NCBI GenBank assembly: GCA_026770705.1
Contig: JANJGN010000007.1
Location: 109,430,001 to 109,494,000 of the forward strand
Origin: Isurus oxyrinchus
Lineage: Eukaryota
Length of the DNA stretch: 64,000 bases
Direction of reading: 5' to 3'
Each line of letters opens with the position of its first letter. Position 1 is the stretch's first letter. This document shows, piece by piece, positions 1 to 64,000 of the stretch. The notes beneath the pieces are model-generated. The model was given only the letters and a program-made list of their open reading frames with translations, did no database searches and was not told the DNA's origin. The position numbers and the translations under genes were made by a program.

Positions 1-292
1 TCCAGACGCAAGACGTGATGGTGAACAGTCGAAAAAACTGACTGGTCCACAGGATTCATGTTAACATTTGGTCTTATTTCCTATGAACGTTGAAACTAGT
101 CATGAGGGAAAAAATCTGAAGGAGGAACCATCTTTCATGACTTTTTTTATGAGCGTTATTAGAAATCGCCTCATCCCGTTAGCGGATCAGAGATACGCTT
201 GAATTCACAAGCGTCGGCTTAGTATATTCTGGTAAAGGATAGCACTGCCGACCACAACATAAGTCTGTCCCACTAACGCTATGATTCAATCA

Positions 293-1865
293 AATAGAAA
301 CATAGAAATATAGAATATAGGGGCAGGTCATTCGGCCCTTCGAACCTGCTCCATCATTCAATATGATCATGGCTGACCCTCTATCTCAACAACATCCTCC
401 CGCTCTTTCCCCAAATACTTTGGCGCCTTTAGAGTGCAGAAATTTATATATTTCAATCTTACATATATTCAATATTTTACACAGCCTTCTTTGGAGCAGA
501 ATTCCATAGGTTCACCACGCTCTCAGTGAAGAAGTCTCCGCTCATCTCAATATTAAATAGTCTACCCCGTATCCTGAGATTGTGGTCTTTTGTTCTAGAC
601 CCCCTGCAGTCTGAGGAAACATCATCCCTGCATTCAGTCTGTCCAGTCCCATCATACTTTTATACGTTTCAATCAGAACCCCACTCAGTCTTCGGAACTC
701 CAGCCCTTGTCGACCTAATCTCTCCTCAAAGCACAGCCCTGCCATCCCAGGAATAAGTCTGAGTAAGTCTGGTGAATTATCGCTGCACTCCCTCTATAGC
801 AAGTATATCCTTTCATAGATAAGGAAACCAAAACTGCACAAAATACTCCAGATGTGGTTTCACCAAGGCCCTGTGCAGCTGCAGTAAAAATTAATTGCTC
901 CTGTAGTCAAGTTCTCTCGCAATGAAACCGTTTGCCTTCCTAAATGCTACTGCACTGGCATGCTTGCTTTCACTGATTGGTGTGCCAGAACAGCCAGATC
1001 CCTTTGTACATCAACATTTATGAATCAATCGCCATTTAAATAGCAAGCTGCCATCTATTTTTTTCTACCAAAGGGGATAACTTCACATTTATCTAAGTTA
1101 TACAGCATCTGCCATGTATTCGTTCACTCACTCAGCTTGTCTAAAACGCATCGAAGTCTCTTTACATCCTCCTCATAACTCAGATTCGCACCTAGTTTTG
1201 TGGCGTTAGCAAACTTGGAAATATTACATTTGGTCCCCGAATGCAAATGATGTATTTATATTGTGAATAGTTGGCTCAAACACTGATCTCTGTGGAATAC
1301 CACTCGTCTCTCCCTGCCGTTTCGGAAAGGGACCATTTATTTCTACTCTCTGCTTCGTACCTGTTAACCAACCACCAACCCTCAATCCATGCCAATGTAT
1401 AAAACCCCCCACCCCCCACACCATCCCCACCCCCACCCCCCATCAACCCCATGTGCTTTATTTTGCACCACTTATTTGGAATTTCATCAAAAGGTTATCA
1501 AAATATACCACATCCACTGGCTCTCCTTTATCCCTTCCACGAGTTACGGCCTCAAAAAACCCCAGTAGGTTTGTCAAACATGATTTCCCTTTCACAAATC
1601 CACGCTGACTTTGTATAATCCCGTTGTATATCCTAAGTGTCCTCTTATCATATCCATTATAATAGACTTTCACATTTTCACTATTACTGATGTTGAGCTG
1701 ACAGTTCTGTAATACCCTGTTTTCTCCCTCCCTCCTTTTGAAATGGTGCGGTTGCATTTGCCATCCTCTAATATGCTGGACTATTCCCGAATCTATAGAA
1801 ATTTGGAAGATGACAACCACCAATGCATCCATTATTTCCATGGCCACCTCCTTTCGTACCCTGGG
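293..1865 (-). mobile_element. CR1 LINE, 5'-truncated, degraded RT and 3' end
   Basis: Minus ORFs give RT motifs (QRGFVKGKSCLTNLLGFFE, GEPVDVVYFD, SGIPQRSV) and the C-terminal LEFRRLSGVLIETYK; tail repeat atagaaacatagaaa at about 294-310. Confidence 0.9.
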
Positions 1866-2589
1866 AAGCAGACACCGCTGTGTGAGTTTTCTTTATGGAT
1901 ATACGTCCAGTAAACATTCATGCTGCCATTAAAAACATTAACTATATATCTGATTTTTGCCACTGTATGATTGCTTCCCATGTCCTGATTGGTTATTTTG
2001 CTCAATCGCTCGTCCTTGTAGTGTTCAGCCAGCATTAGGTCGGGTCAGAGACTGCAGATGTAATAATAGCCTCACGACTAAGCGTCACTGCACTGGAGCG
2101 AACAATAATCAACGAGGACGTCAGCCATGCTAGGAACTTCGATTATGAAATAGTAAGTTAAAGTAATTCAAGACAGTATGTTGACAGGAGAACAAAAAAA
2201 AATCAGAATGTACATTTAATACTGATATCCCAAAGATTTATTTTCACAGAGAAGTGATCAACATTTGGAAAAGATTCCAGTTAGATGGGTGCAGATAAAA
2301 TAATCAATGGAATAATTTCAGAAACAACTGGATGCCCTTTTTGGAGACTGTAAGGCATTTCAGGACGCACGGCCCAAATTTCTTACCTCACCTTCTCTCC
2401 TTCGCACCGCTGACACCTGCTATAAGGTTTGCGTTTGTCTGAAAGATCTCTATTGACCATTAGTAGCTCATTTGCTATGTTTTATGCTGATTCAGTATTG
2501 GAACTGACGCATGAAAAAGAGCCAGTTAGGCGAGGAAAAATTGTGCAGAGAGGCTAATGAGGACGGTTTGGACTCAGTGCATTGGCCCA

Positions 2590-5110
2590 GATCTTCCGAC
2601 CAGCATTCTGGTCTTGTCCTGCATCTCTAAGCATACCCACTTTGTCCCGAATAGTTCCCATTTCACCTCTTACTACCCGTTTACTTGTTATATGCCGGTA
2701 GAAGAATTTTGGGTTCCATTTTATCCTGACGGTGATTATATTCTCAAATTATCCCTTTCACAGCCTTATTTTCCTTTTCACTTACCACATTCAACTTTTG
2801 AGCTGAACACAGTTCTCACTTGAAGAATTCTCCTGACATGTATCAGGGAACATTTTTCTTTGTTCAAAGTATTATCAATCTCATTTCTCATCCAAGGAGC
2901 TCTGATTTTGTTTCTTCCTCCTTCGCTTTGTTGGAATGTACCTAAAGCACTTCTTCCTTAAAACTCACCATGGTATCTTTATAGCTTTTTTCACTGCCAT
3001 TTTGGTTTCAATTCACGCTGGCTAAATCTCTTCAAATCCCTCAAGATTTGCTCTATTCGATATTTAGACATTCTACATTAGGTTTTTCCTTGTTCTTCGA
3101 AATTTCTAGTCGAAACCTAATGATATAATTATATTTTTGCACTAAATGGCCCCACACAGGCACTTGGCTAACTTTTCCCACCACGTTCACCAGTAACAGA
3201 ACAAGCAATATCTCATTCCTAATTGTGTTGAAGACACATTGATCAAGGAAGGTCTCCTGAGCCCATTTCAGAAATTCCTTCCCTTCTTCAGCTTTTACTC
3301 AAAGGCTACCCCAATCGAAATTTTGATATTTCGAGTCCCCCAACATCACCATTCTATAGTTCCAGTGCATCTCTATGAATTTCCTGCAGATTTGCTTTTC
3401 TCTCTCTCTGACACACACCATCTTTGAAGGCCTATATAATACTCCCAGTAGGGTGATCAAACCCTTTTTGCTTCACAACTCTAACTAAACTGAATTTGTC
3501 ATTGTCCCCTCAAGGACACCCTCCATTTCCAAAACTACAATATCTTCCCAAATCAGTACGAGCAACCACCTTATTTTATCCCCTCCCCCCGCAACCCACT
3601 CTGCACCTCCCCGCCCCCCCCCCCCCCCCCCCCAACCCCTATCTTTCTTGAACACTTTATATCCTTCATCATTAAGCCCAATCCTCACCATTTTTAAACC
3701 TTCTTGCAATGATTGCCACTACGCCAATTCCCTCACGGCTATTTGTGTGTGACGTCCACCATCCTCATTTACCACACTTTGTGCATTTACATACATGGAT
3801 TATAATCCCGTTTTTGGATTCTGAGAAGTCCTTCTTAGTTCTCTCCTTTCTAATACCGAATGATACATTTTTGGGGACTGTCACAGACTCCCAAGTTATG
3901 CAACTTATTTCTGTTTTCTACATCTGCATGCTGCTGCCCAACCATTTGCCAGTGTTGTTTCTGCCCTCCCCAAAAGCATTAGTGAATCTCCCATGAGGGC
4001 ATTGGGACAGTCCTGTTGAGGTGCAGTCCATCCCTTTCGAATGAGTACCTTCTGCCCCAGCACTGGTTCCATTGAATCCAAAAAATGAAGCCTCCTTTTT
4101 TCACCATGCCGTGAGCAATGCATTGATGTCCCCGTTTTCCTATTTCTACTCACACTACCACCTAACAACGGGAGTAATCCAGAGTTACAGCATTTGAGAT
4201 CTTATTTTCTCCTTCCTCCCTACATCCTGAAAACCTGGCCATAGGTCGTTGATGCCTGACTCCTCTCTTTTGTTGGTACCAATGTGTCCCACAACTTCTG
4301 GCTGACTGCCGATTATTCTGTATCCTATCTATGCTGCCCGTTACCCACAGCAAGCAGAACTCACGATGCCAGTTACAGAAATGCCTGCCTGTCCCCCTGA
4401 CTATGGTACCTCCTATAACAACACTATTTATGTTCTTTACTTTCCCCCCTGTGCAGTGCTTTGCCAATTGGTGTTGGACTGCATTCCTACAAGGTATAGT
4501 CACGACCAGAAATCTTCAATATAAGTGCCTGTTTGCGAACTGCACACACCCAAACCCTCCTGTACTTCCCGCCACTTCCTAAGGATCTCCCACCTACTAT
4601 CCTGAACTCTTACTCTCTGTGCTGCATCCAAGTTCTGCAACGTACCACACAGGAACCATTCATTCCCTGATGGTCCGCAGTGGCTCCTCAAACTCGGAAA
4701 TATTAAGCTGGGGCTGAAGCAGCTGGAGATACTTCCGACACACGTGGTCAAGTAAGATACATGAAGCGTCCTGAAGTTCCAACATTACCAAGGTATTGCA
4801 GGCAACAGGTCTCAGATGCCCATCTGTGATCTAACAAATAAAACCCTAGGCCCATTTTAGCTATCTATTTACTGCACTGTTTAAATCGTACTTAAATTAG
4901 TTTCTGTAGACTTGCTTTGTGTTTATACTCTCATCAATTCACTGCTGAACATGCCCTGATGAGTTTTTTTTAAATTTCCCAGTACTTAATTTGAAAGAAG
5001 GCCGGGGTTCAGAGGCAAAGAAATATATACTTATCAACCAATCACTTTCTGCTTCCCAGTTACGTCGCACTGTGATTTTCTTTCCAAAACTTTCATCTTC
5101 CCGCTGGGCT
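2590..5110 (-). mobile_element. CR1 LINE 5' portion: 5'UTR, ORF1 esterase remnant, APE endonuclease remnant
   Basis: ORF 4162-4503 has SVVIGGTIVRGTGRHFC, a decayed GDSIVRG SGNH/esterase motif of CR1 ORF1; ORF 3485-3709 has GYKVFKKDR..GG typical of APE; ccaatcac/tacgtc 5'UTR motifs near 5040-5070. Confidence 0.8.
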
Positions 5111-5859
5111 CGCTATGCTGTCAAATGTGTCATGTCTCAAATTACTTTGATAGTGCACCTTATAATGTTATTTTTGAAATAAATTTACCATGCATTTACT
5201 TGACTATATCGTGACAATTTCACCTGAGATACTATTGTGTTTAGTTCTCCTTGGAAACAAAGCTTCTGAAATGTTATTTATGATTCAAATATATAGCCAC
5301 GAATGAAATGTTAATTTTGTTTCATTCTCTTGTTTTATTCGTACATGGATGTGGATGTCGCTCGCTAGGACAGCATTTATAGCCGAAACCTAATTGCCCG
5401 TGAGAAGGTGGTGATGAGCTGTCTTCTTGTCTCAATGTCTAAAATATTGGGTTAAATTCTTCATTCTGCTCTTTTGTGGCAGAGACTATAAGTCTAAACA
5501 AAACGACTCAATGCGTCTGATGAAAAAGCAACAGAGCTTTTTGACAGAAACGCTTGACCGGTTGATGTCATCACATAGCCCGCTTTCAAACAGAACCTCT
5601 GAGCTTTCCATAAGATGATACCAATTCGATCATATATCAGAGCAGTATTCAGTCAACACACTCCTCGCCCATTCAAACTTAACAGCTAAACATGCACCGA
5701 TTATATAATCTATTGGCAGGTCTCTCCTTGTCTGGCTCAAACATACCGGGTAGAAATTATATGCATTTTAGCTAAGTAACACGCTAAGAAAAAGTCATAA
5801 GTCTACCCCCTGAACAATTTAAAGATACCACGGGTTATTGCGTAACTGCATTAAGACGA

Positions 5860-5880
5860 TGCAGTGCCACCTTGTGGACA
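5860..5880 (-). promoter_or_regulatory. CTCF-like motif (paralogue unit 1)
   Basis: Minus strand reads CCACAAGGTGGCAC, close to the CTCF core CCASYAGRKGGCR; the same position is retained in unit 3. Confidence 0.55.
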
Positions 5881-6114
5881 AGCCAGAAATTAGGCAGTGT
5901 TACCATTACCTTTGCAATATTAGTCATTTATTTCATAGTCCAAGGAATGTTATGTCCTTAGCAAAGATCGTAATTTTATAAGGGCTGGCATTTTATCTGT
6001 AGCGTTGCACACGGTTAGGCAGAATGCATAATCCTTGTTATATTCTCTCTGCTGTCTTGGCATTACAACTTCTCTCGATCTCTGTTTCTCTGCTATTCTT
6101 TCTATTTCCCCTCC

Positions 6115-6615
6115 TTTTATTATTGGTCACCGAATGTGGGTTTCGCTGGTTAGGCCAGCATTGTTTGCCCAATCCTAATTGCCTTTGAGAAGCTGGTGCT
6201 GAGCCGCCTTCATGGACTGCTGCAGCCCATGTGGTGTAGGTACACCTACAAGGCTGTTAGGGGGAGAGTTCCAAGATTTTGACCCAGCCACAATGAAGGA
6301 GCCGTGGTAGAGTTCCAAATCAGAATGTGGTGTAGCTTGGAGGGGAAGTTACAGGTGGTGGTGTTCCCACGTATCTGCTGCCCTTGTCATTCTAGGTGGT
6401 ACAGGTCGGGAGTTTGGAAGAAGGTGTCGAACATACTTTGGTGAGTTACTGCAGTGCATCTTGAAGATGGTAAACACTGCTGTTACTCTGAGTCGATGTT
6501 GGAGCGAGCGAGTGCTGAAGGTGGTGGTTGGGGCACAAATCATGAAGGCTGCTTTGTCGTTGATCGTGGCCAGCTATTTGAGGCTGTTGCAGCTACACTC
6601 ATTCAGGCAAGTTTA
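6115..6615 (-). mobile_element. 3' fragment of the tRNA-headed APE-RT LINE family
   Basis: Same 3' sequence as at 13825 and 49145 (ggccagcatt..ttgcccaatcctaattgcctttgagaag); absent at the matching position of units 2 and 3. Confidence 0.8.
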
Positions 6616-9600
6616 AGAGTGTCTCTTTATAAATGTTCTATTTACCCCCATCAATCTCACACAAGGACACACTCTCTGAATTCTACATGCCCAGGTCCCC
6701 AGGCACTTGACTGGTCTTTTTCTCTGCCTTTATCTCCTTCGGTTTTTCCTTTCAAATGGTCGGTTTGGGCGACAGATCCTGGTGAAATAGGAAGTACAGC
6801 AGGCTGCAGTTTCGGGTGGGAATTAGATTTCCCAGAAAAGAAAAGATTCTCTTCCGTATGACTATAATTGTGTGTGCGTGCGTGTCTCTGCCTTTGTGCG
6901 CTTCTGAGAAATGTCTGATATTTCAGTATTTTCTTTCTGTCAAATTAATATAGATGAGACGCCCAGAGGCTGTATATTTGCTTCCAAATGCACCGTTATT
7001 TGAAACTGCTGCAAAACGTAAGATAAACAGGCAGCTGCTCGATCGATTCAGCGTGATTTTTGAAGCTTGTGGAACGGGTGCATAAAATGTCAATGGTTGT
7101 CGAATAGTACACTTTCATTTGTCTTCATTCATGTGACTTTTATACCTACAAGGGCACAAGATATGATTGCATAAATGCGCAGAACAAAAGTTACCTAGCA
7201 AAAGGTTTTCGCCTTTGTTTCTCAGGAATGTAGGAATAGCTATCCTCAGTTATAAGCCTACAATCACCTGGAGAAGGCAGGTAATGGAGTTCAGAAGGTA
7301 GGACTGAATAGTGAATGCCTACTCATCAGCTTTCTAGGTTTATTTCGGAACCTGACCATAATTTGTTTTGATGCCAGATAAAATGTAATGTATTTCCCCT
7401 GGCCCTACCACTGAGAATTTTAAACTTTCTGTCAGTCCAGCGCAGTGATTCTTAATGTGAGCTGCAGAAACCCGATAGGAGAAACCATTCATCCCAGCTG
7501 AATAAATTATATTAGTGAGCTTCGGCCGAATAGTTTTATCGATAGTTTAATTGGGGACTACGTATGATTTAATATATGTTTCATTTTCCAACAAGCCAAG
7601 GTGAAAACTTACGCAGTTTAATTTCATACAACTGCTCTTCAGTTGAGACATGTCTATTTCTATGCTTTTGCAGCTTTTTACCTTTCCAGAAGTGGAAAAC
7701 TCAATTAAGGTCTAATACTGAAACATGAATGCTAGTTTTGCCCTTGGCTTTGTTATTATCCATTCTGATTTGATGCTAACCTTGAGAAGCTGGGCGCCAC
7801 TTACAAAGAAAGACAAGCTTCAAGTTCATGTGTTTAATGACTGCGCACTGTGCATGCTCAAGATCTGTCAATATGTTACAGGCACGTTACAGTTGGTCAG
7901 AATCAAATGGAAATTTCTTGCCAGAGTTTGCGACATCTCGGATCAGCTGCCTTCAGGCGGCCTCCCGGTAGCAGCGCTGGAATGCAATGCTTCGCCCAGG
8001 CTTAGAAATCCTCTTGCCTGCCAAGATGCAATGCAGCCGCAGCTTGCCCTGTAGAGGAACCCACCCACCATTGGCTGCCTGCATGCCTGGGATCACAGCC
8101 TTCTGTGCCTCCCAAGCCAGGGCATGCAATGAGAAAATTTTCTTCCTACGTTTTAATGGCAACCAGAGCCGCTCCATATTGTACTGCTGCCGTACCGCAA
8201 TATGAGCTATGACACGTTCGCTGATGAGGGCACTTGGTCACTTGTAAACCCTCACAGCTACATCAGTGTTGCAGGGAACAGGTAATTGAGTCAGTTCAAA
8301 AACAGAATAATCAAACAGAAACACAAACATGCACATTATTAAATAATTACTGACATTAATCATTGCATGAAGAAGTATTTCGACAAAAGGTTAAGGCCTC
8401 TTGATTATTGGGTCGATGTCAGGGGAATGATGGTAGATAATTGCAGAAATGCACACGGCCCGCATGTAAATGGAAAGGGAGGTCCCACATAATCAGGAAA
8501 TCGGTGAACAGAACTGAAACCGAAAATGGAGTGTGAGCATATCCATTGCTCGTAGGGAAATGTTATCTGGCGGGAGTTATTCGGGAGTGAGAGGGTGGAG
8601 GCAAGGTCGTCCACAGCCAAGAATAAAGTAAGGTCGATTGTCATGGATTTCAGAGATGAATCAATACAAAGCTAGACCAACCACTACTAGGGCTACATAT
8701 TGGGACTAGGAAACTTATGGATGGTGCACTGCTAAAAAAAAAAAACATGCTAACGACTTGGAAGTGTTGGGATATTTTACCAAATTTTTATCCATCGATC
8801 AGTGCTCCACGTTTGCGGAGGCGCCACGTGTACAGCGTTTGGGATGGTCTAGAAAGAACTACACCCTGAATGAAACCTGAAACATTGATGTTAAAAAGCA
8901 GTAGAATGCCTCCAACCACAATCGTCCCACCATGATCGTCCTGCCTCTTGAACAGTTGAATGGGCAGGTGTTGCTTGCCTCCTCACTACCGGATTGGAGA
9001 CATGCGGTGAGACAGCTCCATAGCACAGCAGTAATTCTTTCACTCAAGAGTTCAGTCCTTGCTGTAGTATCAGCCAGTCCATTAACCGAGTAAAATTATA
9101 CACCATATATGGGGGAGCGGAACATTTCCAAAGACCTTGAAGACGGGTTTGGGATGGTGGCGGGAAAATTAGAAAAAATGATGTTGGGCAGATGGTTTCC
9201 GGCTTTTCTCGGGGTGAGTCTTATGACCTGAAGGCCGCCCGTCCAGCAACGTCGGAAAGCCAGTTGAGCCTGTTAAGGAAACAGTTTAGAGTAATGTTGC
9301 GAGCAAAATCGATCTTGCCCACCAGTAGAGCTGTCTCACCGCAGCTATCTAACCCGGCAGTGAGGAGAAGGCCAGGGCACAGCCAGAGGGAGTGCCTCGG
9401 TGAGACTGACAAACCATGAAGACTTTGAACAATTGCATAGAAGAGCTGCGGAAATGAATAGGCTGGGAGGCTTCATTGCAAAGAGTTGCTTCTGCTAGTG
9501 AATGCAATCAATGTTTAGAAGATGAGGGCCAACTGCCTTATAAGCACTTCAGCTTTTTTGCAACCCCAAAATGGCCTTGCCCTTCGGGAAGAATAAGGAT

Positions 9601-10659
9601 AGAATATTCAAACTTTCATCTAGAGCTAGCTGCTAATTGTGCAGGAGGAATGAAAAATTGTTAGTTTGTTGAGGTATCAAAACTACATATTGCATCCTCA
9701 AGCAATGGAACTGTTAGGTTATCTGCTTTTCTGTATGGTTGTCGAAACTAAGCAATTAGCTCAAAACCTCGTTAGCTGTTAGATAGCCTTCGATGGAATT
9801 ATCTTCGTCAAATGTTCTCAACTTCTAAGTTACGTACTTCACCACCTGATGAGAGAGGAAGACTCGCCTATATTCGGGCAAGCAAGCGAGCATGGCCTGT
9901 TGAGAGAGCACTTGGTTATAGTTAGGGAATGTGGAGCCACCGAGTTACAGTCGATAATATTCATACAGCAGGGAGTGGTGTAAGTACAAGAGAATGCAGA
10001 GAATGCAGCATGGCAGATTTTTGAAATGAACCTTAGGTGCTGCCCTATTGTCCAGAGCTCACTTGAAATGAAGCTTGGCTCTATGCATTATTGAGTCAAC
10101 ACTGTTTGTGTGTACGATTGTTTCTGCTAAGTGTGAAACTAAGGCTTTGCTACACGCAACTGGGATTGCCAAAACATATTGACAAGGTAACCTAGCATCG
10201 AGCGTCCCTCACACCATTGAATACTATAACACTTTGAAGGCCAGATCTGTCTAACCAAGTGAAGCCTGTAGCATCTAACTGTTCTCTGTCGTAATTATTC
10301 GCAGCACTATAAATAATTATAATACATTGTTTCGTAATCCCTCTAACAGTCACATGACGACAATTCAAAGTTCTAAGATGTCATGGATTTTTTTGTCACC
10401 AGGCAAGCTGCCTTCTCAATTATCTCTATTGATTCCTCTTTCCGGTGGCCCTCAAGATGGAATATTATCACCACCTCACAGCACACATTGAATCTCTGCT
10501 CCCTTGAATCTTCTCTTTCCCACATGCAACTATTCCAGATGAATCACCATTTGCTCTATAGAACACAGTCAGCTTCACGACATATCGCCCGACTTCCAAT
10601 TGTGGCCCAATGATAACTGAAATTATACGTGGATAACTTTTGCAGAATGTTGCCATTTT

Positions 10660-12450
10660 CTCTTTTTCCTTAAACTTGCCTCACTTCCTCGAAATAACAG
10701 ATGTGGCCATGCGTACCTGCACGGGCCCCAGTTATGCCCGTCTCCTTATGGGGTATGTGGAACATTCCTTGTCTAGTCATACACAGGCCCCCTCCCACAA
10801 CTCTTTCTCCAGTAAAGCAATCACTATTTTGGTGCCATTTCACGCTCTCATCTGGACCTGGAAAAAATGATCAAATTTGCTTCCAATTTCCACTCTTCCA
10901 TCACCTACACATGGTCCATCTCTGACACTTCCCTTGCTTTTCTTTACCTCTCTGTCTCAAGCTCTGGTGATAGGTTGTACACCAATATGCACTACAAGGT
11001 CACCAACTCACACAGCTACCTCAGCTACAGTTCTTCACACCCTATAAAGACTCCATCCTATTTTCTCAGTTCCTTCACCTCCTTTGCATCTGTTTAAATG
11101 ATGACACTTTACAAAACGGCGCTTCTGCCATGCCTTCCATCTTCCTTAACCGAGGATTGCCACTCACTTTGGAAGGCAGGACCTTCAGGTGTGTCCGACC
11201 CATCTCCCACGCCTCTGCTCCCACACCTTCCTCTCCCACCAGAACCATGATAGCGTCCCCTTTGCCCTCACTTTTCACACTACTAGCCTCCGCATTCAAA
11301 GGATCATCCTCCACCAATTCTGCCAACTCCAGTGGGATGCCATTGCCAAACATATCTTCCCTTGACCACTCCCCCCCCCACCCGGTCCTCCCGTCAGCAC
11401 TCCGTAGGGACTGATCCCTCCAGGACACCTTGGCCCATTCCTACATCTCCCCAAAGTCTCATCCCCCTCCCACGGCACCTTCCCATGCAATCACAGAAGG
11501 TGCAGCAGCTGCCATTTTACCTCCTCCCTCCTCATCGTCTAAGGCCCAAATACTCATTTCCGGTGAAGCAGTGCTTCATTTGCATCTCCTTCAATTTGTC
11601 TTACTGCTTTCGCTGCTCCCAATGCAGTCTACTCTAAGTGACTGAACACAGGCTGGATGACCACTTTGCAGAAACTTTTCGGTCCATCGCAATCATGGCC
11701 CAGACCTTCCTGCCGTTTGCCATTTCAACATTCCATCCTGCTCCCATGCTCGTATGTTTGTTCTTGGCCTGATGCAATGTTCCAGTGAAGCCAGTACAAA
11801 CTGGAAGAACAGCACCTCATCTTCCAATTAGGCACTTTACAGCCTTCCAGACTTAACATTGTGTTCAATACCTTCAGATCATGAACTATCTCATCCATCC
11901 TCGCCCCCTTTATCATCCCTTTTTGTTCAATATTCATTTTCATTTATTAATTTTCGTTTTCATTTTTTTAATTTTCATTTTTTATCCGCTTATTATTATT
12001 TTTATGTTTTTCATCTTTATGTATTGTTTTATCTCCACCTCTTATCCTGTTTTCAGTCTTTTTTCCCAGCACTGTCCCCTCCCCCCACTCCACCTCCAGA
12101 AGAAACCTCTGTCACTTGTTCGTGTTGTTCTTTCCAGAGTTTGTATCCTTGTCTTGCTTTTATCACATTGTATAATCGTTTTCTGCCTTTAATGGCACTA
12201 TCATTATCTCCTTTATCTAGTACTACTATCATTAACACCCCTTAGTCCTTTTTGTCGAGACATCTCTGGCAACCTCTCCTTTGCCTCCACATATCATTGG
12301 CCTTCTATCCAGCTCCACCTGCCCCCCCTATAAACAGTGTATATTTCATCTCATTTTACTTCTCCTTAGCTCTGAAGAAGAGCCTTGAGGATTCGAAACA
12401 TATTTTTTCTCTGCACAGAATCTGTTGGACCTTGCAGCATTTTCTATTGA
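10660..12450 (+). mobile_element. Penelope-like element, degraded (RT C-terminal half, GIY-YIG, tail)
   Basis: VAMRTCTGPSYARLLMGYVEH, IKFASNFHSSITYTWSISDTSL and YCFRCSQCSLL match the PLE at 26921-29443; tail contains a hammerhead-like motif. Confidence 0.9.
12368..12405 (+). ncRNA. Degenerate minimal hammerhead ribozyme motif in PLE tail
   Basis: CTGAAGA, then stem II-like gagcc/ggattc, then GAAAC; stem III and cleavage site eroded. Confidence 0.55.
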
Positions 12451-13824
12451 AAGGTCAATATTTGGCGTTCTGCTAGTTCTGGTAAAACATATCATTTTGC
12501 ATGGTGATTTTAACATTCCAGTATTACCTCAACTAATATGTTGCCAACTACTAACAAGAGAGAATTTTTTATTCAAATTAAGTAACCGATGTAGTTTAAC
12601 TGCTTTGCTCGAGGCAGCAACAGCCCCTGGCTTTGCATTTATCTCTGTTAATTACTAAATTCTCAATGCGCACCTAGTATTGAATAGCAGCAGTAATTGC
12701 GCATCGTATGTTTCGGTGTAATTATAGCAATTAATATTCGTAACCAACAGATATTATGTTTCACATTTCTCATTTTAAATTACATGCGCTCAGTATTGGT
12801 GCAGGTGGAAATAACTGCTCTGCTTTAAAGTGTTTAACCTGCTGTTTTTCATTTAACTTTTGTATCTTGATTCGTTTTTTTTTCTTATTCATTCACACAA
12901 AATCTTCATTACCATTAATTTGCTTAAATTCCCGACGCGACCTGCAATGTCTTGCTGCCTTACAAAGGTGGAACATTGATCGCAACGGTTGACAAATTGT
13001 GGGTTCCGCATGTTGTCCAAAATGTGACTAGAGTTCGTCCAAAGAACCTCATTTTATTCGGTATCTCAATGATTCTAAAAATTTTGTTTTGAATTGTTCT
13101 CAGTCAAGCTGTTCACAACCGCAGCTGAAGAATATGCAGGCAGAATGGGTCACCGCGGACAGTCAAGAACGTCCGGACTTCCTGCCGACGTGCACCCTGT
13201 CGATTTGAATGGGTGCCATCTGCATCAGAACTGGGCCCAACGCAACAAAAATCTGAAACCCTCCCGCTTCACCATGCCTCGAGCCACGCCTTGATTTCCC
13301 TGATCTCCCTGTCTGTCACTAGTATGTAACGCTGAGAGTAATACAGACATTACTATATTTAAGGTTCTATTTCTGCTTTCTTCCCCACATCCTCAAAATC
13401 TGACCGTAGGACCGCAATTCCTAACCTTTCGATAACGCTGGTAGCAGCATGTATCACCACTTGTGCTCACTCCCTTCACACGGCCGATTATTCTGCACCC
13501 TCTCCATTATGCCCTTTACTCCGGCAGCAGGGACAGCATCCACCATGCAGGGCTCACACTGGCGGTTGCAGAAATGCCAGTCTATCCCCCGAATATGTCA
13601 CCTCCTATAACAACTAAATTTCTAGTCTTTACGGTCCGTCCTGTGCAGTCCTTTTCAAATTGGTGCGATGGTTTCGACCGCGCTCCGACAGGTTGATGTT
13701 ACTCCCGGCGATTTCTAATGTGAGTGCCTATTTGAGAGCGGCACACACAGGGACTCCTGTACTTCCGACTCTTACTTCTCTTCTTCATGATGCTCCATTT
13801 ACTATTCTGAACTCTTTTAGACTT

Positions 13825-16520
13825 TTTTTTTATTCCTTCATAGCATGTGGGCATCACTGGCTAGCCCAGTATTTATTGCCCATCCCTAAATAGCCTTCTT
13901 GAATCGTTGCAGTCCATATATTGCAGAAATATCGGCAGTGTTGTTAGGTTGGGGAGCAGGGGGCGTCCTAGAAATCTGACGCAGCGACAGTGATGGAACG
14001 GTTTTACAGTTCCAAGTCAGGATGGTGCATGACTTAGAATGGAGAATGCCGCTGATGATGTTCCCATGCATCTGGTACCCTTGTTCTTCTTGCTGATAGA
14101 GGTCACGGGTCTGGAAGTTACTGTAAAATGAGCATTCGCGAGTTGCTGTAGTGCATATTGTAGATGTCACAGATTGATGCCTTTGTGCGTCACTGGTGGA
14201 TGGAGGAGCTGTTGAAGGTGGTGGATGCAGTACCCATTAAGCAAATGTTTTTTCCTGTGTCGTGTTGAGTTCCTAAGTGCTGTTAGAGCTGCGCTCATCC
14301 ATGTAAGTGGAGCGTATTTCTTCACGTTCTTGACTTGGGCCTTGTCGATGGTGGACAGGCATTGAGGAGTCTGGAGCTGGGTTACTCGTCACGGGATTCC
14401 TGGCCTCGGACCTGCTCTTGTAGCCACCTTATTCATATGGCTAGTTAATTCAGTTTCTGTTCAGAATCTTACTAGTAGTGTATGCTGCGATGGTAATGTG
14501 ATTGAATGTCAAGCGGCGATGAGGAGATTTTCTCTTGTTGGTGATGGTCATTGTCTGGCACTTTTCTAGCACATATGTTTCTTGCGACTTATCAGCTCAA
14601 GCTGTAATGTTGTCCAGTTCTTGCTGCTTATGGACATGGACTGCATCAGTATCTGACGAGTCACTAATGATGCTGAATATTGTACAACCATCCACGAACA
14701 TCCCTATTTCTGCCCTTAGGGTGCAGGGAATGTTCTTGATGAAACAGTTGAACATGGTTGGGCCGAGGACATTACCCTGACGAACTCCAGATCAATGTAC
14801 TGGGACTGAGATGATTTACCACCAACAACTACAACTATCTTCCTTTGTGTTAAATATGACTCCAACCAATGGAGAATTCCCCCCGATTCCCATTGTCGTT
14901 GTGTTGCAAATGCCCCAGTCATGCGCTTTACACTGATGTGCTGTGCTCCCCCATCATTAAGTATGTGGATATTTATGGAGCTTCCTGCATCTGTAAATTG
15001 CTTAATTGTCCCCACCTTTTACGACTGAATGAGGAGGTACTGAAGAGCTTAAATCTGTGCTGTTGTCTCTGGGATCGCTTAGTTCTATCACTTACTGCTT
15101 CCACTGTTTGTCATGCAAGTAGTCCTGTGCCGTAACTTCACCAGGTTGACACCTCATCTTTAGGTATGCCTGGACCTCCTACTGGTATGCCCTGCTGCAC
15201 ATTCCATTGAACCAGGGTTGATCACCTGGTTTGATGCTAATGTTAGATTTGGGTATATACCGGGCCATGATATTATAAATGGTGCTTGTATGCTGCAGCT
15301 GATGAAGACCCACAACGCCTCATGGACAGCTAGTTTTGAGTTGCAATATTTGTTCGAAATGCATTCCAATTTGCGCGGTGGTGGTGCCACATAACACAAT
15401 GCTTAGTACCCTGAATGTGAAGTCAGGACTTCATCACCACAGTAACTGCGAGGTCCTCATCTGGGATGGATAGATTGGTAAAGATTTTCCCTTTTTCCCT
15501 ATTATTCGTTCTCTCACTGCCTGCTGATGTAACATCCATTAGCACTCAGGCAGCAATGGTTCTCCCAGGCTAGGCTTGGTGATGGAAATTGAAGACCTCA
15601 ACCCAGATAGATTATGTGCCTTTGCCATTCTCAGTGCTCCTGCAAATGGTGTTCAAATTGGAGGAGCACTAATTCACAAGCCCCGGGGTTGGCTGGAGGG
15701 GAGGCGGGGGTGGGGGGGGCAGTGGTGGGGGGGGGTGTTGGTGCGCAGGTGGGGGTGGGTGTGGAGGGGGGGTGGGTGTTTGGCGGCAGTAGATGGTAAA
15801 CAGCAAGCGATTTCCTCGCCCATGTTTGGCCTGATATCTTGAGTCTTCATGGCATCAAAGCTGATGTTGAGAACTGCCAGGGCAACTCACTTCCAAGTGT
15901 ATACTTCTGTGCTGCCATTTGTGTTGGGATAGGACATACCAAGCGATGCTAGTGATGGTGTCTGGGACATTGTCTGTAAGATTTGATTCAGTGAGAATGA
16001 GAATACCAGGCTGTTGCTTGACTAATCTATGGAAGGCCTCTTCCAATTTTGGCACAAGCTCCATGTGTTACTAAGGAGGAATTTGCAGGGCCAACAACGC
16101 TGGGTATGCTGTTGTAGTTTCTGGTTCTTCGGACGGTGCTGGATGGTTCATCCCGTTTCATTCGTTTTATTATTCTTTGTAACTGTTTGATATAACTGAG
16201 TGGCGTGCTCGGCTATTTCAGAGGGCATTTGTCAAAGACTTGACCACAGTGAATGTATCTGGAGTGACGTATATGCCAGGCCACATGAGGATGGCAGGTG
16301 TCCTTCCCAAAAGTATATGATTGAACTAGGTGGGTTTTGACTGCAATTGATATTGGTTTCATGGCCGCTATTAGATTTACTCGCAATTCCATGCATTTAT
16401 TAAATTTAAATTCCACCAGCTGCTGTGATGAGATCTGAATCAGTGTCCACAAAGCCTTAGCCTGGGCTAGTTTACTAATCTTACTAGATTAGTACATTAC
16501 CACTACGCCTCCGACTCCCC
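13825..16520 (-). mobile_element. Single-ORF APE-RT LINE with tRNA-like 5' head, internally deleted, inserted into the CR1 remnant
   Basis: APE start LVPKLEEAFHRLVKQQPGILILTESNL (15855-16064); RT WLESYLTQRKIVVVVGGKSS; A-rich 3' end at 13825; head ggaggcgtagtggtaatg near 16495-16512. Confidence 0.85.
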
Positions 16521-18510
16521 TTTTACCCACATTGTGGAACGTACCGTATAGGAAACATTCATTCCCTGGTGCTCCGCAGTGACCCCAGCTCCGCGTCAAC
16601 CACAGAACTCCTGAGTTGGATCTGGAGCAGCTGGAGTCCTGAAGTTCCCACGTTGCGCAAAATTCCAAACAACAGTATTCAGATGTCCATACATGATCTA
16701 AGGCGCCATCTCTTCCTTCTTTTGCAATCTAGTCAATACCTTGTTTAAACTATTCATTTTCATTAATTCCTCTAGACCTGGTCTGTTTGTGCACTCTCAT
16801 TAATTAACTTACTGCTGTATGCACCCCGATTGAAGGTTTAATTCCCCAGCTGCGAATTTGAAAAATCGACGAGTTTAGAAGGAGGGAATAAAGCCTCCAA
16901 CCAATCACTGATCTCCTGTGACGTCACGTTTTTAGTTTATTTCTAACGCTCCTCTGCCTCCGTTCTTCTCCCTGTGCCCCCCGGCTCGGTGCTGCTGCCG
17001 CTGTTCCTTTCTCTTCTGGTTGGTGTAGCTGTGCTTTCAAACCATGTTGCAATTGTTCGTTTCCCAAAATGTTATTTAATGAAATAAATTTATTGCGCAT
17101 TGTGTTTGGATCTATCCTAGAATTTCAACTACAATACTGTTGGTTTTGGATCTCATTGGAATCAAAGTTTCGAAATTTCATGATGTTATCTAAATGTATG
17201 ACCATGAATGAAACGTTCTCTTTTTTTTTCATTCTTCACAGATCCGTCTTGACTTGATGAATATTTCCAGCATATTCAATTTTAATTTTAGATTTCAAGC
17301 ATCTCCAATACCATGCATTTATTATGCAGGCCTCAATGTCTACATTATGGCTTAAATTCTTCATTGTCTTCTTTTGCAGCAGAGGCTTTACGTGCACAGA
17401 AGGCGAATCAGTACGCCTGATTAAACAGCGACAGAAGTTTTCGACAGCAACGCCTCATCCTTTTGCAAAGACACATTGCCCGCTTTCAAACATCGCCGGT
17501 TTTGTAGGCTGATCACATTTACATGCAATGAAATTGATCAGTTCGAGCTTTGAGAGTCCCATTAAATAAAAACAGCACGATAATATGCCAGATCATCATT
17601 GAGTCAGCAAGCTCTTAGCCCATTCAAACATAACTGCTAAACATAGATTGTTTATAGCATAGTGACAGATCTCCCCATGACGAGGTCCAAATCTACTGCG
17701 GTGAAATGGTATGCCTTTTAGCTTCATTGTAACAGCCTGTGAAATGTCATTACCCCATCACCACATTTGAAATACCACGTGTTATTGCGTAACAAAAACC
17801 TTTACCTTTGCAGTACTATCTAATTATGTCATGGTCAAGGGAATGCTGGCTTCTCAGCAAAGCTGCACACGTTTGTAAGAATGTATCGGTGGTGTTGAAC
17901 ATGGTAAATCAGAATGAACGATCCCTTTTAGATCTCCCTGTTGTCTTCATGTCTCAATTTCTCGAAGTCTTTTTTTTCTCTGCATTTGTTTCTATTTCTC
18001 TTCCCTGGTTTCCTCTTCAGAAATCTTCTCATTGCGTCTCTCACACGCACAAAGATACACATTCTAAATTCTCCAAGTCTACGTCATCAAACACTCGTGT
18101 CGCCTGTTTCCTTGTATTTTGTCTCTTTTGGTATTTTCCTTCAAATATTCGGTGGGGTGACACATTATTGTGGGAGGGTAGCTGCTGACTGAAATTTCAG
18201 ATAGGCATTAGATTGTACAGGAAAGAAAGGTCCTGTCCCTCTGTCTGTCAGCTCGTATGCATGTGTCTCTGCATTTCTGTGCTTCTGAGTTATGTCTGAT
18301 ATTCCAGCATTTTATTTTCGAACTGTCAAACGAACAATGGTGAGGCGCCCAGAGACTGTTTATTTGTTTCAACATCCAACTGGTTTCGAAACAAACACAA
18401 AACATAAGACGAATCTCGATCGGTTCAACGTGATTTCAGGAGCTTTTAGAATAGACTGTTAAAATTTCAACCGATGTCTAATCAGCGTATTCTCAATTGT
18501 CTGTACGTCT

Positions 18511-18642
18511 NNNNNNNNNNNNNNNNNNNNNNNNNNNNNNNNNNNNNNNNNNNNNNNNNNNNNNNNNNNNNNNNNNNNNNNNNNNNNNNNNNNNNNNNNN
18601 NNNNNNNNNNNNNNNNNNNNNNNNNNNNNNNNNNNNNNNNNN
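18511..18642. other. Assembly gap (132 N)
   Basis: Run of N in the sequence. Confidence 0.99.
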
Positions 18643-19257
18643 NTTTCTACCTCGCACACTGACAAGAGCACACGCTGTAATAAAATAAACAACCAGAGTA
18701 ACGTTGCCTGACTAAAGCTCTTCTTATTTATTCCCTAGAAAGGAAAGGATAGCCGTCCTGTGGTGTAAGCTTATACTCATTTGGAGAAGGGCTGTCATGG
18801 AGTTCAACAATTAGGACGGACAAGTGGATGTTTATCATTACTTATCATCCTACATCTTTATGTCAGTATCTTCCCAGAATGTAATTCAATTGCAGACAAA
18901 ACCTAATCTCTTTCTCGTGGCCCTACCGCTGCGAATTTGAACTTTCTGTCTGTCGGACACAGTGATTCTGAATGTGAGGGACTGAAACTCGATAAGCAGC
19001 ACCATTGATCCAAACTGAATAAATTGCATTTATGAGCCCGCAAGGATACCATTGTTGAAAGTTATACTGGGGCCTTGCATGAACGAATATATATTTTCTT
19101 TACAAACAATCAAGGTGAAAGCTTATGCAATTTAATTTCATGCAACTGCTACCAGGTGTAGTTATTTGGTGCTATGAGATGGCCTGTGCCATGCCTTTGC
19201 AGGTTTTTGACTTTCCAGAGATTGAAAATGCAATCGAAGTCAGATATTGAGGCATTA

Positions 19258-19312
19258 ATGTTGGTGTTGCTAATGGCCTTGCTTTCTCTGATCTGTTTTC
19301 AGGCTGACGCTG
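19258..19312 (+). pseudogene. Candidate signal-peptide (leader) exon remnant MLVLLMALLSLICFQADA(G)
   Basis: Hydrophobic 18-aa ORF ending A-D-A with a weak phase-1 GT; paralogue at 7729 reads MLVLPLALL with several synonymous codon differences. Confidence 0.35.
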
Positions 19313-19980
19313 GTACACATTGGGAGATACTTGTAAAGTAAAGCGAGCAGAAAACACGAATTCGCTTGTTTGATTACGTCATTGCGTTTTATACGTGCTA
19401 AAAGCAGCAATACGCCGCAGACAAGGTAGCTGGGCGAAAACAGAAGTTAGAGGCCAGATCGTGCGTTCGCTGCTTGAATACGTTCGCAAATAGGCTCCCC
19501 ACCGCCGATTGGGTGGGATGAACCAGGGTTCTGCCTTATCACATGATATGCATTCCTCTTCCTCCCTATTCTACACGGCAAAGCGACTGATTTTAGACTC
19601 CAAATATTTTCAAAAACAGAAATGTTCCCAACATTCGCAATACTAAATGCTCAAAAATCTCTCGTTTTGTTACAATAATTTGTAATCACTTACAGTAAGT
19701 AATCCTCTCAAATCAAGCTTCTGTAATAAATTGCGACGCAGACTTATTTCAATTCCCATCTCTGCTATAATCACACAGAGAATCTGATGAGGTCCTTGCA
19801 CGTCTGGCGGCAATCCAAGAGCCTCAAACTACATGCTGCAATGCACGTACACCCTCAGAGCCGTTGTCATTACTACAGCTGTACCTGAGGATGCGGGCCC
19901 TTCGCGGACGGAAACCAGCTAAATGGAGTCATTGACTGACGTAGCTGTGTCGCTTTTGGCAGGAAGTGCTGAAGCCCCTG

Positions 19981-21333
19981 TGATAAAAGCAAAAATTGAG
20001 AATGTTGGAACTCTGAAAGAAAAACAGAAAACGATGCGAAGACTCAGCTGGTTTAGCCGTATCTGTGGAGAGAGAAACAGAGTTAACGTTCCGAGTACAT
20101 ATGGCCCTTCTACAGACCTAAAGAGATCTGGGAATGTGATGGGTTTTATATTGTTTCAAGGCGGGAGGGGTGGAATAGGTGGAGCAAGATTGAAGCTCAG
20201 GGATAGGTGACAGCAAAGGAGAGGCTGTCAAAAATGTCACGGGCACGAGAGAAAGTGTTAATGGTAGTGGTTAGGAGTAAAGAAGCTGCTGATAGTGGCA
20301 TAAAGGTATGGTAGCAGATGTTGATAGCAACACAACGGTCAGTGCTCTGTGAAAACACAACATGGAAACAAATGAGATATAGCCCTATTGGGCAAAGGGA
20401 TTTAGGGGGGTAAAGATTTTTTTAAATGAACAAATAAAAGAATAGAATAACATTTAAAAAATAAAACCAAATAAATATAAATACATGATTAAAATTTGCG
20501 TTAAAAAAGTGGTCATGATGGAGGAGAGAGTTCAGGGTCCGAAGCTGTTGAACTCAATGTTAGTTCTGGAAGGCTGTAAAGCGCATAATTGGAAGATGAG
20601 GTGCTGTTCGTCCAGTTTCTGTTTGGCTTCACTGGAACATTGCAGCAGGCCCAGGGCGGACATGCGAGCATGATAACAAGATCGTGTGTTGACATAGCAA
20701 GCAACAGGAAGGTCTGGTTTATGCTTGCAGACTGGGTGTATGTGTTCCACAAAGCAGCCAGCCAGTCTGCATCCAAACTGGAGGATAGAGTATTGGGAGC
20801 AGCGAATGCAGTGGACCAAAATGAAGGAGCTGCAAGTCAAGTATTTAGGGCCTTGGACAGTGAGGAGGAAAGAGGTAAAAGGTCACGTGTTGCATCTTTT
20901 GCGATTGCTTGGAAGGTGCAGTGGGAAAGTATGAGGAGTTGGGGGCGATGGAGGATTGGATCAGTGTGCCCCAGAGGGAATGACCCATATGGAATGCTGC
21001 CGAGGGGAAGATCTGTTTGGTGGTGGCATCATGCTGGAGTTGGCAGAAATGGTGGGAGATGATCATTTGAAGTCGAAGGCTGATGGGGTGAAAAATGAGG
21101 GCAAGGGTTTTGGGAAGGACGCCATGGGGGGGGGGGGGGGGGGGGGCTGCTGGGGTGCGCGGAATGGGTTGGTCACTGTTTAGGGCACTGTGAATCACTG
21201 TTTGTGGCCAGGGTGGCAGGTTGTGGGGATCTCGGTTAAGGAAAGCAGAAGGCATATCAGAAGATTCACTTTGGAAGGTGCCATCATTGGAACAAATGGG
21301 GTAGAGGTGGATTAACTTAGAGAACAGGATAGT
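19981..21333 (-). mobile_element. PLE, left (inverted) arm of an older inverted dimer
   Basis: HCIRCSQYSIL..EAKQKLDEQHLIFQL..NIEFNSF GIY-YIG region; tail shares ttgtgttttcacagagcactg with 25320-25843. Confidence 0.9.
20081..20119 (-). ncRNA. Degenerate hammerhead motif in PLE tail
   Basis: Minus strand: aggt CTGTAGA a gggcc atat gtactc GGAAC GTT aact. Confidence 0.45.
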
Positions 21334-21999
21334 CAGGAGTGCTCCCCGCTTTCAACAAATCCTTTCACCCGCCACTGGCATTTTTCCTCTATCTGGCCTC
21401 TTAACTGCTCTTGATCTTTTCATTGAGCGTTGTCGATGTTTCATTGACAATCTTAATTTCTCTGCTTGACCCACCTACTCTAACCTGTCTCTTTCTGAGC
21501 TTGCTGCACTCCGTTCCCTCAGTTCCAAATCTGGCTTTGTTATTAAACCTGCTTACAAGGGTGGTGCTGCTGTTGTCTGGCGAGTAACCTATACCTCTCA
21601 AAGGCTGAACGTCAACTGTCAGACTCTTCTTCCTACCTCCTCCTGGACCACGACCCCACCACTGAACATAAAGCTTTTGTTCCCAGCGCTGTCACTAGCC
21701 TCAGCTCCTCTAGAGATCTTCCCTCTACAGCTCAGAGCCTCCCAAATCCACACAGCCCGCTTCTACCTCCTTCCCACAATCCAAAAGCAGTAGTGTCCCT
21801 GTAGACCCTTCATGTCAGCCTGTTTCTATCTTGACTGCATTCTCTCTGTCCTTGCCCAATGTCTTCCCACCTACATTCGTGATTCTTCTGATGCCCTACG
21901 GCATATCAGCAATTTCCCGCTTCCTGGACTTGACCATCTCCTCTTCACAATAGATGGCCAATTCTTTGCACCTCCATTCCCCACCAGGATGGCATGAGG

Positions 22000-23188
22000 T
22001 AAAAACAAAAAAACTGCAGATGCTGGAAATCCAAAACAAAAACAGAATTACCTGGAAAAACTCAGCAGGTCTGGCAACATCGGCGGAGAAGAAAAGAGTT
22101 GACATTTCGAGTCCTCATGACCTTTCGACAGAACTTGAGTTCGAGTCCAAGAAAGAGTTGAAATATAAGCTGGTTTAAGGTGTGTGTTGGGGGGGTGGGG
22201 GGCGGAGAGAGAGAGAGAGAAGTGGAGGGGGGGTGTGGTTGAAGGGACAAGCAAGAAGTGATAGAAGCAGATCATCAAAAGATGTCAACAACAATAGAAC
22301 AAAAGAACACATAGGTGTTAAAGTTGGTGATATTATCTAAACGAATGTGCTAATTAAGAATGGATGATAGGCACTCAAGGTACAGCTCTAGTGGGGGTGG
22401 GGAGAGCATAAAAGATTTTAAGATATTTAAAAATAATGGAAATAGGTGGGAAAAGAAAAATCTATACAATTTATTGGAAAAAAAAGAAGGGGGAAATAGA
22501 AAGGGGGTGGGGATGGATGGGGGAGGTCAAGACCTAAAGTTGTTGAATTCAATATTCAGTCCGGAAGGCTGTAAAGTGCCTAATCAGAAGATGAGGTGTT
22601 GTTCCTCCAGTTTGCGTTGGGCTTCACTGAAACAATGCAGCAAGCCAAGGACAGACATGTGGGCAAGAGAGCAGGGTGGAGTGTTAAAATGGCAAGCGAC
22701 AGGAAGGTTTGGGTCATTCTTGCGGACAGACTGCAGGTGTTCTGCAAAGCGGTCGCCCAGTTTACATTTGGTCTCTCCAATGTAGGGGAGACCACTTTGG
22801 GAGCAACAAATGCAGTAGATTAAGTTGGGGGAAATGCAAGTGAAATGCTGCTTCACTTGAAAGGAGTGTTTGGGCCCTTGGACGGTGAGGAGAGAGGAAG
22901 TAAAGGGGCAGCTGTTGCATCTTTTGCGTGGGCATGGGGTGGTCCCATAGGAGGGGGTTGAGGAGTAGGGGGTGATGGAGGAGTGGACCAGGGTGTCCCG
23001 GATGGACCAATCCCTACGGAATACCGATAGGGGGGGTGAAGGGAAGATGTGTTTGGTGGTGGCATCGTGCTGGAGTTGGCAGAAATGGTGGAGGATGATC
23101 CTTTGAATGCGGAGGCTGGTGTGGTGATAAGTGAGGACAAGGGGGACCCTATCATGTTTCTGGGAAGGAGGAGAAGGCGTGAGAGCGG
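22000..23188 (-). mobile_element. Young 5'-truncated PLE (GIY-YIG plus tail) nested in the older PLE
   Basis: ORF 22584-23237 has LIYCICCSQSGLPYIGETKCKLGDRFAEH; highly similar to 26921-28075; atgagg repeated at 21994-21999 and 23189-23194. Confidence 0.93.
22096..22136 (-). ncRNA. Minimal hammerhead motif, CUGUCGA variant
   Basis: Minus strand: aagtt CTGTCGA aaggtc atga ggactc GAAAT GTC aactc. Confidence 0.6.
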
Positions 23189-23274
23189 ATGAGGCCTCTC
23201 CACTTCTTCTTTGAACACAGGCCCGAATAATGCCCATTTACCGCAACTCTCCTCTGCTTGGCTGAACTTAAATA

Positions 23275-24545
23275 TTGATAGGCTTGTGGCAGCACAGAAA
23301 GAGGCCATTCGGCCTATCATGTCCGTGTCGTTCAACAAAGACCTGACTACACTACAAAAATCTCATTTTCCAGGGTGTCAACCATCCTTTCAGTCAGTGA
23401 GTTTCAGACTCCCACCACCCTCTGTGTGAAAAGATTTTCTCCTCAACTCCCCTCTTACCTTAAATCTATGCCCCTTGGTTATTTACCCCTCTTCTCATAG
23501 AAACAGTTCCTTCCTATCCACCCTATCTGTGCCCCTCATAACCTTATACACCTCCATCAGGTCCCCACTCAACCTCCATTGCTCCAAGGAAAACAACCCT
23601 GGCCTATCCATAGCTCAGACCCTGCAGTCCAGGCAACATCCCTATAAATCTCCTCTGCACCCTATCCACTGCAATCACATCTGTCCTTTAATACGGTGAC
23701 CATAATTGCAAGCAATACACCAGTTGTGGCCTAACCAGTGTTTTAAACACTTCCAGCATAACAGCCCTGCTCTTGTCTTATATGCCTCTGTAATGAAGGC
23801 AAGTATCCCATTTGCCTTCTTCACCATCTTATCAACTGCCCTACTGCCTTCAGGGATCTATGGATATGCACACCAAGGCCCCTCTGACCTTCAGCACTTT
23901 TCAAAGTCCTACCATTCATAGTTTAATCCCTTACCTTGTTAGCCCTCCCTAAGTGCATTACCTCACACTTTTCAGAGTAGAATTCCATTTGTCACTGCTC
24001 TCCTCAGCTGAGGAGTCCATTGATATTCTCGTGCAGTTTATGGCTATCCTGCTCACTATTTACCACCCTAATGATATTCGTGTCATCCGCAAACTTATGA
24101 TCATACCCCCTAGATTTAAATGAATTTACTTACTTACACTACAACACAAGGGCCGCAGCAGCAAGCCCCGCGGGACACCACTTGAAACAAGCTTCCAGTC
24201 ACAGAAACATCCCTCGGCCATCACCCTCTGCTCTCTGCCTCTCAGCCAATTTTGAATCCAATATGCCACTTTGCCTTGAATTCCATGGGCCCTTACTTTC
24301 TTGACCAGCCTGCCCTGAGGGGCCTCATCAAAAGCCTTGCTAAAGTAATTGTAGACCACGTCCAGTTATTACCTCATCAACACTGCTGGTTACCGCCTCA
24401 AAAAATTGGATCAAATTTGTCAAACGCTACCTTCCCTGAACAAATTCATGCTGGCTATCCCTGAGCAATCAGTGTCACTCCAAATGCAGATATATTCCGT
24501 TCTGTAGAATTCTTTTTAGTCGCTTCCCCAGCACTGAGGTTAGAA
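23275..24545 (-). mobile_element. CR1 LINE 3' part
   Basis: FSKAFDEAPQGRLVKKVRAHGIQGKVAYWIQNWL..VSSGVPRG (24126-24359). Confidence 0.9.
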
Positions 24546-25737
24546 TGACTAACTCGACTACAGCTCTTCATACCTTGTTTCCTGCAAGACTCCATCTCAT
24601 TCTCTCAGTTCCTCCGCCTCCGTCGCATCTCTTCGGTTGATGCCACCTTCTAAAACAGCGCTTCTGACGCAACTTCCATTTTCCTTAACCGAAATTTCCC
24701 CCTTCCATCATTGCCATTTACAGGGCCCTCGCCCCTTTCCTCCTTCCCATTCAAAGGATCATTTTCCATTTCCACCAACTCCATTATGATGGTATCACCA
24801 AACAAATGTTCCTCTCCCTACCACCACCACCCGCCCCTTACCCCCTCCCCGCCACATCGCCAACATTTCGTCGGGATCGTTCCCTCCATGAGACCCTGGT
24901 CCACTAATCCATCACCCCAAATCCTCATATCCTTCCCACGACACCTGCCACTTCATCTCCTCTCTCTTCACCGTCCAAGACCCCAAGCACTCCTTTCAGG
25001 GTACACTTGCACCTCCTTGAATTTGGTCTTCTGTATTCACTGCTCCCAATGTGGTCTCCTCTACAATGGTAAGACTAAATGCAAACTGGGTGACCGCTTG
25101 TGGAACACCTTCACCCGGTTCACAAGCATGACCCAGGCATTCCTCTTGCTTGCCATTTCAACACACCATCCTGCTCTCATGCTCACATGTCTGTCCTTCA
25201 TCTGCTGCAATGTTCCAGTGAAGCCCAACGCAAACTAAAGGAACAACACGTTATCTTCCAATTAGGCCCTTTACAGCCTTCCGGACATAACATTGAGTTC
25301 AACAACATCAGACCATGAACACTCTCCTCCGTCATGGCTCCCTTTTTAACCCAAATTTTGTTTCTTCATTTATTTATTTTTATGTTTTATGTTAGTTTAT
25401 TTTAGAATGTATTCGTTCATTTTTTTAATCCTTTCCCCCAAACCTCCTTCCCCAAACCTCCTTTCCCAACAGGACCACCTGTCATTTAATTCTATCTTGT
25501 GTTTTCACAGAGCACTGGCCCTTGTACTGCTTTCAACAGCTGCTATCTTACCTTTATGCCGTTATCAGAACTTTCTTTACTCTTTACCACTACCACCAAC
25601 AATCGTTTTCTCTTGTTTTCATGACATATTTGTCAATCTCTCCTTAATTATCTCTTATCATTGACGTTCAATCTTGTTCTACCTGCCCCATTCCCCCTTA
25701 AACAGTAAAAAAATGCACCACATTTCTAACTCTCTTT

Positions 25738-25776
25738 CGTTCTGAAGAACTGCCATTTGGACTCGAAACATTAATC
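25738..25776 (+). ncRNA. Degenerate hammerhead motif in PLE tail
   Basis: gtt CTGAAGA actgccatttggactc GAAAC att aat. Confidence 0.55.
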
Positions 25777-25843
25777 CTGTTTCTCCCTCCACAGATGCTG
25801 CCCGACCTGCTGAGTTTTTACCAGGATTTTCTGTTTTAATTTT

Positions 25844-26050
25844 TGAAGCCTCGGAGCCGGCTGCAAGGTAGTCAGCGTTTACCTGGTGGTTCCGCCATGC
25901 GCCAGTGGATCCGCCCAATGAGCGAAAATTGCTCGTAGAGGTTTGACGTAGCTCTTAAATGGCCACTTTAGTTGACCGATTGGGCTTATCATGCACAATC
26001 CAATTGCCACCTCTTCTGGCGCTAGGAACAGCATGGCGGCGGCAAAAAAA
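25844..26050. promoter_or_regulatory. CpG-rich promoter-like segment (contiguous with 19880-19980 before the PLE insertion)
   Basis: CCAAT boxes, ccgccc, tgacgta and ccgccat/atggcggc motifs; elevated CpG density. Confidence 0.35.
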
Positions 26051-26982
26051 AAAAGCGATATGCCTTTCGATACATTTCCATGTCATTTTGCCATACTTCA
26101 CAGTCCTGCACGTTCCCAAAGGGTCTTCCAAAATCCAGCCCAAATTTCCGTCAGTGAAACCTCACTTCATTAATATTCCAAAAGGGGCAAAGAAGCAACA
26201 AAACTTAGTACCAGTGCCTTTGATGGCAGTGGTGTGTTCAGTAATGACTGCGCTTGACAAAAGTGCCGCCAGCAGCTGTAAGCAAATAGAAGCGAAGATC
26301 GTCACTGACTTCTGACGTCTATAAAATAACGTTCGAGAAAAAGAGACTGAAAATAATGAATACAGATGCAAAAATAAAGAACACGAACAGGAAAATACAC
26401 AACTCTACACCACAGATTTAAACTGCAAACTTACAACGTTTTTACACTGATAATAGTTGTAAAGGGAAATACAATAAAAACGATATTCCATTGATAAACA
26501 TGTGACCAGAGAACCACAAAGCTCACACACATTTTAAAAATGAAAATCAACTAACTGTGAATGCATGTCTAGGTGATCTCATTGAAGGGCACTGGGTCGC
26601 AGTTTAATTGTGGTGAAGTGTGATACCCAAGGCTTGAGTTTCAACCCCCAACAGCGGCGAAATAGGAACATAAGTCGACCACAAGGCCCGTCGAGACTTC
26701 TCCGCCACTATGTACCATCATGGTTAATTTTGGCCTTCAACTCCATTTTTTCCTCCGCTACTCATATTTCCCTGAGAGAACAACACCCTCATTCCACGGA
26801 TCAATCAAGTTCCCATTCGCTGTACCGCCTCCAATGCAAGTATATCCAGTCTTAAATGTGGAGACTAAAACTGAACTCAGTATTCCAGATGCGGTCTCAG
26901 CAAAACCCTGTACAATTGTAAAACAAAAACAGAATTACCTGGAAAAACTCAGCAGGTCTAGCAGCATCGGCGGAGAAGAAAA

Positions 26983-27023
26983 GAGTTGACGTTTCGAGTC
27001 CTCATGACCCTTCGACAGAACTT
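26983..27023 (-). ncRNA. Minimal type I hammerhead ribozyme motif, CUGUCGA variant, best-preserved copy
   Basis: Minus strand: aagtt CTGTCGA a gggtc atgag gactc GAA ACGT C aactc; stem I agtt/aact, stem II gggtc/gactc, palindromic ACGT stem III, GUC site at 26990-26988. Confidence 0.72.
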
Positions 27024-27408
27024 GATTTCGAGTCCAAGAAAGAGTTGAAATATAAGCTGGTTTAAGGTGTGTGTGTGGGGGGGGCGGAGAGATAGAGAGA
27101 GAGGGGGGGTGTGGTTGTGTGGACAAACAAGCAGTGATAGAAGCAGATCATCAAATGATGTCAGCGACAATGGTACAATAGAACACATAGGTGTTAAAGT
27201 TAAAGTTGGTGATATTATCTAAACGAATGTGCTAATTAAGAATGGATGGTAGGGCACTCAAGGTACAGCTCTAGTGGGGGTGGAGGGAGCATAAAAGATT
27301 TTAAAATATTTAAAAATAATGGAAATAGATGGGAAAAGAAAAATCTATATAATTTATTGGGGGGAAAAAAGGGGGAAACAGAAATTGGGTGGGGATGGGG
27401 GAGGGAGC

Positions 27409-29443
27409 TCACGACCTAAAGTTGTTGAATTCAACATTCAGTCCGGAAGGCTGTAAGGTGCCTAGTCGGAAGATGAGGTGTTGTTCCTCCAGTTTGCGTT
27501 GGGCTTCACTGGAACAATGCAGCAAGCCAAGGACAGACATGTGGGCAAGAGAGCAGGGTGGAGTGTTAAAATGGCAAGCGACAGGGAGGTTTGGGTCATT
27601 CTTGCGGACAGACCGCAGGTGTTCTGCAAAGCGGTCGCCCAGTTTACGTTTGGTCTCTCCAATGTAGAGGAGACCACATTGGGAGCAACGAATGCAGTAA
27701 ACTAAGTTGGGGGAAATGCAAGTGAAATGCTGCTTCACTCGAAAGGAGTGTTTGGGCCCTTGGACGGTGAGGAGAGAGGAAGTGAAGGGGCAGGTGTTAC
27801 ATCTTTTGCGTGGGCATGGGGTGGTGCCATAGGAGGGGGTTGAGGAGTAGGGGGTGATGGAGGAGTGGACCAGGGTGTCCCGGAGGGAGCGATCCCTACG
27901 GAATGCCGATAAGGGGGGGTGAAGGGAAGATGTGTTTGGTGGTGGCATCATGCTGGAGTTGGCGGAAATGGCGGAGGATGATCCTTTGAATGCGGAGCCT
28001 GGTGGGGTGATAAGTGAGGACAAGGGGGACCCTATCATGTTTCTGGGAGGGAGGAGAAGGCGTGAGGGCGGATGCGCGGGAGATGGGCCAGACACGGTTG
28101 AGGGCCCTGTCAACGACCGTGGGTGGAAAACCTCGGTTAAGGAAGAAGGAGGACATGTCAGAGGAACCGTTTTTGAAGGTAGCATCATCGGAACAGATGC
28201 GACGAAGGCGAAGGAACTGGGAGAATGGGATGGAGTCCTTACAGGAAGCGGGGTGTGAGGAGCTGTAGTCTAGGTAGTTGTGGGAGTCGGTGGGTTTGTA
28301 ATGGATATTGGTGGACAGTCTATCACCAGAGATTGAGACAGAGAGGTCAAGGAAGGGAAGGGAAGTGTCAGAGATGGACCACGTGAAAATGATGGAGGGG
28401 TGGAGATTGGAAGCAAAATTAATAAATTTTTCCAAGTCCCGACGAGAGCATGAAGCAGCACCGAAGTAATCATCGATGTACCGGAGAAAAAGTTGTGGAA
28501 GGGGGCTGGAGTAGGACTGCAATAAGGAATGTTCCACATACCCCATAAAGAGACAGGCATAGCTGGGGCCCATGCGGGTACCCATAGCCACACCTTTTAT
28601 TTGGAGGAAGTGAGAGGAGTTGAAGGAGAAATTGTTCAACGTGAGAACAAGTTCAGCCAGATGGAGGAGAGTAGTGGTGGATGGGGATTGTTCGGGCCTC
28701 TGTTCGAGGAACAATCTAAGGGCCCTCAGACCATCCTGGTGGGGGATGGAGGTGTAGAGGGATTGGACGTCCATGGTGAAGAGGAAGCAGTTGGGGCCAG
28801 GGAACTGGAAATTGTTGATGTGACGTAAGGTGTCAGATTAATCACGGATGTAGGTGGGAAGGGACTGGACAAGGGGAGAGAGAAGGGAGTCAAGATAACG
28901 AGAAATGAGTTCTGTGGGGCAGGAGCAAGCTGAGACGATCGGTCTACCGGGGCAGTTCTGTTTGTGGATTTTGGGTAGGAGATAGAAGCGGGCCGTCCGA
29001 GGTTGGGCGACTATCAGGTTGGAAGCTGTGGGAGGGAGATCCCCAGAGGAGATGAGGTCAGTGACAGTCCTGGAAACAATATCTTGATGTTCAGTGGTGG
29101 GGTCATGGTCCAGGGAGAGGTAGGAGGAAGTGTCTGCGAGTTGACGCTCAGCCTCCGCGAGGTAGAGGTCAGTGCGCCAGACAACAACAGCACTACCCTT
29201 GTCAGCGGGTTTAATGACAATGTCATGGTTGGACCTGAGAGAATGGAGTGCAGTAAGTTCAGAGAGAGACAGGTTAGAATGGGTGAGAGGAGCAGAGAAA
29301 TTGAGACGACTAATGTCGCGCCGACAGTTCTCAATGAAAAGATCAAGAGAAGGTAAGAATCCAGAGGGAGGGGTCCAGGTGGAGGGAGAATATTGGAGAT
29401 GGGGAAAAGGATCCGTTGAACTGGGAGAGGACTCCTGCCCAAA
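27409..29443 (-). pseudogene. PLE polyprotein (Penelope RT plus GIY-YIG endonuclease) with two lesions
   Basis: ORFs 27896-28774 and 27409-28188 joined by a 1-bp insertion; the upstream frame is open to 29443 except for one stop. Confidence 0.93.
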
Positions 29444-30167
29444 GACTCAGATCCTATACAATTGTAGCTCGATTTATTTAGTCTTGTAGTCCAATCTCCT
29501 TGTAATGAAGGCCAATATACTATTTACCTTTCTAATTGCTTGCGGTCCGAATGCTAACTTTCCTCATTCCTTGTACAAACACATCCAAGTCTCTTTGACC
29601 ATCAGCATTTACAAGTTTCACACCTTTTGAAATGTATTCTGTTTTTGTTCTGTTCTTATACCAAAGTGATTAACTTCACTGCTCCCTACATCATACTCCA
29701 TCTGCAATCTTTTTGCCCACTCCCTTATCTTGTTTATATTGCTTTTTTAGCTGTTCCGTATCTCCTCAGATTTTACCTTGCCATCTAGCTTGCTATCGTC
29801 AACAAACTTTGATACATTACTCTCTGTCTCTAAACCTGTCATTGATATAGATTGTCAAAAGCTGAGGTCCCCGCACTGATCCTTGCAGCATTCCACGATT
29901 CACTGCCTGCCAACTTGAAAAGTTTACATCCACTCTCTTCGTTCTGTCCATTAGCCAATCCTCTATCCATGCTAAAATATTACCCTAACTGCATCAGCCC
30001 TTATGTTGCTTACTAAAGTTATGTGTGGCACCTTATTGAAGGCATTTTGGATATTCCAAGAACACTACATCTACTGGTTTCCTTTATCTGCCCTAGTAGT
30101 TACATCCTCAAAAACTTCTAATAAATTTGCCAAACCGTATTTCCTTTTAGTGAACCAATTTTGAAAA

Positions 30168-30460
30168 GGAGGTCTTGTGTCTCAGTGGGTAGCGTGCCTA
30201 CTTCTGGGCCAGAAGGCTCAGGTGCCATTCTCAATTCAGAGAGTGATGGTCAGGGAATGTTCATTCGAAAAGTGGCCAAGCAGGTTGAGTATCAGTCTGC
30301 AGTCCTACCAACACGCCTGATGACAGGCGTTAAGGGCAGCAGCGTTTTTTGGTGAACAAAACTGCAAAAGGCAACGGCAAACCACTGGAGTACATTGCCA
30401 AGCATAATCATGGTCCGTGATCGCCAACGGACTCAGGGAATGGCAGTTGAAAGAGGAGGA
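30168..30460 (+). mobile_element. tRNA-derived SINE with RTE-type 3' region
   Basis: A-box-like tgtctcagtggg head; aaggcaacggcaaaccactggagtacattgccaag (30368-30402) resembles RTE 3' motifs; gaggagga tail; interrupts a CR1. Confidence 0.6.
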
Positions 30461-31019
30461 TGAAATCATGTTGACTTGCTCTAATCATCGTGTAATTAGA
30501 CCACACCGGGAGTCGAGGCGGGCGGGCAATAAAAATAGCACAGCTTGTCCGCGTGTGTGTACCCTAGGTCAATCCGGCACAAGAGCATTTATTCGGAGGG
30601 CTTTTGGGTTGGGGGTAGTGCTGGGGTGGGCATCGCGGCAGGGTTATCCGTCCGGTAGCAACGGGTACCACACCCTGTTCAGCCTCCTGTTTCCCTCAGA
30701 CAGGCGGGACCAGTTTCGCTGCCTCTAGGCCGCCTGCAGGCAGCAAGCCTTGAATGCACTGCTTCACGTAAGCTTAGAGGCCCTCTCAGCCTGCGCAGGT
30801 GAGGAGCAGTCGAAGCCTGCTCAATAGAGTAGACCCCTAACACCCAATAATGAAAGATTTTTTCTGCGTTTTAAATAAGTGAAAGGGAGGACCCATCCAT
30901 TTTGAACTGGCCTCTGACTTATTTACCTGCCATCTCAAACTGCTGGCCCTCTGTGCCAGAAGACATAATGGGAAGATATGCTTCCTGCGTTTCAATGGCT
31001 CCTAGTACCTCCCGATATT

Positions 31020-31850
31020 GAACTGTTGCGGCAGAGCCAAGTGAGCCATGACCCATATGTTGATGAGGGCACTTAGCCTATTGGTAACGGCAACTGGTAC
31101 ATCAGTGTTGCAGGAAATGGATATTTGAAAGTGCATACAAAAATGCACTTCAACCAGAAACACAAGCATATAGGTTATCAAATGATTACACAAATCAAAC
31201 ATCAAATGAAAAGCAATTTCACAACATATTTAGACCTTATGACTCTTAGGTCGATGACACAGTAATCATGGTAATAGATTTTAGCAGATAACCCGCCTCT
31301 GCATCTTTTAAAGTGAAGGACGCTCCTACATAATCAAGAAATCAGTAGATCTGATTAAGGGGGCTGCGAAGACGTGAAAAATAACCGGTGGTATACATCA
31401 ACCAACTGAAGTCAGCAGGTTAACAATTTTGTTCAAAACCGAGTGAGTAACAAGTGTTCTGTATGGTGTACAGAATTAAAACTGCAAGTGGAATGTGGAC
31501 GATGTCTACTGCTCGGACTGAAATACTACCTGGGGGCGAGTTGTTTGGGAGGCGGGTGGGGCGGCTGGCCGGGTGGCGGGAGGGCGGGGGGAAGTGACAT
31601 ATCGTCCAGAGGAACCGAATCAAGCATTGTGGATAGGGTTGGATTTCAGAGAGGCGTCAGTACAAAGCTAGATAAACCACGACAAGGCCAACATATTGGG
31701 AAGAGGGAGTGTATGAATTGTGTGATGAATAAAACCATACGATCGACTTATTAACTGTCAGAAGGGTCGAGATTCTTTCCCCAATGTTCGCCATCGGAAC
31801 CCGACATTTGTGGAGGCACCGTGTGTCCATCTTTTGGGATCTCTAAAATA
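31020..31850. repeat. Paralogue block of 8190-8860
   Basis: Shared tgatgagggcactt, tacatcagtgttgcagg, cagaaacacaa, acataatca and tacaaagctaga. Confidence 0.85.
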
Positions 31851-32600
31851 TGAACATACATGCGAACTAGGAGCAGTAGTACGCCACTGGGTCCTTAGGG
31901 CCTTCTCCGCCATTCAACAAGTCCATGGCTGATCTGACTGTAACCTCAAAACCACATCCATGCCTACCCCCGGTAAAATCTTACTCCTTGTTAATCATTA
32001 ATATATCTAGCTCTGCCTTTAAGATATTCAAATATTTTGCTTCCACTGTCTTTTGAGGAAGAGAGGCCCAAACACTTGCGACCCTCTGAGAGAAAAAAAA
32101 CTCTCCTCATCTCTGTCTCCGATGAGCGGCCCCTTATTTTTAAACAGTTACCTCTAGTTCTATATTCTATCACAAGAGGAAGCATCCTCACCACATCCAC
32201 CCTGTGAAGATTATGCAGGATGATACATGGTTTAAGCAAGCCGCATCTTCCTCTTCTAAATTCCAATGGATACAAGCCTAAACTGTCCTCATAAGACAAC
32301 CGGCGCAATCCTGGCATTAGTCTCGTAAAACTGCTCTGAAATGCTTCTATAGCATTTACATATTTCCCTAAATAAGGAGACCAATACTGTACACGGTATT
32401 CTCCAGATGTAGTCTCACCAGTGTCCTGTAGAATTGAAACATAACCTCCTTACTTTTGTAATCAATTCCCTGCACAATAAACTACAACATTCTATTAGCT
32501 TCCCGAATTATTGCTGTACCTGCAAACTTTGTAATACATGCACCAGGACATCTAGGCTCCTCTGAACACCAGAACTCTGTAATCTCTCGCCATTTCGACC
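31850..32600 (-). mobile_element. CR1 LINE 3' fragment
   Basis: MPGLRRLSYEDSLGLYPLEFRR..KIRGRSSETEMRRVFF (31991-32317). Confidence 0.88.
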
Positions 32601-32604
32601 ACAG

Positions 32605-33825
32605 AGTCACAGAATCACACAGTGCAGAAGAGGCCCTTCGGCCCATCGAGTCCGCACTGACACGTGAGAAACAACAGACCTACCTACCAAATCCACTGTA
32701 CCAGGACTTGACCCATAACCTTGAATGTTATGACGTGCCAAGTGCTCATCCAGGCACTTTTTAAAAGATGTGAGGGAACCCACCTCCACCACCCAACCAG
32801 GCAGCGCATTGCAGACTGTTACCCCCCTCTGGGTAAAAAACGTTTTTCTCACACCCCCCCCCCCCCCCCCACCCAAACCTCCTGGCCCTCACCTTCAACT
32901 TATGTTCCGTCGTGACTGACGCTCCACCTAAGGGGAACAGCTGCTCCCTATCCACACCGCCCATGCCCCTCATAATCTTGTACACCTTGATCAGTCTTCT
33001 CTGCTCCAACGAAAACAATCCAAGTCTATCCAAACTCTCTTCATAACTTAAATGTTTCACCCCAAGCAACATACTGGTAAATCGCCTCTGCGCCCCCTCC
33101 AGTGCAAGCACATCCTTCCTATAATGTGGCGACCAGAACTGCACACAGTACTCCAGCTGTGGCCTCACCAAGGTTCTATACAACTCCAACATGATCTCCC
33201 TACGTTTGTAACCTGTGCCTCGATTGATAAAGGCAAATGTCCCATATGCCTTTTTCACCAGCCCCTGAATATGCCCCTCCAACTTCAGAGATCTTTGGAC
33301 ACACACGCCAAGGTCCTTTTGTTGTTCAGAACTTCCTAGTGTCATGCTGTTCATTGAATACTACCTTGTCAAATTACTCCTCCTAAAGTGTTTCACCTCA
33401 CACTTAAATTCCATCTGCCCCTTATCTGCCCATTTGACCATCCCGTCTATATCTTCCTGTAGCCCAAGACACCCAGCCTCACTGTTAACCACCCGGCCAA
33501 TCTTTGTGCCATTTGCAAACTTACTAATCCTACACCCCATATAGTCATCTATGTCATTTATATAAATGACGAATAATAAGGAACCTAACACAGATCCCTG
33601 TGGTACGCCACTGGACTCTGTCTTCCAGTCACTTAAGCAGCCTTCTCTCATTACCCTCTGTCTCCAACAACTAAGCCAATTTTGAACCCAACATATCAAA
33701 TTACCCTGTATACCATGTGCATTTGCTTGCTTTATAAGTCTTCCATATGGAACCCTGTCAAAGGCTTTGCTGAATTCCATATAAAGTGCATCAACTGCAC
33801 TACCGTCATCTACACACCTGGCCAC
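32605..33825 (-). mobile_element. CR1 LINE RT and 3' end (second subfamily)
   Basis: YMEFSKAFDRVPYGRL..SGVPQGSVLG..YINDID..KFANGTK; MLELYRTLVRPQLEYCVQFWSPH; cacaga-type tail repeats. Confidence 0.93.
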
Positions 33826-34619
33826 TGAAAGACGTTCCTGCTCACTTACCGCAGACAGTTAACTGGGATCCTGTTCTATTTCCATTATTTTTCCCTGACG
33901 AATCACTGCACAGTGATAGGTTCCTGAGTCCTGAGAAGTCGAGTTTTGCAGCTCAAAGAAACAGCCTCCTTTAGTATTTGGACCAAAGCCTGTTCTCTTA
34001 TCGGCTCCTATTGCAGATATTTATTCTCACCAACTTACATCGACCTCTAAATTGTCATGAGAAAGGGGGATTATGCAGTAGAAGGTGAGGTCTGACTCCC
34101 TTAACGTAGTCACCTGCGTGGGATTTTGAGACACGCTGAACGAAGTTCCTGGAGCACCTGTTGTAAAATATATTTAAGGTTTGCATTAATTCAGTGTATT
34201 CAATATGAAACCAGACACTTCAGGGCATATTTTTGCGTAGAAATGCAAAAGCGTTTGCGGACAGACAATCTGCATTCAATTCAACTGATGTGGCAGCTAT
34301 GAAAGATATGTTTTGTTTAATGGAACAGCCGGGATACAGAATATCCCGGTTCCTGTTAAAATGATCCTCGGGAGATGCATTCGACAACATTCCTAGATAA
34401 AGGCTCACTGATTTCTGACTACATTGGCTATGTGTTTTCCACTGTATGAAATGTTTGCTGAACATTTCATCTGAAAACCATCGCAATGCCGTTTGTCATC
34501 TTGTGCCCGTTGGTCCACAAAATAGGTTTCGTTTGTGACCGTTCTGCTCTTCGGCGGCTATTGGGATAACCTATAACCCGAGCAACAATTAATAAGAGTT
34601 TTTAAAAAGGCTGAATTTC

Positions 34620-35690
34620 AAATGGATCATTGACAACGCCAACTTGTTGTATATCTCACCTTTGAGAAAGTGAAATGTTTCAGGACGTGGCCTAGAACCA
34701 TTGTAAAGCAAAATTTGACACCGAACCAAATAAGGAGATATTATGGGAGATAGAACTTCACCAAATAGATTTAAGGAGTTATGTTTTAGAGGAGGAAAGA
34801 TAACTAGAGAGGTGGAGAGGCATAGGGAGGAAATTACAGATCCTGGTGCCTGCCAAGTGGAGGGCCCTACTGCCAATGGTGAAGTGATCAAAATTGGGGA
34901 TGTTCTAGTTGCCAGAATTAGAGGGGACTAAATACCTCCCAATGCTCTCTGTCTGGAGGAGATTACAAAGATAAGGGATGGGTCAGGTAATGAGAACAAA
35001 GTTGAAAATTTTAAAATAAAGGCATTGCTTAATTAAGAACAAATGTAGGACAGCAAGCATAGAGGTGATGGGTGAGGGGACTTGATGAGTTAGGAAATGG
35101 GCAGCAGACTGTTGGATAAACTTAGGTTCACAGGGGGCACAGAGGGAGTGACTGGCTAGGCGTGCATAGGAATAGGCAAGCCCGGATGTAGCAAAGGCAT
35201 GGATGAAGATTGCAGGAGCAGATGAAATGAGTTGCCAGCGGAGCCCGTCAATATTACGAAGGTGGAAGTAGACAGCTCTTGTGACATTGCGTATATATGT
35301 TCAGAATATCACCTGGGAGTGAAACATAACGCCAATGTTGCAAACGGTTTGATTCGCCCGAGACAGTTGCCAAGAAGGGGATTGAGTCGATAGTTAGGAA
35401 ATTATTTTTGAGGCGGAGAACAAAGAAAATGGCTTCCCCAGCGTTTAAATGGAGTCATGTTTTTTTTCATCACTGGAAGCTGCATAAGCAGCGTGAAAAT
35501 TTATAGACAGTGCAGGAATCGAGAAGGGTGTTCGTGAGGTAGAGCTCGGTGTCAACAGCGCACATGTGGAAATTGAAGCTGTATTTTTGGATGATGTTTT
35601 ATAAAATTAAAATAGGAAGGGGCCACAGAGGGACCATGGCGAAGCATCAGAGTCAAATAGTGGAAACTGGAAGAGAAAGTCTTGCCACCA
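34620..35690 (-). mobile_element. L2-type LINE 3' part, degraded
   Basis: Purine-rich gagaggtggagaggcatagggaggaaattacaga and gtgaggtagagctcggtgtcaacagcgcacat (antisense of a YADDTQLY-like motif). Confidence 0.7.
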
Positions 35691-36239
35691 ATCTGAAATC
35701 ACCAATTGCCACACAACACTGAGACAGTGTTTGCGTATCCTAGATTAAGATGTCATAGCTAACACAATAACATAGTTGGTATGTTATTAGGCTAGCAGTC
35801 CAGAGCTCAGCAACGACCAGGGCAGGTCAGGGCAGGCATGCTGTTCTCTACACAGGCTATTATAAACTGAGACAAGGATAGACGTGCAGAGATTTCGGCT
35901 TTAGTCTTTTACAGCTTCCTTTCCACTGATAGTGTTAGATTGCTGGAAAGCATTCAGACAGTGAATTCGGACTTTATACAAAGATGCAGTTTTCCATCGG
36001 AAAATGTTCTCAGATCAAACAGCCAGAAAAATGTATTTTATCAATAAAACTGTTCTTTTTATTTTATTCGTGGGTTTGAGCATCGCGGACAAGGCCCGCA
36101 CTCACTTCTCATCGCTAAATCCTTTGAGAACGTGGTTTTGTGCCACCTTCTTGATCCACTATATCCATGTGGTGAAAGTCCTCCCACAGTGATGTTACGC
36201 TGTCCCAGGATTCTGAATTCGCAATGATAAGGGGTTATG

Positions 36240-36500
36240 TCTGACCTTTCGTTAGGACTGCGAGGGTTTAAAGATGTAATACTGGGGAGAGAAACAATTC
36301 AGATTAATGACTTTTGAAAAGGTTATCGACCTGAAAGGTTAACTCTATTTCTTTATCCACAGATGCTGAGTACTTCCGATATTTTATGTTTTTATTTCAG
36401 ATTTCCAGAATATTTCCTTTGTAGAAATGCAATAGGTGTTATGCAGTTTAAAAGTATGGAGGAAAGAACAAAAGGGAAGCTCTGCAATAGGGTGGAACAC
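36240..36500. mobile_element. Short PLE-tail remnants
   Basis: aaggttatcgacctgaaaggttaactct..ccacagatgctg..gtttttatttcagatttccag. Confidence 0.55.
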
Positions 36501-39099
36501 CATGGATTGTAATTGTTGACGTTTCTAAATAGCCAGGTCGTCCGTAGAATTCTTTAATTGCAAATGTGAATTCTCAAATTTATATGCTTCTGTATCAAGT
36601 AGAAAGGGTTGAGAAGTGTCTTGCTCATATAAAGCAAAGGATACTGGCAAATTGACTGCTGTTGAACTAGAAAGGTGCAAATCATGGCGTCTCTTTGATA
36701 CTTGTCTAAGAAGCTCTTTGCTATGCATTTATAAGGTTTTGATAATTCTACAAATTTTTAGGGTTTGTTACTAGTCGTAACATCGATGGATATTATTTTT
36801 TAACCACACTTTAAATGAAATGGCTCAATTTGATTTTTGTTAGCTAGACATTGGGCAGTCAAGGCAGTTAGAACACAGGAAAGCGGTTGTATGTGAGAAA
36901 CTACACTTAATTTTTGTATGACTTTAAGTTGATTGAGAGTGTGGATTCAACAGTCCTATATTGCAGTTAAGAGTTCTTTTTATCAATTTTGAAGAAATGA
37001 TTAAACAGTGGTTTGACCTCTGGATGACTAAAACTCATGCATTGATTATCTGTATTTGTAGAGTTGATCATCTGTCTTAGAGGGAAACTATTATTTCCGT
37101 TTAACTTGACGATAAGAAGTGTTCTTCGTAGTTTTATTATTTGTAGGAATGGAGTAGAGAATGTTCATGTGAATGTTTATGAAGGGTGCATTATTGACAA
37201 GAGGGTGCGAATATGCTTAAGACTGCGTTGTATCTAAATGACATGTTTCATTTGTTCGCAATGAAATGTAAGCTCTGTGGCCCAGTGAAATAGGGAATGA
37301 ACATTTATCTTAGTCCATATGGCTCTAGCCACAGAGGTAGAGTTGGAACGAGATGACTCGGACCCCGAGCCAATGGAAGAGGTGAATTTGGACTCTTGCC
37401 AGATAAGGGATTCGGGAATAATGAGAAGTAGGGAAAAAGTTGGAAAATTGGAATCTTTGTACACACAGTGTTACCAGGGCTTCTTACGCATGACTCTTCT
37501 GGACATAATTCGACGTCGCTTCAAAGATAGCAAAGAGAAGACATCGCCTGTGCTGACAATGCTCATGGGAGCGTAGGAACTAGAGGGCTCAGGGACTTCC
37601 ATGTTGTCTTCAGTGATTTTTGTTAATACCTGTAAAATCTTGCTTAATAAGTTATACATGATTCACAAATAATAGTTATTCGTACCTTGTTATGTCAGGC
37701 ACAACTGAAGATCCTAGTGTTAGAAATTAAGAATTCTGAACATAAATATTTTACTGAGAAGGGCTTTAGGCCTCGAAACCCAGAAAACCTACGCATTTAT
37801 CTCAATAAACAGACCACATCCATTTCCAAGTAACCAGACATCTGCACCTTGAATCCATTATTAAGACACAACTTGTGAGCGCTTTCTCCCCTCGAGTTTT
37901 TTGACATTTGCTCCATTCAGAGCCTTTGGAAAATATCCCGACCTAGTTTTGCAATTATTTTCTGCCATTTAAAATATTTTTAACACACGGACAGCATTCC
38001 GTTAATCAGGTATCATACCATTTGCTGTGCGGCATACTCATGAAGTCTACTTATTTTGAACGGAATCGATCCTTTTGCCTCAAGTAGCTGTGTTGTTTAT
38101 GCATCCGTCTATGTACTAAAAACACGGCCTAAATGTTATTTCATTTTGTGAATCTTGCAAGCACTCGTGGAAATTTTCGCTGTCCGCCATTTCTGACTGA
38201 ATAGAATCTTCAGTACGCATGTTGCATGACGTTCCATTCGGTGAGAAGATAAACTGCGAGTTCCGTACTTCCCGAAACTCGTCTTATCGACAGTAACCTG
38301 AGAAACAAACAGCGGCACCAAATGAGGAACAGGGTTTTGTTTTCTCAGGTACTCAGCGGCAACTGCCAGATGAAGTTTAGGACTGGTTGAACTGTCGTGC
38401 GCTCCAGTGCTGGTATGAGTGTGCAGAAGGAGCTAGTCCCACCTTACTTTCAGCCCATTCACTTGAGCACGTACACCTGCATTCGCATGTTTGTGCTCGC
38501 ATGTAAATTTAGCCCCAGTTTCAATTTACTGCATTAAATAACAGAATTTTAACCAATGACAGGCTGGTTAACCAGGCTTTGACATCATGTCAATGGATAG
38601 TCCAAATGGCGTTGGTTTGGTGGTATCCGGAGAATGTTGTCTGGTCCCAGCAGTTTTTTTTATTACAAATCCCGAAAATTATCTCACTGCACTAGAAAAT
38701 GAATAGAGATAACCACTGAACTGCTCCACCGATTAAAAAGCCTTTTTTAAAATTTTAAAAAACTAAAAACCTTTTTAACTCACGAAACGCCTATGTTTAG
38801 CAGTGGAATTCCTTACAGAAATACATGTTCGAAATCAGAGTGAATCCTGGAGTCATGGCAACGTAGTAGCATGGCTATGGTTCCCAAACAAAGTGTCGTA
38901 CAGGTAACGGCTGTAAGCCGTCAAACATAACTGTCATCAGCATTTCCTGACATGTAAAGTCGTTTCCGTTTCACAGGGATGGTCAACTTGCAGCATAGAA
39001 GCTAATGATGGCTGGACTCATCCTGGAATCATGGACGCGAGACGTCGGGACTGAGAGGTTATAAAATAGAGATTCTGGACAGGGAGGTTAAAACAACTA

Positions 39100-42000
39100 G
39101 CATACAGGAGGTAGTCAAATTTCCCGTTTAGAACCAAAACTCGAGGTGTGACATCACAGCGAGGCAGGTAGGTAATCAGCTGGTGAGTATTTTCCATTTA
39201 CCTTATCTAAACTAGGGAATTTTAGTCGGGGTAAGAACAGGCAGGGCTGGAGATATGAATCAAAACTTAATTAGTAAAACAACGAATTAATCAGTTAATC
39301 AAACACTACGAAGATGGCACAGCAGGTGATGTGTTGCATACATACGAGCTGACGAATTAGGAGCAGGAGCAGGCCATCCGCCCCCTCGATGGTTCTCCGC
39401 CATTCAATAAGCTCATGGCTGATCTAAATGTAACTTCAACCCCACATTCCTGCCTACCCCCGATATCCTTTCACCCCCGTGTTAATCAAGAATCTATCTA
39501 GCTCTGCCTTAAAAATACAAAGACTGCTTCCACCATCTTTTAAGGGAGCAAGTTGCAAAGACTCACAATCCTCTTCTTTTCTGTCTAATATGAGTGGCCC
39601 CTTATTTTTAAACAGTGAGCCCTGGTTCTAGATTCTACCAAAAGAGGAAACATCCTCTCCACATCCATCCTGTCAAGGTCCCCCTAAGACCTTAAAGGTT
39701 TCAATTAAGTCGCCTCTTGCTCTTCTAAATTCCAGTGAGTACAAGCCTCAATGGCGCAGCAATTCCTCTTAAGATAGACCCCCCCCCCCCCCCCCCCCCC
39801 CCGCCCATTCCTGGTATTAGTCTCGTCAGCCTTCCCTGAACTGTTTCTGAAGCATTTACATCTTTCTTTTAATAAAGAGATAAGTGTTGTACACAATACT
39901 CCAGATGTTGGCTCAGCAATGTCCTGTATAACTGGAGCATAACCTTCTTCCTTTTGTAACCAAATCTCCTCACAATAAATGAGAACATTCTATTAAACGT
40001 TCCTAATTTCCTGCTTTACCTGCATACTAATCTTCTGTGATTCATACGCTAAGATATCAAGATCTCTCTGAATCTTAGAGCGCTACAATTTCTCACCATT
40101 TAGATAATAAGCTTCTTTTTTATGCTTCCTGCTAAAATAAACGATTTCACATTATTCTACATTATACTCCATTTGCCAGAACTTTGCCCACTCGCTTAAC
40201 CTATCTATGTCACTTTGTAGCCTCCTTACCTCCTCTTCATAAGATACTTTCCTATCTATCTTTGTGTCATCAGCAAATTTAGCAACCATTCGTAGGGTCC
40301 CTTCATCCAAGTCATTTATCCAAATTATAGAAGCTGACGCCCCAGCATTGATCCCTGTGACAGATCACTTGTCTCATTCTGTCAACGAGAACAAGATCCA
40401 TTGATGCCAACTCTGTGCTACGTGTCAACTAGCCAATCTTCTATCCATGCCAATTTGTTATCTCCCAATACCATGAGTTTTATTTTCTGCAATGATATTA
40501 AGGTGATACTTTATCAAATGCCTTCTGAAAATCTAAGTACAGCACATCCGCAGGTTCCTCTTATTTCACAGCTCAAGCGTTTCCTTCAAAAATCTCCAAT
40601 AAATTGGTTAAACATAATTTCCCTTCCACAAAATCATGTTGACTCTGCCTGATTGCCTTGAATTTTTCTATGTGCCCTGATATAACATTTTAATAACAGC
40701 TTCTAGCATTTTCCCTGTGACATATTATGCTAACTGGCCTATAGTTTCCTGCCTTCAGTCTCGCTCCATTCTGGAATAAAGGGGTTATCTTCGCTATTTT
40801 CCAATCTAATGAAACCTTCCCCGAATCTAAGGAATTTTGGAAAATTGAAACCAGTTCAACAATCTCACTAGTCACTTATTTCAAGGCCTTAGTGTGATAT
40901 CCATACGGACCTGGAGAATTGCCAGCCTGCAAACGCAACAAAATGCTCAATACTACTTTCCTGGTGATTGTAATTTCCCAGAGTTTCTCCCACCATTCCA
41001 TTTACTGAGTTACTATTAGTTCCTTATAGTGAAGGCCGAGGCAAAATACCTGTTTAATTCATCCGCCATTTCCCCACTTTCCATTATCAATTCCCCAGGC
41101 GCACTTTAAAAAGGGCCAATGCTCGCTTTGTTAACTCTTCTTATTTAAATATTTATAGAAATTCTTACTATCGATTAACCTCATTTGCCAGTTCACTTTA
41201 GCTAGCTCTGTTTGCATGCCCTCATAATTGCCCTTATTAAGTTTTAAAAAACTGGTCTTGGGCGCACTTGTTTGTCTCTCACAATTAATGCAAAATTCAA
41301 TCATATCATGATCGCTGCTACCTCGGGGTCCATCACAAGGAGTGTATCAATTAATCCTACCTCGTTGCTCAATACAAGGTCTAGTAAATCCTGCTCTCTG
41401 GTTGACTCCTAAACATGCACTTCTAAGACACTTTCCTGAAAACATTAGATGAACACCTCATCTACATTACCTTTGCCCATTTAATTTTTTTGTGATTAGA
41501 GTCCTCCATGATTATTGCTGTAACTTTCTGGTAAGTTCCATTTACATTTTTTATGTTCTTTCCTACCATGCAGTTACAATTAAGGGGTCTGTCCACCATT
41601 CCCATAAGTGACTTCTTGCCTTTATTATTCCTTAACTCAAGTCAAACCACTTCAAATCCTGGTTTCCTCAATTTAGGTTATCCCTCTCTAATGAGCTAAT
41701 ACCATCATTAATTAACAGAGCCACACCTCCACATTTTCCTACTTTCTGCCGTTCCAAAATGTCACATGCTCTTCAATATTCAGGCCCCAAGCTGTCATCC
41801 TGTAGCCATGACACTGTAATGCTTATCAGATCGTGCTTATTTATTTCTAATTACACTATCCGTTCATCTCTTTTGATTCAAATGTTATATGCATTTAGGT
41901 ACAGAGCCTTTAGTTTTGTCCTTGAATTATTTTTGCAGCGTTTAGCCTTGTCTGCTGATTTACACTTAGATTTGTACGCTCCATCCTTCCTTTTCACAGT

Positions 42001-43790
42001 CTGTTTGTCATTTCCAATATTAATAACAGTTTCCCTTGACTTGTCTCTAGTCTTTGGTTTCTTGCTGTAATATGTGCAAACCAACCCTCACCTCAGGACA
42101 CGCGCCCCCATCCCCTCCCACTGCCAGAGGTAAGGATACCGGTGAGAAGCTACAGAATTTTCTGACGTGGGGGAGAGAACAGTCAAAGTCGTGGTCCATA
42201 TTATTAGCAAAGGCTTAAGTATCGACCAGGTCCTACGGATAGATTTTAAGGAGGTAGCCAAGAGCCTCAAAAGTAGCAATCAACAAATTGTTCCCAGTGC
42301 CAAGCGCTTATGTACCCAACAATAGGATGATAGAATGGATCAATGGGTATTTGGAGAGATTGTGCAGGAGGCAGAAATATAGATTAAAATGTCATTGAAT
42401 GAATTTTGAGACAGATGTGACCTTTAGATGTCAAAAGGGTTGTACCCAACAGAATTGGAACTAATGCCCTCGTTGAGTGAATTTCCGGAGCTGTGGGAGA
42501 GTGTTTAAATAATTTGGAATGTGACTGGCATGAGGAACTAACATTAGAAATTAGCATAAATGTGCACAAAGCATTGCAAGAGAGAAATGTCAGCATTGTA
42601 AGAAATAGTAAGTATTAGGTAAGATAAGACGAAGCAAAAGCACAATATAGTCTGTAATATATACAACGAATGTGTGTAAATGCACGGAGCATGATAATAA
42701 TATTGGTGAGCTGCAGGCACAAATACCCACATATGATGTAGTGATGAGAAAGTGGATCTAGTTCAAAAAGGACATGGTTGGGTACTAAATATTTCTGGAT
42801 ACCAGTTCGTCAAAACGGATAGGGAAGGAAACAGAGCAGGAGGGGTGGCAGTATTGATAAAGGGAATATCGCAATGCTGGAGAGAGAGGATGTTTTCGAG
42901 TGCTCAAGAAGCAATCAATTTGGCTAGAGTTAAAAAAGCAATAGGCTGTGCACATTGATGTGCCATCAATTAGTAGGAAGGCGAGAGGGGTGCAAATTTG
43001 TAGGAAATTAAAGACAGCTGCTATAACTCTAGAGGAGGGGACTTCAATTCCCATAATGTAGACTGCAATAGTAACAGTGTAAACAGCAGAAAGGGTAAAG
43101 AGTTTCTGTTGTGTGTTCAACAAAAAAAAACCATGACCGTTGCGTTTTCGGTCACCAAGAAGTGAGGGATTGCTGACCTGGTTTTGGGTAATGAGATGAG
43201 TCAAATGGATCAAATGCCAGTAACAGAATATTAAGCGAAAAGTGATCATAATATCAAAGGTTTAGGTTCGGTATGGAAAGAACAAGGAGCAGCGTGGCGT
43301 GAAATTGCTTAATTGGAGGAGGGTCAATTTCAGTGGGCTCCCTGTCGTAAAACAACGCGCTTCCTTTAAAGAGGAGATGGCTAGGGTGGTGTCGAATTAA
43401 TTTCCCACTCGGGGGAAGATAGAACAAACAAGGTCAAATCCTCCTAGCTGACGAAGAGTAGAGGGTAAGACAAAGAAGCAAAAGTGGAAGGATCCAGAAA
43501 CAAAGCATCCAGATTTAAAGTGATTAGCAAAGGAAAAAACAGCAGCACGAGGTTTTCTAATGCAGCATGTGGCCAGGATCTGGAATCCAATGCTTGAATA
43601 GGTGGTGAATGCAGATCCAATTATATATGTCAAAAAGGCTATGATGAGCACGTGTAAGGGAAGACTTACAGGAATACAGGGAAAGAACGGCGGCAGCGGG
43701 GCTAGTTAAATTGCTCTTGCAGAGAGCAGACAGGAGTTCAAAGGGCTAAATGGCTTTCTTCTGTGCTGCAACTATTCAGTGATTCTGCAA
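39100..43790 (+). mobile_element. CR1 LINE (5'UTR and ORF1 start 39100-39338, resumes about 42062-43790), internally deleted
   Basis: atggcacagcaggtgatgtgttgc joins ctgtaatatgtg across the insert (ORF1 start); GWVLNISGYQFVKTDREGNRAGGVAVLIK APE. Confidence 0.75.
39339..42061 (-). mobile_element. CR1 LINE, most of ORF2, nested in the plus-strand CR1
   Basis: KLKALYLNAYNI (APE start), IFQNSLDSGKVSLDWKIAKITPLFQ..AGNYRPVS, and the 3' end at 39340. Confidence 0.9.
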
Positions 43791-43914
43791 GTTTTCGATT
43801 TTTTTTTTTGCCCTACCAAAATGCATCACCTCACATTTTTCAGTGCAAAATTGATTTCCCCGTAACTTCCCAGCCTGCAAGTTCCCTAATGTCTTATTTT
43901 ATTTTGAAAGTACT

Positions 43915-46100
43915 CACGGGTGTCAGCATCTCTGGTAAGGTCAGCATTTAACTCGCATCGCCAATTGTGTTTGATAAGGTCGTTGTGAGCTGCCTTCTTC
44001 AACCGCTACATTGCGTGCCCTACAGTAAATGCCATGTTGCTGGTAGGCACCAAGGTCAAACAATTTGACTCAGTAACGATTATAGGTGATATATTTCCAA
44101 GTCAGCATAATGTATGACTTGGAGCGGAAATTGGAGGTGATGCTAATCCCATGGAACTTGCCCTTTTATGTCGAAGGAGTCCTGGCAATTTGTTGTCGTG
44201 AAATGTAGTTGCTGTTAGATGACTGACTCTGATTGCAAATACTTCAATCTTGCCTTTTGCACTCAAGCACAGGGCACTAACGTCATTGAGGATGGGAATA
44301 TCCATGCAGCCTTCTCCTCCCTTTAGTTGTTCAATTGTCCACCACAATTCGCACCTGGATGTGGCAGGCGTAGGCATTTTATCTAATCTGTTAGTTATGG
44401 GATTGCTTAACACGGTCTGTAACATGCAGTTTCCATTGTTCAGCATGTATGTATTCCTTCGTTGTGCTTTCAACATTTTGGTGTTTAATTTTTAGACGTG
44501 CAGAATGCTGATTCTGTCATCCATGTCACATTGAGCCAGCGTTGACCTCCTCGTTTGATGGTAGTGTTAGAGTTAGGGATATGAGGTTACAGCTTGTGAC
44601 GGATTAAAATGTTAGTGGGTGCTAATGGCTCACGGTGCCACATTGATGCCCAGGTTCGAGCTGTTAGGTATGTCCTGAATCTGTTCCATTTAGCACGCTG
44701 GTATTGTTTTCCAACTTGGAGGAGGTTTCAGTCAGTGTGAACATGGAACTTCATCTCCACAAGGAGTATTTACAGGTCAGTCCTGCCAATGTTTTCATGA
44801 GTAATTGCATCTGTGCCTGATAGTTCGCTGACGACGAGTTCAAGTCTGTTTCAACGTTGTTTTTTGGTTCTTGTAAGAACTGCGACAGACCCCATCCGTC
44901 AGCTATGCCCTTTAGGGCTCAGGCAGCTCTGTCAGTACTGGCGCTACTCAGTCCCTCTTACTGATAGCCATTGACGTCGTCCACCCAGAGCACGTTCCCG
45001 GAATACCCTCAATGCATCTTTCAGTTGAAATGGAACATGGAAAGTATTGAATTACCAGCTGATGGAGGGGAGAAGAGCTACAACCTGCAGCCTTTGATCA
45101 AAATTGCAAAACTAGCGAAGCAATAGCCTGATATAGCCGTGCTTAACAGAATCATATTTATAAGCCAATATTGCAGATGCCACTATTACAATCCGTGTGA
45201 ATATCATGTCCCACCAGCATTACTTGTCAATCACAGGTGATAAAAGAGTGTTTTACAGTCGAGAGGGAGTGGCGATTTCTTTGTCCATGACCGATCTAAT
45301 GCCATGAGGCTTCATGGTATCCGCAATCAGTGTTGAAGACTCCCAGGGCCACATCCCTCGATTCTGACACTGCGCTACAGCCTCTGAGATGATGGCTCTA
45401 AGCCATGAATCTGAGAGTATGATTATGCCAGGCTGTTGATTCACTAGTCTGTGGAACAGTTCTCCCTACTTTTGCCAAGGTTGCGAAATATTAGTGAGGA
45501 GGACTTTGCAGCATGCTGGCAGGTCATGTCTTTGTCATATCATATGTTTTGGCCAATACCAAAGTGTGTCCGATTTTACTCCTATTTTAATTATGCATAG
45601 TGCCTTAAAACAACTAAGTAGCTTGCTAGGCCAATTCATCAATATATTTTCCTACCCCAGAGGGTTGTGGATGCTCCATCGTTGCATACATTTAAGATTG
45701 AATTTTGACAGATTTTTGGTCTTTCGGGTGTTTACGGATCTGGGGAGCGGTCGGGAAAATGGAACTGAAGCCCAATATCAGCTATGTTCATATTAAATGG
45801 CGGAGTGGGCTCCACGGGCCATACGGTCTATTCCTGCTCCTTCTTATTGTATTTATTCTCTTCCTAAAAATCTACTACATTATTGTGGATCTGGAATGAC
45901 GGATAGGCCAAACTTGGAAAGAACGGCAGATTTCGTTTCCTCAAGAACATTAATCACCTGATGTGTTTTATGACAATCCCGATTGTTTTATGGTCAACGT
46001 AACTGACATTAACATTTATTTCGTATGTATGCAATTAACTGCGTTTTGAAATAACTCCTCTGGATTAGTCCAGGTCTCGTGATTAGCAATTCAACACATA
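43915..46100 (-). mobile_element. Older copy of the tRNA-headed APE-RT LINE, with a small CR1 3' insert at about 45640-45860
   Basis: MNQQPGIIILSDSWL and LWWTIEQLKGGEGCMDIPILND; 5'UTR remnants at 45880-46090. Confidence 0.7.
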
Positions 46101-46119
46101 AATATTTTGCTGGCATATG

Positions 46120-47665
46120 TATTTTCAAACAATCTAGGGAAAAGATAAAAAAGGCAAGACGATACACATTTCATAATTCGTCAGAAGAAAAGGTGTAGTG
46201 CCAGAAGACTGGTAGATAACTAACGTAAATCCTATATTTAAGAAGGCGGACATAATGTTCCCACGTGATGTTCGTCAAGTCACCTTAGCAAGAAGGCGGA
46301 CATAATGTTCCCACGAGATGTTCGTCAAGTCACCTTAGCATGACGGTGGGAGAATGAAACCCCGACTAGAGAAGACAACAGAAGAACATATAGAAAAGAA
46401 AGGCATAATAATATAGTCAGCATGGATTCGAAAATGGAATATCTTGTTTGGCCAACTATTGAATTTTTTAAGGAGCTAACAGAGACGTGACAATTGTAAT
46501 GAAGTAACTGTGGATTATCTGGATTTTTAAAAAGGTCTTCAATAAAGTGCCCCATAATAGACTTAACGAATAAGGTCAGAAAAAGCTGAATCAGCAAACA
46601 AGTGGCAGAATTGTTTGCTAGCCGGCTTCAAGACTGAAAGAAGAGAATGGGAGTAAAGGGTAGTTATTCAGAGTGGCATTGGTGTTTCATAAGGATCAAC
46701 GCTGGGACCAATGCTGTTAACAATTTGCATTAACAATTAGGATTTTGAAAATAAAGGCACGATTTCTAAATTTGTGGAAGAAGCCATATTTCCTCAGCAC
46801 TGAGGCGGATTAATTCAAATTGAAGGAACTTTATTAAGCTTGCAGTATTGGCAAAAACATGGAAAATGAGGTTCAACACAGGTATGTACGCGGTAAGAAG
46901 TAAAGGAAGATCAAATATTACTTGGAAGGTGCAGATATCGGTGGGGTCAGCAATAAAATGATCGCAGAGTGCAACTACACCAATCACTGAAGGTTAACCA
47001 ATCGGTTTGCAAGTCCATAAAAACAGAGCAAGTGCAAGCCTTTTGTTATTAAGCAATTAAATTGAAAAGTATGGAAGATTTTCTAAACACGTATCGAACA
47101 TGGGGCAAAGCATACCTAGATTTCTGCTTGCAGTCTCGGTCGCTATAAAAAAGGCCCTGCAGAGGCTCCAGTGATGATTTACAAGGATAATACCAGAAAT
47201 GCCAAGGCATACTTATCAGGAAAGAAATAACAGGCTGTGTCCCCTTCCTATTGTAAAAAAAAAGGTTAATGTCCCGAGCTAACAGAGGTTTTCCAAATTA
47301 TGAAAAGTTTTGATCGCGTGAACACAGATAGAATGCTCCCTCTTGTGAGGAAGGCAACAGTTCGAAGCCATCAATGTAAGAGGGACACCAAAAAATCAAA
47401 TACGGAACTCACAGGAAACATCTTTACCGAAAGAGTGGTGAGAATGTGGAATTTGCGACCATAGGAAGTGGTAGATGAAAATAGTATGGATGCATTTAAT
47501 GGGAAGGCAGACATGCATATAAGGGAGAAGAGAACATACCGTTACGGTGATCGAAGTTAGCTGAGGATAGGTGGGATGGGTTTGGGAGGAGCATAACTGT
47601 AGGCAGTGATTGGGTTGGACCGAATTCATGTTTCTTATATGTTATGTAATCCTATGTAACCCTAA
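46120..47665 (+). mobile_element. CR1 LINE RT and 3' end, degraded
   Basis: gtgccagaagactggtagataactaacgta (VPEDW..), aataaagtgccccataatagac and gagtggtgagaatgtggaatttgc. Confidence 0.8.
46240..46340. repeat. 50-bp tandem duplication (2 copies, 1 mismatch)
   Basis: aagaaggcggacataatgttcccacg(t/a)gatgttcgtcaagtcaccttagc twice. Confidence 0.95.
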
Positions 47666-48436
47666 ACAAAAATTTGAATGGAGCTACAAAAGAAGATATG
47701 AGGTGATATGTTGAAAAGTTTGATCAAAGTAACAGGCTTTTACCTGTCAAGGATTGTGCGATAGAGAGCTGAAAGAAATAGCGATGAAACTTCAGAGATT
47801 CGAGTGCAAGCATCTAAATGCACAACCGAACGAAATTGGATACGTACCAGAGAATAGACATGGAATGTTGCGAAGGTTATAGGAGAAGGTTACATTGATG
47901 GGAATAACTTGCTCTCGTCAAGTCGGGAAAATGGCAGGCCGTCGTGGAAATTGCAGGCATTTGCCTTTCCAAAAACTTATGCCTGATATTTCTTAGCACA
48001 GCCAGCAGTTTCCCTACAAACAGGCTGGAGGCGGCGGAAGCCACAGAAATTCGCTTGGCTGACTCCCATAGCTAAACTTCTTCACATCTCAATTCTAAGG
48101 ACGGCATTCAGTTGTTCACCTCCCCTGGCCCTCATCGCTTCTCTTCCAGCATTGCAACCGTCTATACCAGTGTATCTGACATGTCTTCATCTTTCCTCAA
48201 CCAAGACTTTCCCCCACTACGGTTCACAAGGCCCTGCACTGTAGTCGGACCATTTCTCACACTACTGTTCTCATCTCTTGCACATGCAAGGACCAAGATA
48301 GGATTCCCCTTGCCTGATCCCTCCACCCATCAGCGTCCACAATGAATAGGTCAATCGCCATTTTAACCAAGTGAACTCAAGTGAAAAGCTTCTAATAAAC
48401 CCATGTATCCTCGCCCTACTTTCAGACGTCTGAAGG

Positions 48437-51400
48437 TACATAGGAGCAGGAGTCGGTCATTTGGACATTTCAGTATGCACCACCATTCAATAAGATCATG
48501 GCAGATCTGGTTGTGTTCTCAGCTCCACTTTCCTATTCAGCATCCCATAACTCTTGACTCCGTTGACTAACGAAACGCTGCCTAACTCAGGCTTGAATAC
48601 ATTTGAAAACCCAACCGCCACAACTCTCTGGGGAAGAGAATTACACAAATCAACGACCATTTGGGCGAAGAAACTTCTCCTCATCTCTGTCTTATAAGGG
48701 GGGGAAGGGCAATTATTTTTAAACAATGGCACCTGGTTTTAGTCTGCCCCACAAGAGGAAACATCCTCAGGGCATTCACGCTATCAAATTTCCTTAGGAT
48801 CTTATGTGTTTCAATAACCTCTCATTCTTCTAAACTCCAATGGGTATAGGCATCCCCTTCATCCGAGGGATGAGACTAGTGAACCTTCTCTGAATTGCTT
48901 TTTAGAGTTTATATCTTTTTTTAAAAAGAAGCGGGCCAAAACTTCAGCCAGTACTCCAGATATGGCCTCATCCAGGCCCTGTATAGCTGCAATACAACGT
49001 CCGAACTTTAGATTCCATTCCCCTTACAATCAAAGCCAACATTCAATTTGCCTTCCAAATCACTTGCTGAACTTGCATACTAATTTAATGTGATTAATGT
49101 ACCAGAAGACATAGATTCCTTTGTACCACTGAGTTAAGCATCTTTTTTTTATTCATGCACGTGATGTGGGCGTCGCTGGCTCTGCCAGCATTTATTTTCC
49201 ATCCCAAATGCCCTGGGGATCCGTCGCAGTTCTTGTGGAGTATGTAGACCCACAGTGTCATTAGGGAGACAGTTCCAAGATTTTGACCCAGCGACACTGA
49301 AGGCGATGTATTTCCAAGCTTTGGTGGTTTGTGGCTTGGAGGGGAACTCGCAGGTGTTGGTGTTCCTATGCATCTGCTTCCCTTGACTTTCTAGATGGGT
49401 TTGGAAGGTGCTGTCTAAGGAGCATTGTCGAGTTCCTGAAGTGCATCTTGTAGATGGTACACACTGCTGCCACTGTGCAGCAGTGACGGAGGCAGTGAGT
49501 GTGTGTGGATGAAGTTCCAATCAAACGGTCTGCTTTCTCCAGGATGGTGCCGATCATCTTGAGTGTTGTTGGAGCTGCACTCATGCAGGCAAGTGGAGGA
49601 TTTTCCAGCACACTCCTAGCATGTGCCTTGTAGATGGTGGACAGGCCCTGGAGATTCAGGAGCTGAGAGTCAAGGGACGATGATTAGATTCTCCCTTGTG
49701 GGAGATGGTGATTGCCTGGCACTTTTATGGCATGAATATTAATTTCCGCTTGTCAGCCTAATCCTGGATATTGTCCAGGTCTTGCTGCATTTGTACATGG
49801 GCCATTTACGTATCGGAGGAGCTGACAATGGTGCTGAATATTGTGGAATCATCAGCACACATTCCCACTTCTCAGCTTCTCTTGAAAGGAAGGTCATCTA
49901 TTAAGCAGCTGAAGATGGGTGGACCGAGGACAATACCCTCAGCAACCTCTGCAGTAAGGCCCTGAACATGAGATGATTGACCTCCACCAATAACAACCAT
50001 TTTCTTAGTGATAGGTATGACTCAAACCAGCAGTTTTGCTCGGGCTCCTTCATGCCATATTCAGTCAAATGCTGCCTAGATGTCAAAGGCAGTGACTCTC
50101 ACCTCAACTCTGGGTTTCAGCTTTTTTGTCCATTTTTGAACACAGGATGTGATGAGGTCAGGAAATGAATGTTACTGGCGGAACCCAAACTGAGCGCCAG
50201 TGAGCAGGCCATTGCTAATTAATGCCACTTGTTAGCACTGTTGATGACTCCTTACATTAATTGCAATTTTTTGAGTAGATTGCTGGGAGGTAATTGTTCA
50301 GTTTGGATTTATACTGCTTTTTGCGCACAATACATTCGTGGACAATTTTCTACATTGCCAGGTAGGTGCCACTGCTTTAGCTCTACTGGAACAGCTTGGT
50401 TAGGGTGGGGACACGGCAAGGCCTGGAGCACAAGGCTTCACTGGTATTGCTAGAATATTGCAGTATCCATTGCCTTCAGCTGTTTCTTGATATCACGCTG
50501 AGAGAATCGAATTGGGAGAAAACTGCCATCTCGCTTTGTGAGTCAGTGATACTCCAGGCCCTGAGTTTACAGATTGCAGTTGAGTACAATTCTGCTGCTG
50601 CTGATGGCCCACAACATCTCACTGATGCCTCAACTTGGGGTGCTAGATTTGCTCGAATTCTCTCCCATTTAGCGCGATAGTAGTGCCAAACAACACGATG
50701 TAGGGTATCCTCTATGTGAAGACAGGATATCGTCTTCACAAGGTCTGTGCGGTGATCACTCCTGCAGATGCTGTCATGGACAGATGCATCTGTGGAAGGC
50801 AGGTTAATGAGGATGAGGTCAAGTGCCATTTTCCCCTCACCAATCGCCACAGACCTAGACTAGCAGCTTTGTCATTGAGCACTCAAACAGCCACCTACTC
50901 ACTCTTGGTGATGGCCATTGAAGTTTCTCACCCAGAGTATATTCCGTGCCCTTGTACCCCTCAGAACTTGCCCAAGTGTTTTTTTTTCATGGAGGAGTAC
51001 CGTTTCATCAGCTGAGGGCGGAATGGTGCGTGGCAATCAGCAGGTGGCTCCGGTACCCACGTTTGACCTGATGCCATGAGACTTCATGGGATCCGGAGTC
51101 GAAGTTGAGGACTCCCACCGGGCCATATGCCACTGTACCGCCATCGCTGCTGGGTCTGTCCTGCCAGTGACTGAGGGCATGCCCAGGGATTGTGATGGTG
51201 GCGTCTGGGGCATTATCTGCAAGGTACGATTCTGTACGCCTGTTGCTTGACTTGTCTATTGGTCAGTTATGCCAATTTTGGTACAAGCCCCAGATGTTAT
51301 TACATCTGGGTTGGATTTTCCTAAGTAGACTTCCAGTGGTCCATCCGGTTTCATTCCTTTTCGGCTTATTAACAGTTTTATGCAGTTGATTGGCTCGCTA

Positions 51401-51920
51401 GGCAATTTCTGGGGATGCTAAGAGTCAACAACATTGCTGTAGGCTCCCGTATATGGCAGACCAGGCAAGGATGGCAGATTTCTCTTCCATCAAGGACATT
51501 AGTGAACTAGATGGGTTTTTATGGCAATCATTTCATGGTCATTATTAGAGTTTTAATTCCAGATTTTTATTGAATTGAATTTCCCCTCCTGCTGTGGTAG
51601 GACTTGTACTCCCGATCGCCGGTATTACCTTGGGTCTTTGGATTACATGTCCAGTGACAAAGCCACTGCGCCACCACCTCCCCAAATATTTTTCCATTTA
51701 AATTTTATGCCGTTTTCCTATTCTTCCTGCCAGAGTGAACAATTCACATTTACCCACATTATACTCCATCTGCCAAAGTTTTCCCCACTCACTGAATCTG
51801 TCTATATCCCTTTGCAAACTCTCTATCTCCATTTGTCAACTTATTTTCCTACCTACCTTGATGTCATCTACAATACATTCGGCTCCTTCATCCAAGTCAT
51901 TAATATAGGTTATAAATAGT
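48437..51920 (-). mobile_element. CR1 3' part (48437-49142 and 51684-51920) split by the tRNA-headed LINE
   Basis: KTEMRRSFFAQMVVDLCNSLPQR; CR1 sequence resumes after 51684. Confidence 0.8.
49143..51683 (-). mobile_element. Single-ORF APE-RT LINE with tRNA-like head, internally deleted
   Basis: Head ggggaggtggTGGCGCAGTGGc..GAGTACAAGTCC (A/B boxes); LDLILINLP..SICRSDHRT; FESYLSLRK; PLACMSAAPTTLK; A-rich 3' end. Confidence 0.88.
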
Positions 51921-52699
51921 TGAATACTTTTCCTCCACGGCTCTCTGGTCGACTCCTTGATTGCCCACTACACTCTTTGAGCTTCCTATAGCACCTTCGA
52001 CTGCAAGCACATGAGCTCGAATGCCTGACCTTCTACCTCTTCCCTTCTCACCATCCAAGGAACCCAAACATTCCTTCCAGGTAAACCGGCGACTTACTTC
52101 TAAAATCTTTCAATTTAGTATTCCTTGCTCACAATGTCGTTGCTGCATTAGAGAGACTAAGAGCAGATTGTCTGATTGTTTTGCGGAACGCTACCCTTCA
52201 GTCCACTAGCATGACCTCAAACATCTTGTTGCCAACCATTTTAGCTCCCCGCTTCACTCACGCTGCAACATTTCTGCCCTTGGCATCCCGCATTATTACA
52301 ATGAAACTCAGTGTAAGCTGGAGGAACAGAGCCCAGACTTTCTATTAAGCACATTGCAGTCTTCTGGACTCAGCAATTCCAGGTCATCATGGCAGCAATT
52401 GATGGTGATTGCCCTCCTCTCATTTATACCTTTTCCACTAATTATTTTGACTTGTTGACTTGTCCCATTAATATTTGTTTTCCTCTTGGTGCATTATCCC
52501 TTTTGTCATTTAATCTTGCCTGCCTTCCATCCTATCACAGACCTTCCCATTTGTTTCTTCAACCTCACCTGTGTTTGACTCCGAATTTTAGGATTATACT
52601 GCAAGAAATGAATTAGGTGGCACTTACTTCATATGACTTCCATGGTTGGGTGACACTGCACTGTCAAATCGGAGGATATACCCAGTATCAAGTCCTTTC

Positions 52700-53770
52700 A
52701 AATCCTAGAATTCTACAACGTAAAAACCGGTCATTCGAATCCGCACCATTGTTCTTCTCCACCTGGACCATTTAGTTAATTCTACATTCCTGATTGGTTT
52801 CCATAATCTTTCATATCCTATTTTCCTGCAAATATTTGCCAATGGAAAAGATTGCCTACTTCAACAACGAAATGCGGCAGACAGTTCCTGTTTCCATGCC
52901 CCTGTAAGGACTATTTTACATGTCAATTTCAATGATTTGTGAATGTCGATTTTTCCTTGCTTCTTACTATCCGTTCGTAATGTTGAAAAGTGTTACATGC
53001 TGGGCCTTTTTTTCAGTTTCGCCAAACTCTCCATTACTTCAACCTACATTTTTTGCAACACCGTGGTCAATCTACGCCCAAGCCGTCCATTGTTTTCTCA
53101 TTCTTCCTGCAATGTGATGTTCATTGAACAACATTAAACTTAAATCGAGCAAGAGTTAATGATAAAATTATCTCTATGTTTTTTTTTCAAAATTTAGGTT
53201 TAAGACTGAGATTCGCGGGAGTCTGTTCGCCTTTTTGATGACTTATGCTCGTTGTGGTGCCATCCTTAAAGGCTTGTGTAGGCGCAGATCAATGTCGCTG
53301 CGTCAAATCTTGCTATTTCGACAGTTTTATTGTTTCTCCGTTTATATCGTAAAAAAAATTGTTCTGCCAATCTTGCGCATTTGCTGTTTGGCTAACCAAA
53401 CAGGAAAGCCTATCAATGTTCTTCTGCTGAACTGCTCAAGCTCGATTTTAATTCTACAAAGACCCGTTAGCATTGGGTGTCATTTTCATATTCAATATAA
53501 TTCTTCGGTGCCCAGGAACCGATTACTTAAGTGTGTAACAAATAGAAGCAGCACTAAATCAGGCGGCTGTGAAACGCTGTTAATCAAATATTTCCGTTCT
53601 TTTTACCACGATACTAATTTTCTTCCAAGTATCGCATATCCTGGCGACCAGATTCTTCTTACTTCCGTGCGGTGAAGGTTTTTTTTTAAGATGCCTTGCC
53701 AAAGGCTTGTCGAAAGTTGTGCAATCCGCATGCACAACCTTTCCTTTCTCTTTATCTTCTGCTATTTCTT
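52700..53770 (-). mobile_element. Very old CR1-like remnant
   Basis: gccttgccaaaggcttgtcgaaag (antisense of a DFxKAFDKV-like motif) and a 3'-end-like ggtcattcg. Confidence 0.4.
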
Positions 53771-56700
53771 TAAAGAATTATCCAAGAGATAAGACAGAAA
53801 GAATGTGCGATCTGGAACCAAAGTGCCCTAAGCAAAAGCGCACTGACCTTTTTTTGCCAACCAGTTAACCACAACTCAAACATTGGTAATCAACCTATCG
53901 CCCAGTGTCGATCAGTATCGTGTTAATGGATTAATGTAAAGGAAAATATTCTGCAAATTAATTGTTTGCGCTTTTATTAAAGTTCATGCATACTCAAAAT
54001 AAAAACGTAAGCATAAAATGAATAATCCATTTATTGGACTCCAATATTTTGCCACTTGAGCAGCAACTGACTCACTGCCGTGCATCTTGAAGCTGAGGGC
54101 TCGGTGCAAAGTATTCTTGTGGGATGCTCAACTACGGCTTAAGAATGTGCAAGCAGAATGCTTGACGCGGACAGTCAAGAACGTTAGGACAGGTAGTGCG
54201 AAATTCCCATGACTTCAGCTCAGGCTTTAATCGGAATTCAGTTCTTAATACATTCGGGAGCGGTGTTTCTCCCGTTGTGTGCAGCCGGAGCCAAGTCCAT
54301 GGCACTAGGGGTGGTTGAGCTTTACAGGATAGGAGGAGAAAGATCCAGAAAGCAGATGTAAATAATGTAACGAATCCTCTGTCCACACTAAAATATTACC
54401 CCCAAATCCATTAGACATTTACAACTTGGTTTCAGCTCCGCTGACATGTTGCGAACTGCTGAAAGGGGGAATTTCTTATTCAAATTAATTAACTGATGTG
54501 GTTGATCTGCTCTGTTCGAGGTAGCAACACATACAATCTTAAATTTAAATCTGTTAATTATAAAAAGCTGCAAACCTACCTAGCATTGAATCGCAGCAGT
54601 AAGTTGGTACCGCGTGTTTTAGTGTAATTATAGTATTTAATGTTCAGCGTCAACAGACAATCTATTTCACATTTGTCATTGTAACCTACATGCCATCACT
54701 TTAGGTACAGATCGGAATGTGTAAGCACTTCGCTCCAATGAGTTTAACCCACAGCCATTCCTTTATTTTTTTAATATATTTCTTCCGATTTTTACTTATT
54801 CGCGCAGACATAAGTTTCAGTACTTTTAACTTGAGTAAAGGCCAGACGCGAACGGTAACGTGCTAATTGTATCGGGACATTGAACCAAGACAAGAAATCC
54901 CGATTCCTGATTTCATTGGAGTGGCACTTCAAAACTGAAACCTTCATTCCAGGCTGCATTCCAGTCGCAGCGCCTCGGTATCATAACAAAGGGGACTAGA
55001 GTACATTAATGAATGGAGAGGTGTTTTCGGTCACAACATTGAAGGAACATAAGACTCTGAGGAGTGGAGATGTTTGCATTCTCGTTAAAGAATGCAATGT
55101 CTATGATTATACACAAGGCTGTAGGGAAGGCAATTCGCAGACTTAAAAGTAAAACACAGCTATGCCAAACAATAGATACAAAGCAAAGTATCCCGAGAAC
55201 GTATCTATCTTCGATTGTCAATGGGAACATTTCTTGGCTCTCTGCGGATAGGCAGATATAGAGGATAATATCGTGATGACGGATTCGTGTAAAAGAAATC
55301 ATTGCTGCAAGGCAATTGTTCCCTTTTTGTATTTACTGCGTCATCAAATTTAAAATAGGCGTAAAATGTATAATCCTTTTAATGGATTCAAATATTCTGC
55401 AGTTTAAGCATCAGCTGACGTCACTGCAGTGCATCTGTGAAGCTGCGACATCGGCGCAGAGCATTCTTGTGGAGATGCTCAACAGTACCTTAAGAGTATA
55501 CAGGACAGGCAAGAACGGCCAGACAGGTTGTGTGAAACCCCCCATTTGCTTATCTCACCTTTAACCGTAATTCACTTCTCAATACTGGGAAGAGTGATGT
55601 TTCCACTGCAGAATGCAGTCAGGGCTAAGTCCATGCCACTACGAATGGTCGAGCTGTACAGAGTAAGAAGAGAAAAGTCCAGAAAGCAACATTCAGCGAA
55701 AGACACAAGTAAATCTGCGGCCTCAAGCCTGCTTCAGAAATGATATGTTGCGTCCCTCCCTCCCTTCATTCCCCAAGCCCTGCTGCCGGAATCAACTACT
55801 GCCAGGGACAAGGATGTCAGCGAGCAACTCCAGAATATTCCGAATTGGGAGAGTGATCACCCAGAGCTCGTAGCCCATCGTAGTTCCCTGATGGCTTCGT
55901 TAGCAGTATGAAACCTGAAGCCTTGCCTCTGCACCATACCTCAAACAACGCATTGACCTTCCCTATTTTACTATATTTACTCTCACTAACTTGTAGCACT
56001 GGGAGTAATCCAGACATTACTATGTTTGAGGTCCTTATTTTACCTTCCTCCCGAAATACTGAAAACCTAAGCGTAAGACTTCAATAACTGACCTTCCTCT
56101 ATTGCGTTGATGCCAAAATGTACCGCAACATCTGGCTCACTCCCTCTCTCTACCGATTATTCTACACCCTCTCCACGATATCCTTTGCCCCGGCACCAGG
56201 CAGGGAGCACATCGTGCAGGTCTCCCAATCATGCCTTCAGAAATCCCTATCTGCCCACGTGAATATGACATCTCCTATAACAACTGCATTTCCAGTCTTT
56301 CCTGCCCCTCCTTTGCAATACCTTGCCTATTATTGCCATGGCTTGGACTGCACCCCTGTAAGGTGTTATCACCCCAGCGATCTCCAATGTAAGTACTTGT
56401 TGGCGACCGCCACTTACCCAAAGGTTCGGATACTCCCTCCTCCTCCTACTCTTCCTGATAGTCTCGCATCTTCTCAGATGAACGCTTCCTGCCTGTGCTG
56501 TATGCACATCCTGGAACGTACCGAACAGGAAACATTCATTCTTCCAGATGCTCCGCAGTGACTCCAATTGCCCTTCAAGCTCGGAAATCTTGAGCTGGAA
56601 TGTAAGCAGCCAGACGTACCCTACGCACGTGGACAACCAAGATATGCAACATGTCCGAGAGTTCCCACATTATGCAGGAATTGCAAGCAACAGGTCTCAG

Positions 56701-57200
56701 GTGTTTCATCCATAACCTAGAAAACATCGTATTTCCTCCTTAGCAATCTCGTCAATACGTTGTTTAAACTATTAATTTTAATTAGTGCCTCTCAACCTGC
56801 TCGGTACTTATATTCTCATTAACGCACTGCGTTACTTGCCCGTTTTGATTTTTTTTAATGTCCCAACTCCTAATTTGAAAAGATATCGAAGCTCGGAGAC
56901 ACCAACCTATCACATAACTGTTGCCCTGTGACATCACACTTGTATTGTCTTTACAACGCTTCTTTTCCCACCCCCCAACCCCCTTTGTTTCGTTGCTGCC
57001 CCCACTCCTCTGTCCACCCGTTGCTCTACCTGTCCTCTTTCCCTGGGCGCTGCTGCCGCCACGCTTTTATCCTCCGGTTGGTCTCGCGATGCTCTCCCTC
57101 TGGGTTCTGCTGCTTTACGATTATTATCGCTGGGGCGATATGCTGTCAGATTCATTATGTCTCAAATTTCTCATATAGTGTGACAATTTCACCTGAGATA

Positions 57201-57675
57201 TTTGCACTTCACTCAATTTAGTATACTGCTTTCGCTGTTCCCAATGCGGTTTCCTCTACATTGGAGAGAACAAACGCAGACTGGGTGATCGCTTTGCGGA
57301 ACACCTTCGGTCTGTCCGTAAGCATGACCCAGACCTCCTTATCGCTTGCCATTTAAACACTCCACCCTGCGCTCATGCCCACATGTCCGTCTTTGGCCTA
57401 CTGCATTGTTCCAGTGAAGCTCAACGCAAACTGGAGGAACAGCACCTCATCTTCCGACTAAGCACTTTACAACCTTCCAGACTGAATATTGAGTTCAACA
57501 ATTTTTAGATCATGAACTCACTCCTCCAATCCCCACCCTTTTTCCGGTCTCCCTTTTTTTCAATAATTTATATAGATTTTTCTTTTCCCACCTATTTCCA
57601 TAATTTTTAAATGTATTTCCATCAATTGTTTTATCTTTGCCTTTTAGCCCTCCCCCACTAGAGCTATCTGTATTT
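57201..57675 (+). mobile_element. PLE GIY-YIG fragment plus first part of tail
   Basis: Open frame QCGFLYIGENKRRLGDRFAEHLRSVRKHDPD..EQHLIFRL..NIEFNNF. Confidence 0.92.
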
Positions 57676-57689
57676 TTATTATCACATTC

Positions 57690-58420
57690 CTGGTCTTGTA
57701 GTCGTAGTATGTATACGGCTCGTCCAATTAGGTTTCTGGTAATGGTAACCCTCAGGATTTTGATGGTGGGATTTCAGCGATGGTAATGCCATTGAATATC
57801 GAGCAAATTTGGTTAGATGGTGTCTTGTTGGAGACTGTCATTGCCTGAGACTTGTGTGGCACGAATGTTACTTGACAATTATCCGCCCAAGCCTGAACGG
57901 TGTCCAAGTGTCACTGCATATAGGTACGAACTACTTCAGTATCTGTGGAACCGTGAATGTGAGTGAATACTGTGAAATCATCAGCAAACATCCCGATTTC
58001 TAACTATATGACGGAGGGAAGGGCATTGATGAAGCAGCTGAAGAAAACCCAGGATACTGCCATGAGGACCTCCTACAGCGATGTGCTGGAGCTAAGATGA
58101 CGAGATCCAACAATGCCAACCATATTCCTTTGTGCCAGGCCTTACTCGAATCAATGATACATTTCCCCACATGATTCCTATTGACTTCAATTTTGCGAAG
58201 GTTGCTTGATGCCACACTCAGTCAAATGCTTGCCTTGATGCCTTGTGTTCAGATTGTTTTTGTCAATGCTTAGGACAAGGCTTTATTGAGGTTAGGAGGC
58301 TAGTGGCCCTGGTGGAACCAAAACGGAATTCCTATGAGCCGATTAATGTGGTGTAAATGCTGCTTGATAGCACCGTCATTGACACTTTCCATTGCATTGC
58401 TGATGGTCAAGAGTGGACAC
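57690..58420 (-). mobile_element. Internal RT fragment of the tRNA-headed LINE family
   Basis: Matches 14410-14900 and 49670-50250. Confidence 0.8.
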
Positions 58421-58449
58421 ATAGTTTTGATATCATAACTATTATTGAA

Positions 58450-60461
58450 ACATGGATAAAGGAAATGCAAGCATGGGGCTTTCAGGCAGGATGGAAAGGG
58501 AGATAAAATAGGGCGGCGTGGCAATTTTGGTGAAAGCTGTGAAGAAGCATGTTATGCTTTCAGGAAAATTTAATGAAACCGGGAAGGTTAAATAGAGGAA
58601 CAAAATGATGCAATAACATTGCTGGGAGTACAATGTAGATTCGTCAGACAGTCAGGGAGAGATAGTTGGGTAAATATGTAGGCAGGTTATTGGGCACAGC
58701 AGAAAAAAATAGGGCAACAATAGAATGGAATTTCAACTACACTGTCTTAAATGGAATAAAAGCATTATAAAAGGTGTAAAGGGGCGGAATTCTTAAAATG
58801 CATTCAGGGGGGCTTTTTAAAGGCAGTACGATGCTTACCCTAAATGAAAAATTGCTGTTCTGGACTTAATTTTAGGAAATAAAACTGGGCAGGTAGAAGC
58901 CGTATCAGTGGGGGAGTAGTTTCGAAGTGGTAACCATAATTAAATTAGACTGAGCATAGTTATGAAAAAGGTCCAAGATAGGTCAAGAGTGAAAACCTAA
59001 CATCTGAGGAAGGCCCAAATATTAAGCAGAAATAATATTTGGCAAAAGTGGACTGGAAACACTCTTTGAAGGTAAATACGTGTGAGAGCATCAGGAACCA
59101 TTCATAAAGGCATTGCAGACGATTCAAATCAACTATATTTCCACAAAAGGAAAAGGGTAGGACTTCAAGTTGTGGAAATTCCCGCATCACGATGCCTTCT
59201 GGAGGTCAAAGCACATACATGTAGGATAAGGGAAAATAGGTTCTGTCACACATCGAGAGGTCTATACTGCAGAAAGCTTGAAGGAGTGTGGAAAATGCTC
59301 GAGTGAAATTTAAAAGGAAATTAGGATGGCAATGACAGGACATGAGAAATATTGACAAGTGATATTAAGGAAAGCCGCAAGATAATTTATGAATGAAAAA
59401 AGAACAAAAACGAATAGCTACAGAAGGAGACAGGTTGATAAGAGGCCAAAAAGACGAATTTCCTGTGTGGAGGTGGAAGACGTGAGCATGATTCTCAATG
59501 AATGCTTTGCGTGTGTCATTATAAAGAGACGCTTTATATGGACATTGCAGTTAAGAAAGAGGATTGTGAACTATTGGACGATATAAGCATTGTGAGAGAG
59601 CATATAGCTGCTCAGTGAAGCAAGGCAGGAAATAATGCGAGCTCTGGCTATCATTTTCCAATCCTCTCTGGCGACAGGCCTGGTGCCAGTAGACTAGCGG
59701 ACTACTAAAATTATGTCGTTGTTTAAAAAAGGAGAAATGATACACCCAGTAATTACAGACCAGACAGAATAACATTGGCTGTGAGCTACGTACTGGGAAG
59801 AAAAAAGCTGAGGACTAGTATAAGTGTTCAGTAAAAAAATGCACTATTAATCAATGGCAACCCCGTTGACATACTCAGGGAAGTTTGTGCCTGGCTAATC
59901 TCATTGATTTATTTGGGGAGGTAGCAAGTTGAGCCAATGTGTGTGGCACATTTAATCTAGTCTACGTGGACTTTAGCATGACGTTTGGCAAGTTTTAACA
60001 TGGCAGACTGGTCAGAAAAATAAGAGCCCCTGAAGATCCAAAGGGAAGTGGAAAGTTGGACCCAAAACTGGTTCAGTAGCAGGAAGCAAAGGGTAATTGT
60101 CAACCAATGTCTTTTGCAACTCGAAGGCTGTTTCCAGGCCTATTCCACGGGGCTCAGTTCTAGGTTCCTTGCTATTCCTGGTATATATCAATAATTGAAA
60201 GCTAAATTTATTGCACATGGTTAAGGAGTTTGCAGATGATACAAACTTCCTCTTGTTGATAATGAGGGAGGAGGCTGTAGAGGTCTGGATGGATTGTCAG
60301 GTGCGAAGGAAGGTGGCAGATCGAATTCAGCCCGGAAAAATGTGAGGTTATGCATTTTGGGAGGGCAAACAAGGCATAGGAATACAAAATAAATGGTAGA
60401 AGTGTTGAAGAACGTAGGGACATCCGAGTGCACGTCCACAGATCCGAAAAAGGTAGCAGGA
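58450..60461 (+). mobile_element. Degraded CR1 ORF2, truncated at its 3' side by the PLE tail
   Basis: APE GGVAILVK; RT gtctacgtggactttagc and tttgcagatgatacaaa (FADDT); ends at gtagcaggaca. Confidence 0.85.
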
Positions 60462-60464
60462 CAT

Positions 60465-60990
60465 TCTCTCACGAACTCTTTCCTCCATCCCCATCCCATT
60501 TCCGATCCCCCTTTTTCCAATAATTTATAAAGATTTTTCTTTTCCCACCTATTTCCATTATTTTTAAATGTATTTCCACCCATTGTTTTATCTCTACCTT
60601 CTAGCCTATTTCGATCCCTTCCCCCCACCCACCCCCACTAGGGCTATCTGTACCTTGTTCGTCCTGCTTTCTACCCTTAATGTCACCTATTATCACATTC
60701 CTTAGATAATATCACCACCTTCAACACCTCTTTGTCCTTTTGTTTATGATATCTTTTGGTTATTTCCACCTATCACTGGCCCTCTAGCAGCTCTACCTGT
60801 CCCAACCCCCTTAAACCAGCTTATATTTCACCTCTTTTCTATTTTTCCTTAGTTGTGTTGAATATCATATGGACTCGAAACTTTAACTGTCTTCCTCTCC
60901 GCAGATGCTGTCCGACCTGCTGAGTTTTTCCAGGTATTTTTGTTTTTGTTTTTATTTTGGATTTCCAGCATCCGCAGTTTTTTGCTTTTA
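60465..60990 (+). mobile_element. Complete PLE tail with degenerate hammerhead (60851-60888)
   Basis: Same subfamily as the 22000-22530 tail; agtt gTGTTGA..ggactc GAAAC ttt aact. Confidence 0.9.
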
Positions 60991-61450
60991 TGAACTGAGA
61001 TAATGTTGGTTTCAGTTCTAACTATAAACAAAGCTGCAAAATTGCATGAAATTATTAAAATAAGTGATCAGTAAATCGGTAAACCTGAGACGTTAACTTT
61101 GTTTCTTTCACCACAGATAGCCAGCGACTAGCTTATTATTTCCAGTTTCCTCGGTTTTATTTTTAAACATTCAACATCGAATATATCATGCTTTCATTAT
61201 GCAAGTTTCAGCCTCTATCATGTAGATTTACATTTTTCTGGCAGAGGATTCACTTTTTAACTAAACGGGTCGATGCATCTGATGAAATAGTGGCATAGGT
61301 TTTTGACAGCAAGGTCTGACGTTTTTGAAATCACGTATCCAGCTTTCAAACATCGCAGATTTTCTAGCTTTCTCATATGAGGTATGACCTCGAATGAATC
61401 CTTTATCCCTCTGAGCGTTCTATTAAATGAAAACAATACGTCTATCAGAT

Positions 61451-61480
61451 CACCCTTCAGTCAACACCCTTCAGTCAACA
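61451..61480. repeat. 14-bp tandem duplication
   Basis: cacccttcagtcaa twice; single copy in the paralogues. Confidence 0.9.
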
Positions 61481-61689
61481 AAGTCATAGCCCACTCAAAC
61501 AAAACTGCTAAAAGTATACTAATGGTAATATGCTTTTAAATTTCTCCTGACTAGGCCCATACCTTGCGGGGATAAATTGGTTTTTTTTATTTTAGCAGGC
61601 AAGGAGAACTCGTAGCGCCGCCCTCAAATCCCCCGCATCCGGAACAGGTTAGAATTGCCACGGGCTATCCTGTAACTGTTTTACTAGGA

Positions 61690-61710
61690 TGCAGTGCCAT
61701 CTGGTGGAGA
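61690..61710 (-). promoter_or_regulatory. CTCF-like motif (paralogue unit 3)
   Basis: Minus strand CCACCAGATGGCAC fits the CTCF core consensus fully. Confidence 0.65.
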
Positions 61711-64000
61711 AGATGGAAGTTACCAGGTGTTACCATTACTTCTGAAATATTACTTATTTCATAGTCCTGGGAATGTTACATCCTTGGCAACGGTGTACAC
61801 TTTTATAAGAACTAGTATTTGAGCCGTGGCGTTGCACATGTTCAATTGGAATCTATGATCCCTGTCGTATACCTCTGTATTGTTACTGTTACTATTTTAC
61901 TCAATCCATGTTTTGCTGATTTGCTTTCTATTTGTCTTTGCTTCTTTCCTCTTTCCATAAATCATCTCTTAGGTCCTTTCACTCTCAGGCACAAGGACAC
62001 ACTTCCATGTTACCTCGTTGCGCCTGCTACTTTTTTTTATTTCTTTCGTTATTTCCTTTCTGGTGTTAGGTGGGCTAAGAACTGCTGCTGACTGCTGCTT
62101 CGGTTGGTAATTAGATTTTAGACTAAAGAAGAGAGTTCTTGGCTGTGCGACTATCGCTTCCTGTGCTTCTGAAAAATTTCTGACATTTTATTTTTGACAT
62201 GTTAAAATAATACAGATGAGATGTCTGGAGGCTGCATGTTTGCTTTAGAATTCAACGATTTTGAAGATTTTGCAAAAAGTAAGATGAGTAAAGAGCTTCT
62301 AGATCGGTCCAATGCGAATACTGCAGCTTGTATAACAGACCACTTAAATTTCATCTGGTATCTAATCAGCTCATTCTCGTGTTTTACTTCCCTCGCGCAC
62401 ACACTTACCAGTGCACATGCAGTCTGACTTACCTTTGACATTGTTCCCTAGGAACCAAGAAAACAACCTCCTGTGATGTAGGATTACGATCGCTGGGGGA
62501 AGGCCGTTCATCGAATTCAACAGTTTGGACTGACTAGTGGATCTGGATGGCTACTTAGTTCATGTCGGTATCTGCCCAGAATATATTTAAATTGCAACTA
62601 AATACTAATCTCAACCTTATGCACCCACCAACCCCACCGCTGAGAATTTGAACTTTCCGTCAGACGGGCTTCGTGAGTTTAAATATGAACTACTGAAACT
62701 TGATCGGGGGCTCCATTGACCCTGAACTCAATAAATTGTATTAGTGAGCCTCGGTCAGATACTATTGGAGGCGTTGCGTGATCTAATGTAGATTTCATTT
62801 TCCAACAAGGCAAGATGAGTTCATGCAACTTAATTTCATGCAAATGTAATGCAGATAAGTTTTGTCTGGTTTATGCGATTGCGCACTGTACATACTCAAA
62901 ATATATGAATACATTACAGAGACGTTAGCCGGAAGCAAATGGACCATAGGCCAGAGCTTGCATTCCCTGGTTGGGCAGTTTACAAACAGGCTCCCCACTA
63001 GCGGTCGGCGCCTTAGCTAGGGTTCTGCCTTATGGCATGGTTTGCATCCTTCTCCATCTCTGTTCCACAAAGCATTATTAGTGATTTTATGCACCAAATA
63101 TTATCAACATGTTCTCGATGTTCTCAATACTGAAATTTCAGAAGTCGTCCTTGTGTTTGTTTCAGTAATTTGCAATTATTTGCAATTGTTATGTTTCCAG
63201 CAGTTCTTATTGCTGGACAAGTCATTTCCCAGAATTGAACCAGACTTAATAGATCACTATTTTATTTAAATTTTTGCAAAGTCGTGAAGTGTAGATCATT
63301 TACTGAACCGGTTCACTGGGCTGCTGTTGATTTTTTTTAACAAAAGGATGAAACAGTTACTAAACAAGAATTATTAACTCTATCACACTATATACCAGAT
63401 AGGTTGGAAAGATTTTCAATACAGACATCAAGGGAACAAATGATTCAAACTCACTCTTGCTGTCACCCCAGCAGTAACTTATACAGACCCAATACTCCAG
63501 GGAACTGCAGTCATAATTATGCACCAAGGGTAGAGCTGATTCAGTTGTAAATACTTTTTATCGCGGCAGACTACTGAACGATTTGGTATCTGCCTTGAGA
63601 TCCAAAACTCACTTGACATTCACCGCTACTTTACCTCAGAACAACTCACATAAGATTCTTAAACATATTTACTCACTATTCTGATGGAATTACCCAGCTA
63701 GAAAGAGATATTTAAACGGTTGTCTTCACCTGTGGCATGACCAGAGCAGCTGAACTCAAAACTACTTTCTGTTTATCCCTAAACCGCTGTGTGCCCCCTT
63801 CCCGTCGCTAAGCAACTGCATCGTTTTTTCTATAATTTGTTTTAAAACCCCGGCACTAATCACCGCTTGATAACCCACCTCTTTATAACAAGAGCCATAA
63901 AACCTCATTACAATGCAAGTATACAAACAAACCCACAGACTTGCAGGCAACATTCTTAAGTGAAACCAACCCAGGTTTCTCCTTTCTTAACACAAGCACA

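Follow-up and report, generated by a model that had tools for sequence, protein, structure and literature searches.

How does chromosomal DNA come to lie between two Penelope-like element (PLE) end sequences within one target-site duplication (TSD)? The question is raised by a composite insertion in the 64,000-nucleotide stretch of Isurus oxyrinchus DNA analysed here (the window; contig JANJGN010000007.1, positions 109,430,001 to 109,494,000 of the forward strand). The first-pass annotation explained it as a read-through RNA from a donor locus, ending at a hammerhead-bearing tail and retrotransposed in trans, PLE tails acting as portable ends that shuffle genomic DNA. This interpretation is partly supported by our analysis. 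The composite structure is real; the segment from 57689 to 60990 is a copy of a donor locus, placed inside an insertion of another Penelope subfamily, probably by DNA-templated, one-sided strand invasion via tail homology.

Structure and integrity of the composite insertion

The composite insert covers positions 57201-60990, between target-site copies TCACCTGAGATA and TGAACTGAGATA. The relevant features, in window coordinates, are:

57189..57200, + strand: left target-site copy TCACCTGAGATA (ancestral state), found as a single copy in three paralogous empty sites
57201..57508, + strand: PLE A, 5′-truncated C-terminal GIY-YIG endonuclease (EN) region, 103-aa open frame to the stop; DNA 83% identical to the copy at 27267-27721 of the window
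57509..57691, + strand: partial tail of PLE A, subfamily S2; 31-nt deletion and A>G change common to other S2 copies
57689..57691, + strand: left junction of the copied tract, 3 bp (CCT) common to the tail of PLE A and the LINE of the donor (microhomology)
57689..58420, − strand: RT fragment of an old LINE, derived from the donor; donor match, dispersed copies at 72-78%, RT-like motifs by translation
58421..60465, + strand: decayed LINE, 5′ part only, which we take to be CR1-like; continues past the tail in the donor, uninterrupted in paralogue L003
60466..60990, + strand: complete PLE tail (solo pLTR, subfamily S1), donor-derived at least to 60864 by its shared alleles
60851..60888, + strand: hammerhead-like motif, stem II broken by a donor-shared change; predicted cut after 60884
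60991..61002, + strand: right target-site copy TGAACTGAGATA, from TSD comparison and empty-site paralogues
5213..5248 (about), + strand: empty paralogous site in unit 1, an older repeat of the window; motif present once, flanks continuous

The PLE parts derive from an EN+ Penelope-like element, in which the RT is followed by a C-terminal GIY-YIG endonuclease. A neighbouring copy (27412-28837) matches both Pfam RVT_1 (at the cut-off) and GIY-YIG (E 2.3e-4, under the cut-off), and the frame of the copy at 27267-27721 matches GIY-YIG with an E of 2.3e-4, just under the cut-off. Only the EN end of the element, not the RT, is retained in the composite; a Pfam scan of its 103-aa EN piece alone gave no match. 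Besides the S2 markers, the partial tail of PLE A carries a private 24-nt deletion, situated about 40 nt from the left junction, and breaks off about 290 nt short of the normal 3′ end; there is no poly(A). The stretch from 57201 to 57691 belongs to a different Penelope subfamily than the right tail: the S2 markers (31-nt deletion, A>G) are found in 11 of 44 copies, and the second tail, like that of the donor, is S1. The two tails overlap (57510-57691 and 60469-60703), 57510-57649 being 87% identical to 60469-60606. No introns were recognised in the cargo. The CR1 label of 58421-60465 is our assumption from its motifs; a Pfam scan of one short opposite-strand frame over this segment returned nothing. 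The parts named in the first-pass annotation (PLE EN, partial tail, LINE, CR1, second tail) were all recovered; the start of the cargo had to be moved, from 57675 to 57689, positions 57675-57691 being still PLE tail.

The TSD reads as 8 bp perfect, or 12 bp with two mismatches, giving the composite a score of 8. TSD-like matches with scores of at least 8 (8-15 bp) accompany 25 of the 38 family insertions measured, against 2 of 140 mismatched controls, and the TSD length of the composite fits the Penelope family. The whole unit lies within one TSD, with the empty site in three paralogues. The empty site in unit 1, proposed earlier together with the limits of the insert, was confirmed, and two closer paralogues, L178 (flanks 78-79%) and L180, also carry the motif once each. 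A search for distant left TSDs, the sign of a pure 5′ transduction, in 13 loci lacking a clear TSD turned up only two weak 12-13-mer matches; these were dismissed as due to chance or accounted for by the adjacent TSD.

Assembly error was ruled out by contigs from two organisms. The left junction is bridged by a contig of organism A (short-read contigs), and the tail|cargo junction is spanned, from 57609 to 57795, by a contig of the second species (organism B, run X5). The organism B runs contain two versions of the cargo, one differing from the window by about 2-3%, the other by about 6%. This tail|cargo junction is unique among the 40 genome matches scored. Contigs listed for the right junction reach across it by just 24-26 letters, short of the 31 required for bridging. 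The composite predates the split of organism A and organism B.

Donor locus, direction of copying and age

Searching the genome with 57600-60520 identified, among the best 40 of 18001 candidates scored, a single 93% copy (G000:C7:109565541-109568371, minus strand); the other matches were two older paralogues (78% and 82%) and dispersed LINE copies at 72-78%. The full match pairs 57689-60990 of the window, about 3.3 kb made up of the old LINE piece, the CR1 and a solo Penelope tail, with G000:C7:109568371-109565074 (92.5% over 3320 bp). The donor lies 75 kb from the composite, in inverted orientation, between native flanks common to the older paralogues. Since the LINE at the donor runs on upstream and the CR1 runs on beyond the tail, and since the CR1 of paralogue L003 is uninterrupted and tail-free, the direction of copying was from donor to window. 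No sequence was lost at the donor. The copied tract stops at the canonical Penelope 3′ end. A donor in which the CR1 continues after the tail had been foreseen; the PLE/LINE junction and the upstream PLE expected with it were not found, the locus having no upstream endonuclease and never having been framed by two PLE ends.

The history of the donor tail can be followed in its alleles. A solo S1 tail had inserted into the old CR1 and gained about 1% private changes before copying. Donor tail and second tail have in common five non-majority substitutions and a 1-nt deletion, up to position 60864; none of the other 55 aligned copies shares more than three of these alleles. The last 126 nt (60865-60990) carry no S1/S2 marker and no donor-shared allele (the latter with a P of about 0.2 if donor-derived), and may originate from either the donor or PLE A. 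The S2 part and these possibly S2-derived 126 nt are colinear and non-overlapping, as in one element interrupted by an insertion. The 3′ ends of the family cluster at reference positions of about 1988 and 2030, and the tail at 60466-60990 finishes at the outer one. Inverted 5′ pieces are common in the family.

The sequence near the end of the tail contains what we presume to be a hammerhead core. Such hammerhead-like core motifs, with an intact 5-bp stem II, occur in 17 of 45 other family rows. In donor and composite alike stem II is broken, hence the change preceded copying, and the insert extends 106 nt beyond the predicted cut (60884). An Rfam scan of 57000-61200 gave no match up to E 1. 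The broken stem and the extension past the cut count against the read-through RNA proposed in the first-pass annotation.

Divergence values place the copy in time. The cargo differs by 14.5-18% from its paralogues, the PLE parts by 4-6% from the family majority; of the two, the cargo is the older, as the first-pass annotation had maintained. The family mean is 3-5% from the majority, and the copy dates to the family's active period. Between composite and donor, 175 of 2759 cargo sites differ, with 82 changes assigned to the window lineage and 65 to the donor lineage. The substitution spectrum, inspected for a trace of RNA editing, revealed no clear difference between these two sets of changes, that of the composite resembling that of the donor. 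At non-CpG sites, PLE A is 23/420 (5.5%) from the S2 majority, as compared to 3.2-3.5% gathered by the composite since copying (Fisher p 0.015-0.03). This apparent excess in the age of PLE A is fragile: in a stricter count, limited to alleles common to at most 2 of 44 copies, the figure is 15/420 (p about 0.4-0.5).

Mechanism of capture

The data show that an S2 element (PLE A) lies at the target between the TSD copies, and that cargo and tail were copied without crossover and joined to the PLE A tail through the 3-bp microhomology. In the scheme that best suits them, the right-hand 3′ end of the PLE A tail would have invaded the donor tail, its nearest match. About 3.2 kb, comprising in turn tail, CR1 and LINE, would then have been copied leftwards; the released strand would have been end-joined to what remained of PLE A, 160-290 nt of whose own tail would have been lost or converted. 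The capture may have followed a later break in the already inserted PLE A, for which we see a little less than an even chance; that it took place while the nascent cDNA of PLE A was still in synthesis appears unlikely.

The location of the donor speaks for a DNA template. Within the 892 kb surrounding the target no other tail is at least 85% identical (the full-length tail that comes next is 79%), and the use of the sole matching tail nearby is what a DNA homology search, not a diffusing RNA, predicts. By our arithmetic, a landing at random would, in a genome of 4.98 Gb, fall within +/-75 kb with a probability of about 3e-5. Target and donor are separated by DNA that is colinear with its paralogous block, indicating that neither crossover nor inversion took place. 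On this basis a 75-kb inversion by crossover was rejected, the apparent small inversion being the PLE's own inverted arm.

Several observations stand against copying from DNA, in a mechanism judged from one event. The end of the copy is the RT-initiation end of the tail, with the cargo upstream in sense, as RNA transduction predicts; the exact 3′ end fits the DNA model only because PLE A ends there too. The deletion or conversion of PLE A tail sequence mentioned above is obligatory (donor alleles at 60787 and 60863-4). Finally, the copy is timed to family activity, as involvement of RT would need; timing and 3′ end suit RT equally.

The layout can also result from an RNA route, a local, RNA-templated transduction, which we consider rather unlikely overall. 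Here, a read-through transcript of the donor would be bound at its tail by PLE protein and reverse-transcribed from an internal start through the cargo. The RT would switch at CCT to an S2 mRNA, or else the cDNA would enter a PLE A already in place, the remainder of its tail collapsing afterwards. The canonical 3′ end, the family-sized TSD, the cargo upstream of the tail in sense and the timing inside the family's active period all agree with this account, and internal initiation on uncleaved RNA does occur in vitro, the ribozyme not being needed (PMC11167929). Host DNA that lies between pLTRs, keeps its introns and has an 8-bp TSD is known as well (PMC3846280). In a sampled copy, L033, a second PLE with a 12-bp TSD has inserted within about 5 nt of the tail position of the composite's left junction. 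The TSD of the composite can be that of the upstream element alone; under the DNA-capture model it is PLE A's own, and is thus uninformative as to whether RNA carried the cargo. Against an RNA intermediate, the improbably close landing and the donor's being the sole matching tail in 892 kb would require the RNA to be used while chromatin-bound. An upstream promoter is needed too, the cargo lying upstream of the nearest V-set gene, not within it; so is either a switch to a second RNA or a collapse at a later time. Moreover, transduced cargo was seen in none of 58 fetched family loci (one of them the donor) with 1.5-kb flanks. Reading the insertion as read-through RNA transduced in trans is therefore weakened, the left PLE part being of another subfamily and the donor local and never two-ended.

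The case of L033 raised the possibility of a hot spot at the left junction. Apart from L033 itself, the three of 39 matches that were examined proved to be insertions outside PLE tails, picked up by similarity, leaving one case.

DNA-templated capture might alternatively be driven by Penelope integration itself, a short tail cDNA invading the nearest homologous pLTR in cis. We consider this quite unlikely. The cDNA would copy kilobases of chromosome and then return to the RNA of the element; the position predicted for hammerhead cleavage, 60884, falls within the segment where the switch would occur, 60865-60990.

Two separate PLE insertions flanking DNA already in place, later LINE nesting or an assembly misjoin, conceivable in a region where PLE sequence makes up 7-9% and chance neighbours are common, are very improbable and are refuted by the clean empty site in three paralogues, by a 93% donor with the same CR1|tail junction and private alleles, by a cargo older than the PLE (nesting had been discounted at the outset, correctly) and by the inner junction and two cargo versions of the second species.

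Further captures were looked for in the surrounding 892 kb. The composite is the only capture recognised among the 87 PLE 3′ ends of this region, and the other duplication breakpoints at PLE ends belong to colinear tandem duplications, judged by offsets; with no second example among the 87, the notion of PLE tails as portable, DNA-shuffling ends finds no support here. A second non-crossover copy begins 0.95 kb from the donor tail: a 593-bp V-set gene block, intron included, was copied 160 kb away. It is 90-96% identical inside (flanks 54-66%) and of similar age to the composite copy. Its intron is also 92-94% identical to a third paralogue, so that constraint or repeated conversion contributes. 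A PDB search with the V-set exon returned antibody chains only, and a likeness to NKp30 was not confirmed.

Relation to known systems and implications

Repair-mediated duplication, in which proximal DNA is captured by SDSA, has been described in vertebrate TEs (Pace et al. 2009; PMC2671141). Its signature is a microhomology of 2-9 nt, a deletion or filler at the junction and absence of poly(A), inside a TE. The confident class involves donors less than 5 kb away and tracts of up to 619 bp; in a distant class the tracts are up to 3,424 bp long, and of the 29 distant (interchromosomal) cases inspected, 17 resembled retrotransposition (PMC2671141). As in the cases presented there, the composite shows a TE broken up by DNA copied from one other site of its chromosome, with microhomology and deletion, no poly(A) and an intact donor. 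The single parental copy (93%, followed by older paralogues at 78-82%) likewise fits, the right remnant of PLE A being deduced. Unlike the confident class as set out in that paper, the tract measures 3.3 kb and the donor is 75 kb away, which would place the composite in the unresolved "distant" class; one end, furthermore, is apparently set by long TE-end homology and not by microhomology.

In Adineta vaga, an NRPS gene lies between Pen3a pLTRs with an 8-bp TSD and its introns kept, and was read as mobilised in trans (Arkhipova et al. 2013, PMC3846280; also cited in PMC6431247 and PMC8557442). The idea of the first-pass annotation is therefore not new, pLTR-framed host DNA within a TSD having been described in this species (PMC3846280). 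Both cases present kilobases of non-PLE DNA between direct PLE end sequences, with one short TSD and an empty site. Unlike the A. vaga arrangement, the composite has no pLTR pair, its left end being a truncated S2 tail plus EN and its right end an S1 tail. Its donor is identified and local; the passages on the A. vaga case give no donor position, so distances are not comparable.

For L1 templated insertions, it has been proposed that the growing cDNA leaves its RNA and copies nearby homologous DNA in an SDSA-like manner (bioRxiv 10.1101/2024.08.27.596794). As in those, the composite is a chimeric insertion that duplicates genomic DNA. L1 templates, as described there, are typically shorter than 250 bp and lie beside the insertion site, as opposed to a PLE with 3.3 kb from 75 kb away. 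The anole Poseidon PLE PAc has two RT start sites, both downstream of the hammerhead and separated by about 40 nt (Frangieh et al. 2024, PMC11167929). They match the two 3′ ends of the present family, the outer of which is used in the composite. The PAc study shows no cargo capture, and the RNA required by PAc includes the first 172 nt of the ORF (PMC11167929). A literature search of limited coverage returned no report of DNA-templated capture by PLE ends.

Overall, in its manner of working the composite resembles a repair-mediated duplication in which TE-end homology provides the priming; it falls outside the strict definitions of Pace and Arkhipova. It is a local duplication of a known kind, documented unusually well. 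As a single event that moved only dead LINE fragments, it probably had no direct biological effect. The questions on which it bears are the way in which PLEs mobilise host DNA and the reason for which introns persist in such cargo. Its donor and empty sites are known, two subfamilies can be told apart and the copy can be dated; the case thus indicates that cargo between PLE ends within a TSD need not have travelled as RNA. Were capture driven by integration, pLTR-framed, intron-retaining "retrocopies" would be DNA copies, their introns kept without an unspliced or antisense RNA template. The case also offers a test that can be applied genome-wide: the distance of the donor, and whether or not the donor is the nearest matching tail.

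Penelope insertions and copies

An S2 tail at L033, a fetched genomic locus (oriented positions 1998-2125), contains a 100-bp inverted PLE end of a different subfamily, flanked by a 12-bp TSD. The insertion point lies about 5 nt or less from the position at which the composite's first tail is cut; no second insertion near that position was found in the three further hits, of 39, that were examined. L051 and L052, on separate contigs (C612 and C18), share one insertion and its flanks with each other, a pair that possibly represents an unplaced haplotype duplicate. Another PLE subfamily is represented in the window by a long copy whose RT frame spans 313 aa and whose GIY-YIG frame spans 286 aa. 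Copies 95-96% similar to it form a head-to-head palindrome at C7:109598500-109601400.

Duplications and the V-set cluster

Tandem segmental duplications of the region are nested, with three offsets. The Ig V-set exons (Pfam V-set), putatively NKp30-like by resemblance, each end in a J-like motif (G-x-G-S/T-x-L); several contain stops. Antibody chains were the only PDB matches to a V-set exon.

Features of the region
Window 26920-29520, minus: long PLE copy
Window 33904-34167, minus: partial V-set exon of the cluster
G000:C7:109206000-109647000, mixed orientations: about 15 clustered V-set exons
G000:C7:109150000-109270000 versus 109480000-109590000: segmental duplication, offset ~325 kb, identity ~80%
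G000:C7:109730000-109830000: segmental duplication, offset ~48 kb, identity ~92%
G000:C7:109621000-109680000: segmental duplication, offset ~37 kb, identity ~86%
G000:C7:109565600-109564131 (L002): donor's solo pLTR and stretch to a V-set gene

The donor's solo pLTR and its neighbour

The start of the donor's solo pLTR coincides with the ORF/UTR boundary, and this pLTR lacks a TSD. A V-set gene lies in sense orientation 0.95 kb downstream of its end, and the pLTR may exert a promoter effect. A 593-bp block comprising 5′ UTR, leader, intron and V exon (G000:C7:109564131-109563539) is 93% identical to L108:2026-2615, whereas the flanks show only 54-66% identity. The two genes sharing it are mutually inverted and 160 kb apart. 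Judged from these sequences, the L108 block likely arose by gene conversion, its source being the gene adjoining the donor.
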